This document shows, piece after piece, positions 1 through 64,000 of a stretch of DNA of 64,000 nt. Origin of the DNA: Eledone cirrhosa (taxonomy: Eukaryota). The DNA is taken from contig OZ024740.1 in assembly GCA_964016885.1 (NCBI GenBank), positions 118,482,001-118,546,000 on the forward strand. The letters run 5' to 3'. The position numbers and the translations under genes are program-made. The notes beneath the pieces were generated by a model, which saw nothing but the letters and a program-made list of their open reading frames with translations, was not told the origin of the DNA and did no database searches. Every line of letters begins with the position of its first letter. Positions within the stretch are counted from its first letter, which is position 1.

Positions 1-170
1 ATGCGTTGGCTATCCCCTCAAGGTGGGAGGCAGGAAGCGATATGTATATGAAGCCTGTATCATCCCACGTTTACACAGAGACATCGGAGCACCCCACTAT
101 AGAACAAGCTATGTGAAAGATTCACCACTATCAACAGACCCCAGTGGTCTACAGGAATACAGAGAGAATA
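1..170 (+). pseudogene. Decayed C-terminus of a PLE GIY-YIG domain
   Basis: Mixed-frame translation KVGGRK..YEACII...NKLCERF resembles the YNGGHKCCDLCISESYEI..LLNKLSE tail of the PLE fragment at 34116-34379. Confidence 0.35.
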
Positions 171-480
171 GACTAACGACGACAACGTCAACCAACTACT
201 ACAGACATTTCAGAGATATACAAACCATTACCCTCTCTCTCACTCACTATGGTCTCAGACTCACGACAACAACGTCAACCTTCTGAACATTTGGTAACTG
301 TTTTATTGTACTTTTTAATTGATTCACGTGAAGTAAACCATATATAAACGAAAATCTTAATTCTTATTATTCATGTTATTAAATCTAACAATTTTGTTAT
401 AATCATTTCTAATAAGCACATATAACCATCTAATTACTTTAAAAAAAACCTTCGTTAAATATATACATATGTTTTATATA

Positions 481-548
<68 letters not shown>

Positions 549-624
549 AAAGTGTGTTTTTTTTTACAAAATGAAAAATAACCGGGTGTCCTACACGAGT
601 GAAAGTATAAAGAAAAAAAGATTA

Positions 625-882
625 AATCGAAAATGCAACTGGAGTCTTATTAAAAAAAATATATATATATATTTATTTGGTTCCTTTACTGGTTTCGCAG
701 TTCTTCTGCTTTTCAAAAGTAGAATTGAGATGGAGGGTCTGTGGTTTTTCTCATATCTGAGAAAAAACAAACACGCTCCATCTCAATTCTACTTTTGAAA
801 AGCAGGAGAACTGCGAAACCGGCAAAGGAACCAAATAAATATATTTTTAAAAAAAATAAGACTCCAGTTGCATTTTCGATTT
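625..882. repeat. Fold-back (about 120-bp arms) of a PLE pLTR fragment between (TA)n tracts
   Basis: The arm starting aatcgaaaatgcaactggagtcttatt is mirrored around ctcatatctgag. Each arm carries a variant HHR. Confidence 0.85.
792..827 (+). ncRNA. Variant minimal type I hammerhead (U3-A8 core); mirror copy at 684-719 on minus
   Basis: ctt-TTGAAAA-GCAG gagaa CTGC-GAAA-CCGG-ca-aag. The minus copy reads GAAA-CCAG-TA-aag, giving consensus GAAACCGGTA. Confidence 0.6.
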
Positions 883-956
883 CATCATTTTTTCTATATA
901 TATATATATACATATGTTTTCTATATATACATATGTTTTAGATATATATATATATG

Positions 957-1418
957 AGAGTATTGAAGTTTGCTTGAAGCATTGTGGAATAATAAGGTAA
1001 ATTTCTTTAAGTCGTATGGAAGCCTCGACAATGCAGTTGGGTAAATCTCCGGGTAACAAGATACGGTAGTGGAGAGTGTATGTGGGTGAACGTTGAGATG
1101 CGTGGCGTGTAGAAGACTGTAGCGTGTAGAAGAATGTAGGAAAGAGAATAAGGGATAAAAATAAAAATAATAACACGAGATAGGGAGAGATTTAATTGTC
1201 CCTCTATATTTCACATCCATCAACTGGGTTTTTTTTCCGGGGGGCGGGATGTTGTCTGTCGGAAAGGTGCGAAACGTGTCCTCCACTGTTCGTTCTTTTG
1301 AATATCTGAGGTATTCAACAGAGCACGCGTGTGCGTAAAATGTGGTCGGTCAAGCAGAGGTCGGCGGCCGAAATAGTTCTTTCAATTGTGGGAGTAGGGT
1401 GGAGCTAGCTGTCATTCC
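957..1418 (-). mobile_element. Solo pLTR fragment of PLE family B
   Basis: Reverse complement of about 12385-12877, flanked by (TA)n. Confidence 0.85.
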
Positions 1419-2369
1419 ATATATATATATATATACATATGTTATATATATATATATATAGTAATAAGAATATTTATATTTATATATATTTGATATAACT
1501 ATAAATATGTAGGGTAGTACTAAGTACTAGCCGATTACCGGTATGACAAAAGGCTCAATGCAAATTTTCAAGTGTTTTACAGAGCCGAGATACAAAGTGT
1601 TATAACGATCAAATTTTAGTTTAGAGCATTTATTTGCTAACAATTGTTTCTTCCAGAGAGGAGTCTGGGATCATCGGAGGATAAGGAATGTCGAAACATG
1701 TAACTAAAATCCTAGTCATTTAGAATATTTAGGGTACATAATTGTTATTAGTGTCAAAGGCATCATGTGGAGAGTCAGGAGTTAAAAATATGTTCTGCTT
1801 GAAAGAACACAATTACAGGCAGCACTGGTTGGAAGTGTAATAGGTATAAGTAAAAATCACAAGCAAAAAAATCTCAAGCTGAAAAAAACACAGGCAAAAA
1901 AGTTATAAGCAAGGAAAATGGGTGTACAATGCAGGAGTCAAAACAGTCAATAAGGCATGTATGAGGAAAGAGTTATAATGCAGTTGAAATAAACATATTT
2001 TGTGTGGGGCGTTAAAGCATGTTATAATTGTTATAAATGTTTAAGATAGTGTGCAATTTGTGAGAGAGGCATGTGGTGATAATGTAGGTATTTGTTATGT
2101 AAGGTGTAATGCAAAACAAGTGATAGAGTTGGGTATGTGATTTTCATTTAAGTGTGTTTGTGTTGTAGTTCGTATGTATGTGTATGTGTTGTTTGTTACT
2201 CACAGCTATTAACCATGGGATTATTTTGAGTCGTTTATAGTCAATAGGTGTTTGTTTGTTAAATGTAAATTCCGCCGAATTACTGGCCATGTTGTTATTT
2301 TAGGTATATTATTTTATGCATTTTTTATCTACAAATTATCTTTTCTAGGGTTTGTATTAACCATTATTA

Positions 2370-3350
2370 AGCTGTTAAACGAAATACACAAGAACCTACC
2401 TTACCTCAATGGTGGCCTTTACCGAGACGACGCACCTTTCCTCTTAGACTATAAAAAGTTCAATAGAGAAAGAGCTAGAAAACAATTACATAAAATGTTT
2501 AAAAACTATAACTTAGGTATCACTTTAGATAAAAACACCAAAAATCTTAACTTCTTGGACGTCACTCTCTACTTAGACTCTAAAAAATACACACCTTATC
2601 ATAAACCTAATGAAAAACTTTTCTATGTTAATACTAACTCTAGCCACCCTAAATCTGTACTGACCTCAATCATTAAAGGGGTATCTAATACAATCTTTAG
2701 CCTTTCTTACATCGAGAATACATTTAATCGTAACTACCAATACTATAATGAAGCCTTAGCCCGTTCTGGCCATAGAGATAAAATTAAATTTAAACCTAAA
2801 TCGTCAACCGCCCATAGACAACCTAATATAATTTCACACAACAAGGCCATGAATAATCATAATACTAGAAGTAGAAACAGAAACAACCACTCAAATGCAT
2901 ACCCCCTTAACCAGTATAGTAGTTACCAAAACAATTGTAATTGTAGGCCTAACAAGACATTCCTATTAAATAAGAACTGCCTAATTAAAGACATTGTCTA
3001 CTCCGGTACTGTACGACTAATCACATCTCGAAAGTTTATATAGGCTCAATATCGAATAGCTTTAAGACCAGATATAATTCACACCTTCATTCGTTCAGAA
3101 ACCCTAAACTTAGCAACGTAACCTCACTATCCACATACATACACTCATTAAAATCAAGTAACATACCATACACCTTAAAATGGGAAGTGATAGCTAAGGC
3201 CCCTTCATATCGACCACCTAACAAATTTTGCATCCTCGAGTCTAAAAATATTATTCACTCTAACCTTAGCCTACTAAATAGGAAATCAGAGATCTTCTAC
3301 ACGTGTCCACATTACCATAGATTCTCGTTCCACTACTTCAAACCTAGTAA
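2370..3350 (+). pseudogene. PLE RT C-terminus/thumb plus GIY-YIG, frameshifted
   Basis: ORF 2252-3043 has YRDD and FLD motifs. The YIG-equivalent follows in a shifted frame. Confidence 0.85.
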
Positions 3351-3683
3351 CTACTACTAATAATAATAAAAATAAAAATAAAGACCAATGTCGGAGATAA
3401 CACTAGACCACCTTTTAATTTATCCAACTAGACCTTCATTCATCCAACTAGACGTTCACGAATATAGGACTACACCTTAATTAAAAAACCACACTGACCT
3501 AATTACAGTCAATAAACCCCTGTTTGATCTCTTACCTTATACAATTAAAAGATTTAAATAATATAGACACTCTAATAAAGTCTCAATATACAACACCAAC
3601 TAAATAGCAGACAACTGTGTATATAACTCCAATTACTCCAGTATATATTATGCAACTCACTATCCTCTCATAAAAAACTTCAA

Positions 3684-3768
<85 letters not shown>

Positions 3769-4807
3769 ATATGTGTGTGTGTGTGTATACCTATGTGTGT
3801 GTGTGTATATATGTATATATATATATATGCATTCTCACACATATGTATATACCTTATATTATATATACATATACTATGTAAAAACTATCTAGTTATAATA
3901 AACTAAATAAAAAAATGTTTTTAACCCCCTCCAGATAATTATATAACCAATAATATTCTATATTTTATATACTCTATAAAGATTAATTTATAACAATACC
4001 ACAATATAAGAACAACCCTCAATTTATCAACAACCTTAATTACATCCCTTTGTTATTAACCCGCTTTACAACTTCCTGTGTAACATTATAAACTTAAGCA
4101 ACATAACGGTTCATCAAGAGCTCAATAACGGTTAATACAAACCCTAGAAAAGATAATTTGCAGATAAAAAATGCATAAAATAATATACCTAAAATAACAA
4201 CATGGCTAGGAATTCGGCGGAATTTACATTTAACAAACAAACACCTATTGACTATAAACAACTCAAAATAATGCCATGGTTAATAGTTGTGAGTAACAAA
4301 CAACACATACACATACATACGAACTACAACTCAAAAACACTTAAATGAAAATCACATACCCAACTCTATCACGTGCTTTGCATTAGACCTTACATAACAA
4401 ATACCTACATTATCACCACATGCCTCTCTAACAAATTGCACACTATCTTAAACATTTATAACAATTATAACATGCTTTAACACCCCACACAAAATATGTT
4501 TATTTCAACTGCATTATAACTCTTTCCTCATACATGCCTTATTGACTGTATTGACTCCAGCATTGTATACCAATTTTCCTTGCTTATAACTTTTTTGCCT
4601 GTGTTTTTTTCAGCTTGTGATTTTTTTGCTTGTGATTTTTACTTATACCTATTACACTTCCAACCAGTGCTGCCTGTAATTGTGTTCTTTCAAGCAGAAC
4701 ATATTTTTAACTCCTGACTCTCCACATGATGCCTTTGACACTATTAACAATTATGTATCCTAAATGTTCTAATGACTAGGATTTTAGTTACATGTTTCGA
4801 CATTCCT

Positions 4808-4856
4808 TATCCTCCGATGATCCCAGACTCCCCTCTGGAAGAAACAATTGTCAACA
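4808..4856 (+). ncRNA. Decayed minimal hammerhead in family A pLTR (mirror about 1637-1680 on minus)
   Basis: CCGATGA-tcCCAGA ctcccc TCTGGaa-GAAA-CAATTG-TC. U4 is changed to C and stem I pairs poorly. Confidence 0.5.
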
Positions 4857-4938
4857 AATAAATGTTCTAAACTAAAATTTGATCGTTTTAACACTTTGTA
4901 TATATATATTCATACATGTTTTACATATATATATACAC

Positions 4939-5039
<101 letters not shown>

Positions 5040-5616
5040 AATGAAAATAGCCCGAGAAAGGGGACTGTCCATCATCAGTAGTCTGCTGATTATCATTGGT
5101 ATTTCTTCGCATTAAAGACTTAATATCTCAAAATCAGTGCGAACGATAACTAAAATAAGTTATCGGGACAGAGCGAATTGGAAGGGGAAATATATATATA
5201 CACATGTTTTATATATACACATATGTTTTATATACATATATATATATACATACATATATATATATATACACATGTTTTATATACATATATATATACCCAT
5301 ATATATATAATGTGTATCGTGAAATAGTCTTTTCAAGACTATACAGAGCATTTGACGTTGTCCCAAATTGAAGGATGAGTACTTTAGACTTTGTTTTATC
5401 ATGAGTTAAGGCTCTATTGATTTTTCCCTGGATTTCTCTAAATTCTGTTGGATAAATCTATATCCTGATTCCTTTTGAATTGAGTCTGAATTATTTTTCC
5501 CATATCTTATGTTAACTATTTTCCCATTTTGACGCTATAGTCACATATATGTTATGGAATACTGTTAGCTTCTCGCTACAACAATTCCTATACTTTTCAT
5601 TTATATATATATACTC

Positions 5617-5840
5617 GAGTGAAGGCGTGTGGCTGAGTGGTTAGAGAATTAAATTCGCAATCGTAAGGTTGTGAGTTCGATTCCTGGACCAGGCGAGGCG
5701 TTATGTCCTTGAGCAAGACACTTTATTTCACGTTGCTCCTACCTGGAGTTGCGACAGATAGATAGTATTAGCAATTGGAAAGACCAACGGAAACATTGTT
5801 CCCTCGGTCCGATTTGACGAAAGTCGATCGTTCCTTTTTT
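5617..5840 (+). mobile_element. tRNA-derived SINE with 11-bp TSD
   Basis: A box tggctgagtgg, B box gagttcgattcc, central gtccttgagcaagacacttt and T-rich tail. tatatatactc occurs at 5606-5616 and 5841-5851. Confidence 0.85.
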
Positions 5841-6136
5841 TATATATACTCAAATTTATTTCCTAGAGTGCTTAAATTATTTGTGACTAATCCCGGTACT
5901 TTTTTAGAAAAAGATCGCGATGATATTGCTTTTTGCTGAACTCCTTTTGTAGAGTTTTCTTTCGGAATGTTTTTGACTGTTGTTTCATGTAAACAAACAT
6001 TTGTCTCATTCTGACATCACCAGCCCTGTTTTTCCACATGTGCGTTTATTTTAATAATCACCAATGATGTTAAACTAGCCTGCTATTAAATTCCCTTTTT
6101 GGCATATTACCAGTGAGACCTTGGTTACCATGTTGA

Positions 6137-6218
6137 GCTCTGCTGATGAATGAAATTCAACCGTGACCATCCCCACTGGAAGTTTTCGTGAAATAGTCTT
6201 TTCAAGACTATACAGAGC
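6137..6218 (+). ncRNA. Type I hammerhead ribozyme, canonical core
   Basis: GCTCTG-CTGATGA-ATGAAA..TTTCGT-GAAA-TAGTCTT ttc AAGACTA-TA-CAGAGC. Stems I and III are perfect; predicted cleavage after AUA at 6212. Confidence 0.9.
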
Positions 6219-6486
6219 ATTTGAAGTTGTCCCAAATTGAAGGTTGTGTACTTTAGACTTTGTTTTATCATGAGTTAAGGCTCTATGGATTTTTTCCCTG
6301 GATTTCTCTAAATTCTGTTGGATAAATCTATATCCTGAATTGAGTCTGAATAATTTTTCCCATATCTCATGTTAACTATTTTCCCATTTTGACGTAATAG
6401 TCGCATATATGTTATTGAATACTGTTAGCTTCTCGCTACAACAATTTCTATACTTTTCATTTATATTTATTTATATATATATATAT

Positions 6487-6695
6487 ATATTGTTATACTT
6501 TGGGAGGGTCATGTTGCCAATAAGAAACACACGCACCAGTTGCTTTCACTTCAATTTATTATATATTTATAAATTTATAAATTTACAAATCTACAAACTT
6601 ATAAATTTCTGGTTGGTTGGCAACATGACCCTCCCAAAGTATAACAATATCGGTTTCAACACACGATTTCAGATAAAGAATCTTGCTAAACAAAT
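6487..6695. mobile_element. Short non-autonomous element with 34-bp inverted repeat, related to family C termini
   Basis: atattgttatactttgggagggtcatgttgccaa (6487-6520) is mirrored at 6617-6650. The same motif occurs at about 21885-21915 and 26228-26250. Confidence 0.7.
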
Positions 6696-6704
6696 TCAGA
6701 AACG

Positions 6705-7520
<816 letters not shown>

Positions 7521-7614
7521 TGAAATGTATAAAAATATAAAAATATAAAAGTATTAAAAATAAACTTGTAAAATATGCAAAACTATATTAAAAATATATA
7601 AAAAATAATTGTTT

Positions 7615-7780
7615 CTACTTTAGGCACAAGGCCAGCAATTACCCAGTGCATTACTGTTACTTTATTTTATCGACCCCGTAAGGATGAAAGGCAAAATTAA
7701 CCTCGGCAGGATTTGAACTCAGACCATAAAGGACCGTAACTCTATGCTGCAAAGTATGGTGTCCGACGCTCTACTGATAC
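7615..7780 (-). mobile_element. tRNA-SINE with Meta-like central domain; relatives at about 41760-41855, 46340-46500, 46830-46960, 49530-49665 and 51145-51340
   Basis: Minus strand has B box gagttcaaatcc followed by gcctttcatcctt.cggggtcgataaaataaagta.cag. Confidence 0.8.
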
Positions 7781-7869
7781 TGCTAATTAATAAAAAATAA
7801 TGACTATAACTGTATAAAAAGTATCTGGAGTGGGAATGCAGCGAGTATATGGTGCTGCACATCGAGATA

Positions 7870-8990
7870 TTACGTGAGAAAATAGGTGCAAGGTAGGGAG
7901 AAAGTGCGCATGGGGGTATGATGTTTAGTGCATGCAGCGTCTCACATACCGGTATATCGGTACGTTCAGACATACTTTGGTGTACATGTTGATAGAGTTG
8001 GCTTATGGTGCAATCGTGGATTAATCCACTTATAGAAACCTCAAGCAGAATTTCATATGTTGAGCTCATGGGAATAATGCAAAGGGTATACACAGAACAT
8101 ACAAAGAAGGCATACAGAATATACGCAAATACATACATATATAATATATAAGCATATAAATATATAAGGAAAGCGTATAAAAAACACATTGGGTTGTACA
8201 TAAAATATATTACTGAGGTGTTACATAATGTGATACGTGGAGAATGTATATACACACTACTTAAAAGACCGTACCATCCGGTGGTGTCCACGCGGAGAGT
8301 GTGCATCTTCTCTGGTGCTTGAATGTCAAATGATCTCCGATTTCAGGTTGACTGCGTCATCCTTTAATCTCACTATCTCCATAGCCTCGGATAAGCATAG
8401 CCTGCACTTCTTGTCGCCAGTCGAATATACACTGGCGTGTTGAACAATACACCAGTTGAGATCACACGGGGATGCCGGTGTCCTTCAAGTCCCATATTTC
8501 GTCTGCCAGCCTAGTGGAGTGTCTCTTGCTCCGGTCCTTAAAAGAACTTGTGTGATTGTACATCCTCGATTTAAAGGCCGTGGATGTTGCACCGATGTAA
8601 GTGCGCTTGGTGTTGTGCGTGTTAACCACATATTTATATACAACACCCTTCGTTAGGCATCTTCCCTGCAAATGGCAATGCGTGCTTACTCTGCAATTGC
8701 ATGTTAGGTCGTTATGTTGTGCATTTCTTACGCTGGTTTCTGGCCCTGTTTAGCCGTTCCCCCGATTCTGCGGGTGTTGTTCTGTTATTGCGGTGTGCCC
8801 CCCTCCATCATCCAGTTCTCTTGGTAGTCAATCACTGCGTTTTCCGCGGGTGTACCGGCTACTGTGGAGACCGGACCGTAGTTGGAAACCCTGTCAACAT
8901 GTGCCGCTCCAGGATCGGGAGCCGCCTGCCGCAGTTGGCAGTCGAATTTCAACAACTTCACCGCATTGGTTTAGGCCATATAGTCTGCCG
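7870..8990 (-). mobile_element. Decayed PLE 3' portion (GIY-YIG and 3' UTR)
   Basis: ORF 8462-8671 reads GRCLTKGVVYK..YIGATSTAFKSRMYNHTSSF..STRLADEIWDLKD. Confidence 0.8.
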
Positions 8991-9156
8991 CGTGTTTGCA
9001 CACATATATGTGTGTGTAGACATGTATGTGCGGGTGTAGGTATATGCGTGTATGTATATATATATGTGTGTGTATGAATATCTACGTGTGTATGCGTGGG
9101 GGTATATATATATGTACGTGTGTATGCGTGGGTGAATATATATATATATATATATA

Positions 9157-9688
9157 TATTTCTTTAAGTCGTTTGGAAGACTCGACAATGCAGATGGGTA
9201 AATCTCCGGGTAACAAGATACGGTGGTGGAGAGATAGATGTAAGTGGGTGTACGTTGAGATGCGTGGTGTGTATAAGTCTGTAACGTGTAGAGGAATGAA
9301 GCAAAGAGCGTAAGGATAAAAATAAAAATAACAACACGAGAAAGAGTTATTACCTTGGGAAAGATTTAATTGTCCCTATATATTTCGGATTCACATCCAG
9401 CAACTGAAGTTTTTTCCGGGGGAGGGGGGAGGTTGTCTGTCGGAAAGGTGCGAAACGTGTCCTCCGCTGTTGGTTGATTTAAGTATCTGAGGTATTCAGC
9501 AGAGCGCGCGTGCGCGTGAAATAGGGTCGGTCAGGCAGAGGTCAGCGGCCGAAGTAGTTCTTTCAATTGTGGGAGTGGGGTGGCGCTAGCTGTCAGTCCA
9601 TTCTCTGCCTGTTTGGTGAATGTTACTGTGTGTGTGTGTGCCTTGTTACTCTGTATTGGCAGTGTAGTATGTTCGTATGTTGGAATGC

Positions 9689-9725
<37 letters not shown>

Positions 9726-12700
9726 TGTGTGAGTGCGTGTGTTGCTGTCTCACTTGTGTGTGTGCGTGTGTTGCTGCATCGTTTGTTAACTTAAACCAAC
9801 CACCTCATTTCGCTTCTCTCGATCGGTTGTTTAATTGTGGCCCTAGGCGTTTGATCCAAAGTGCTTCCTTGATACGTAACGTGCCGACGTTTCTTTCTGT
9901 CGCTAGAATTGTGACAATGGGCCTTCCGTCTTTGTTTCCGCATTTGGCTCTGTGTTTCCGGAAAGACGAGGCCCTGGTTTTAGTGTGCTCCTTGATCCGG
10001 ATGTGCAACGGCCGGATTGTGCTACTATATAGTATTGGTTGCACTTGTTACATTCTATCTTATACACGACGTATGTGCGTAGGCAACAGTTCGCATGGCG
10101 CATCTGGCAGTCTCTGAGGGAGCACGCGTCAGTTGATTTCCCGGGTTTCCTGGAGAGGCATCTTCGCAGGGAGGGGCCCGAGTGGGCCAGATGGATGTCG
10201 AGGCCCTCCCTTCGTATAGCTTTGCGGATAGCGTTGGTGCAACCCACGCACACACACACACACAGTAGCATTCCACCATACGAACATAATACACTACCAA
10301 TACAGAGAACAAGGCAACAACACACGCACACACACACACACACTCAAGCGTGACAACAACACATACACACACACACACAGTAACATTCACCAAACCGGCA
10401 GAGAATGTACTGACAGCTAACGCCACTCCACTCTCACAATTGAAAGAACTACTTCGGCCGCTGATCTCTGCCTGACCGACCCCATTTCACGCGCACACGC
10501 GCTCTGCTGAATACCTCAGATATTATAAACAACGAACAGCGGAGGACACGTTTCGTACCTTTCCGACAGACAACCTCTCCCCCCGCCTCCCGGAAAAAAC
10601 CCAGTTGATGGATCTGAATCCGAAATATATAGGGACAATTAAATCTCTCCCAAGGTAACTCTTTCTCGTGTTGTTATTTTTATTTTTATCCTTTACGCTC
10701 TTTGCTTCATTTCTCTACACACCACGCATCTCAACGTACACCCACTTACATCTAGCTCTCCATCACCGGATATTGTTACCCGGAGATTTACCCATCTGCA
10801 TTGTCGAGGCTTCCAAACGACTTAAAGAAATTTACCTTATTATTCCACAATGCTTCAAGCAAACTTCAATACTCTCTTATCCTTACACCTGAGTCAGGAA
10901 TTGTTTGTATCCGTTAGGGAACTGTTTCGACTGTCGGAGAAATGGGCCAATGCTGGCTGTCAAATTATTTTCCTGAAACGCTGCCTAAAAAACGATGTCA
11001 TCCCCAACACCATCAGGAACATCCGTTTACCAGTAAGCCTACGTACACCAGCTTTCCAAAATACCACTAACCGCATACATCGCACATGTATTAAACAGAT
11101 CCTGAGACATCTCAACCGCCAATTACACGTCCATAAGCGGACAGTCTCAGAGCGGACACATCGACTGTCAATAACACCCGGCGACTTGCTCCTGAAAATC
11201 ACTAAAGCAATCGACCAGTGCTACCACTCCAGAGTCCAATACGAGAAAAAACGGCTCGAGCGGAAATATAAGTGGATCTTGTCTAAACTCCACAACGAGA
11301 ACATCGACACTAACGGACCAGAACCACGTGGAAAACAACAAACTAACAACCGCCACATCCACCAACACCGAGCCACACCTCAACGATGCGACGCAGTGTT
11401 GAACACCCCAACGACGACGGGTCACTTGCCCTCCTCGACTTCCGAATGAACATCACGGAACAGGGAGGAATCCACTGCAACTTGTACCGAAAGACAGCCT
11501 GCAGGGACCTGTTCGTCCACTACAAGTCCGCATTCCCTAACAGTGCCAAAAGAGCATACATCACGAACGAGATCGCGCGAATCAAAAACAGATGCAGCGA
11601 TCCCGCGAGTGGTGTCACTCATACCAAGCGATTCCTCTAGGTGCTGGTGACGACCGGGTACCCTTCTTCGCTCACAGACAGAGTATGAGACACCAGACAC
11701 AAAGAGACAGACCGGCACCCAAGGCAAGTGCTTCCTTAAAATGCCGCACCTAGGCGAGAATACCACCAACGCTATCCGAAAATCTATAAGGAGGGAGGGC
11801 CTCGACATCCACCTGGCCTACTCGGGCTCCTCCCTGCGACGATGCTCTCCAGGAAACCCGGGAAATCAACTGACGCGTGCTCCCTAAGAAACGGCCTGAT
11901 GCGCCATGCGAACTGTTGCCTACGCACATACGTCGTGTATAAGATAGAATGTAACAAGTGCAACCAATACTATATAGGTAGCATAATCCGGCCGTTGCAC
12001 ATCCGGATCAAGGAACACACTAAAACCAGGGCCTCGTCTTTCCGAAAACACATAGCCAAATGCGGAAACAAAGACGGAAGGCCCATTGTCAAAATTCTAG
12101 CGACAGAAAGAAACGTCGGCACGTTACATATCAAGGAAGTACTTTGGATCAAACGTCTAGGGCCACAATTAAACAACCGATCTGAAAGAAGCGAAATTAG
12201 ATGGTTGGTTTAAGTTAACAAACGATGCAGCAACACACGCACACACACACACACAGTAGCATTCCACCATACGAACATACTACACTGCCAATACAGAGGA
12301 ACAAGGCAACAACACACTCACACACACACAAGCGAGACAACAACACACGCACACACACAGTAACACCACCAAACAGGCAGAGAATGGACTGACAGCTAGC
12401 GCTACTCCACTCCCACAATTGAAAAACTACTTCGGCTGCTGACCTCTGCCAGACCGACCCATTTCACTCGCACGCGCGCTCTGCTGAAAACCTCAGATAT
12501 TCAAAACAACGAACAGCGGAGGACACGTTTCGCACCTTTCCGACAGACAACCTTTCCAACCCACCCCCGGAAAAAACCCCCAGTTGATGGATGTGAATCC
12601 GAAATATATAGGGACAATTAAATCTCTCCCAAGGTAATAACTCTTTCTCATGTTGTTATTTTTATTTTTATCCTTTACGCTCTTTGCTTCATTCCTCTAC

Positions 12701-12880
12701 ACGTTACAGACTTATACACACCACGCATCTCAACGTACACCCACTTACATCTATCTCTCCACCACCGTATCTTGTTACCCGGAGATTTACCCATCTGCAT
12801 TGTCGAGTCTTCCAAACGACTTAAAGAAATTTACCTTATTATTCCATAATGCTTCAAGCAAACTTCAATACTCTCTTATA
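9157..12880 (+). mobile_element. PLE family B: inverted 5' segment (9157-10237), 5' pLTR (10243-10866), internally deleted ORF, 3' pLTR (12214-12877)
   Basis: Direct and inverted pLTR copies. GIY-YIG motifs VVYKIECNKCNQYYIGS appear on both strands. Confidence 0.9.
10849..12213 (+). pseudogene. Family B ORF lacking the RT core
   Basis: The N-terminal region (FLKRCLKNDVIP) joins directly to thumb LALLDF and GIY-YIG, with stops and frameshifts. Confidence 0.85.
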
Positions 12881-12971
12881 TATATCTATCTAAGGCGGGT
12901 AAAATTCCCGAGATCCATGGACGAGTTCTCTCCAGCGGTCTCTGTCCCTCATTATCACTGCCATGGAGAGT

Positions 12972-13025
<54 letters not shown>

Positions 13026-13224
13026 TGTGTGTGTGTGTGTGTGTGTGTATGCATGTGTGTGTATATAAGAATCTCTGTGCACGTGTGTATATGTATGTGG
13101 ATATAGATATATATGTCTGAATGTGTGCGCGTGAAAAACTAGGCCCATTTGATTGCATATGTAAGCACGGGTGCGTATACATGGGCTGGATCTGTATATA
13201 TGTGTGTATATATATATGTATATG

Positions 13225-13301
<77 letters not shown>

Positions 13302-13310
13302 ATGTGGGTG

Positions 13311-13341
<31 letters not shown>

Positions 13342-14014
13342 ATATACATACACAAATAAAGATTCAGCGATAATCGCATTTTCGGCGGGCAGGAAAAGCG
13401 AAGCGTAACGCAAAAATCAGAAATGATACTGGCAAAATGCTCAATAGTTAAAACCCAGAGCTAAACAATGTGTTAAGAAGCCATACAAAACTGAAAAGGT
13501 GGTCAAGAAAGCATTAACCACCCAAGCCAAAAACCAAAACAAGCTATCAGGTCAAAACAAAATAAATGATAAAAAAATATTTAAAAAAACCAGACCTGAA
13601 CTCCCGGAATTGCTGTTAACATCCGATGTAGAGTTTCTGTGACACCTAAATCAAAATACAGTCTGCTTAAAAATATAAGCTTTGTGTATAACGATCGAAC
13701 AAGGAATATCACGTTATCAACAGGTAATTTCGCACTGTACCAAATAAGTGAATGACTCGGTGGTAAATTAAACCACGTGTGGAAATCACAAGGGGAATAT
13801 CTCCAGATTTGGCAAAGTAATTCAGTTGGTGTAGATCATGCAAAAAATAGCATAAATAGCACAAATCGAATAAGTTCTCAACCGAGAAGTTTAAAATAAA
13901 CATATACAATTAGCCTGTCAATAGAAATTATTAACAAGTTAATTGTAAGACATATATATATATATGTGTATGCACATGTGTGTGTATATCATATATATAT
14001 ATATATGTGTGTGG

Positions 14015-14990
14015 GTGTCCCGTGCTATAATCTGGTGGGCTCTTAGAAGATTAGGAGTAGATGAATGGCTTGTGAAAGCCGTACAAGCCATGTATAGGGG
14101 AACAGTCAGCAAAGTTATACTTAGCAACGAATATAGTGAGGAATTTAGCATACAGGTCGGCGTCCACCGTGGCTCTCTTCTTAGCCCTCTCATGTTCATT
14201 ATAGTTTTGCAGGCAATAACGGAGTAGTTTAAGACTGGATTCCCATGGGAACTTCTATATGCGGATGATCTCGCACTTATATCTGAATCTATGGTGGAAC
14301 TAGAGAAGAAAATCCAAACATGGAAGCAGGGACTAGAAAGAAAGGGTATCAAATTCAACCTGACAAAGACTAAGGTTCTTGTAAGTAGACGAGAAAACAG
14401 AACCCAGATCCCCTCAGGGAAATGGCCTTGCTCAGTATGTGTAAGGTGTAGGTAGGAACTCCATCCTCTTCCCCAAATGCAAACAATGGGTACACAAGAG
14501 ATGTAGTGGGATCTCAGGAAGCTTAACTAAGAATGTAGGCTTCATATGTAGCAGTTGCGCCGGTACAACACCAAACTCTGGAAGGGCCCTTTAGAAACAG
14601 TAGACAGCTTCTGCTACCTAGGTGACCGAATTAGCAGCGGAGGTGGGTGTTCGGAAAGTACAATAACTAGGGTAAGAACGGGATGGAAAAAGTTCAGGGA
14701 ACTACTGCCACTGTTAGCTGCAAAAGGCTTTTCCCTCAAAATGAAAGGCAGACTGTATGATGCGTGTATACGAACAGCAATATTACATGGTAGTGAGACC
14801 TGGGCGCTGTCTGAAGAAGACTTGAGCAGATTAGAAAGAAACGAAGCTTGCATGCTCCGATGGATGTGTAATAGTAATATATGCGAACGGCACAGCATAA
14901 ATGAATTGAGAGAGAAACTGAGCATGAGAGAAATCAAATACTGTGTGCAGGAGAGGAGGTTACGTTGGTATGGACATGTGGTGCGAATTT
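14015..14990 (+). mobile_element. RTE-clade LINE RT fragment
   Basis: IWWALRRLGVDEWLV, GVHRGSLLSPL, LYADD, FCYLGDRI, LHGSETW and RRLRWYGHV motifs. Confidence 0.9.
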
Positions 14991-15364
14991 TGGCGATGTC
15001 TGCAAGAATTAAATAATTCTGTCCTGAGATGAATAGAGTTTTGACAGTTAATTATATAAAAAGTTTCTTCAATACACAATTTACAGAATTTTGATAAAGC
15101 CATATTTCGGTACGCAGTTGCTTAAGAAATCGTTTTCCAAGATATTGAATAGTCTATATTCTTGCTTTTTAAGTTCCATATAAAACTTTCCATAGCGTTT
15201 AAAATAACGGTTTTTTAATCATATAACTTAACCTTATTTATTTATTCATTTGAATACTCATCCATAAGTTTGAAAAATGCGTTCTTTAATCTCACTACCC
15301 AATGAAAATTAAACTGATAAGGTATGTTTCCTTGGCTATGTCAAAATTTATAAAACACTCATTG

Positions 15365-15426
15365 TATTTTATCTGATGAAAGCGTACCAAAGTTTTTAGT
15401 ACCGTTGAAATATATATAATAGAATA
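15365..15426 (+). ncRNA. Type I hammerhead (AT-rich family E)
   Basis: TATTTTAT-CTGATGA-aagcGTAC..GTACcgtt-GAAA-TATATA-TA-ATAGAATA. Confidence 0.7.
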
Positions 15427-15560
15427 AATATGGTTTTATAAATATAGTTTCCATCTATTTAATATCATTGAATATTTTTCTCCAGAAATCTAGAGTGCTC
15501 GGAATCAGTTATAAACATTTATAATTGTTGAATTTCTAACAAATTAAATATCCTTCTTCT

Positions 15561-15599
<39 letters not shown>

Positions 15600-15651
15600 T
15601 TCTTTTTTATATATATATATATTCAGAAACGAAATATATATGTATATAGTA

Positions 15652-15968
15652 TAAAAAAACGAAAAATCAGTGATGCATCTGGACACTGTTTATCGCGCGT
15701 TACAATTGTTTCGCCGGCAGGTAGCCCGAGTATGATCACTGTATGGATCTGGCTGATTCTACGGCTGCAGGTTCCTTCGGACACATGCAATTCTTTCGGA
15801 GCAAATTTGCTGTGAAAGAATTGTGAAAGAATTTGTTCCGAAAGAATTGCGTGTGTCCGTAGAATCAGCCAGATCCATAGAGTGATCATGTCGAGAGATA
15901 CCTGCCGGCGAAACAATTGTCACACGCAATAAACTGAGTCCAGATGCATCTCTGATTTTTCGATTTTT
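15652..15968. repeat. Long imperfect palindrome (MITE-like fold-back)
   Basis: aaaaatcagtgatgcatctggac..ttctacgg..aattctttcggagcaaatt is mirrored by aatttgttccgaaagaatt..ccagatgcatctctgattttt. Confidence 0.85.
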
Positions 15969-16048
15969 TACACTCTGCTTGGTAAGGATATTGAGTGCTA
16001 ATTTTGGCATACCGCCCGTGGAAGCACCATAGTTACCATTAAACATAC

Positions 16049-16133
<85 letters not shown>

Positions 16134-16134
16134 T

Positions 16135-16350
16135 ATTTAGCCTGATGGTGGGGTTAAGAACCCTCGGAGAAATGGAAAAAGATGAGTATTGTCGTACCTA
16201 GGAGTCGAACCAACATCTTTGGTTATCCAGACCACTGTGCTACCATTTACTAAACACATCACCCAAAGGTGTTGGTCCGACTCCCATGTACGTCAATACT
16301 CTTCCTTTTCCATTTCTCAGAGGGTTATTAACCCCACTCTGAGGCTAAAT
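16135..16350. repeat. Hairpin element (about 88-bp arms) containing a tRNA-derived sequence on minus
   Basis: Arms atttagcct..tctttgg and ccaaagg..aggctaaat. Minus 16194-16258 has tagtaaatggta (A box-like) and ggttcgactcc (B box). Confidence 0.75.
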
Positions 16351-16470
16351 CATTTCTTTAGTCAAAATACGGCGATAGATTACATTTATAATAATTTTAA
16401 ACCCGCTCGCTGCTTCGAAAAATATTCTTATATATATATATCTTTTATATATATAAATAAATATATATAT

Positions 16471-16521
<51 letters not shown>

Positions 16522-16523
<2 letters not shown>

Positions 16524-17460
16524 GATATTAAATAAATGGAAACTATATTTATAAAACCATATTTATTTCATTATATATATTTCAGGGATATCATATTAAC
16601 AATATGTTATGCCTTCTTCAGACAAAATACAATATAGACAGTTTTATAGATAAATAGATTTGACATACCGTTCAACATCGACTTGTATTTGAAAAAGTTG
16701 ATTTGGCAGTGAAAAAATTGTAAACAGAAAGAAAGAAAGAAAGAAAGAAGGAAAGAAAGAAAGAAAGCGACGAAAAAGAAGGAATGCATGCAACAAAATA
16801 GAGAGATGGAGAAATAGATAAAGAGAAGAACTTCATGTAAAGAAACAGAGAGAGATATATAGAGAGAGGAAATAGATAGAGATATATATATATAGAGAAA
16901 AGTAGGTAGTTGAACATCCGTTGAATGACGTATCAATGATACATTTATTTATTTATTTATTTAGCTCTAGTATTAATGTAAGGGATATATATGTGGTTAG
17001 GAAAGAAACCAGCCGTTATATATAGAGAAAAAATGAAAAGTAACTAGACATAGGCGAATTTAAAAATCCTATGTTTCAATGTAGAAATATTAGTTCATAT
17101 AAAAACCAGGCACTATAATGTAAATATCAGTATTCATGAATGAGACACGTATCTAAATGTGTGAAAAGTAATGATCTTATGTCTAGTTTTAAAAATTCAT
17201 ATGTTTATATGATAACTACAAACATCGATGTGAATTTACGTGATCAACTCCGCAAACTCCTATTACACACGGAGAACATTCTCATTGTGCTATAAAAATT
17301 TAAGTATACATATATGTGTATATATACACATATATATAGAGTCTATATTAATTTTAATTTTAACAATACTATTCTTGTCTTTATTCTACATGATTATCTA
17401 TCAAGCAGAAATAGAGAACAGATTTCAATATATTAATAAAAAATATCAGAAACAAAAACA

Positions 17461-17515
<55 letters not shown>

Positions 17516-18085
17516 AAATAAATAAAATAGAAAACTAAAAAATATTACATATTAAAAATAAAAATATAAAAAAATATTAAATAATATTAAAATAATAAAA
17601 ATAAAAATAAGAACATAGTATGCCACGCAAATCGACCACAAAGATCAACCCTTCAAAATTAATTGACAATATATTGCCAAGTTCATTATAAGCATCAGAG
17701 TCGAAAACAGATAAAGCTAAAAATTATTTACCAAATCGCGTCTAGCAGAAATCATTTCAAAAGTTTAGGATGCCCATTTGGTCTACATATGTTCTTATAT
17801 TTAATATAGAAGTTTATCTAGTGTAACGTTTATTCGATATATTTGGAGCATCAACTTTTAGGGTAGTTTAATTTTTCATGAAGAATGTTTAAAATAAAAA
17901 TAAAAATAAAAATAAAAATAAAAATAAAAATAAAAATGGTATGTCAAATCTATTTATCTATAAAACTGTCTATATTGTATTTTGTCTGAAGAAGGCATAA
18001 CATATTGTTAATATGATATCCCTGAAATATATATAATGAAATAAATATGGTTTTATAAATATAGTTTCCATTTATTTAATATCGT
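16522..18085 (+). mobile_element. Non-coding element bounded by about 148-bp inverted repeats that each contain an HHR
   Basis: 16522-16668 is the reverse complement of 17938-18085. The downstream flank is homologous to 15420-15560. Confidence 0.75.
17978..18043 (+). ncRNA. Type I hammerhead (family E); mirror copy at 16564-16629 on minus
   Basis: TATTTTGT-CTGAAGA-aggcataaCATATT gtt AATATGatatccct-GAAA-TATATA-TA-ATGAAATA. Confidence 0.8.
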
Positions 18086-18225
18086 AAATATACTACAAAT
18101 ACTTGTTGAGTGCTTTTATATCAGTTATAAATATTTACTAGTTGTAACACAACAATTTAGATATAACTTTCCATATATATATATATATATATCTTTTATA
18201 TATATAAATAAATATATATATATAT

Positions 18226-18280
<55 letters not shown>

Positions 18281-18387
18281 TTTATATATATATATATCTT
18301 TTATATATATATATATATCTTTTATATATAAAAAAAATATATATATATATATACATATATACATACATATATATATATACATATATG

Positions 18388-18419
<32 letters not shown>

Positions 18420-18440
18420 CATTTATATATAAATATATAC

Positions 18441-18471
<31 letters not shown>

Positions 18472-18472
18472 C

Positions 18473-18521
<49 letters not shown>

Positions 18522-18538
18522 TATATACATATATATAC

Positions 18539-18589
<51 letters not shown>

Positions 18590-18622
18590 CACACATATAT
18601 ATATACACACATTTATATATAC

Positions 18623-18665
<43 letters not shown>

Positions 18666-19107
18666 TAAACGTAATAGAAAATGCTGACAAGTTGTTCACA
18701 GGGAAAAATTGTTTAATTAGGAATAAGTGAGAATTAGTAATTGTATTGGTTAGTATTCAGTTTTGGTTTTAAGTTTTACCGGTTGCGCATTTCTAATGCT
18801 TTTCAAAAATAATTTTGAGATAGAGCGTCTGTGATGTTTGCTCTGATCTGATTAGTTTTGGGAATTCTACCTGTTTTTATGTTAAAAAAGTGGCTCCAGC
18901 GGTATTAAAATAAGTTTTGCGCCAATTCGTGTTGCAAAAATTCTTGTGGTCAAAATAATTTTGATTTGTCGGTAGAGGTCATCTGAATGCAAAAAATTGA
19001 TTTTGCGCCAAATGTAGGTTTGTGTCGGCTTTTGGCACGAAAACATCGAAAAACTTAAAGAATTTCACACCCTTATAAATGGGCTCCACACGAATATTAA
19101 CTTCACG

Positions 19108-20070
19108 ATGGAATACAGCCATCAACAAGTCCCCTTCCTCGACATCCTCATTAAGATCCATAACAAAAAAATAGAAACAGACATATACTACAAGCCCACA
19201 GACTCCAAGCAATATCTTCCTTTCAACTCTTGCCACCCTAGACACGTTAAAATTAATATTCCCTACAACTTAGCCAAGAGAATCTGTACTATAGTCTCCA
19301 ATAAAAACACCTGCTACTTACGGCTACAAGAACTAAAGGATACACTCATAGGCAGGGACTACCCTGCATCACTAATTGACAATGGAATCCAACGTGCCCT
19401 AAAACTCAGTCCCCAGGACCTTAGACACCCTAAAGTAAATCAACCGAAACTAAAAGCTCTTCCATACATGTCCACACACAACCCCCTCAACAATGAGGCC
19501 TTTGACACCATCCTCCAGAACATCCCTGTGTTGAAAAAGGACCATAGAATGAACCAAATCCTACGAACACACGATATCATAATGAGCAAAAGACAATCTA
19601 AGTCAATGAAAATCATCCTAACACATGCCAAAGTACTGCCAACCACAACAACGAAACCCACAGTAAAAAAATGCGTAAGACCCAACTGTGGCATTTGCAT
19701 CAACCTAATAGAGGGTTCGGAATTCTATTTCAAAGAAGGACAACGTTTTATAGTAAAACACAATTTCACATGTGCATCGGAAAATCTAATATATGTATTA
19801 ACTTGCTCAGGTTGTCGAGAACAATACATAGGCCAGACCAAAAACAGCCTCCGCCAACGCATGACTGTCCATAGAACCCAAATTAAAATACGGGAAGACA
19901 GGAAAATACCACTGAGTGAACACATTGATACCTGTGCCGCCCAAAATCATCCCAACTTCAGAATCTTTCCCCTCTACAAATTTAAAGATGATGCCACCCA
20001 CACCCAGCGCATCAGCAAGGAATCTTACTTTATTAACAGATACGGACCCCGTCTAAACACTTCTCTCTAA
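19108..20070 (+). CDS. PLE RT thumb plus GIY-YIG endonuclease (truncated copy)
   Basis: PFLDI, DIYYKPTDSKQYL..SCHP, C..PNCGIC and NLIYVLTCSGCREQYIGQT..LRQRMTVH motifs. Confidence 0.85.
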   Translation: MEYSHQQVPFLDILIKIHNKKIETDIYYKPTDSKQYLPFNSCHPRHVKINIPYNLAKRICTIVSNKNTCYLRLQELKDTLIGRDYPASLIDNGIQRALKLSPQDLRHPKVNQPKLKALPYMSTHNPLNNEAFDTILQNIPVLKKDHRMNQILRTHDIIMSKRQSKSMKIILTHAKVLPTTTTKPTVKKCVRPNCGICINLIEGSEFYFKEGQRFIVKHNFTCASENLIYVLTCSGCREQYIGQTKNSLRQRMTVHRTQIKIREDRKIPLSEHIDTCAAQNHPNFRIFPLYKFKDDATHTQRISKESYFINRYGPRLNTSL

Positions 20071-20282
20071 GATGAACCCACAACATACACACGTCAACAT
20101 ACATACCTACATCAGCACACATCCCTACCTACATATAAACACAATGACATACGTAAACACACATGTTATATGGTGCAACACAAATATACACAAATTTGCA
20201 TACCTTTTAAAGTCTATAGATATAAACGTGCCGACACACACACATACATAAACGCACACATGCATTGCACACTGATGGGCAC

Positions 20283-20645
20283 ATACATTTTTGTGCACAG
20301 GTATTCCAATACGGCAAAGCCTAATGAATTCCCCTTGCAGTACGTGCAATCTGGACACACTTCAGATACATATTTGTACACAGGTATACTATTTCTGGAC
20401 ACACTCCAGATACATGTGTACAATTTGTGCACAGGTATACAATTTCTGGACACACTCCAGATACATATTTGTGCCCAGGTATTCCAATACAGCAAGGCCT
20501 TACAATCTGGACACACTCCAGATACATATTTGTGCAAAGGTATACAATTTCTGGACACACTCCAGATACATATTTGTGCACAGGTATTCCAATACGGCAA
20601 GGCCTAAGGGATCCCCCTTTCAGTACGTACAATCTGGACACACAC
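20283..20645 (+). repeat. About 44-bp minisatellite in the PLE 3' UTR
   Basis: tctggacacactccagatacatatttgtgcacaggtat recurs six to seven times. Confidence 0.85.
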
Positions 20646-21005
20646 ACACACTCACACACTCCTTGGTATTATGCCAATACTATATATCATTTCACACCTT
20701 TTATTATTAAGGTTTTTGATGTTCTATTGAGAGAATCGATTTTACTGAAAATATCGAATAATGTACACCATTTTACCAGGAAAAAAATACTGGTCCACCC
20801 ACACACACACATTCTCACACACACACACACATATATACACACATACACACGCGTACATTTACATACAAAGAGACATATACACACACACACACACACTTCT
20901 CCGTATAAGACAAGAGCTGAAAAATATCTTTTAACATGTTAAAATATCCCCCACTCATTTACAGACACATTCCTACTGACCATCCCTCTACCACAAATTA
21001 CTCTG

Positions 21006-21051
<46 letters not shown>

Positions 21052-21603
21052 CACACTTGTCTTAATAGGCATTTGAACTGTCAACAGGCTGCGGTTCGCA
21101 CGCACATCCCTGCTGACGATTATCTCAACAACGAACACTTTACTACTACTACACACACACACAAACACATATTTGTTGTGAAAGAGTCATTTCTCAGTCA
21201 GCCGATACAAACCTACATTTGGCGCAAAATCAATTGTTTACATTCACATGACCTCTACCCACCAATCAAAATTGTTTTGACCACAAGAATTTTTACAACA
21301 CGAATTGGTGCAAAACTTATTTTAATACCGCTGGAGCCACTTTTTTAACATAAAAACAGGTAGAATTCCCAAAACTAATCAGATCAGAGCAAACATCACG
21401 GACGCTCTATCTCAAAATTATTTTTGAAAAGCATTAGAAATGCGCAACCGGTAAAACTTAAAACCAAAACTGAATACTAACCAATAAAATTACTAATTCT
21501 CACTTAGCCCTAATTAAACTATTTTTCACTGTGAACAATTTGTCAGCATTTTCTATTCCGTTTACCAATATATAATAACTTGTGTGTTACACCTCTATTC
21601 TTT

Positions 21604-21658
<55 letters not shown>

Positions 21659-22811
21659 GACGCTCTATCTCAAAATTATTTTTGAAAAGCATTTAGAAAT
21701 GCGCAACCGGTAAAACTTAAAACGAAAACTGAATACTAACAAATACAATTACTAATTCTCACTTATTCCTAATTAAACTATTTTTCACTGTGAACAATTT
21801 GTCAGCATTTTCTATTCCGTTTACCAATATATATATATATATAGTTTTGCGAGGTTTTTGATATAAAATCGTGTGTCGAAACAAATATTGTTATGTTTGG
21901 GGAGGGTCATATGTTGTAATAATATTGCCAGAATTAATAACAGTTTCGTTGGTTTTCGCTTCTGTATCTTTTATATCGGTTAATTTATTCGGTTCTCAAT
22001 GTTTACAATTGACTGACTAACGGTCAAAAATACAGATATAATATAGGCACAAACATATATACATAGTCTAACAAAGTTCTTTCGTTGCACATCTGCAACA
22101 TCGTCAGTGGTGCTATTATGTTTCCTCCTGTTGTATTGTATGTCTACGCCATATTTATTTAATCTGTTTATTTATTTATTTATTTTTGTCTTCTGACTGT
22201 GTTTTGGTTATTGTATTCTATCTTAGTTTACTAGTGTGTGTTTATATGTGTTTGTTGTTATTGTGCTTATTTATTTATTTATATTTCTCTTAGGTCAGTA
22301 TTGTTTGTTTGGGTGTTGTTGTTATTCCTTTCATTTTTTCTCTTTATGCATTAACAGTCAATATGAAAAGAACAACATCTACAAAAGTTAACGAACTTTA
22401 CAAACAGAAAAGCATTAACGTTAAGGGAGTTCGAAATATCACCACACCAAACGAGATAGATGAACTCATGAGCGCCGTTCGACGTGAAACGAAATACGCC
22501 CGAAACGAATGCAGTAGACATTTCAAAAAGAAATGAGAATGGATGAAGAAGAAAAAACTAGAAGAAAGAAAAATAGAAAATTCACAAAAATACCCTGCTA
22601 ACATCAACAATATCCGTATGACAGACGTAGCATCACCGGCATAATTTATCAATGACCACACAGTAAATATTTATAGGAACACTTTAATCAGTGAACAAGG
22701 ACAAGTTCTACAGCTCCCACCAAAATTTGCCATCTACAAAAAGATTAATCCTATCGATTGCAAAACGGAGCTGGAAAAGTGTTTCACAAAAATACGTTGG
22801 AATGCAAAAGT

Positions 22812-23375
22812 AAGCAACAACAACAATATGGACAATAACAACAATAATAACGATAGTAGTAATATAAACAATAACTCTGGGTATAGAAATAACAACTATA
22901 ATAGTAATAGTCATAACAATAACAATAGCAGGAGAGTGAGAAATAGTAATAATAATAATAATGGTAATAATATTAACGATAGACAGAACAACAACAACAA
23001 CCACAATAATAATAATAGAAACATTAACGACAGACACAACAACACCAACCACGATAGTAATAATGGAAATAATACGAGTAACAACAACAACAACCACAGT
23101 AGTGATAATGGAAATAATACGTGTAGCAACATTAATGATAGACACAACAACAACAAAAACAAGAAACATAATAAAAGTAACAACCATAATGGTAGAAATA
23201 ACAGCAACAACAACAATAACAATAGAGAAATCAACAACAATACATCTAACAATCATAACAACAATACATCTAGCAATTATAACAATAATAATAATGTTAA
23301 TGATAGGAACAACAACAACCACCATAATAACAATAATAGCAACACACACAACTATGACGATAGATATAATGACAA
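22812..23375 (+). repeat. (AAT/AAC)n degenerate microsatellite encoding an Asn-rich tract inside the family C ORF
   Basis: ORF 22828-23793 runs from poly-N in frame into PLE motifs (GLVSLKQR..GEIVCLPMDKSG). Confidence 0.85.
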
Positions 23376-25754
23376 CCCCTTAGAGAAACTATTCTTCAAT
23401 CCAGCTGACAAAACATATAAGATGGGTAATATTTATCATACGAGGTTACCCTTTAATAAAAGGGTTTGTATACCACAACAAATAGATGACGAGACAGGGG
23501 CACAGTTCACCATAGCTAGAAATAATATTAGACAAATAGTAGACCGGTATACTAAGAGACAAAGCAGACCAGAGGTCCAACAACTTGATAAGAAACCTGT
23601 AGAAGGCTTGGTTAGCCTCAAACAGCGCACAAGGGATGGTGAAATAGTATGTCTACCCATGGATAAGTCTGGTTGGATGTCAATAGACAGCATGCCGAAC
23701 TACATCAAGGCTATGCAACCCACATCTCCAACACGAGCGAAATTACACAGCAAATACATGAGGGGAGAGGGAAAATCCTCAACGCTCACATGATGATGTG
23801 GACCGACATCTTAAAGCCAAGCAGACGCACTGCTAACAACTTCCAGGCGTCTAACAATGGCATACCACCCTTGCATAGCCTCCGCAAATACCATAAGACA
23901 GTCGACGGCCCGACAACAGGACCACCAACAAGATCTGAATGCGGAGCCAATATCGCTAGCAAATACAGGATCTCCTACTTCCTCTCAATGGTTATACGCC
24001 CCATAATCAATATGTCCCCAGATGTATGTGACAGTACAGAGGACCTCCTCAGCAGAATCAGTGAGTGCAACAAAAACCAAAACCAAACCTATCCAACTGC
24101 ATAATAGGTAGTATGGACGTGGTATCACTATACCCTTCCATTAACATTGATTTTGCTGTGAAAAAATGTGTGGAGATGATCATTGAGAGTGAAGTGGAGT
24201 TCTGCGACGTCGACACAGACGGACTGGGCCTCCTACTTAGACTTACCTATGACACTGACTACCTAGACAGCCATGACATTAGCCGTTTTTGCCCCAGTAG
24301 ACCCATAAGAGGTAGACCCCCACCATAACCTCAATGGCAAAAAAGACTCCCATGGGAAGGTGGATTGGGTGGACCAAAGCCATATGGACCCCAAAAAACA
24401 ATGATCAGGTAAGAAAAATGGTCGCACATGCAATAGGAGCTAGTATTAAAACTACCCTAAAGGAACACATATTCAAATTCAACGAGAAAATCTACACCCA
24501 AAATGAGGGAGTAGCCATTGGCGTTAGCATAGCTGGTGACGTTGCCAAACTTTTTATGGTATGGTGGGAAAGGAGACTCAAATATCTCCTTGATGAGAGC
24601 TCCATAGACCTCATCATGTACTCTCGTTACGTCGACGATATCAATATAGTAATAAGGACATCCCCACAAAAGAGTACTAACAAGTATGATTTAGAATGTA
24701 GCACAATGGAAAGCATCTAGCAGATAGCTAATTCTATACACCAGAGTATAACTGTAACTATCGACTACCCTTCCAAACACCCTAACAATAGACTACCTGT
24801 ATTAGACACGGAACTCTGGATTGACACTATAGACGAGAGAGCCCAAATTCTCCACTCACACTACGCTAAACCCATGGCCTCCAAATACCTGATACTCAAA
24901 ACCTCAGCAATGTCCAGTAGTGCTAAGTTTAATATTCTGATCGCAGGCATGGTACGAGTGATGAAGAACGTGTCCCGCATGTGCGGCCCAACAGAAATGG
25001 AAAGACACATCCAACATTTCATCAACCGCATGCAGTTCTCTGGTTACAACCAAAGACAGAATCAGAGTATACGAAGGAGTCACGGAGAAGTATAAGATCC
25101 TCATAGAACTGGACACGAAAGGAATTTGCCCATTATACAGGAGCAAATCACGAAATAGCTTAGATAGGACTAAACATAAGATAGGGAAAGCCAACTCATG
25201 GTACGACAACCACAGATACCCCTGAAGGGAAATTAGCTTACCAGTGTAGAAAGGCCATGAGAAAGACCCACTTAAAAATTAAGTTGGTAGAAAAGCCAGG
25301 AACCACCATAAAATCCCTGATCAGCAAAACATACCCATTTAAAAAATCCCACTCTACTAATAGGAAATGTATTATATAAATAGTAAACCCCCGGATAAAC
25401 TGTAAAACTAGAAACGTAGTCTATAGCATAAGATGTACAGAGGGTACTTGCAGAAACATGACAACATCATACATAGGCGAGACAGTTCGTAGCATAGGTG
25501 AAAGAATAAACCAACACTGGGTGCAACTAAAAGGACGAAAAAACGGTTCAGTACTATACAAACACGCCTGACAACAACACGCCGGTAACATAAACAACAT
25601 AGAAATTAAAATAATATCTAAACATTGAAATGACCCACCAGATAGGCAACTCTGAGAGACCAGTGAAATAGAACTTAGAAGGCCAAAGCTAAACAGAAAA
25701 AATGAATGGAATAACAATAACACCCAAACAAACAAAACTGACCTAAGAGAAATA

Positions 25755-25785
<31 letters not shown>

Positions 25786-26010
25786 ATACATACACAAGCA
25801 CAATAACAACAAACACATATAAACACACACTAGTAAACTAAGATAGAATACAATTACCAAAACACAGTCACCCAAACACGAACACACATCAAACACTATA
25901 CACACACGCAAACGCATGCGCAGAGAAGAAGACAAAAATAAATAAATAAATAAATAAACAGATTAAATAAAGATGGCATAGACATACAATACAACAGGAG
26001 GAAACATAAT

Positions 26011-26085
26011 AGCACCACTGACGATGTTGCAGATGTGCAACGAAAGAACTTTGTTAGACTATGTATATATGTTTGTGCCTATATT
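26011..26085 (+). ncRNA. Hammerhead in family C pLTR (mirror about 22040-22115 on minus)
   Basis: CTGACGA-t-GTTGC agatgt GCAAC-GAAA-G..C-TA. Core and stem II are clear; stems I and III are weak. Confidence 0.55.
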
Positions 26086-26245
26086 ATATCTGTATTTTTG
26101 ACCGTTAGTCAGTCAATTGTAAACATTGAGAACCGAATAAATTAACCGATATAAAAGATACAGAAGCGAAAACCAACAAAACAGTGAGTGTGTTCTGTTA
26201 TTAATTCTGGCAATATTATTACAACAATATGACCCTCCCCAAGTA

Positions 26246-26289
<44 letters not shown>

Positions 26290-26660
26290 TGTAACTACAG
26301 TAAGTAAGGTACTCAATACATAGCAGAGTATAAAAGTTTTAATATAGAAGAGGTTCTACAGGACTAGAATTGTTTCATTCATGAGAAATCATCAGGAATC
26401 TGACTGTCCAAGTAAATATGGCGGTATTTATATCTTTTCTGGTGGTAGGAGAGGGTGGGGAGTGGGATGGGTGGAGGTCATTGGTTGAAAGAAAAGGGAA
26501 TTCATTAAAAGCTAATACTTTAAATCTATAATTTATATTTAGAGTGACAAAGGCTGAAAGAATTCTATAAACAAGTTCAAATTGGAGGGCCACTCCTTAT
26601 TTTTAAGTTTTTCTTAAGCTAACAATGCCTATATTTCAGGTGCCTATAAGATCGTTATAT
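26290..26660 (-). mobile_element. pLTR-like repeat (family D); copies at 34645-34805 (+), 52700-53185 (-) and 61530-61670
   Basis: Shared ggtaggagagggt..gaggtcattggttga.agaaaagggaattcattaaaagcta. The 34645 copy is the inverted end of a GIY-YIG fragment. Confidence 0.75.
26354..26400 (-). ncRNA. Type I hammerhead (family D)
   Basis: Minus: gaTTC-CTGATGA-tTTC tcat GAAt-GAAA-CAa..cTG-TA-GAA. Confidence 0.7.
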
Positions 26661-27200
26661 ATATTTGACACTTATATGGTCTCGTAAACCATTCATTTAT
26701 TTATTTTGAATCAGTGTTTTATGATTCACGAAGTTTTATTTGTATATTTATAGTATATATATCTTACATGATCCTAGTTGAATAATTTTTTAATATAATA
26801 CTTGATGTAAAACTTTATTTATAACACTATTAACAGTAATTATATTTATTATATTATATATAACTGACTAATATCGTCTTAAACTTTAAACAATGTACTC
26901 TTTGTATAAATTTAGACAAATGCGTATATCTAGTTTAATAATATCCTTTTTAAGTACACTTATATGGCGTTTGGATACTTAAGGGCATTCTAATTTTAAC
27001 TTTATAATTGTAATTATTTTCTAAATTATATAATGATTATTTTTTAATATAATTTTTTTTTTAATATAATTTAATTTGGATTACCTTCGGGATGAAGAAA
27101 ATCTTAAGTCTTTTCTTTATCATGTTTGCAAACACTTTAAATATGATATTATACTATAATATAAATCCTTATAAATTTCATAGTCAGAAATCTTATGCCT

Positions 27201-27440
27201 TTAGATTAATTCACTATTTCTAACTAACATAAAGATTCGAAATTTAACGGGCATCCGGATGCGCTAGGATATATATATTTGATTAATTGACTATTTCTAA
27301 TTAACTTAAGGATTCGAAAATAAACCGTCATATAACTACACCCAGATATGTATTTGATATTTTGATTAATTGACTATTTCTAAATAATTTAAGGATTCGA
27401 AATTAATCGTTCACCAAGCTATGCCCAAATATATATTTAT
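27201..27440 (+). repeat. Three diverged tandem units of about 80 bp
   Basis: gattaatt.actatttctaa.taa..taa.gattcgaaa at about 27204, 27281 and 27364. Confidence 0.8.
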
Positions 27441-27905
27441 AAATATATTTTTACATCATCTAATTATACGCTGTTTATCCATGACAATACAAGTTTCCCT
27501 CCCTGTGTTTTATACTATGACATTTTTTTCTCCTCTTCTCTCTATCCTTAATCAATATTCTTTTGCTTTCGTGCATATGATAATTCTATATTTCTAGTCA
27601 TTCTCTCTTTCCTCATCTGATTCTCTCTCTGTCTTTCACTTCCTCTTTCTAAAATAATGTGTAATCCATATATTACTTTATTTAAATTATTTAAATTTCT
27701 AACAGTTATGTAGGTTTATATTATATTAGTAGTTATTTATTATTATGTATCTTTATGAGCTTTCTCACACGCACGCTCTGTATTATATGTAATTTTTTCA
27801 TGTTTCAATCTTAAGGTATATAAATATTGAATTTTGTCATAACTTATTCACTGCCATGATTGAATTTTAACCATGAACATAGTCAAGGTATGTCAAGGAT
27901 CATCT

Positions 27906-27972
27906 TATTTTATCTGATGAGGACGTACTGTTGAAAATAGCTCAGTACCTCTGAAATATGTATAATAAAATA
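27906..27972 (+). ncRNA. Type I hammerhead (family E)
   Basis: TATTTTAT-CTGATGA-ggacGTACTG..CAGTACctct-GAAA-TATGTA-TA-ATAAAATA, with a perfect 8-bp stem I. Confidence 0.85.
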
Positions 27973-28013
27973 TACTTGATTACACGAATGTCTATATTTG
28001 TTAATATTTTGAA

Positions 28014-28103
<90 letters not shown>

Positions 28104-28168
28104 GATATACACATACATATATATATACCCATATACACATATATATACATATATATACATACACATAA

Positions 28169-28214
<46 letters not shown>

Positions 28215-28721
28215 ATTTATATATATATATATATATATATTGGTAAACGGAATAGAAAATGCTGACAAATTGTTCACAGTTGAAAAATGGTTTAATTAGG
28301 AATAAAAGAGTATTAGTGATTGTATGGGTTAGTATTCAGATGTGGTTTTAAGTTTTTAAGTTTTTACCGGTTGCGCATTTCTAAATGCTTTTCAAAAATA
28401 ATTTTGAGATAGTATTTTTTTAACATAAAAACAGGTAGAATTCCCAAAACTAATCAGATCAGAGCAAACAGCACGGACACTCTATCTCAAAATTATTTTT
28501 GAAAAGCATTTAGAAATGCGCAACCGGTAAAAACTTAAAAACTTAAAACCACATCTGAATACTAACCCATACATTCACTAATACTCTTTTATTCCTAATT
28601 AAACCATTTTTCAACTGTGAACAATTTGTCAGCATTTTCTATTCCGTTTACCAATATATAATAACTTGTGTGTTACACCTCTATTCTTTTAACTATCATA
28701 TCCTCACACGAGATACAGAAA

Positions 28722-30032
28722 ATGCCAACAAAATCGGATACAACCCTCATCAACTTAAATGAAGAGATCCTACAGGAACTCAAGAAAATCAACACCAACC
28801 TATCTTTGCTGGTCGACAAACTTGACTCCACAAATAAGGAAACCGCCACCGGATACAAACCCTCCGAAATCGGCGACATACTCCAAAACCTTTGCGATAC
28901 TATCCAAACTATGTTCACTACTACCAACCCAGGAAAAACCAACGAAGAACCATGTGAGATTGATTCACACAAAATGAAAATTCGAACAATTCCAAAATGG
29001 AACAAATCCCTCAGAGACAGAAAGTTCTCATTCTGGAAGATGATACAAAATCACAACAAAGCAGAGATATATGAAAAATGGCTTAACTCAACCCCTCTAA
29101 CTCTCCCCCGTAAACTACAAATAAAGTCCATTCCAAATGAACCCGAACCTCAAAGACACCTTAGGGAAAGAATGGCATTGGAAAAAATGAAGACAGAAAT
29201 TGAACTTCTTAAACTGAGGGCCCAGACAAATGAGGAAAAAATCAAAACCATCGATGAAGAGATCCTCCTGGAAATCAACAACAAAACTGAAGGCCCCAAG
29301 GTAGAGAAGATCTCCAAATTATGGAAAGGGGACTGCAACAGAGAAGAACTGAAATCCCTTCAACGCTGGGAAAAAAGTGCCGCTTGGTTCCTACACTATG
29401 AATCGACTTTTTAAACGGATTACACCTCCAATAACCCGTTCATAAAAATAGGAAAACCCATAACTGAACCGCACAACAACTTCTCAAACCCCCAAGCCAC
29501 AAACAAACGAAGAAGGAAGCACCACACCGAAGATGAACTTCCCAACCTCGCTACCATAAGAAGGAACAAAAACCCAAGAAATCATCTCCCCCAGAATGAC
29601 ATTTACAACTTTCCCCCTTCAAGGAGACACCATACCAAATCACTCAACTACTACGCGGATTCCTCATCGTCAAACATAGGGAAAAGATACCACCGCCATG
29701 ATAGATGCAACAACTTCCCCGCCTCAAGGGGACAGCAAGGTAATTACCATTTTCTCAACTCTCACTTCCACAATACACAACAAACCCACACCACACGATA
29801 CAACCAACAACGTAGGCCACTTATAACACCACAATACAACATGGCACATAGAAACACACACCCATACTCGCAGTACAGGAACACCCCATTCAATCTACAA
29901 CCACCAACCCGAACCACATTTTACAACAACAAGGAATATAACAAACACAGGAGACCACTTAACATCAGCAGACAACCCCTCTACCCCAACCATTTTTTAG
30001 ACACAGCACACAGATACAGGCAAACAAAATAA
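28722..30032 (+). pseudogene. ORF1 of family F (charged helical N-half, N/H/R/Q-rich C-half), one internal TAA at 29412
   Basis: ORFs 28668-29414 and 29841-30032 share one frame, which stays open between them. Confidence 0.7.
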
Positions 30033-30167
30033 CACAAGACGGAGGAGAAACCGATAGTAATAAAAATTATCAATCTTACTAGTGCAGAACCAACACCCAA
30101 CCTTATCAACTTACTCTCCAAAGGTCTTAAATTCACACCGACCCCACTACGTCCTAACTACTATGAA

Positions 30168-32315
30168 ATGAAGGAAGACATCACAGACTTCTGTAGAAAG
30201 TTACGACTTAGTGAACAACTATTCGACCAGTACAATGAGGATGAATCATTAGCCAGAAATAGAAGCAATTACACCCCTTCAAAAGGTAGAAATAAAATCC
30301 TGGACGAATTCTGTGAACACATCACAAACTTCCCTTACCAACACTTGCACAGACAAAAACACAAGCCAAACCTCAACAAGAAAGAATGGGAAGAATTAAA
30401 TAGATTAAAAACCGACAGAACCATTACAATTAAAGAGGCTGATAAAGGGAGTACAGTAGTCCTAATGGAGACAGAATTCTATATCAACTTAGCGCTCTCC
30501 ACTTTGGAAAACGAAACATACTACGAAAAGGCTGAACACTACAATCAACAGAAAATTATGAGAAACCTAAAAACTCTAATCAACCAATACAAAGAAGGAC
30601 TCACTAACAAGGAATTCAGCTTCATCACAGACTTCACAAGTAAATCCAGCCTTTTCTACGGTATCCCTAAAGTACATAAAAGCGAATCAATCAGTAAGGC
30701 ATGCAAGGAAGCCACAGACATAGTCATCAATGTCCCCTCACCCAATGATCTCAAATTAAGACCTATAATAGCAGGCCCCGCTTGCGAAACGCACCGTCTT
30801 AGCAACTTCATTGATACCCTTCTCAAACCCTTCCTTAAGCACATCAAAAGCTATATAAGGGACGACCTAGATATGCTCAATCACCTCCCTAATATGCCAC
30901 TTTCTGAACAAACCCTACTAGTGACGTTCGATGTAGTCAACCTATACTCCAACATCCCCCACAACCTAGGAATAGAAGCTATCCAATTCTGGCTGGATAA
31001 CTTCCACAATGAACTCCCACAACGCATCAAAAAAGAATTCGTGATAGAGGGACTCAAATTTATCTTGGAGAACAATTACTTCGTTTTCAATAACAAACCC
31101 TACAGGCAGAAATCTGGGACCGCTATGGGAACGAAAACAGCCCCTACGTATGCCAACCTAGTCATGGGATACCTGGAAATCACCCTCTACACTAAAGTCC
31201 TAAACAAATTTGGAAACACCCTCCACTTACACATTGAAAGCAACTGGAAGCGATATCTTGATGACTGCTTCATCCTTTGGCACGAAAACATCGAAAAACT
31301 TAAAGAATTTCACACCCTTATAAATGGGCTCAACACAAATATTAACTTCACGATGGAATACAGCCATCAACAACTCCCCTTCCTCGACATCCTCATTAAG
31401 ATCCATAACAAAAAAATAGAAACAGACATATACTACAAGCCCACAGACTCCAAGCAATACCTCCCCTTCAACTCTTGCCACCCTAGACACGTTAAAATTA
31501 ATATTCCCTACAACTTAGCCAAGAGAATCTGTACTATAGTCTCCAATAAAAACATCTGCTACTTACGGCTACAAGAACTAAAGGACACACTCATAGGCAG
31601 GGACTACCCTGCATCACTAATTGACAATGGAATCCAACGTGCCCTAAAACTCAGTACCCAGGACCTTAGACACCCTAAAGTAAATCAACCAAAACTAAAA
31701 GCTCTTCCATACATCTCCACACACAACCCCCTCAACAACGAGGCCTTTGACACCATCCTCCAGAACATCCCTGTATTGAAAAAGGACCATAGAATGAACC
31801 AAATTCTACGAACACACGATATCATAAAGAGCAAAAGACAATCCAAGTCAATGAAAAACATCTTAACACATGCCAAAGTACTGCCAACCACAACAACGAA
31901 ACCCACAGTAAAAAAATGCGATAGACCCAACTGTGGCATTTGCATCAACCTAATAGAGGGTTCGGAATTCTATTTCAAAGATGGACAACGTTTTATAGTA
32001 AAACACAATTTCACATGTGCATCGGAAAATTTAATATATGTATTAACTTGTTCAGGTTGTCGAGAACAATACATAGGCCAGACCAAATACAGCCTCCGCC
32101 AACGCATGACTGTCCATAGATCCCAAATTAAAATACGGGAATACAGGAAAATACCACTGAGTGAACACATTGATACCTGCGCCGCCCAAAATCATCCCAA
32201 CTTCAGAATCTTTCCCCTCTACAAATTTAAAGATAATACCACCCACACCCAGCGCATCAGCAAGGAATCTTACTTCATTAACAAATACGGACCCCGTCTA
32301 AACACTTCTCCCTAA
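30168..32315 (+). CDS. PLE reverse transcriptase plus GIY-YIG endonuclease, uninterrupted (frame open from 30033)
   Basis: IKEADKGS, FYGIPKVHK, LRPIIAG, FDVVNLYSNIPH, GTAMGT, RYLDD, PFLD and LIY..C..C..QYIGQT motifs. Confidence 0.95.
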   Translation: MKEDITDFCRKLRLSEQLFDQYNEDESLARNRSNYTPSKGRNKILDEFCEHITNFPYQHLHRQKHKPNLNKKEWEELNRLKTDRTITIKEADKGSTVVLMETEFYINLALSTLENETYYEKAEHYNQQKIMRNLKTLINQYKEGLTNKEFSFITDFTSKSSLFYGIPKVHKSESISKACKEATDIVINVPSPNDLKLRPIIAGPACETHRLSNFIDTLLKPFLKHIKSYIRDDLDMLNHLPNMPLSEQTLLVTFDVVNLYSNIPHNLGIEAIQFWLDNFHNELPQRIKKEFVIEGLKFILENNYFVFNNKPYRQKSGTAMGTKTAPTYANLVMGYLEITLYTKVLNKFGNTLHLHIESNWKRYLDDCFILWHENIEKLKEFHTLINGLNTNINFTMEYSHQQLPFLDILIKIHNKKIETDIYYKPTDSKQYLPFNSCHPRHVKINIPYNLAKRICTIVSNKNICYLRLQELKDTLIGRDYPASLIDNGIQRALKLSTQDLRHPKVNQPKLKALPYISTHNPLNNEAFDTILQNIPVLKKDHRMNQILRTHDIIKSKRQSKSMKNILTHAKVLPTTTTKPTVKKCDRPNCGICINLIEGSEFYFKDGQRFIVKHNFTCASENLIYVLTCSGCREQYIGQTKYSLRQRMTVHRSQIKIREYRKIPLSEHIDTCAAQNHPNFRIFPLYKFKDNTTHTQRISKESYFINKYGPRLNTSP

Positions 32316-32497
32316 GACGAACCCACAACATACACACGTCAACATACATACCTACATCAGCACACATCTCTACCCACATATAAACACAATGACACACGTA
32401 AACACACATGCTCTATGGTGCAATACAAAAAAATATATGTGCATATATATGTATGTATATATGTATATATATATATATATATATATGTAGTGAAAAA

Positions 32498-32546
<49 letters not shown>

Positions 32547-32673
32547 GTGAATATCATTTCACACCTTTTATTGTTAAGATTGTTGATGTTCTATTAAGAG
32601 AACCGATTTTACTGAAAAAATCGAATAATGTACACCATTTTACCAGGGGGGAAAAAAATACTGGTCCACCCAC

Positions 32674-32712
<39 letters not shown>

Positions 32713-32937
32713 CACAAACACATACACACGCGTACATCAACATACAAAGAGACTTATACACACACACACACACACACGCACTTCTCCGTAAGCTGAAAAA
32801 TATCTTTTGACCTTCGAATGACTCTGCTGTGTGTATGTACGCACACACACACACACACACACACACTTATCTTAATAGCCATTTGACACACATCGCTGGT
32901 GGCTATTGTCGCAGCATCGAACACCTTACTACTACTA

Positions 32938-33025
<88 letters not shown>

Positions 33026-33346
33026 TTGTTGTGAAAGAGTCATTTCTCAATCTTGGCGCAAAACCAATTTTTTATCCACATGACCTCTACCGACCAATCA
33101 AAATTGTTTTGACCATAATTTTTGCTGGAGCCACTTTTCTAACATTTTAACATAAAAACAGTCTTGGCGCAAAATCAACTTTTTACATTCACATGACCTC
33201 TACCGACCAATCAAAATTGTTTTGACCACAAGCATTTTTGCAACACAAAAATAACGCTGGAGCCATTTTTTTAACATAAAAACAGGTAGAATTCCCAAAA
33301 CTAATCAGATCAGAGCAAACAGCACGGACACTCTATCTCAAAATTA

Positions 33347-33383
33347 TTTTTGAAAAGCATTTAGAAATGCGCAACCGGTAAAA
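33347..33383 (+). ncRNA. Variant hammerhead-like fold in family F pLTR; copies at about 21421, 21679, 28496 (+) and 18774, 28362 (-)
   Basis: ttt-TTGAAAA-GCATT taga AATGC-GCAA-CCGG-TA-aaa. Confidence 0.5.
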
Positions 33384-33677
33384 ACTTAAAAACTTAAAAC
33401 CACATCTGAATACTAACCCATACAATCACTAATACTCTTTTATTCCTAATTAAACCATTTTTCAACTGTGAACAATTTGTCAGCATTTTCTATTCCGTTT
33501 ACCAATATATAATAACTTGTGTGTTACACCTCTATTCTTTTAACTATATATATATATATATACATATACACATATATATACATATATATACACAGACACA
33601 CACACATATATATATATATATACACACATACATACAAATATACACATATACACACACATATATATATATACATATAC

Positions 33678-33755
<78 letters not shown>

Positions 33756-33939
33756 AAGTATATATACATACAAACATACATACACGTACATACATACACA
33801 CATATACACATATACATGTATATATATACACACACAAACATACACATACATACCGATATGCAGGTACATATAAACGCACGTACACACAAACACATACGCA
33901 TACATACGTACGGCCACTCATACACATACGTACATACAT

Positions 33940-34645
33940 GTACTCATAAATATCCACATATACACAGACACATATATACATCTCTACATGCAGAAAGAGC
34001 AGATAGGTAAGAAGCACTTACATAATCATAGTGCTGTGTCTTGTGTCGAGAGGGGGGGGGGGGGTAGAGGGGATATGTTGTCGGCTGGATTTTAAAAAAA
34101 AAAGGGAAATCTTTTTTAGCCATCTAGCATTAACACTGGCTTACGGTATTTGAAAGCTGCAAAGTTTTTGTGCATGCAATTCGGGCAGTGTTCGGAGAGT
34201 TTGTTCAGTAGCGGGCCCTTGGCGAATAATATTTCGTAGCTCTCTGAGATACAAAGGTCGCAGCACTTGTGTCCTCCGTTGTATGAGCGCGCTTTCTGGA
34301 GTATTTCAGGTCCCAAACATAGGAGGCGAATGTTGTCTGAATTGATTTGTCCGGTCTTTGAAGGAGTGGGTATGGGCATACCACCGGGTCTTAAAATTAT
34401 TGGAAGTCATGCAGATGTAAGTCTTTTTGTTGTTGCTATCATCAGTGCCTGAGATGACATCACATTTGTATACAAGGTCATTTGTCAGGCATTTATTTTC
34501 AAGTGGGCAGACTTCCTTCTTTAAATAGTTGCACAAGGCTTCAGTCCGGGGATTGGGTTAGGAGGTTGTTGCCTTATTTAATTTTTTAGAATTGAGATTA
34601 GCTATATTCCTAGCTAGGTTAGGTGTAGTGGAGTATCCAATTTGA
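33940..34645 (-). mobile_element. PLE GIY-YIG 3' fragment; homolog at 59800-60130
   Basis: CPLENKCLTNDLVYKC..TYICMT..FKTRWYAH and CDLCISESYEI..LLNKLSE motifs. The 3' UTR is shared with 59800-59900. Confidence 0.85.
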
Positions 34646-34814
34646 ACTTGTTTATAGAATTCTTTCTGCCTTTGTCACTCTAAATATAAATTATAGCTTT
34701 AAAGAATTAGCTTTTAATGAATTCCCTTTTCTATCAACCAATGACCTCTACCCAACCCACTCCCTACCCTCTCCTACCACCTGAAGAGACCTATAAATAC
34801 CATAAAGGCAGACA

Positions 34815-36110
34815 ATTTCTGTCAACAAATTACTGGCGAAACATCTCTTTGGGTTTGTACGTGTGTTATATAGTTATAGAGGTATTTATTTATGCTTTAA
34901 TTTATATTTTTAATTATCGTGTCTATAGTCTGCCTTTCATAGGTTATAGATTCCATACACTGGTGGTTTTTTCCCTGATTTATTGATAGCACACTGTATA
35001 TCTCTCTCTGGTGTGTTACCTTTTCAACATATTGTATTTTAAAGAGCTCAGGATTTCTTCTCCTTTGAGCACATAACTTACAGGGAATTGTGAGGGCCTA
35101 TGGCTCCGTTAATTTATCGTGATATTTCGCTCCTTATAACAGTCTTTCCTATCTCTCTGTTTGGTTGAGCACTCTTCTCTGAGTGGTTTTGGGCTGCCCT
35201 TACTAGGAGCTCGTCCCTCAGAGGCCACTGGTTCACTGCCCTTAAACACGCTGTGACTTCTCTCTCCCACGTGTAGCTGGACAGTCACTTTTAAAATTCT
35301 CTTAGTGTTGTCTGAAATGTATAGCCTACACACGCTGATGAACCGAGTTATTCCATTTCTGTCAACAAATTACTGGCGAAACATCTCTTTGTATTTGTAC
35401 GTGTGTTATATAGTTATAGAGGTATTTATTTACGCTTTAATTTATATTTTTAATTATCGTGTCTATAGTCTGCCTTTCATAGGTTATAGATTCCATACAC
35501 TGGTGGTTTTTTACCCTGTTTTATTGATAGCGCACTGTATATCTCTCTCTGGTGTGTTACCTGTTGAACATATTGTATTTTAAAGAGCTCAGGATTTCTT
35601 CTCCTTTGAGCACATAATTTACCGGGAATTGTGGGGGCTTATGGCTCCGTTAATTTATCGTGATATTTCGCTCCTTATAACAGTGTTTCCTATCTTTCTG
35701 TTTGGTTGAGCACACTTCTCTGAGTGGTTTTGGGCTGCCCTTTCTAGCAGCTCGTCCCTCAGAGGCCACTGGTTCACTGCCCTTAAACACGCTGTGACTT
35801 CTCTCTCCCACGTGTAGCTGGACAGTCACTTTTAAAATTCTCTTAGTGTTGTCTGAAATGTATAGCCTTACACACGCTGATGAACCGAGTTATTCCATTT
35901 CTGTCAACAAATTACTGGCGAAACATCTCTTTGGATTTGTACGTGTGTTATGTAGTTATAGAGGTATTTATTTACGCTTTAATTTATATTTTTAATTATC
36001 GTGTCTATATTCTGCCTTTCATAGGTTATAGATTCCATACACTGGTGGTTTTTTCCCTGTTTTATTGATAGCGCACTGTATATCTATCTCTGGTGTGTTA
36101 CCTTTTCAAC

Positions 36111-36115
<5 letters not shown>
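34815..36115 (+). repeat. HHR-bearing non-coding tandem repeat, about 2.4 x 540-542 bp
   Basis: Unit starts at 34815, 35355 and 35897, highly similar to each other. Confidence 0.95.
35328..35406 (+). ncRNA. Type I hammerhead; second copy at 35870-35948
   Basis: ACACACG-CTGATGA-aCCgAGT..ACTGGc-GAAA-CA..TG-TA-CGTGTGT. Confidence 0.85.
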
Positions 36116-36176
<61 letters not shown>

Positions 36177-36242
36177 AATATATATATGTATACATATACA
36201 TATATACATACATATACATATATATATATATATGGAAAAGAA

Positions 36243-36765
36243 TGTATACGTACATACATACATGTATACAGACGTACAGTGGTATGTATATATATACATA
36301 CATGCACACATATATACATGTGCCCATACGTACATGTATATATGTACTTATATTTAAGTATCAGCCGTACTAAGAGTGAGAAATGAAATTTCGTTTCATT
36401 CTTTTCCATTTATCGTTTTCGGTACGCTCGACCGATTATCTCACTCGATATGCAAATTAGGCTTGTCAGCCGTTAATATGCATAAGGAGGGTATATACTT
36501 TCAAACGTTCAATCATTTGAGAGGAAGGTATACGATGCTGACGATAGCTAATAAGCTTGAAACTAGTTCATCGTTCCTTTGTCAGTGTTGAACAAAAGAG
36601 CGACGATGGTTGCCGAACATAGTACGGCGTAATTCGGGCTGTTTGTTTACAAAGAAACCGAACATTATAATAAATGTTCGCTGAACCCATACGTACATGT
36701 ATATATGTGTGCATGTATGTATATATATACATATTACTGTACGTCTGTATACATATATATATATA
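36243..36765 (+). repeat. Diverged single copy of the about 475-bp HHR unit with short inverted 5' piece
   Basis: Reverse-complement homology to 58296-58773. Confidence 0.8.
36532..36574 (+). ncRNA. Minimal type I hammerhead
   Basis: ACGATG-CTGACGA-tAGCT aata AGCTt-GAAA-CTAG-TT-CATCGT. Confidence 0.85.
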
Positions 36766-37074
36766 TGTATACATATAATATATACATATATACATATACA
36801 TATATATACTTATATATATATATATATACATACTCTTTTAGTCTTTTACCTGTTCCAGCAATCCGGTTGAGGCCATGCTGGGGCACCGCCCTTGTTGCTA
36901 CACATTTTATCACCAGCCTGTATTGATTGGCCACTGGTGTAAGAGGGAGTTCGTTGCTGCTGCCCTTAGGTTTCCCTCTTGCCTTGCTGTGGGCTCATCC
37001 GGGATCCTGGATAGCAAGTTGTCGAGATGTTTCTTGAAGACATCCACCACCACACCATATATATATATATATAT

Positions 37075-38287
37075 ACATCATCATCATCACCGTTTTACGT
37101 CCGTTCTTCCACGCTAGCATGGGTTAGACGGGTTGTCCTGTTGTGGGCATGACTTGCTCATACAGGAACTGATTTGGCTTGATTTCTACAGCTAAATGCC
37201 CTTCCTAACACCAACCTCATTTACAGTGAGTGCTGGATGCTTTTTCGTGGCGCCTACACGTCCACTTTACAGGGTGGGCTGGGTGCTTTTTTGCCGTGGC
37301 ACATCCACAACCACCTTGCGGTGGGAGAGTGTGGGAGCATATTGTCTATATGCTTCAGCTTGTACCCATGGGAGGTCGGGTACTCTGTATTACTGTGTGA
37401 CGCCAGAGGTCAAGGTCGTGTGTCATTGACTTTGAGAGGTTTAATTGTGTAAGGTCGGCTTTTATCACCTCATCCCAGGTCATCTTGTGTCTCCCCACTC
37501 CGCGGTTTCCATCGACTTCTAGTGCTCTGCACCTTTTTATGCAGCTGTCATCCTTTATACGCATCACATGTCCACACCAGCGCAACTGCCTCTCCTACAC
37601 ATAGCATTTGATTCCTCTTATGCTCAGTCTCTCTCTCAATTCATTTATGCTTTGTCATTCACGTATATTACTGTTACACATCCATCGGAGCATGCAGGCT
37701 TCGTTTCTCTCTAATCTACGTAAGTCTTCCACCTTCAGTGCCCAGGTTTCATTACCATGCAACATCGCTGTTCGGATAGACGCATCATACAGTCTGCTTT
37801 TCATTCTGAGGGAGAAGCTTTTGCAGCTAGCAGTGGTAGTAGTTCCCTAAACTTCTTCTATCCTGTTCTTACCCTAGTTTTTGTACTTTCTGAACACCGC
37901 TGCTAATTCGGTCACCTAGGTAGCAGAAGCTGTCTACTGTTTCTACAGAGCCCTCCCAGAGATTGGTGGTACTTGTTTCCTGTGGCTGTTTGCTGCTTGC
38001 TGTCCTAGCACAGCTGCTGCACGTGAAGCCTACATTCTTAATTAAGCTTCCTGAGATCCCGCTACATCTCTTGTGTACCCACTGTTTGCATTTGGGGCAG
38101 AGAATGGAGTTTCTACCTACACCTTTCCTACATACTGAGCAAGGCCATTTCCCTGAGGGGATCTGGGTTCTGGTTTCTCGTCTACTTACAAGGACCTTAG
38201 TTTTTGTCATGTTGACTTTGAGACCCTTTCTTTCTAGTCCCTGCTTCCAAGTTGTAATTTCTTCTCTAGTTCTACCATAGATTCAGC
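37075..38287 (-). mobile_element. RTE LINE 3' portion with 3' UTR and (GAT)n tail
   Basis: TKTKVLV..WPCSVCRKGVG, FCYLGDRI and RWCGHVMR motifs; tail cggacgtaaaacggtgatgatg. Confidence 0.9.
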
Positions 38288-40925
38288 TATAAGTTAAAGG
38301 ACCCCACAGCCAGTAATAAATTTAAAAGCATATTACATGATGCTTTTGACAGTAAGGAAGAGCAATTAGAGCCGTACAATATAGTGGAACAGTGGGAATT
38401 CCTGAAAGCTAACCTGCTGAAGGCGACAGATGAAATCTGTGGCTGGAGCAGACCTACAGGCAGGAGGAGAGTAACTTGGTGGTGGAACAGTAAGGTGGAG
38501 GAGTCGATCAAGGCCAAAAAGCAGGCTTGGAAAGTATGGCGGGATGGGGGAATTAGAGAAGATTATCAAGTGGCCAGGAGGGAAACTAGGAGACAAGTAC
38601 ACTTCGCAAGAAGGGAAGTAGAGGAAAGAAAGTTCAAGCATGTTCTACAACGCGAGGACCAAAAACGTGAGGTGTTCAGGATTGCTAGACAATGTGTCAA
38701 GGAGAACCGTGAAATTGTCGGGGAGAAGTGTGTCCATAATGATGATGGTGTACTTGCCATCACTGACGCTGATAAGAAGGTAGCTTGGAAGTGTCACTAT
38801 GAAAGGCTAATAAATGAAAAGAATAAATGGGAGAAAGGCAGCCACCCCCACATCGATCCAATAGAGGGACCAGCAGTGCGAGTTGAAGGTAGTATAATAA
38901 GTAAGGCAATCAAAGATATGAAGACGGGTAAGGCGGCGGGCCTTCGGAAATAGTTGCTGAAATGCTGAAAACATCTGGAATGGTGGGACACACTATGATC
39001 ACCCGGATAGTAAACCAAGTTATACAGAATGGGGTCGTACCAAAGGACTGGCGTAGCAGCATCATCATTAACTGCTACAAGGGTAAAGGAGATGCCCTAG
39101 ATAGGGGAAACTATAGAGGCATTAAATTAATTGACCAGGTCATAGAGGTCTCAGAAAAAGTAATAGCGCAACTAATCAGAAAGCGAATTGATCTAGATGA
39201 AATACAGTTAGGGTTTGTTTCAGGTAAAAGTACCACAGACGCTCTTTTCATTGTACGACAACTACAGGAGAAGTACCGAGCTAAAAGTAAACCCCTCTAC
39301 TTAGCTTTTGCAGACCTGGAGAAATCCTTTGACAGAGTTCCCCACTCCATTATCTGGTGAGCTCTTAGAAAACTAGGTGTAGATGAATGGCTTGTGAGAG
39401 CTATACAAGCCATGTATAAAGAAACAGTCAGCAAGGTTAGAATTAACAACGAATATAGTGAAGAGTTTAGTGTAAAAGTTGGTGTTCATCAGGGCTCCAT
39501 CCTTAGCCCTCTCCTATTTATTATCGCCCTCCAAGCTATAACTGAGGAGTTCAAAACCGGCTGCCCATGGGAACTTCTATATGCAGATGATCTAACGCTC
39601 ATAGCCGAATCAATGGCTGACCTAGTGAAGAAATTCCAAACATGGAAGCATGGCCTAGAATCAAAAGGCCTTAAAGTTAACTTGTCTAAGACTAAAGTCC
39701 TAATATGTAGGTAGGAGAAGAGGGCACTGGTCCCATCTGGGAAATGGCCATGCTCAGTGTGTAGGAAAGGAGTAGGCAGAAACTCCATTTTATGTTCCAA
39801 ATGCAAAGTATGGGTGCATAAAAGATGTAATGGGATCACAGGTAAGCTAACTAAGAATATAGATTTCATATGTGACCGGTGCTCAGGTGCACTAAGTAGC
39901 AGCAAATGCCCACAGAATACTAGCTCATTCCATTGCCCAGATGGTTCTATAGAAATAGTGGACACCTTCGTTACCTGGGTGACAAAATCAGCAGTGGTGG
40001 AGGGGTGCTCCGAAAGTACTGTAGCTTGAGTCCGAACGGGTTGGAAAAAGTTCAGAGAGCTTATACCACTATTGGCCGCTAAAGGTTTCTCTCTAAAAAT
40101 AAAAGGCAGGCTGTATGATGCCTGCATACGAACAGCGATGTTACATGTCAGTGAGACATGGGCCTTTGTGTGCAGAGGATTTAGGCAGACTGGAGAGGAA
40201 CGAAGCTTGCATGCTCCGTTGGATGTGTAATAATAATATACGCGAATGGCAAAGCATAAATGAACTAAGTGAGAAATTAGGAATAAAAGGGATCAGATGA
40301 TGTTTACTCGAGAGAAGACTACGTTGGTATGATCACGTGATGCGCATGAAAGATGACAGCTGCATAAAAAAAGTGCAGGACAATCAAAATAGACGGTAGC
40401 TACGGAGTAGGCAGACCCAGAAAAACCTGGGATGAATTGATAAAATCCGATCTCACACACTTACAATGTCACTGGACCGAGATATTTGGCGCTACGTAGT
40501 AATACAGAAGACACGCGTTGCCTAAGTACAAAGCGAAACCTACAGTCATTAGGCACCTCTTAACCAAAATACACGCCCGTCCCACTAACCCTACCCCCAC
40601 CGCCAACTACACCACCCTTTTCGATGTAAAGCTATGTTGGTACCACAACATCCAGTCCTAAATAAATGAGGTCGTGTAGATGTCACGACAAAAAAAAACA
40701 CACAGTCCACGCTGTAATGTGGCCGTGTAAGTAACACGATAAAAACCTCCTAGTGCACACTGTAAACGTGGTTTGTGTTAGGAAGGGCATCTAGCCGTAG
40801 AAAACCCGCCAGACAGTCCTGAGCAAGACAACCAATTTTGCCTCAAGTGGGACAATTCCTGTCCAGACCCATGCTAGCGTGGAAAATGGACGTTAAACGA
40901 TGATGATGATGATGATGATGATGAT
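38288..40925 (+). mobile_element. RTE LINE (5'-truncated) with RT, 3' UTR and (GAT)n tail
   Basis: TWWWN, YKGKGDALDRGNYRGIKL, STTDA, ADLEKSFDRVP, GVHQGSILSPLLF and LLYADDL motifs, with several stops. Confidence 0.93.
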
Positions 40926-40952
40926 ATATATAGAGGCACATGATATATATAT

Positions 40953-41720
40953 GGAGGCACATGGCTTATTGGTTAGAGCATTGGCCATGCAATCGAAAGG
41001 TTGTGAGTTCAATTCTCAGACCGGATGATGTATTGTTTCCTTGAGCAAAACACTTTATTTCACATTGCTCCAGTTTACTCAGCTGTAGAAATGAGATGAT
41101 AGGGACTGCAGTCCATATCATTCCACTGCAAAGTGGTTGTGGAGGTGCCACGGCAAAAAAGCAGCCAGCACTCACTGTAAATGAGGTTGGTGTTAGGAAG
41201 GGCATCCAGCTGTAAAAATCAAGCCAGAATCAGTTCTGGTCCCACCCTTGCAAGCAGGGAAAAAGCGGACGTAAAATGATATGAAATGATGAAAATGATA
41301 TATATATATATATATCATATATATATATATATGTTTTACATATATATATATAGTGGTGGACGGAGGCTCCGTAAGCCGCAGTGTAGGCAACCCGTTTAGG
41401 AGTGCTACAACTCCGAATAAATTGGTGCGGGGTAGGAAGTCCCCTATGTCCAGTAAGACAACTTCCCTCATGCTGGTGGCACCAATAAAAGCACTCAGTC
41501 CATGCTGTAAAATGGAGGGGTAAAGAGGGCCCTTGAGTCCAGTAAGACGATCTCTCTAGTGCTGGTGGCACAAATAAAAGCACACAGTCCATGCTGTGAA
41601 GTGGTGCTGGTGTTAGGAAGGGCATCCAACTAGTATATATATACTACTGCCAAACACTATGCCGTCCAACCCGTGCAAGCAGGGAAAAGCAGACATAAAA
41701 TGATGGTGATGATGATGATA
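40953..41720 (+). mobile_element. tRNA-SINE and adjacent repeats sharing the RTE-type 3' tail
   Basis: tggcttattgg and gagttcaattc boxes. ggtgttaggaagggcatcca..cggacgtaaaatgat tails end near 41290 and 41718. Confidence 0.75.
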
Positions 41721-41889
41721 TATATATATTATATATTTATTAAAATAACAGATTAATGTTAACTTTGCCTTTCATCCTTATGGGGTCGATAAAATAAAGT
41801 ACCAGTAATAAACTGGAATAATTGCTGGCCTTGTGCCAAAAGTAGAAACAATTATTATTACTAAATACATATATATATATAACATGTTT

Positions 41890-41927
<38 letters not shown>

Positions 41928-42429
41928 ACATATATATATGTTTTATATATATTTAACATAGATATAATACTTATGCACACAAATACATATATACTAAACA
42001 TGTGATCTGTACATGTGATCATATATATGTGTGTATATGTGTGTATATTTCACTAATTATTATTTAACATTCATATTTCCTGCTAGCAATGTTTGGATAG
42101 GTCATCAGAATTCAAGTTAATAGTCAATCCGAGCTACTGGCCCCAACGTTTCATCTAGCTTACATATTTCCACACACTACAGAGTGCAACGGGTGCATTT
42201 AATAGAGGTAAAAGTACTAAGTGGAATTATTGTCCTGCGTTGACACAGCTAAAGAGTCAACACATCCCATTGTTTGGCAGGTTATCTGTAGCTGGATGGT
42301 CTTTCTAAGACTGTTACTATAAGATTTAAATGGGGTGGGGGTGGTAATGGGTAGAGTAGAGGTAGGCTTGTAGCTGGCTCATATCATATCTTATGTGCTT
42401 AGGTGGATCTACTACAGTACAACATGTCA

Positions 42430-44290
42430 CTAATCCTCAGCTGCTTACAATGATAGGATAGTTAGTGCCATAAAAGCAAAGTGGCAGAACAGAAAAGGGT
42501 GGAAACAGAGAGTAATATCCAAAATTGCTTGAAAAGAGATTATGAGATAAGCAAGAGATAGGGAAAAGTAAAAAAGAATTTGCTATGTTCAGAGTCATGA
42601 AATGCTGTGAATTGCAAGACTGTGATAGAGAAAATAGGGACATGTTTGGAGAAAGGTTTGTCTGAAATGATAGTTAAGCACTAGCACTGATTGATGCTGA
42701 AAGGAAAGAGGCATGGAAGTCCTATTACAAATGTCTACTTAAGGAAGAAAATAAATGGAACATTGAGGATCAGCAGTATGTTAGATAAAGAGATGAAGGA
42801 TATGAAAGTTGGGAAGGTAGCTGGACCATCCAGTATAGTTGCTAAGATGTTAAAAACAATTGTATGTTAGGTTTCAAACTTATCTGATGCCTAATTAATC
42901 AAGCAGTACAGGATGGTGTCAGCCCCAAGGCCTGAACCAGTCATATCATTGTAAACTGCTACAAAGACAAAGAAACCCCCTAGAGCGAAGTAACTAAAGA
43001 GGCATCAAGTTGATGGATCAGGTCATGAATGTTACTGAAAGGGTTATACCACAACTAATTAGGGACAGAAACAAACTAGGTGAGATGCGGTTTGGCTTTA
43101 TGCCGGGTAGGGGTAATACTTATGCTCTTTTCCGTGTGTGATAACTGCAGGAAAAGTACTTAGCTAAGAGAAAGCCTATGTATTTAGTATTCATTATTCT
43201 AGAAAAGGCCTTTGACAGGGCATTTGCCCTGTAATCCAGCACATATTTATGGAGCTAGGTTTAGACAAATGGCCTGTGAGGGTTTTACAAGCCAAATATT
43301 GAAGTGAAACTAGCAAGATGAGATTTGAAAATGAGTGCAGTGGTTAATTTGAAGTACAGGTGGTGATCCAACAAGACTTGGTCCTCAGTCTATAACTGAA
43401 CAGTTCAAGACTGGCTGATCATGGGAGCTCCTCTATGTTAATGATTTAATCCTTTCATATGAGACAACAATCATGTGACATCTACCTGGTGCTGCAATCT
43501 GCTCATAGTTGTTGGATTAAGGTGCATGAGTTCCACACTTTCAGGTGGATGGAGTTCCGAGCACTCACTTAGTATGTGTTCTGCAGTCTGTTCTGGTAAG
43601 CCATACTGACAAGCCCCATAGAGGTGCCTGGCTTCATTCAATCAGTTGACATTTTCGCATAGCTGATTCAGAGACACCCACTCCTTCCGAGGAGTTTAGC
43701 ATCCGGTGGGAGGGCCGATTTGGGGTTGACATTAAGTTAGGCTGGTCAAGGTGTCTGTTGCCAACTAACTCTCTATGTCTGAAGCTTGTTGAACTTTGAG
43801 CTTTGCAGAAATATTTTGCTGAATCCATGGAAGAGTTAGAGGCAAAATTTCAAGCATGGAAGAAAAATTTATGATCAAAAGGCTTCAAAATATACTTGGG
43901 AAAAGCTGAAGTCTAAATAAGTAGGAAGGAAGGCAGGTCTCTGATACTAAGGGCTGGTAAAAGCCCTATAATGTACACACTACGAACACACAAATTATGA
44001 AGATTGGTTACAGACAAATTAACAAAGTATATAGACTTTTTATGCAGTGGACATAAAGCTGAAATAATCACTAAAAACAGACATAAATAGATTCTCTTAC
44101 ATTCCAGGAAAGCTCTGCGAAAAGCTTTTGTTATTTAAGTAACCTTATCAACAGTGGGAGAATCTGCTCTGAATTTAATTCAGAGTAAGCATCGGATAGG
44201 AGATTAGTGAGCTAATATGAGCTAATATGACTGATAACAACAAAGGCTTCTCTCTCAGAATAATGGATTGAAAGGCCTGCAATGCTATTG
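42430..44290 (+). pseudogene. Heavily decayed RTE LINE RT
   Basis: Remnants of ..VGKVAGPS, GIKLMDQV, LEKAFDR and FKTG.SWELLY. Confidence 0.75.
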
Positions 44291-44824
44291 ATATATAGAG
44301 GTTTTTTAATATAACAGACCCTAAGTTTAAATTAATACAATTATCTTTATACTTTAAGTGTTCAGTTTAGAGAAAAAGAAAGAGAATGCATAATGCTGTT
44401 TATAATGTCAGACAGGTAGAAACTAAATTAATGGAATACAATATACTAAGTAAGAAATTATTTTAGAGGTTATATATAAAAGTGCAAAAACATATTTTAA
44501 TGAGTTCATAGGCAGCCATAGGGGTGAATGGCCTTTGCTAATATACTGACAACCAAGGGCTAATATTTAATAAATAATGCATGAAATATCAACAGTCATA
44601 GAAGGAATCTCCAATGCACTATAGATAATAAATATATTTTAGTGAAATTAATGCTTAATAAAGTTATAATTTAATGACAATGTATTTATGAGAAAATTAG
44701 TTCTTATGTTATTCAAGTTTAGAAACACTCTATAAAATCAAATCTTGATAGAGATGAATTGAAAGTAATACTTAATGATAAAATATAAAAAATGAATAAA
44801 AATCTACCTACATAATAATATGTA

Positions 44825-45385
44825 GTTGAATTCCCAATCATGAGGTTGTGAGTTCAATTCCTAGACTGGGCTATGCATCGTGTTCTTGAGCAAGACACTT
44901 TATTTCATGTTGCTCCAGTTAACTCATCTGTAGAAATGAGTTGTGACATCACTGGTGCCAAGCTGTACCAGCTTTAGCCTTCCCCTTGGTCTGGTATGCA
45001 TGGCCAAGTGCTGGTCTTCTAAAAATAATACACCTTGCCCAGACTGGTACCATGATCATTCATGACAGAAAGGGATCTTTTATATATATATATATATATC
45101 ATCATCATCATCATCATCATCATCAACGTTTAACGTCCGTGTTCCACGCTTGCATGGGTTTGGACGGGGGTAGTCCCATTTGAGGCAAGAGTGATTGTCT
45201 TGCTCGCATAGGACTGTCTGGCAGGTTTTCTACAGTTGGATGCCCTTCCTAACACCAACCACATTTACAGTGTGGGTCTGGGAGGTTTTTACCGTGTTGC
45301 CTACACGGCCACATTGCAGCGTGGACTGTGTGTTTTTTGTCGTGACACCTACACGATCTCATTTGTTTCGGCCTGGATGGCGCTA
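44825..45385. mobile_element. SINE (+, about 44825-45080) and RTE-type 3' tail (-, about 45100-45385); tail copy also at 57900-58272 (+)
   Basis: gagttcaattcc..gttcttgagcaagacacttt, then (CAT)n and aacgtttaacgtccg..ggatgcccttcctaacacc. Confidence 0.75.
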
Positions 45386-45399
45386 TATATATATATATG

Positions 45400-45444
<45 letters not shown>

Positions 45445-45513
45445 ATATATATATATATATGGATATATATATACAATGTAAATTATAAGAGTTGACGATA
45501 CAACTGTATAAGG

Positions 45514-45851
45514 CAGAGTTTCTCAAACTTTTGGGCCCCTGCCCCCCTCACGGCCATGCGATACCCTCAGCGGCACCCAACCCTATTTCCAGAGAATCCT
45601 GCCTACATGCAAATTATAAATAATAAATAAAGTCGTTAATTTATATATAATAAATAATATAATATCTAATATGTATAAATAAATATTCTATATTTTCTAT
45701 TTTACTATATATATACATATGTATCATTCGATATTTAATATACTATTATATCATATCTACCACCACCGTATTGCCTCCTTAGGATGCAGCACCCGCTGGA
45801 CCTTCTCAAGGCCTCCTCAGAGGGCAGTAACGTCCACTTTGAGAACCTCTG
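45514..45851. mobile_element. hAT-type MITE
   Basis: TIRs CAGAGTTTCTCAAA and TTTGAGAACCTCTG; 8-bp TSD gtataagg/atataagg. Confidence 0.8.
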
Positions 45852-48800
45852 ATATAAGGAATTCAGATATTGAAAGCTCTAATATAATTTAATCCACATC
45901 CAGATTGGTGAAAGACAGTTCAGAGCTAAATCCAATTTGTAAAATGGGGGTGCACTAACAGAGTTGTATATGTGTGCTTATGTGAGCACACATGTACCCA
46001 TGCATATTTGAGCCTGTGTGTGTGTCATTATGACTGAGTGTACCTAGATAAATATGTGAACACGTAAGTAATCTGATATAAATGGTAGTAACCTCTAGGT
46101 AAATAATGCTAAAAAATGAAAGCACTTTACAAAGTAATATATCATTGCTAATATAGGCATAGCACTCTTACTCAAGAGCAATGTTAGCTTCGGAGTTAGA
46201 CTGTGCTGGTACATCTTTCATATAGCAATGCAGGTATTCCAAAGTAGACTCAACATAGAGAGAATCCACACATTGAACAACAAGACAAAAGTTTGCTAAA
46301 TATCTATTTTAAGTATGAATAACTATCGTTTCTGTTAGAGGCAGGGGAGAAAAGTTGACCCTAATATTTAACCCAATACTTTATTTATTTTATCGACTCT
46401 AGAAAGCAGAAAAGCAAAGTTAACTTTGGAGGGATAAGAATTTGAAAAGCCAGATCCAATAGCACAAAGCATTTGTCCAATGATTTAATGATTCTGTGAA
46501 TCAATTATCATTTGCCTTATTTGCTGAGTATAAATGTATGTGTGCACACATTTTTATGTCAGCATTGTTTATTGATGAATATATTGCTGTGTTTTGTAAA
46601 TTCTTGTAAATTCCATTATCAAGATTTCAAAATATTGTGTACCTTCGTATTATAATTTTAATGTTAATGTTTTCTTTTTTCTAAGATAGTGTCATTGGCC
46701 TAGAACATGTATCAAGCTAATGACCAGTTAACAAATATATATGAAAATACATAAACAACCACTTGTTTTGTCTTAACACATTTTGAAGACATACTTAATT
46801 AGAAAAATAAGTTAAGCTCCATTTATAAGGTGGCAAATTGGCAGAGCCATTGGAATGTCAGATATAATGCTTTGTGATATTTGTTTTGGCTATCTGCTCG
46901 CTGAGTTCAAATCCTGTTGAGGTCAACTTAGCCTTTCATCCATTTAAGGTCAATAAAAAAATGACTAGGGTGATCCCCCCCCCCCCCCCTATCCTGCCCT
47001 GGAAAAACAACTTGCTGTAATCAGAACTGGAGAGAAGATGAGTTCCATAACGTTTTAAAATGTACTAGAAATGTCATATGCCAATACAGCATCATGAGTT
47101 ATGGGTAAAAGAAGAAAGACATATATATATATATATCAGTTTTTAGTGTTCAACTAATATAACTAACATATTAGATAAATTCTTCAACTAAAAATGTAAA
47201 TTGATATGTAATACTGTAGTATATGGTATATATAACAATAGATGTTTATATTCCATAATGTGCAAGGCTAGCCTTTTCATCATCATCATTATTTAATGTC
47301 AGATTTTCTATGCTGGTATGGGTTGGATGGTACATCACAGAACAAATCAGTACTTAACTAGAGTTACTACCCTCCTCAATGAGCTACATATTGTTTCCAG
47401 ACGTTCTGGTTTTGACATGGTTTCTACAGTCTGATGCCCTTCTTATTATCAATCGCTTTATATAGTGTATTTATTATGAGCATTGTTTCAAGGTAGCAGT
47501 ACTAGGAAGGTTATATATGCCCATCATACAATTGAAGATTCTTCCCAGCCTAAAACTTAATATTAAGCTAAGGTCATAGAAAATAAGGAGAATCAGAACT
47601 AACTGTATCACTAACTGTAAGTAATATGAAAAGTGTTTTAAATATACATGCAATCACTTGGAAACGTTTGACACCTGGAAAAACATTAACCTTAGTCTAC
47701 ACAAATATTAACTTTGGTTCTTAACCCATTAATATTTACATTACTCTATATTTACTATTGCATTTTCTCGGTAAATGCTTTATCTTACATAATTATCTCA
47801 CATAATATCGAATCTACGAGGTTTTGATATTATTTATTTTGAGAACAATACCTTAATATCAATATGAGTGGCCAGTTACAGCCAGTTTCAACAGAAAGAA
47901 GTGAGAGAATTCTGATTGGATATGGCCAGTTTAAATGCTAAAATAATTTTATTATAACTTTAACCTTGTATTTCATATATATCACTACATAAAATGTATT
48001 CGTCTCTGCGATTATGTTACTTAGCAGCTACTCAGATATGAAACAATCTGATAAAAGAAAAACAAATACAGTCAAATTATTACCTTTCTGTTGATCATAA
48101 TTTATGTGACTTTATGTGCTTTGCGTAAATTCAAGTAAGTTCGGGCCTTCTAAGTGTTCAACATAATCTTATTTACAGTCAATAAAACAATTCTCTTTGG
48201 TCATTGAGCTTTTCTTTAAAGCCATTCTCAATATAAATTTTTATTTCACCCACCACAGTTAAATCCCTAAATGTATTCAATTTGAAAGGAAACCAAGGTT
48301 TAAGAATGCAAGATAGTTAACAATAAAGAGAAAATAATTCCAATGGAAGACTCAGTTCACCAGAAATGTTAAGGGGAAAAAAATCACTATTTTGCATGAT
48401 TCAAATACAGCTTGACAGGTTACTGCTGATTAAATATCCTTATCAAGATCATTCTAAGGCACATAATGGAAATATATATTTCATGGTTTTCACAAAATGA
48501 GGCAAAAGAAAAATCCCCAAATCTCTTAATGTAGTTAATTTTGTGTAAAATGTTGGATTTCTTGATATTATCTGTTGACATAAAATAACAATATTTAGAA
48601 TTAATATTGTAACTGAATATTTTAACCACATCCAATCCCATAAAGAGATTCCTATAACTCTGTCATAGTTTCATGAAACAGTATGATGAAGTGGTTTATG
48701 ATTATCTCCTCAAAAAAATGAATCTCAAATGTATTAATTTTGATACCAACCAGCTAAAAGTCACTTTTGGTTCTATACAAAACATCCATTTTAAAAGATT

Positions 48801-49699
48801 CCTATTTATATAAAAAATTTCAATAGTTTGACAAAAGAACCTCTATTTTAGGTATGTTAGAAATACCATCCTACTAAGAAAATGATTAAAGTACTGTGTT
48901 GTACATTAAAAATATAATCACCAAAGGTTTAAAAGAATGAATAGAAAATAGGTTCTAATCCTTTATTCTAATGACTGCAACTAAGATTTGAAACCTATGT
49001 AGATTCAGCACACCAGATGCATTTGCATTTACCAGTAGATTTGACTTTAAAATGATATTAATTAATCAACATCATTTCGATACACTCATACCGCAATACA
49101 TGTTCTAACACTAAAATATATGCAGCTATAATATATATATATATATAGTTCTTATATATTTGATATATATTTATCCTTATCGTGCCCTCTTTGGATTTTA
49201 GTCTTCACATTTATTATCATTACTATATATATATATATATGGTCTATTCTGGTTACTTGAAAGCATATCCATAAACGTGAAAGCAATTACAACAATTATT
49301 AATAATTCCCTTCTAGATCTGCTGAGATATACAATCAACCAAAAGGACCATTGAATGAAACCATAGTTTTGATAATATGTATTCATTTTTACCTTACATA
49401 TGAATGAACCTATATGTAAAACCTGCACAATCAAGACTGATGATAAATCCAAAACAAGTTCTTTAAATTTGAAAACACCAGAGGGCTCTTGCTCCAAGTC
49501 CACCTATAGTTTAATCCTCCACATAATTGTTTCTACTATTGGCACAAGGCCAGCAATTATCCAGTACATTACTGGTAGTATATTTTATCGACCCCCGTAA
49601 GGATGAAAGGCAAAGTGAAGCTCGGCGGGATTTGAACTCAGAATGGCAAGGGCCGTAACTCTATGCGTTCCTCCACATAATGAATTAGTTACTATCAAA

Positions 49700-51145
49700 A
49701 TATCTTCTCATTTCTTTAGACTATTGAATAAGAACTTTCCAGGTATCATCGAATCTTAAATAGTAAATCAGTCCGATTGCCATACTCTACCATGGCAAAC
49801 CTCAGTAGGTTCATTATAGGATTAATAATAAATGCCTCCGGGAGTTTAACAAAATCAACCAGCATGAACCAGTACATGTATTAAACTCCACTATTAGAAA
49901 AACTAATCAATCATCTTCCCAATCCTCCACATCAGGCAGAGATACACACCCATTTTGATCGATCGAACAACATGTGTGAATCCAATCCAACCACCCCATA
50001 TCTTGAATACCATCCCAAATGCAAGAAGAAACAATCACCCCATACACTTTGCAGGGATACACTGCAGGTAACCTAATAAATGTCCTCTAAATGGAAAATG
50101 CATGTATAAAAACATTGTTTATCAATGTGTGGTGGAAACCAAATTGGGGATATATAAATATATGGGTGCCACATCCAACTTTTTTTTAAAAAGATGGTAT
50201 GTGAACACCCATTCATTCAAGAATCCCGAGCTAAGTAAATCATCTGCTCTGGCTAAAAAAATCTGGGACTTAAAATGGGATAATATGGATTACACATTTT
50301 CTTGGTCAGGGTTATGATTCACCTGTCCATACCAAAATGAATGGTGCTTCTGCAATCTTTGTGTGATGAAAATATTGGAGATTATGACTGGATCAGGTCA
50401 GTTGAACTCTCGGTAGAGCAAAATCTTTAACTACCAACGTAAAGCATTACAAAATTTTGCTAATCATCAATCTGACTAGCATAAGATTGAATCATGTGTC
50501 TCTGTATCCATTCTACTTGAAATACTCATCCTTTACACCACTTCCCTTGTTGCTGCCTTTGCTTATCTTGGTGCACACTTATCTCTTCTGTTGTTGGTTT
50601 CTGTTGAGATTAAAACCAATACTTTGTCCCTCAATTTAATTCATAACATTTCAACATAATCTTACCATTCCTGGTCACTTTCGTTTCCTTTCTTTTTCTC
50701 TTTTCTCTTCTTCCTCTGTCTCTCTCTCTCTTTCCCTATCCACAATATATGATGAAAGTAAGTTCCTTGACCAAGCTTAGTCCTTCCTCTTTGAAAACTC
50801 CTACTTACAACTCTACTAAACTTCTCATTGCTCATTTGGATTGTAATCCCTCCCCCACACTGCATACAAATCTAGTATCTATACTTGGTATAATTATTGT
50901 AATTCATGTACTTATTGTTTATCTATTATTTTTGTTATTTGTATATTGTATTATGATTCTGATATCTCTATTTACCAATGTTTTCTACATTGCCTTTGTC
51001 AACAGTAAGTAATGCTTATTGCAGAAATGCAGTACACACAACTAGGAACATAACCAATTTTTCTTCTTCCCTGTTAATTTTTTGTTTTACTTCTGAAGAA
51101 GTGCAATCATAGACACGTAATGCATATGAAAGAACATTATATAAT
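49700..51145 (+). mobile_element. Decayed PLE GIY-YIG and 3' UTR ending in a decayed HHR (51085-51145)
   Basis: CPLNGKCMYKNIVYQCVV..YMGATSN..KRWY..HSFKN; CTGAAGA-aGTGCA..TGCATat-GAAA. Confidence 0.75.
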
Positions 51146-51482
51146 AAGGGTAGTGGATTGGCAGTATCAGTAGAGGGTCAGACGCCATGCTTTGCAGCAC
51201 TGAGTTACGGCCCTTTACGGTCTAAGTTCAAATCCCGCTGAGGTTAACTTTGCTTTTCATCCTCACGGGAGTCGATAAAATAAAGCACCAGTAATGCACT
51301 GGGATAATTACTGGCCTTGAGCCAAAAGTATAAACAATTATATAATCTAGTCAGCAGATGTAGACTGTTATGTAATTGTGCAGAAACGTATGTTAATGAT
51401 TGAATACACAAATTTCTTCTTCTGTCCACATCTTCCTACCAAGATTTTTCTGATACCATATTCATACTTATATATATATGAC

Positions 51483-52682
<1,200 letters not shown>

Positions 52683-52767
52683 GTGCGTTATTCCGGGTGA
52701 ATCGGCGGTAACCACAATAAGTAAGGTACTCAATAGATAGCAGAGTATAACAGTTTTAATATAGATG

Positions 52768-52818
52768 AAATTCTACAGGACTAGAACTGTTTCATTCTTT
52801 AGAAATCATCAGGAATCT
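52768..52818 (-). ncRNA. Type I hammerhead (family D)
   Basis: Minus: AGATTC-CTGATGA-tTTC taaa GAAt-GAAA-CAG ttctagtc CTG-TA-GAATTT. Confidence 0.85.
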
Positions 52819-53358
52819 GGGTATCAAAAAATAAATATGGTATTTATAGATCTCTTCAGGTGGTAGGAGAGGGTAGGGAGTGAGATGGGTAGAGGTCATT
52901 GGTTGATAGAAAAGGGAATTCATTAAAAGCTAATTCTTTAAAGCTATAATTTATATTTAGAGCAACAAAGGCAGAGAGAATTCTATAAACAAGTACAGAA
53001 TGGGGTGCCACTCCTTATTTTTAAGTTTCTCTTAAGCTAACAATGCCTATATTTCAGGTGTCTATGAGATCGTTGGGGGTCAGTCATGGTTGAAGGATGT
53101 AAAGAAAAGGGAAATTCTTTAAAAGCTAATTCTTTAAAGTTCTACTTAGTGACAAAGGCCGATAGAATTCTATAGATCAGTTCAAAATATTGAGTGCATA
53201 TCATACCATTATCTTCAAATTTCTCTTAAACTATATTGCAAAAGTCAACAGACACATTCACAAACACACACACTAACACACTCCCCCCCCCCCACGCGCC
53301 CACATATATACAATATATATACACATATATATACATACATACACATATATACACACAT

Positions 53359-53407
<49 letters not shown>

Positions 53408-53410
53408 AAT

Positions 53411-53447
<37 letters not shown>

Positions 53448-53508
53448 TATACACACATACATATACACACATACATACACAAAAACACACACACATATAT
53501 ATATATAT

Positions 53509-53577
<69 letters not shown>

Positions 53578-53624
53578 CATACACATATATACACATATAC
53601 ATACATATACACACACATACATAC

Positions 53625-53689
<65 letters not shown>

Positions 53690-53690
53690 C

Positions 53691-53734
<44 letters not shown>

Positions 53735-53737
<3 letters not shown>

Positions 53738-56700
53738 AATATCTTTAAGTCGTTTGGAAGCCTCGACAATGCAAATGGGTAAATCTCCGGGTAACAAGAT
53801 CCGGTGGTGGAGAGAGAGATGTAAGAGGGTGTACGTTGAGATGCGTGGTGTGTATAAGATGTGTAAGATGTGTAGAAGAATGAAGGGAAGAGTATAAAGG
53901 ATAAAATAAAAATAACAACACAAGAGAGAGTTACCTTGGGAGAGATTTAATAGTCCCTATATATTTCGGATTCACATCCATCAACTGGGGTTTTTTTCCG
54001 GGGTGGGGGAAAGGTTGTCTCTCGGACAGGTGCGAAACGCGTCCTTCGCTGTTTGTTGTTTGAATATCTGAGGTATTCGGCAGAGCGCGCGTGCGCGGGA
54101 AATGGGGTCGGTCGGGCAGAGGTCAGCGGCCGAATGAGGGAGTGGGGTGGCGCTAGCTGTCAGTCCATTCTCTACCTGTTTGTTAAATGTTACTGTGTGT
54201 GTGTGTGCGTGTGTTGTTGTCTCGCTTGAGTGTGTGTGTGTGTGCGTGTGTTGTTGCCTTGTTCCTCTGTATTGGCAGTGTAGTATGTTCGTATGGTGGA
54301 ATGCTACTGTGTGTGTGTGCGTGTGTGTGTGCAGTTGTCTCGTTTGTGTGCGTGTGTTGTGTGTTGCTGCATCGTTTGTTAACTTAAACCAGCCATCTCA
54401 TTTCGCTTCTCTCTGATCGGTTGTTTATTTGCGGTTGCAGGCGTTTGATAAAAAGCGCTTCCTTGATACGTAACGTGCCGAAGTTTCTTTCAGTCGCTAG
54501 AATTGTGACAATGTGCCTTCCGTCTTTGTTTCCGCATTTTTCTATGTGTTTCCGGAAAGATGAGGCCCTGGTTTTAGTGTGTTCCTTGATCCGGATTTGC
54601 AAAGATCGGATTGTGCTACCTATGTAGTATTGGTTGCACCTGTCACATTCTATCTTATACACGACGTATGTGCGTAGGCAACAGTTCGCATGGCGTGTCG
54701 GGCAGTCTCTGAGGGAGCATGCGTTAGTAGATTTCCCGGGTTTCCTGGAGAGGCATCTTCGCAGGGAGGGGCCCGAGTGGGCCAGGTGGATGTCGAGGCC
54801 CTCCCTCCGTATAGCCTTGCGGATAGCGTTGGTGGTATTCTCGCCCAGGTGTGGAATTTTAAGGAAGCACTTGCCTTGGGTGCCTCTCTGTCTCTTGTGT
54901 CTGGTGTCTCCTATTATGTCTGTGATCGAGGTAGGGTACCCGTTCGTCTCCAGCATCTCGAGTAATCGCTTGGTATGAGTGACACCACTCGAGGGATCGC
55001 TGCATCTGTTTTTGATTCGCGCGATCTCGTTCGTGATGTATACTCTTTTAGAACTGTTAGGGAGGGCGGACTTGTAGTGAACGAACAGGTCCCTGCAGGC
55101 TGCCTTTCGGTAGAAGTTGCAGTGGATCCTTCCCTGTTCCGTGATGTTGATTCGGAAGTCGAGGAGGGCAAGTGACCCGTCTTCGTTGGGGTGTTCAACA
55201 CTGAAGTCAATGTTCTCGTCCGTGTTGTTGAACGTCTGATAGATTCTGTTCGCCGTGTCTTGGGAAGATGTGAGGTTGAGGATATTGTCCACGTACCTTG
55301 TGAAAAAGGCTACAGCGTTTGGGTGGCAGGCGTTGAGTGCCTTGCGGTCGAGGTTGTCCATGTAAGAGATCGCTAGCACACCTGATAGGCTTGATCCCAT
55401 GGGCAATCCCGAGGTTTGTTGGTATATTTGGTCAAGGAATCCGAAGTAGGTGTTGTCGACGACGATGGATAGGATTTGGTGGATGTCAGTGGTGGTGAGC
55501 CCGAAGCAGTGTAGGTCGGTGGATTGGACGCGTTCCATCAGTATATTGAGGGTCGGGAGGGCCTGGACCGAGGTGTAGAGAGCGACTACATCAAGGCTGA
55601 AGGCATATCTGTTATTCCTTCTGGTGTCGGGATCCATTTGATGCAGGCGCTTCAACACCTCCTCGGAGCAGTTAACGTGTCCCGGCAAGGTGTCTAAGAT
55701 GGGTTTGAGTATTCTGGCTAGGAGCCATGAAATTTTGTAGAGTGGTCCCTCCACGTTCGATACGATGGGCCTGATCTTCAGGTCAGGTCCCTGTTTGTGT
55801 ATTTTCACGAGGTGGTAGAAGGCGGGTAGTCTGCTGTTCCTCGTGAGGAGGTTGTATCTCAGCTTCTTCGGGAGCTTCCGCCGGTCGCAGATGTTGGGCG
55901 GCGTTGACGTGCGCTTCTATCTGCGCGGGAGTGATTCCCGTGACCTTGGAGTAGAGGTTGTCATCGTCAAGGTGTTGGAGGGCCAGGGTGTTGTAGGCCT
56001 CTCTGCTGATGACGCAGAATTCTTTTCCCTTGTCGGAGGGGAGATAGATGAGGTTCTTCGATTTTAGGTTGGAGAGAGTGGTGAGTTGAGATTTGGTGAC
56101 GTTATGTGTTGTGCATGTGTGTGTGTGTTTGTGAAGTATATCCGAGATGGAGTGTTTTAGCCTGATGAGTTTAGTGTCGAGTTCGTGGTTGGTGGGTGGG
56201 GGGTGGAGTGGGTTGTCGGGGTGGTAAGTGGCGGAACTTGGGGTGGGTTGCGTGGGCGCTGTTATTTTCTGTGGCGCTGTTGATGGCGGTCACCAATTTA
56301 AGTTGGTAAGCGGCTCGACAGAAGTTGGCCTCGATGTTGAGTTTGAGTCTGTCGTCGAGACGTTGTGAGACGATGAACTTGGGTCAGAGGTGTAGGAGTT
56401 TCAGCTCGTCGCTCGTGAGAGTGCCGGTTAGGTCGGTGACCAGGTGCGTCGCATCGTTGAGGTATGGCTCGGTGTTGGTGGATGCGGCGGTGGGGGTTGT
56501 TAAGTTGTTGTTTCCCACGTGGTTCTGGTCCGTCTGTTCGTTAGTGTCGATGTTCTCGTTGTGGTGTTTCGACGAGATCCACTCATATTCTCGCTTGAGC
56601 CGTTTTTTCTGGTATTGGACTCTGGAGTGGTAGCACTGGTCGATTGCTTTAGTGATTTCAGGAGCAAGTCCCCGGGTGCCATTGGCAGTCAATGTGTCCG

Positions 56701-57048
56701 CTCTGAGAGTGTCCGCTTATGGACGTGTAATTGGCGGTTGAGATGTCTCAGGATCTGTTTAATACACGTGCGATGTATGCGGTTAGTGGTGATTTGGAAA
56801 GCTGGTGTACGTAGGCTTATTGGTAAACGGATGTATTTTATCCTTTATCCTCTTCCCTTCATTCTTCAACACATCTTACACATCTTATACACACCACGCA
56901 TCTCAACGTACACCCACTTAAATTTCTCTCTCCACCACCGGATCTTGTTACCCGGAGATTTACCCATTTGCATTGTCGAGAGTTCCAAACGACTTAAAGA
57001 TATTTACTTATTATTCCACAATGCTTCAAGCAAACTTCAATACTCTCT
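53735..57048 (-). mobile_element. PLE family B, nearly full ORF, with inverted pLTR piece (56833-57048)
   Basis: 3' pLTR at 53735-54383 matches 9157-9800. The N-terminal region is frameshifted. Confidence 0.92.
54384..55808 (-). CDS. PLE RT plus GIY-YIG (catalytic motif reads YVDN)
   Basis: KIHK, IRPIVS, FSLDVVALYTSV, GLPMGSSLS, RYVDNI and VVYKIEC..C..YYIGST motifs. Confidence 0.9.
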   Translation of the reverse strand: MKIHKQGPDLKIRPIVSNVEGPLYKISWLLARILKPILDTLPGHVNCSEEVLKRLHQMDPDTRRNNRYAFSLDVVALYTSVQALPTLNILMERVQSTDLHCFGLTTTDIHQILSIVVDNTYFGFLDQIYQQTSGLPMGSSLSGVLAISYMDNLDRKALNACHPNAVAFFTRYVDNILNLTSSQDTANRIYQTFNNTDENIDFSVEHPNEDGSLALLDFRINITEQGRIHCNFYRKAACRDLFVHYKSALPNSSKRVYITNEIARIKNRCSDPSSGVTHTKRLLEMLETNGYPTSITDIIGDTRHKRQRGTQGKCFLKIPHLGENTTNAIRKAIRREGLDIHLAHSGPSLRRCLSRKPGKSTNACSLRDCPTRHANCCLRTYVVYKIECDRCNQYYIGSTIRSLQIRIKEHTKTRASSFRKHIEKCGNKDGRHIVTILATERNFGTLRIKEALFIKRLQPQINNRSERSEMRWLV

Positions 57049-57258
57049 TATATATATATATATATACAAATAAATACACATACACATATACATATATATA
57101 TACACACACACATATATATATATATATATATCTATATATATATATATATATACATATACATGCACATATATACACATATACATACTTATACACACACACA
57201 TACATACACATATATATACAAATATATACATATACATATATATACATATACATATGTC

Positions 57259-57300
<42 letters not shown>

Positions 57301-57501
57301 TATACACTAATACATACACATATACACACATATAAACATATACACACATATATATACACACACATACACACATATACACAAATATATATATATATATATA
57401 CACACATATATATATACATAAACATTCACATACCTACATATATACATAAATACATATACACACATACATATACACACATATATATACACCCATATACATA
57501 C

Positions 57502-57552
<51 letters not shown>

Positions 57553-57778
57553 TATATATATATAAAAAAGAAATACATACACAGATATATACACATATAT
57601 ATATACATATATATACATATATATATATATATGCACATATACATAAACATACATATACACATATATACACATATTTACATATATACACATACACACATAT
57701 ACACACATACATACACATACATATACATATACACACATATACACACATACACAAATACATACATATGGACACATATAC

Positions 57779-57809
<31 letters not shown>

Positions 57810-58416
57810 TATACAAATATATACATATATATATACACACATACATATATATACACATATACACACACACACACATATATATATCGCATACATATTAAAA
57901 CCTACTACAGTCAGTAGGCATCTCTAACAAAATACACCCCCGTCCCACCACCCCCACCCCATCCACACCGCCCCCTTCTATGTAAAGTTATATTGGTGCC
58001 ACACCATCCAGGCCGAAACAAATGAGATCGTGTAGGTGTCACGACAAAAAAAACACACAGTCCACGCTGTAATGTGGCCGTGTAGGCAACACGGTAAAAA
58101 CCTCACAGACCCACACTGTAAATGTGGTTGGTGTTAGGAAGGGCATCCAATTGTAGAAAACCTGCCAGACAGTCCTATGCGAACAAGACAATCACTCTTG
58201 CCTCAAGTGGGAAAACCCCCGTCCGAACCCATGCAAGCGTGGAACACGGACGTTAAACGTTGATGATGATGATATGCACATATATATATATATATATTGA
58301 AACAAAATGAAAACGAAATTTCATTTCTCACTCTTAGTATGGCACTTACTTAAATGCAAGTATGCATGTATACGTACATACATATATGTATACAGACGTA
58401 CAGTAGCATGCACATA

Positions 58417-58448
<32 letters not shown>

Positions 58449-58607
58449 CATATGCATACAGGTACACATACATATATGCACGTATCAGTTTAGCGGCGCT
58501 TATTATAACGTCGCTTTGTTCGTTTGTAAACAAACTGAACAGCCTGAATTTATGCCATACGGTGTTAAGGCAACCACGTCACCTTTTTGTTCAACACTGA
58601 CACAGGA

Positions 58608-58650
58608 ACGATGTACTAGTTTCAAGCTTGTTAGCTATCATCAGCACCGT
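58608..58650 (-). ncRNA. Minimal type I hammerhead; identical copy at 59080-59122
   Basis: Minus: ACGGTG-CTGATGA-tAGCT aaca AGCTt-GAAA-CTAG-TA-CATCGT. Confidence 0.9.
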
Positions 58651-58724
58651 TTACCCATCTGCCAGATAGTTGATCGTTCGAAAGTATATACTTTCCTTAT
58701 GAAAAATAACGGCTGAGCAGCCTA

Positions 58725-58732
58725 ATTTGCAT
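58725..58732 (-). promoter_or_regulatory. Octamer ATGCAAAT, also at 59197-59204 and 36450-36457
   Basis: Exact match, kept in the diverged copy, about 75 nt upstream of the HHR. Function is inferred only. Confidence 0.35.
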
Positions 58733-59363
58733 ATTGAGTGAGTTAAATCGGTCAGGCATACCGAAAACGATAAATTGAAACAAAATGAAAACGAAATTTC
58801 ATTTCTCACTCTTAGTATGGCACTTACTTAAATGCAAGTATGCATGTATACGTACATACATATATGTATACAGACGTACAGTAGCATGCACATATATATA
58901 TATATATACATATATATATACATATGCATACAGGTACACATACATATATGCACGTATCAGTTTAGCGGCGCTTATTATAACGTCGCTTTGTTCGTTTGTA
59001 AACAAACTGAACAGCCTGAATTTATGCCATACGGTGATAAGGCAACCACGTCACCTTTTTGTTCAACACTGACACAGGAACGATGTACTAGTTTCAAGCT
59101 TGTTAGCTATCATCAGCACCGTTTACCCATCTGCCAGATAGTTGAACGTTCGAAAGTATATACTTTCCTTATGAAAATTAACGGCTGAGCAGCCTAATTT
59201 GCATATTGAGTGAGTTAAATCGGTCAGGCATACCGAAAACGATAAATTGAAACAAAATGAAAACGAGTGCATATGTATATATATATGTATATATATATAT
59301 ATATATATGTGCATGCTACTGTACGTCTGTATACATATATGTATGTACGTATACATGCATACT

Positions 59364-59419
<56 letters not shown>

Positions 59420-59484
59420 TACACATAGATATACACATACATACATACACATATACATACATACATATACACATATACATACAT

Positions 59485-59551
<67 letters not shown>

Positions 59552-59566
59552 TACATATATTCACAT

Positions 59567-59605
<39 letters not shown>

Positions 59606-60411
59606 CACACATATATATACATATACATATATATATATATATATATACATATATACATACACACATATATATACATATATATATATATACATATATATAC
59701 ATATATACATATATATACATATATACACATATATATACACATATACACACACATACACATACATACACATATAAATATATGTATATATATATATACAAAT
59801 AAGTACTCATAAATATCCACATATACACAGGCACATAAAAACAGCTCTACAGGCAGAAAATGCAGATAGGTAAGAGGTACTCACATAACCATAGTGGCAG
59901 TATTTCAACTTGAGGAGGATGGGGGTGGGGAAGGAGGTAGAGGGGCTAAAAGGAGGCTTTAGCACTGGCTTAAGGTATTTGCAAAGTTCTTGTGCATGCA
60001 GTTCGGGCAGTGTTCAGAGAGATTGTTCAGTAGCGAACCCTTGGCGAATAAAATTTCATAGCTCTCTGAGATACAAAGGTCGCAACCCTTTTATCCTCCG
60101 TAGTAAGCGCACGCTAATTGGAGTATTTTCCATATATATGTGTATATTTTATTTTTGCTGAACCACCAACTGCTCTGTTAAATCAGCTCTTCAACATTAC
60201 TGGAATTCTATAAGAATACAGCGTCTATAATTAAAGGCAGAAACGAAGGGGTGAGTCGATTTTATAACTACTAACAAGCAAGAAACAGGACTGTCGATTA
60301 CTCCCCTTTGTTTTTGCTGAGAATAAGTAAGTGACATAGTCACTACTTTAAAATTCATAGCGAATGGTGCTCAAAATTTTTTTTAATTAAACATACAGTA
60401 TATTATTAAAT

Positions 60412-61483
60412 AGACTTGTTCATTATAGTCCTCCCAGCCATAACAGAGGAGTTTAAGACTGGATGCCCATGGGAATTTCTATATGCTGATGATCTGGCTC
60501 TTATAGTAGAATCAGAAGAGGAGCTAGGGAATAAATTCTGGCTATGGAAACAGCAGTTTGAATCAAGAGGAATGAGAGTGAACATAGCTAAGACAAAATT
60601 GTTGATAAGTAGAAGAGAGGACAATACCCCGATTCCATCAGAGAAATTGCCATGTTTGATATGTAGGAAATCAACTGGCATAAATTCCATAAAATGTACG
60701 CAATGCAGATCTTGGGAACACAGGATATGTAGTGGGATAGTATGCAAACTAACAGGTAGGGAAAACTATGTGTGCAGTAGATGTACAGGCAAAGCTGGCA
60801 GTAATAATCGCAGTGATAGACACATTTTTCCAATGCAGGTGGGTTCTATAGAAGTGGTTCATAGCTTCCGGGACCTAGGAGATCAGATTAGCATGGGAGG
60901 GGGGGGGGTTTCCGAGGCCATAGTATCTAGAATAAGGTCGGGTTGGAAGAAGTTTAGGGAGCTGCTTCCTGTGTTGACAAAAAGGGTTTCTCCCTGCATA
61001 CGAAAGGACGGTTATATGATGCCTATGTGAGATGCGCGATGCTGCATGGTAGTGAGTCATGGGCAAGCAACTACAGAGGATATGTGATAGCTGGAGAGAA
61101 ATGAAGCAAGTATACTCCGTTGGATGTGCAATGTCAATGTGTGTCAACGACCAAGCATGGATGAGTTGAGAAAGAAACTGGCTATAAGAGGGATAAGTTG
61201 TGGTGTGCAGGAGAGAAGGCTGAGATGGTATGGGCATGTGATGCGCATGGAGGATGACCGCTGGGTAAAGAAGTGCCCACAAATCCTAGTAGAAGGGAGA
61301 CGCAGAAGAGGTAGACCACGTAAAACATGGGTGGAGGTGGTGAGAGCAGACCTCAGATCGCTGAAACTCACTGAGGAGATGACAAAGGACCGTGAAAAGT
61401 GGAGAGATGCTGTGTTGAATAGGACCCGTCCGACCCTTGCATGCAGGGAAAAACAGACGTAAAATGATGATGATGATGATGAT
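60412..61483 (+). mobile_element. RTE LINE 3' portion with (GAT)n tail
   Basis: FLYADDL, C..C..C..C..H..C finger and RRLRWYGHVMR..GRPRKTW motifs. Confidence 0.9.
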
Positions 61484-61844
61484 ATTATATATACATTCAT
61501 ATATATATATGTTTATTCCGGCTTCAATGTTGGGTAACTACAGATAGTAAGGTGTTCACTACATAGTAGATTATATACAATATTTAATATAGAAATGGCT
61601 TCTACAGGACTAGAACTCTTTGAAATGAATGAAACAGTTCGAGTCCTATAGAAGCCATTTCTATATTAAAGTGTGTGTGGTGTGTGGTGTGTGTGTGTGA
61701 TGTGTGGTGTGTGTGTGTGTAATGAATAAAAATAACCAGGATTAAATTATTCAACTAATTTAATCAACATTTCTATCAAATTTACCAACTACATGGCTAA
61801 ACATCTCCATTCGAAAAACGTTTTCATAATTGATAGAAGCTAAG

Positions 61845-62500
61845 GATTAGGAAGACCCAGGAAGACCTGGGATGATGTGTTAAAAGCTGACCTTGCACAA
61901 GTGCATCTCTCAAAGACAGTGACGCAGGATCAAGATCTTTGGCGTTATGCAGTAATACAGAAGATTCAACTTCTATTGCACATGAAGTCAAACATACTTC
62001 CAGTAGGCATCTCTTAACTCCGTAATCCACTATGCCCCCTTCCATACATACCTACACACCTACACTACCTTCCCACTCCTGTCTACACCAACCTTACACT
62101 GTAAAGTTATGTTGGTATCATAAAATAATCCTGTCCACACTGTAGAGTGGTTATGTTGGTGTCATGACAAAAGGCACTCAGCCCACACGGTAAAGTGGTC
62201 CAGTAGGTCTCATGACAAAAAGCACTCAGCCCACGCTGTAAGGTGGACATGAATGTAGGTGTCACAACTAAAAGCACCCAGCCTACACTGTAAAGTTGTC
62301 ATATAGGAGTAATGAAAAAGAGCACCCAGCACACACTCTAAATGTGGTTGGCATTAGGAAGGGCATCCAGCCACAGAAATCTAGCCAGAAACAGCGCTAT
62401 TTGTGCAAGACATGGTCACCTGACCTGACTTGCCTCTAATTGGACAACCTGTCGAACCCATGTTGGCATGGAAAATGGATGTTAAACAATGATGATGGTT
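61845..62500 (+). mobile_element. RTE 3' end with about 45-bp subrepeats in the UTR
   Basis: GRPRKTWD remnant, repeated cacactgtaaag..acaaaagcac.cagc and a (GAT) tail. Confidence 0.75.
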
Positions 62501-63920
62501 ATACATATATAGTTTGAGGTTACCGCCGATCGAACCCGGGACACACACACACATATATATATATTTATTTATAACTGCAAAACTGGCATCAGATACAGTG
62601 TGAAAGTTACAAGAATATAGGAATGCTTGAATATGGGACAATATTGGTAAACAGATGTCTCAAAAATAGCAACATGATCAGGACAAATAATTCAGTGGTC
62701 ACCAGCTGTTGAAATAAACTTACATTGTTCAACCACTAACAAGGCCAAACGCAAAATCTAAGCAGGTCTGTTAGACTCACCTAATGAAACATGTGTATTC
62801 AGAAAATATGTAAGAAAACAATCCTGTATAGTACACCCATTATATATATATGTATATATAAACTGAAGAAAATAAACAAACAGAAACAAAACAAAATGAA
62901 AAACATTTGTTTAAGGGGAAACCGTAATAGATCATTTTAAAAAATAAATATACAAACGAAGGATGCAGAACTCTATGGTCATCGGTTGTTGAGATGGACT
63001 TGGGCAGTTTCGACCCTTACCAATGGAACTGCTGGTCCAGCCGGGGTTAGTGTCTGAAAGCCTAACATAGTACAAGGAGTGAGAGATGAAAGACAAAACA
63101 GTAATATATAGCTGTTAAGCTACAAAACATACAATTACGTGTGACGTTAGGGAAAATGTCTGGTACCTCACATAGCATGTGAAATATGAGTGAAACAAAA
63201 ATAACAGATTCCTGCCAACTCTTACACGGGTGGACGCCGTCCGTGTAACTTATGTCATTGTAAGATATATTTGGCCGATTACTACAAACTCATAAAATTC
63301 TTTCACTACAATCTCGTATTTAGTATTCCGTCCCACCTATAGTTTAGCAGTACCAGTGAGAGATTTGGTGATTGTAGAAGGGGAATAGTAATCAGAAATT
63401 GTGTTTTTTTACATTTTTATATTTTTAATATTTTTTTATATTTTTCTATATATTTACTCCTTATAGATTTACTTATTGTTTCGACTTCCTCCCCCTCCCC
63501 CTCTCTAGTATACTTCTCTCGACCTCTTATCCTTGGGATTCTGCTGTAGTTGTCACTTTCAACGCACGACTGGGTTTCCTCCACTCCCTCTCCCTCTTTC
63601 TTCTACTGGCACGTTCAGCTACCCCTACCTTCCACAAAATGCCATGATAGAATTATGTGTCTCAACAACAAAATTTTGACCAATCCTTTTGACAATCACT
63701 TTTACCATATATGGAATTACCCACTGAGAAGTTCGGCTATTAATTTACCAGGATAAACATTTTCATTTAGTCCAGAATTAGCCGTCGAAACGGCTTGAGC
63801 TCAGCCATCGGGGTCCTACTCGTTCCTATTACCCCCTCTACTACCCTAAGTATTGAGTACTTTGGTGCGTTATGGTCCGTCTGGTTCCTTACCACATTTC
63901 CTTTGTTATATATATATATA

Positions 63921-64000
63921 ATCTATATATATAAAACTGTGGTTGTCTGTCTGTCTATCGATTTTTGGCACACATCTCCTCTTAGAATCTCTGACGGAAT
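63921..64000 (+). mobile_element. Possible Helitron-type non-autonomous element start
   Basis: a|TCTATATATATAAAA followed by (GTCT)n; cut by the window edge. Confidence 0.35.

What the first reader, a model, noticed from the sequence alone, without database searches (positions are those of the whole stretch)
34815..36115. 540-bp tandem with a long-loop-II hammerhead, larger than typical animal retrozymes
Perfect 7-bp stem I, canonical core, GUA site and a loop II of about 23 nt. The predicted monomer is 542 nt (35400-35941) and has no credible ORF. Animal retrozyme monomers are usually a few hundred nt and mostly under about 400. The array abuts a family D pLTR piece.
Basis: partly seen in the sequence, partly recalled or inferred. 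Interest (0 to 1): 0.75.

Follow-up and report, generated by a model that had tools for sequence, protein, structure and literature searches.

The report
Hammerhead-bearing Penelope-type tandem retroelement copy
This is a 5'-truncated, decayed copy of a dispersed 542-base non-coding tandem repeat that carries a hammerhead-ribozyme motif and the insertion marks of Penelope-like retrotransposons; it is likely a 'retrozyme' of a kind and size already described, so the catch is correct but ordinary.

Summary
The tandem is real: a 45-bp unit end, units of 540 and 542 bp, then 175-179 bp of a further unit, running straight into an (AT)n microsatellite. The hammerhead motif is real and far beyond chance: 0 hits in 200 shuffles of the window against 5 real hits. 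It is weaker than described. The pair closing helix II is an A.C mismatch, and the hammerhead fold is about 6 kcal/mol worse than a competing fold.

The unit belongs to a dispersed family (155 matches listed from 40 of 2737 candidates scored). All 27 loci studied have a variable 5' truncation, seamless units, and no reverse transcriptase between units. Forty of 41 element ends lie near unit position 179 or 267, and 39 of 41 abut (AT)n. Fourteen loci have a head-to-head inverted arm. These are Penelope-like-element signatures, so this is a non-autonomous 'non-LTR retrozyme', not the terminal repeat of an ORF-bearing element.

The size is not exceptional. Published vertebrate retrozyme consensus lengths span 51-972 bp, and a roughly 500-bp hammerhead satellite is known in cave crickets. 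Cleavage, circular RNA and the autonomous partner remain untested or unfound.

Verdict: new member of a known kind, low interest.

The parts
34636..34804 (+).
   Evidence: 93-95% identical copies at 52836-53003(-) and 26423-26586(-). Those copies continue into GATTC-CTGATGA-...-GAAA-...CTGTA|GAATTT and end in (TA)n. Contigs of public runs diverge at 34804 into the same continuation (table 7).
34805..34814 (+). 10 bases between the two repeats that belong to neither
   Evidence: Read from the sequence.
34815..34859 (+). 5'-truncated first unit (unit positions 498-542). It holds only the 3' half of a hammerhead motif (GAAA, helix III, GUA) and lacks CUGAUGA and the 5' strand of stem I.
34860..35399 (+). 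Full unit 1 (540 bp)
   Evidence: 96.9% identical to unit 2.
35328..35406 (+). Hammerhead motif A: stem I 35328-35334/35400-35406, CUGAUGA 35335-35341, A10.1 35342, C11.1 35377, GAAA 35378-35381, predicted cut 35399|35400. It carries a private G>T change in the distal part of helix III.
   Evidence: The hammerhead-constrained fold is -7.6 against a free minimum of -13.3 kcal/mol.
35400..35941 (+). Full unit 2 (542 bp). It is the only monomer in this locus bounded by two complete hammerhead motifs.
   Evidence: RNA fold -137 kcal/mol, z -2.39 against 100 shuffles.
35870..35948 (+). Hammerhead motif B, predicted cut 35941|35942
   Evidence: The hammerhead-constrained fold is -10.3 against a free minimum of -16.0 kcal/mol.
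35942..36119 (+). 3' partial unit ending at about unit position 175-179, one of the two regular 3' ends of the family
36116..36340 (.). (AT)n then AT/AC-rich microsatellite abutting the 3' end: a tail and/or the target of insertion
   Evidence: The same junction is seen at 23 of 24 '179' ends and 16 of 17 '267' ends in other loci.

Best explanation
The array is one old, 5'-truncated insertion of a dispersed, non-coding 542-bp tandem retroelement that carries a type I hammerhead motif; it is likely a non-autonomous passenger of Penelope-like elements (a 'non-LTR retrozyme').

Shown directly:
- the unit, the motif and the lack of an ORF;
- many dispersed copies with variable 5' truncation and seamless unit junctions;
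- two fixed 3' ends (about unit positions 179 and 267) that abut (AT)n;
- frequent head-to-head inverted arms.

Inferred:
- A Penelope-type reverse transcriptase with GIY-YIG endonuclease, supplied in trans, would nick (TA)n microsatellites and prime cDNA on the element's RNA at two internal AUAU/GUAU sites.
- It would run through several units on a multimeric or circular template.
- In transcripts of the family's source copies (not identified), the hammerhead is predicted to cut between units and release 542-nt monomers that a cellular ligase could circularise.

For the window's own copies the ribozyme is predicted to be weak at best.
For: Family and dispersal:
- 155 matches are listed from 40 of 2737 first-look candidates scored, on many contigs, at 89-97% identity for near-full-length matches.
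- Exact 39-40-mers of the motif's 3' half occur 48, 21 and 116 times for the three subtypes, with reversed controls at 0.

Architecture in 27 independent loci (30 fetched, 3 overlapping ones dropped):
- 5' starts vary (unit positions 25 to 508), there are 0-3 full units, and junctions are seamless.
- 23 of 24 '179' ends and 16 of 17 '267' ends abut (AT)n.
- 14 of 27 loci have an inverted 5'-truncated arm.
- These features are described for Penelope-like elements: partial tandems, an inverted 5'-truncated copy, a 'tail' at one end, and (TA)n targets (PMC8557442, passages read).

No ORF inside arrays:
- tblastn with three Penelope-like ORFs from the window hit only one locus, outside the array. 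That fragment and a second one are separate truncated elements lying behind the (TA)n.

The genome is rich in potential helpers:
- 10,595 GIY-YIG candidates.
- ORFs in the window with RVT_1 and/or GIY-YIG.

Motif beyond chance: 0 hits in 200 shuffles.

Constraint on the motif:
- 9 of the 14 subtype-diagnostic columns lie in the 79-nt motif. They fall at N7, loop II, 11.1 and the inner part of helix III. None falls in the core boxes or stem I.
- The helix changes are one-sided and raise pairing. C>U at 11.1 gives A-U. A>C in helix II gives G-C. An AG insertion or C>A gives a 7-8-bp helix III.

[quoted passage not shown] 2026, Methods read): met here.
Against: - No RNA evidence: no RNA run holds the stretch.
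- The hammerhead fold is 0.7-9.4 kcal/mol worse than the free fold in all seven copies tested. A helix AUGAACCGAG(G)/CUUUGGAUUUGU competes with it.
- 10.1/11.1 is A.C in the window and in the two commoner subtypes. A G-C pair is usual there; I recall this and did not find it in the papers read.
- No two-sided compensatory change was seen, so there is no formal covariation.
- No Rfam hammerhead model matches.
- Li et al. 2026 found self-cleavage in only 1 of 9 predicted Xenopus retrozyme dimers (Results read).
- The insert's 3' ends are not at the ribozyme cut, so cleavage is not needed to explain them.
- The autonomous partner was not found among 43 Penelope-like copies examined.
- A variant with an unrelated 373-bp 5' part and a motif lacking the 5' strand of stem I has also spread. 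An intact upstream ribozyme is therefore not required for spread.
Confidence: 0.6

Rival explanations
1. The element is mobile and Penelope-dependent, but the hammerhead motif is an inherited relic that no longer cleaves. Multimeric linear read-through transcripts, not circles, would be the template.
For: The hammerhead fold is disfavoured by about 6 kcal/mol in the window copies. There is an A.C at 10.1/11.1. The 3' ends are unrelated to the cut site. Five of 41 arms start at unit position 498, 45 nt before the cut, which could mark a transcript start or a reverse-transcriptase stop. The variant with a broken upstream motif has spread. Only 1 of 9 predicted Xenopus dimers cleaved (Li et al. 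2026, Results read).
Against: All 9 diagnostic changes in the motif avoid the core and stem I, and those in helices improve hammerhead pairing. The N7 U>G change weakens the competing helix.
Confidence: 0.3
2. It is the ordinary terminal repeat (pLTR), or a tail-end fragment, of an ORF-bearing Penelope-like element.
For: The insertion architecture is that of Penelope-like elements. Earlier notes of this scan on other genomes often ended with this verdict (leads only). Only 40 of 2737 candidates were scored, so rare ORF-bearing relatives could have been missed.
Against: None of 27 loci has an ORF between units, and arrays of 2-4 seamless 542-bp units exist. The unit has no similarity to the 3 Penelope-like copies in the window, to 30 GIY-YIG loci (only a 66-bp truncated copy sitting in a microsatellite), or to 10 long-ORF loci.
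Confidence: 0.07
3. It is a satellite grown by unequal crossing-over, not by retrotransposition.
For: It is tandem. Intra-array identity is sometimes high (99.6-100% in one array). A 2.3-kb local duplication containing a variant exists.
Against: Short arrays lie on many chromosomes and share the same two 3' ends, (AT)n junctions, variable 5' truncation and inverted arms.
Confidence: 0.03

Closest known systems
Non-LTR retrozymes of animals (Cervera & de la Pena 2020, PMC7229834; Li, Clavereau & Pollet 2026, bioRxiv 10.64898/2026.07.22.740005)
   Same: Low-GC (39.5%) non-coding tandem units, each with a type I hammerhead. Copies are dispersed, occur together with Penelope-like elements, and meet the criterion of two consecutive complete motifs.
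   Different: Expression and circles have not been shown here. The motif has a long loop II (about 23 nt) and an A.C at 10.1/11.1. The 542-bp unit is above the 170-400 nt of the 2020 paper but inside the 51-972 bp of the 2026 preprint.
Insertion architecture of Penelope-like elements (Craig et al. 2021, PMC8557442)
   Same: 5' truncation, partial tandems, an adjacent inverted 5'-truncated copy, an extension present at only one end, and a (TA)n target bias.
   Different: There is no RT/GIY-YIG ORF. The one-sided extension is 88 bp here (unit positions 180-267), against the 30-40 bp described.
Minimal hammerheads in the terminal repeats of Penelope-like elements (Cervera & de la Pena 2014, PMC4209133)
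   Same: A type I motif within the repeated part of a Penelope-type element, with irregularity at the core end of helix II. Other motifs in this window have A-U or U.U at 10.1/11.1.
   Different: Here stem I is long (7 bp) and helix III is a real hairpin (5-8 pairs). The described minimal motifs have a 4-5-bp stem I and almost no helix III, and are thought to act as dimers.
pDo500 satellite of Dolichopoda cave crickets (PMC2837043) and newt/axolotl satellite 2
   Same: Tandem repeats of about 330-500 bp with an embedded hammerhead that processes multimeric transcripts.
   Different: Those are described mainly as satellites. This family occurs as short dispersed arrays with retrotransposon-type ends.

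Membership tests
Hammerhead ribozyme, type I | Conserved core: CUGANGA, GAAA, and a U-H cleavage dinucleotide in the right order | tested here: met
   The core is kept in all three subtypes, and the free position N7 is the one that varies (U or G).
Hammerhead ribozyme, type I | Three helices around the core, with helix I open | tested here: inconclusive
   Stem I is 7 Watson-Crick pairs. Helix III is 2 pairs, a bulge, then 3 pairs in the window type and 7-8 pairs in subtype 2. Helix II starts with an A.C mismatch, then has 2-3 pairs, a bulge and 3 pairs.
Hammerhead ribozyme, type I | The hammerhead fold is the favoured structure of the segment | tested here: not met
   The constrained fold is -7.6/-10.3 against a free fold of -13.3/-16.0 kcal/mol for the window copies. 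The gap is 0.7-9.4 kcal/mol over all seven copies folded, including other subtypes. In pDo500, 113 of 198 sequences also did not have it as the minimum (PMC2837043).
Hammerhead ribozyme, type I | Match to a curated covariance model (Rfam) | tested here: inconclusive
   No hammerhead hit at E<=10 in 141-181-base searches. Two other hammerhead motifs of the window are not hit either.
Hammerhead ribozyme, type I | Site-specific self-cleavage | not testable with these tools
   Needs in vitro transcription.
Non-LTR retrozyme | Tandem units with at least two consecutive complete hammerhead motifs and no ORF | tested here: met
Non-LTR retrozyme | Dispersed, mobilised copies | tested here: met
Non-LTR retrozyme | Expressed as linear and circular monomer RNA | not testable with these tools
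   No RNA run is listed. The contigs laid are of unknown kind.
Penelope-like element (autonomous) | ORF with a reverse transcriptase and a GIY-YIG endonuclease | tested here: not met
   No ORF lies inside any of 27 arrays, so the element is at most a non-autonomous dependant.
Penelope-like element (insertion signature) | 5' truncation, partial tandem, inverted 5'-truncated neighbour, one-sided tail, microsatellite target | tested here: met
   The window copy itself shows truncation, the tandem and the (AT)n junction, but has no inverted arm.
Penelope-like element (dependence) | An autonomous partner sharing the 3' end or the hammerhead | tested here: inconclusive
   Not found in 43 copies sampled. 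Only a small part of more than 10,000 candidates was seen.

The most novel reading that the evidence does not exclude
The family's footprints record rolling-circle reverse transcription of a monomeric circular RNA. Units are seamless. There are just two fixed internal priming sites per unit (about positions 179 and 267). In every clear head-to-head insertion, one arm uses one site and the other arm uses the other site (12 of 12 in fetched loci, plus 5 of 5 read from the match table). This is what two DNA ends priming on one 542-nt circle would give. If so, it would be sequence-level evidence for how animal retrozymes, and the one-sided 'tail' of Penelope-like elements, arise.
Probability: 0.2. 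Interest if true: 0.6.

Novelty: new member of a known kind. Interest (0 to 1): 0.27.

Why it matters
The finding adds one more hammerhead-bearing, Penelope-type non-autonomous family, of a size already within the published range, so it changes little.

Its modest value is as material. The family has three subtypes whose hammerheads differ in exactly the pairs that should matter: A.C against A-U at 10.1/11.1, and helix III with 0, 1 or 2 mismatches. That is a natural series for testing whether ribozyme strength tracks copy number.

Its two fixed 3' ends, always paired one of each in twin insertions, are a clean read-out for how Penelope-type reverse transcription starts.

Tried and rejected
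RNA evidence: no RNA holder is listed for the stretch. The four runs laid are contigs of unknown kind. They show only very high word depth and many variant joints, with no starts or ends.

Rfam: nothing at gathering score in the window, and no hammerhead at E<=10. The control motifs were missed too, so this says little.

Autonomous partner, not found in any of these:
- the unit against the whole window;
- 30 GIY-YIG loci (the only hit is a 66-bp truncated copy inside a microsatellite);
- 10 long-ORF Penelope-like loci;
- a hammerhead scan of those 10 loci, which found other motif families only.

ORF fragments next to two arrays turned out to be unrelated truncated elements lying behind the (TA)n.

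The 373-bp 5' part of the variant is a repeat of its own (54 matches listed, 201 candidates) and shows no coding similarity. Pairs of its matches about 2.0-2.3 kb apart led me to fetch three regions. I read one of them, which is a local duplication of genomic sequence and not an element unit with an ORF.

Formal covariation: all helix changes are one-sided, and the aligner puts helix III of the subtypes in different registers. I therefore did not run the pair counter, and I claim no covariation.

blastx of the unit against Penelope-like proteins gave only E>2 noise.

This scan's notes hold nothing on this genome or sequence.

A paper search for how 10.1/11.1 variants behave found nothing usable in the passages read.

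Full report
**What is in the sequence.** The repeat finder gives three direct copies starting at 34815, 35355 and 35897, with spacing 540 and 542. Tandem Repeats Finder missed the array because its longest period is 500. BLAST of the proposed monomer (35400-35941) on the window resolves four parts:
- 34815-34859, unit positions 498-542;
- 34860-35399, a full unit;
- 35400-35941, a full unit;
- 35942-36119, unit positions 1-179.

An (AT)n run begins at 36116. The two full units are 96.9% identical. GC is 39.5%. The longest stop-free stretch in a trimer is 92 aa. It is hydrophobic, spans the unit junction, and is not preserved in 32 other units, where the longest is 48-107 aa. The absence of a credible ORF is confirmed.

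**The hammerhead motif.** Each complete junction reads ACACACG-CUGAUGA-A-CCGAGU...ACUGG-C-GAAA-CAUCUCUUUG(G/U)AUUUGUA|CGUGUGU. The 7-bp stem I, both core boxes and the GUA site are present.

- A relaxed descriptor found 0 hits in 200 dinucleotide-preserving shuffles of the 64-kb window. The real window gave 5 hits, two of them these copies.
- The pair next to the core (10.1/11.1) is A.C.
- Helix II is short and bulged, with a loop of about 23 nt.
- The hammerhead fold is not the predicted minimum. It scores -7.6 against -13.3 kcal/mol for copy A and -10.3 against -16.0 for copy B. The segment AUGAACCGAG(G) can pair with CUUUGGAUUUGU instead.
- Both window copies share a private one-base deletion in helix II. 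Copy A has a further private change in helix III.
- The first motif copy, at the 5' edge, lacks CUGAUGA and the 5' strand of stem I. Only the 35400-35941 monomer is bounded by two complete motifs.
- No Rfam hammerhead model matches, even in 141-181-base searches at E<=10. Two other hammerhead motifs of this window are missed as well, so that miss carries little weight.

**The family.** In the window's own 3.0-Gb genome the monomer has 155 listed matches from 40 scored of 2737 first-look candidates. They lie on many contigs, at 89-97% identity for near-full-length matches. I studied 27 independent loci: 30 were fetched and 3 overlapping ones dropped. Every insertion has the same anatomy:
- a first unit truncated at a variable position;
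- 0-3 full units joined seamlessly;
- a last partial unit.

The last unit ends either at about position 174-183 (...CAACATATTGTAT) or at about 262-267 (...TTTATCGTGATAT). It is followed directly by (AT)n in 23 of 24 and 16 of 17 cases. Fourteen of the 27 loci also carry a head-to-head, 5'-truncated inverted arm.

Partial tandems, an inverted truncated neighbour, an extension at one end only, and (TA)n targets are the published marks of Penelope-like element insertions (PMC8557442, passages read). The window copy is a single-arm example: position 498 to 542, two units, then 1 to about 179, then (AT)n.

**Not an ordinary terminal repeat.**
- No reverse-transcriptase or GIY-YIG similarity lies inside any of the 27 arrays.
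- Two ORF fragments next to arrays are unrelated, truncated Penelope-like copies sitting behind the (TA)n.
- The unit has no similarity elsewhere in the window, although the window holds Penelope-like ORFs: two with RVT_1 plus GIY-YIG and one with GIY-YIG alone.
- It has none in 30 GIY-YIG loci. The one hit is a 66-bp truncated copy in a microsatellite.
- It has none in 10 long-ORF Penelope-like loci.

The genome has at least 10,595 GIY-YIG candidates, so helpers are plentiful. The specific partner was not found, and my sample is small.

**Is the motif under constraint?** Thirty-three full units fall into three subtypes. Of the 14 columns that distinguish them, 9 lie in the 79-nt motif. They are N7 (U/G), four loop II positions, 11.1 (C/U), an AG insertion, and a C/A site in helix III. 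None lies in the core boxes or stem I. By my own arithmetic, the chance of 9 of 9 avoiding those 26 positions is about 0.03.

The helix changes are one-sided, but each raises hammerhead pairing:
- C>U turns A.C into A-U;
- A>C makes a G-C pair in helix II;
- the AG insertion or C>A closes mismatches in helix III.

The constrained energies run -9.5 for the window's subtype without its private changes (-7.6 and -10.3 for the window's own two copies), -12.3 to -14.3 (subtype 3) and -15.4 (subtype 2). Exact 39-40-mers of the three 3' halves occur 48, 21 and 116 times, so the best-paired subtype is the commonest in this crude count. Private, post-insertion changes hit the core about as often as the rest of the unit, as expected for dead copies. 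No two-sided compensatory change exists, so I claim constraint but not covariation.

**Mechanism.**

*Shown:* the termini, the truncations and the microsatellite junctions.

*Inferred:*
- A Penelope-type enzyme supplied in trans nicks (TA)n, and the DNA end anneals to GUAU or AUAU at unit position 179 or 267.
- cDNA synthesis then runs back through several units. That needs a multimeric or circular template, because the unit junctions are seamless and do not coincide with the 3' ends.
- The hammerhead would cut multimers into 542-nt monomers, which a tRNA ligase could circularise, as shown for other retrozymes (PMC7229834, passages read).

*Against a necessary ribozyme step:*
- the weak predicted fold;
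- the A.C pair;
- a spread variant whose upstream motif lacks the 5' strand of stem I and whose 5' part is an unrelated 373-bp sequence;
- the report that only 1 of 9 predicted Xenopus retrozyme dimers cleaved (Li et al. 2026, Results read).

**Comparison and novelty.** The 2020 description gives circles of about 170-400 nt (PMC7229834). The 2026 preprint gives family consensus lengths of 51-972 bp, averaging 650 bp in ray-finned fishes. It argues that retrozymes derive from the terminal repeats of Penelope-like elements (abstract, Methods section 5, Results and Discussion read; supplements not available). A roughly 500-bp hammerhead satellite has long been known in cave crickets (PMC2837043). 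A 542-bp unit is therefore not exceptional.

The finding is a correct catch of a new member of a known kind. Earlier notes of this scan on other genomes mostly ended as 'ordinary truncated Penelope-like ends'. I tested that reading here, and the multi-unit ORF-free arrays speak against it.

**The one thing worth a second look.** In all 12 clear head-to-head pairs among the fetched loci, one arm ends at about 179 and the other at about 267. Two further pairs have an end at neither site. The same holds in 5 more pairs readable from the match table. Single arms use either end. The 88-bp difference is the counterpart of the 30-40-bp one-sided 'tail' described for Penelope-like elements. It could mean that two DNA ends prime on one small circular RNA with one site of each kind. 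It could equally mean an odd-staggered cut in (TA)n that leaves two different primer ends. I could not separate these.

Noticed in passing
Loci L004, L005, L008, L010, L014, L015, L016, L018, L021, L023, L028, L029; further pairs in the match table: In head-to-head twin insertions one arm always ends at about unit position 179 and the other at about 267 (12 of 12 clear pairs, plus 5 read from the table). Pairs L009 and L019 have an end at neither site. Single arms use either end (about 10 against 3).
   Followed up: partly
L011, L012, L026, L061-L072 (for example L012:1068-1500): A variant element: an unrelated 373-bp 5' part that begins right after (AT)n, joined to a hammerhead motif lacking the 5' strand of stem I, then unit positions 1-179 or more. 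The 5' part contains two CACGTG boxes and a TTTGGCGCCAAAA palindrome that look like promoter sites to me (recalled motifs, not tested). 54 matches were listed from 201 candidates.
   Followed up: partly
window 36538-36568 (+): Another compact hammerhead-like motif (6-bp stem I, CUGACGA, GAAA, a helix III with a 2-nt loop) about 200 bp beyond the microsatellite that follows the array. It probably belongs to yet another element landed in the same microsatellite.
   Followed up: no
window 34636-34814: The neighbouring repeat piece has an intact 5' edge (shared with its two other copies) but is cut at its 3' side exactly where the array begins, with 10 unassigned bases between. This could be a template switch between two element RNAs during one insertion, or a later deletion.
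   Followed up: no
window 6137-6218, 15365-15426, 17978-18043, 16564-16629(-), 27906-27972, 51920-51961(-), 52056-52097, 52768-52813(-), 26350-26395(-): At least five further hammerhead motif families. Most have A-U, G.U or U.U rather than G-C at 10.1/11.1. None reaches any Rfam hammerhead threshold.
   Followed up: partly
window 28665-32315 (+), 19018-20070 (+), 54384-55916 (-): Penelope-like ORFs: the first and third match RVT_1 plus GIY-YIG, the second GIY-YIG alone. The first is 1216 codons long with two in-frame stops. It has a hammerhead motif about 700 bp upstream and (TA)n about 115 bp after its stop.
   Followed up: partly
L013, L019, L020, L021, L022, L028: A sub-lineage of subtype 3 carries a 14-nt tandem duplication inside helix III / loop III of the motif (12 nt in L022). 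It enlarges the loop without touching the core.
   Followed up: no
Arms in L001, L016, L018, L021, L025: Five of 41 arms start at unit position 498, inside loop II and 45 nt before the predicted cut. This could be a transcript start or a favoured stop of reverse transcription.
   Followed up: no
L073 (G000:C4:113166500-113175500): A 2.3-kb stretch holding the variant element plus about 1.5 kb of unrelated sequence is duplicated in tandem. Similar pairs lie about 2.0-2.3 kb apart at two other places.
   Followed up: partly

What the first reader, a model, noticed from the sequence alone, without database searches (positions are those of the whole stretch)
58296..59368. About 475-bp hammerhead tandem with a conserved octamer, possibly an snRNA-type promoter
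Each unit has a minimal HHR with palindromic stem III (ACUAGU), predicting a 472-nt monomer. ATGCAAAT and GTATATAC lie upstream in the ribozyme sense. Both are kept in the diverged copy at 36360-36765, where stem I shifts G-U to A-U. Established: newt satellite 2, an HHR tandem, is transcribed from an octamer-containing snRNA-type promoter. Inference: the same self-transcribing, self-cleaving design.
Basis: partly seen in the sequence, partly recalled or inferred. Interest (0 to 1): 0.8.

Follow-up and report, generated by a model that had tools for sequence, protein, structure and literature searches.

The report
Self-cleaving retroelement with built-in U6 promoter
This is one copy of a very abundant hammerhead-ribozyme repeat whose unit contains the same two-part motif found upstream of this genome's U6, U6atac and RNase MRP genes, so it likely switches on its own transcription, is predicted to cut and circularise its RNA, and is likely copied to new sites by Penelope-like retrotransposons.

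Summary
The locus is a two-unit array (472/478 bp, minus strand) with a type I hammerhead per unit and a predicted 472-nt monomer. It is a non-LTR retrozyme: 38,161 matches to a hammerhead pattern genome-wide (control 0), ends fixed in (TA)n, 5' truncation and inversion, as in Penelope-like insertions. The new part is the promoter. TATGCAAAT(T/G)AG plus a TATA box is the cassette of this genome's U6, U6atac and RNase MRP genes (-77, -30) and is absent from U1, U2 and RNase P. Six hammerhead families keep it. Across four alignable families (42-78% identical) the 12-mer is 11/12 invariant, its flanks 5/12, and no other window outside the ribozyme exceeds 8/12. Against: spacing is 41-43 bp in five families versus 46-48 in real genes (47 in the oldest family); the motif is also one arm of an RNA hairpin; T6-T8 runs should stop Pol III in some families; no transcription was tested. 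Verdict: new variant of a known kind. Retrozyme about 0.9; working internal promoter about 0.7; polymerase open.

The parts
58296..59266 (-). Retrozyme array, family A: 5'-truncated unit, full unit, 3' tail
59268..59371 (+). Inverted fragment at the 5' end of the insertion (Penelope-type inversion)
59194..59205 (-). U6-type proximal 12-mer TATGCAAATTAG, upstream unit
59156..59163 (-). TATA-like box GTATATAC, upstream unit
59132..59132 (-). Predicted start site (TATA+30, C|A), 47 nt before the cleavage site; inferred
59080..59122 (-). Type I hammerhead 1; predicted cleavage after 59086 (GUA)
58614..59085 (-). Predicted 472-nt monomer between the two cleavage sites; branched fold, z -6.6
58787..58807 (-). 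Tail hairpin followed by T4 runs (read-through copy)
58722..58733 (-). U6-type proximal 12-mer, downstream unit
58684..58691 (-). TATA-like box, downstream unit
58608..58650 (-). Type I hammerhead 2; predicted cleavage after 58614
58296..58337 (-). 3' tail: hairpin and T-rich end where arrays of this family stop
58280..58295 (.). (TA)n target at the 3' junction
36360..36765 (+). Family B copy: 12-mer 36449-36460, TATA 36491-36498, hammerhead 36531-36575 (triplet GUU); inverted fragment near 36242-36351

Best explanation
The locus is a two-unit copy of a dispersed hammerhead repeat with Penelope-type ends, and each unit carries this genome's U6-type upstream cassette, which likely starts Pol III transcription inside the array; the RNA is predicted to self-cleave into a 472-nt monomer, likely circularised and likely reverse-transcribed into new (TA)n sites by a Penelope-like element. 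Steps: (1) shown: cassette, ribozyme covariation, insertion architecture. (2) Inferred: transcription starts about 47 nt before the first cleavage site and some polymerases read through the T4 runs of the tail. (3) Inferred from established hammerhead chemistry: the two ribozymes pair through ACUAGU and cut. (4) Inferred from published retrozymes: a host ligase such as RtcB closes the monomer. (5) Inferred: a Penelope-like RT starts at the tail and goes round the circle, which puts the promoter back in front of the ribozyme. The circle thus carries a promoter that a linear transcript would lose. The 0.42 is for the whole chain with Pol III. I put the retrozyme reading at about 0.9 and a working internal promoter, either polymerase, at about 0.7.
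For: Cassette at -76 to -78 in 6 of 9 distinct U6 upstreams, 1 of 6 U6atac loci (the best-scoring one) and RNase MRP, which the pattern recovered blind; in 0 of 11 U1, 0 of 7 U2 and 0 of 1 RNase P upstreams. Kept in families C and E, found by ribozyme-only patterns. Promoter-only patterns in turn led to hammerhead families D and G (26 of 26 G loci with the palindromic helix III). 11 of 12 columns invariant over A, B, C, E; 0 of 344 other windows outside the ribozyme reach that. The one change between families, TTAG/TGAG, is also seen among the real promoters. Family D has the exact U6 spacing (47) and a different RNA pairing for the motif. 0 of 30 copies found with a post-cleavage query begin at the cleavage site and 26 of 30 run upstream past the predicted start, so the template includes the promoter. 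Units within arrays differ by 0.19% against 1.2% between arrays. 32 of 55 loci show the tail ending in (TA)n and 32 of 55 hold both orientations, the architecture described for PLEs (PMC8557442). Intact-looking RT + GIY-YIG frames lie in the same window.
Against: ATG-to-TATA spacing is 41-43 in A, B, C, E, G against 46-48 in five native promoters, about half a helical turn short. The TATA box is only 5 of 8 invariant and reads CATATAA in family C. The 12-mer is the 5' arm of a predicted hairpin in A, B, C and, by inspection, E and G. Native terminators are T6-T10, yet B arrays carry T6 in the unit and D has T4-T10 right after the ribozyme. The distal motif shared by U1, U2 and U6 is absent from unit A. 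Within families B and C the 12-mer decays about as fast as its flanks. The families probably share one ancestor, so they are not six independent gains. No autonomous partner sharing the tail was found.
Confidence: 0.42

Rival explanations
1. Same retrozyme and same working cassette, but RNA polymerase II makes the RNA that propagates, as reported for newt satellite 2. The shortened spacing or dual use of the promoter would let Pol II ignore the T-runs.
For: T5-T8 runs must be crossed in B, C, D, G; T6 gives full Pol III termination in human cells (PMC5725217 abstract); human U6, 7SK and H1 promoters also recruit Pol II (PMC6023835 abstract); spacing off by 4-6 bp in five families; newt precedent.
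Against: The unit lacks the ATCAGT motif of this genome's U1/U2 genes and carries the Pol III-class motif. Family A has only T4-T5 runs. Family D keeps the exact U6 spacing.
Confidence: 0.27
2. A promoterless retrozyme transcribed by read-through from outside. The 12-mer and TATA-like stretch are kept as RNA structure or an RNA-level protein site, or as a dead relic of a promoter that worked only in family D.
For: Both motifs sit in predicted hairpins; spacing differs from native genes; a 2020 review says metazoan retrozymes seem to lack promoters (PMC7761336 passage); other hammerhead repeats here do without it: family F 0 of 9, and the 541-bp and 312-bp tandems in the window.
Against: A hairpin does not need one arm fixed: the 3' arm differs among A/C, B, E, G while the 5' arm stays, whereas ribozyme helices change on both sides. 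The fixed arm equals the native promoter motif, followed by a TATA box within a 7-bp range of spacing.
Confidence: 0.22
3. A DNA satellite or a set of solo pseudo-LTRs left by an autonomous Penelope-like element, amplified without its own RNA cycle.
For: Some arrays are long (31 units at C1:5.74 Mb); a 2026 preprint favours pLTR origin and local tandem expansion for retrozymes.
Against: Dispersed over many contigs with fixed 3' ends, random 5' ends and inversions; covarying ribozyme; no similarity to the Neptune-like 3' region in the window and no PLE frame found running into a unit, though tblastn met PLE remnants in 9 of the fetched loci.
Confidence: 0.07

Closest known systems
Metazoan non-LTR retrozymes (Cervera and de la Pena 2020, PMC7229834)
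   Same: Tandem repeats of low GC with one type I hammerhead per unit, no ORF, self-paired monomer, PLEs in the same genome; U-U at the base of helix II as in axolotl HHR_Amex2.
   Different: Monomer 420-560 nt here against about 170-400 nt reported; no cephalopod or octopus mention in its main text; no internal promoter described. Circles were shown there, not here.
Newt satellite 2
   Same: Hammerhead tandem with weak palindromic helix III and an internal snRNA-type promoter (PMC2220036 passage; PMC6155905 passages).
   Different: Reported as Pol II; here the cassette matches the Pol III class of the same genome. The primary paper was not held, so its motifs could not be compared.
Schistosome Sm-alpha
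   Same: Hammerhead repeat with its own Pol III promoter.
   Different: Its promoter is gene-internal and tRNA-like (recalled); here it is the gene-external U6 type, and ARAGORN-type tRNA similarity was not tested.
Penelope-like elements, Neptune clade and non-autonomous derivatives
   Same: Partial tandems, 5' truncation, 5' inversion, 30-40 bp tail, microsatellite targets (PMC8557442); retrozymes proposed as non-autonomous PLEs (bioRxiv 10.64898/2026.07.22.740005).
   Different: No RT or GIY-YIG; no shared pLTR with the PLE copies tested. The three parts of the preprint read cover vertebrates, insects and a coral and describe no promoter.
Type 3 Pol III promoters (U6, U6atac, MRP)
   Same: Same proximal 12-mer and TATA box as the native genes of this genome. 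The S. japonicum U6 PSE begins GTGCGAATGAG at -71, a similar string (PMC5460494 passage).
   Different: Spacing 4-6 bp shorter in five of six families; no distal element in unit A; the cassette lies inside the mobile unit.

Membership tests
Type I hammerhead ribozyme | CUGANGA and GAAA core, NUH triplet, three helices with open helix I | tested here: met
   88.6% of cells paired, core invariant apart from N7
Type I hammerhead ribozyme | Rfam gathering threshold | tested here: not met
   HH9 18.5 bits against 52; none among the 150 listed
Type I hammerhead ribozyme | Self-cleavage activity | not testable with these tools
   Skeleton energies favour the dimer (-15.7 vs -5.4 kcal/mol), a rough figure; only 1 of 9 Xenopus dimers cleaved in the preprint
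Minimal PLE hammerhead (min-HHR) | No helix III or loop 3 | tested here: not met
   Helix III of 2 bp with palindromic loop is present (definition)
Non-LTR retrozyme | Tandem units, each with a complete type I hammerhead | tested here: met
Non-LTR retrozyme | No coding capacity, no LTR | tested here: met
   Frames of 120 aa or more over the array run through AT microsatellite; no terminal direct repeats beyond the unit itself
Non-LTR retrozyme | Dispersed multicopy insertions | tested here: met
   38,161 pattern matches, control 0; many contigs
Non-LTR retrozyme | Expressed as linear and circular monomer RNA | not testable with these tools
   No run on record as RNA was listed
PLE-mobilised element | Fixed 3' end with tail, 5' truncation, 5' inversion, microsatellite target | tested here: met
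PLE-mobilised element | Shared pLTR or 3' end with a named autonomous PLE | tested here: inconclusive
   No match to the window's Neptune-like 3' region; only two window PLE proteins were used as queries, on fetched loci only
Type 3 Pol III promoter | Proximal element of the species' U6 genes | tested here: met
Type 3 Pol III promoter | TATA box at the native fixed distance | tested here: not met
   42 bp in this family against 46-48; met only in family D
Type 3 Pol III promoter | Distal enhancer element | tested here: not met
   TTAYYTCCC motif absent from unit A; present at -255 to -290 in most native snRNA genes, not found by the pattern for U6atac or MRP
Type 3 Pol III promoter | Drives Pol III transcription | not testable with these tools
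   needs experiment
Pol II snRNA promoter (newt satellite 2 type) | Proximal motif of the species' U1/U2 genes | tested here: not met
   ATCAGT-type motif near -58 in U1/U2 is absent from unit A

The most novel reading that the evidence does not exclude
A clade of retroelements has solved the external-promoter problem: it captured the host's gene-external U6-type promoter and passes it on by ribozyme cleavage, circularisation and rolling reverse transcription. The oldest family keeps native spacing; the younger, far more abundant families shortened it by half a helical turn, possibly switching polymerase to escape termination.
Probability: 0.35. Interest if true: 0.8.

Novelty: new variant of a known kind. 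Interest (0 to 1): 0.62.

Why it matters
How animal retrozymes are transcribed is open: a 2020 review states that they seem to lack promoters and rely on read-through, with newt satellite 2 and Sm-alpha as older exceptions. Here the promoter candidate is defined against the host's own genes and is kept across six families, so start site, polymerase and motif function can be tested directly. It would show a route by which a gene-external promoter can travel in a retroelement, and would mean that many thousands of U6-type cassettes are scattered through this genome. It also defines a native U6/U6atac/MRP promoter motif, useful for guide-RNA expression in this animal group. Ten literature searches listed no paper describing a U6-type promoter in a retrozyme; subscription journals, Repbase entries and unread supplements were not covered.

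Tried and rejected
Expression: no RNA holder listed; this is no evidence either way. Four runs of unknown kind were laid as contigs and cannot show starts, strand or circles. Pol III selection for a T-free body: absent T4 runs between predicted start and tail in A, B, C, E, G are not beyond chance (0.29-0.80 of shuffles each) and D has two runs, so I dropped it as evidence. Promoterless linear RNA as template: rejected, 0 of 30 copies start at the cleavage site (the 30 include the window's own copy, one apparent duplicate pair and two pairs from one insertion). Within-family conservation as the test of the octamer: uninformative, copies decay after insertion. Rfam miRNA hits over the AT tracts are far below gathering scores. 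A native gene with the short 41-43 spacing: none among 30 of 574 pattern matches examined, 29 being hammerhead elements; Rfam found only MRP in 20 candidate loci. 7SK, SRP, vault, Y and tRNA-Sec promoters were not examined. Autonomous partner: not identified. Whether runs X4-X6 hold host snRNA genes was left open. Coats 1994 and Ferbeyre 1998 were not held. Earlier scan findings: none.

Full report
Observation. The array runs 58292-59266 with period 472 and 2.1 copies. On the minus strand each unit holds a type I hammerhead; predicted cleavage after 59086 and 58614 gives 472 nt. The stretch 59268-59371 is an inverted fragment and the other end stops in (TA)n at 58296. The copy at 36360-36765 is 76-82% identical, on the plus strand, and keeps both motifs. 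In 10 natural copies from four families 88.6% of cells pair, 7 of 14 pairs change on both sides and 0 of 500 shuffles reach the covariation score; related sequences can beat such shuffles, but the slid controls fall to 0.10 or less against 0.48. The monomer folds at z -6.6, and seven monomers folded as circles give z -5.8 to -9.6 with a similar branched shape.

What it is. The genome is 3.0 Gb; the flanking SINE looks octopod to me, which is recalled and untested. A ribozyme-only pattern has 38,161 exact matches, control 0; of the first 100 listed, 55 are of the finding's type (A/B) and 45 of a second type (C), 32 of those from one array. Of 55 loci from the two DNA searches (60 fetched, 5 overlapping ones dropped), 32 show the tail ending in (TA)n within the 3.3 kb held and 32 hold both orientations (maps). 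Thirty copies found with a post-cleavage query have scattered 5' ends: none at the cleavage site, 26 beyond the predicted start. Among 30 units of 11 arrays, within-array difference is 0.19% and between-array 1.2%; the window's two units differ by 1.0%. This is the insertion pattern described for Penelope-like elements (PMC8557442, passages), and the window holds RT + GIY-YIG frames. The element fits the non-LTR retrozymes (PMC7229834, parts 1-4 of 6 read; supplement not read), proposed to be non-autonomous PLEs (bioRxiv 10.64898/2026.07.22.740005, parts 1-3 of 5; supplements closed).

The promoter test. I fetched 20 of 48 U6, 15 of 42 U1, 12 of 48 U2, 6 of 15 U6atac matches and the one RNase P match. 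TATG(C/G)(A/T)AAT(T/G)AG lies at -76 to -78, with TATA at -30, in 6 of 9 distinct U6 upstreams and in the best U6atac locus; of the other three U6 upstreams one has an insertion between the motifs and two lack the arrangement. It is in 0 of 11 U1, 0 of 7 U2 and 0 of 1 RNase P upstreams, which share ATCAGT near -58 instead. A pattern built from the cassette recovered RNase MRP without being asked. So the 'octamer' is the proximal element of this genome's Pol III type 3 genes. The finding's unit matches one U6 gene at 12 of 12.

Conservation. Families C and E were found by ribozyme-only patterns and carry the motif. Counting all distinct ribozyme contexts, truncated ones included, it is within one mismatch in 26 of 43 A/B, 14 of 17 C and 13 of 24 E. 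Family F has a similar ribozyme and lacks it in 9 of 9 (one search had classed one further context as F, with the motif). In an alignment of 25 of 57 A, 19 B, 24 C and 10 E contexts, families are 42-78% identical and 26% of columns agree in all four; the 12-mer scores 11, its flanks 5 and 5, the best of 344 other windows outside the ribozyme 8, and the TATA box 5 of 8. Promoter-only patterns then led to more ribozymes. With native spacing (283 matches, control 6) most listed hits are an old decayed family D; of 27 non-A/B loci, 8 keep the exact core and 16 are within one mismatch. With short spacing (574 matches, control 7), 26 of 30 loci are family G, all with a palindromic helix III. G is barely alignable to A downstream of the ribozyme and D only weakly. 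For D and G the motif was selected by the search; the ribozyme was not.

Against. Spacing is 42 (A, B), 41 (C), 43 (E, G) and 47 (D) against 46-48 in five native promoters; a fixed distance matters in human type 3 promoters (PMC6004067, one passage). The motif forms one arm of a predicted hairpin, and the TATA box another. The partner arm differs among families while the motif arm does not, and D pairs it differently, which a purely structural role does not explain. Native terminators are T6-T10, and human Pol III stops fully at T6 (PMC5725217, abstract); family A has T4-T5 only, but B arrays have T6 and D has long runs just after the ribozyme. Pol II use of such promoters is known (PMC6023835, abstract). 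Within-family decay shows no clear protection in B or C. Nothing here shows transcription, cleavage or a circle.

Mechanism. Shown: cassette, ribozyme, ends. Inferred: start about 47 nt before cleavage (a purine at TATA+30 in 6 of 7 element rows), read-through of the tail, dimer cleavage via the palindrome (PMC4209133, passages), ligation, and reverse transcription from the tail round the circle into (TA)n. Only arrays with a promoter and two ribozymes could yield a monomer; this locus is such a minimal array.

Novelty. Retrozymes, their PLE link and two promoter-bearing cases are known (PMC2220036, passages; the primary papers were not held). A review says metazoan retrozymes seem to lack promoters (PMC7761336, passage). 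A U6-type cassette kept across a clade of retrozyme families did not appear in ten searches. Also consulted as passages without bearing on the promoter: PMC6155905, PMC10886601, PMC2837043; PMC5460494 gave a similar schistosome PSE. Verdict: new variant of a known kind, interest 0.62.

Noticed in passing
window 28241-33547: Near-complete Neptune-like PLE: 760-aa RT + GIY-YIG frame at 30033-32315, 283-bp pLTRs, 5' inverted fragment, 3' end in (TA)n; no canonical hammerhead seen in its pLTR.
   Followed up: partly
window 54384-55916 (-), 19018-20070, 2213-3360, 22645-25400: Further PLE-like frames or remnants; the first has RT and GIY-YIG hits, the second GIY-YIG, the third no Pfam hit, the last not scanned.
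   Followed up: partly
window 34815-36119 and 51470-52577: Two more tandems with hammerhead cores (541-bp unit; 312-bp unit with inverted part), both ending in (TA)n and lacking the U6 12-mer.
   Followed up: partly
window 15373, 16621, 17986, 27914; 22107 and 26018: Other hammerhead-like motifs: four with an AT-palindromic helix III, and a pair in the inverted ends of a PLE remnant.
   Followed up: no
L102 (RNase P RNA gene): Its upstream has the U1/U2-type ATCAGT motif and the distal motif, not the U6 cassette, hinting at Pol II-type transcription of RNase P RNA here.
   Followed up: no
L051-L061, L103-L110: U1 and U2 genes carry a TATA-like box near -30, unlike the human rule that TATA marks Pol III; the proximal motif may set the polymerase in this genome.
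   Followed up: no
L037, L038: U6 copies in the C19 cluster have a roughly 190-bp insertion between the 12-mer and the gene.
   Followed up: no
L018:2020-3340: The 3' end of a Neptune-like PLE abuts a family A array through a short (TA)n; one case, fits a shared target.
   Followed up: partly
L183, L198, L202, L203, L206, L208, L210-L212: Family F: old solitary hammerheads with ACAUGU helix III and no U6 cassette.
   Followed up: partly
runs X4-X6 laid on window 58280-59380: Runs labelled as three other organisms hold near-identical pieces of the unit at contig depth 7-25; cause unknown.
   Followed up: no
L264, L269, L271, L173, L178: Single-copy-looking U6-type cassettes with no Rfam match downstream; possible unannotated Pol III genes or decayed family D copies.
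   Followed up: partly
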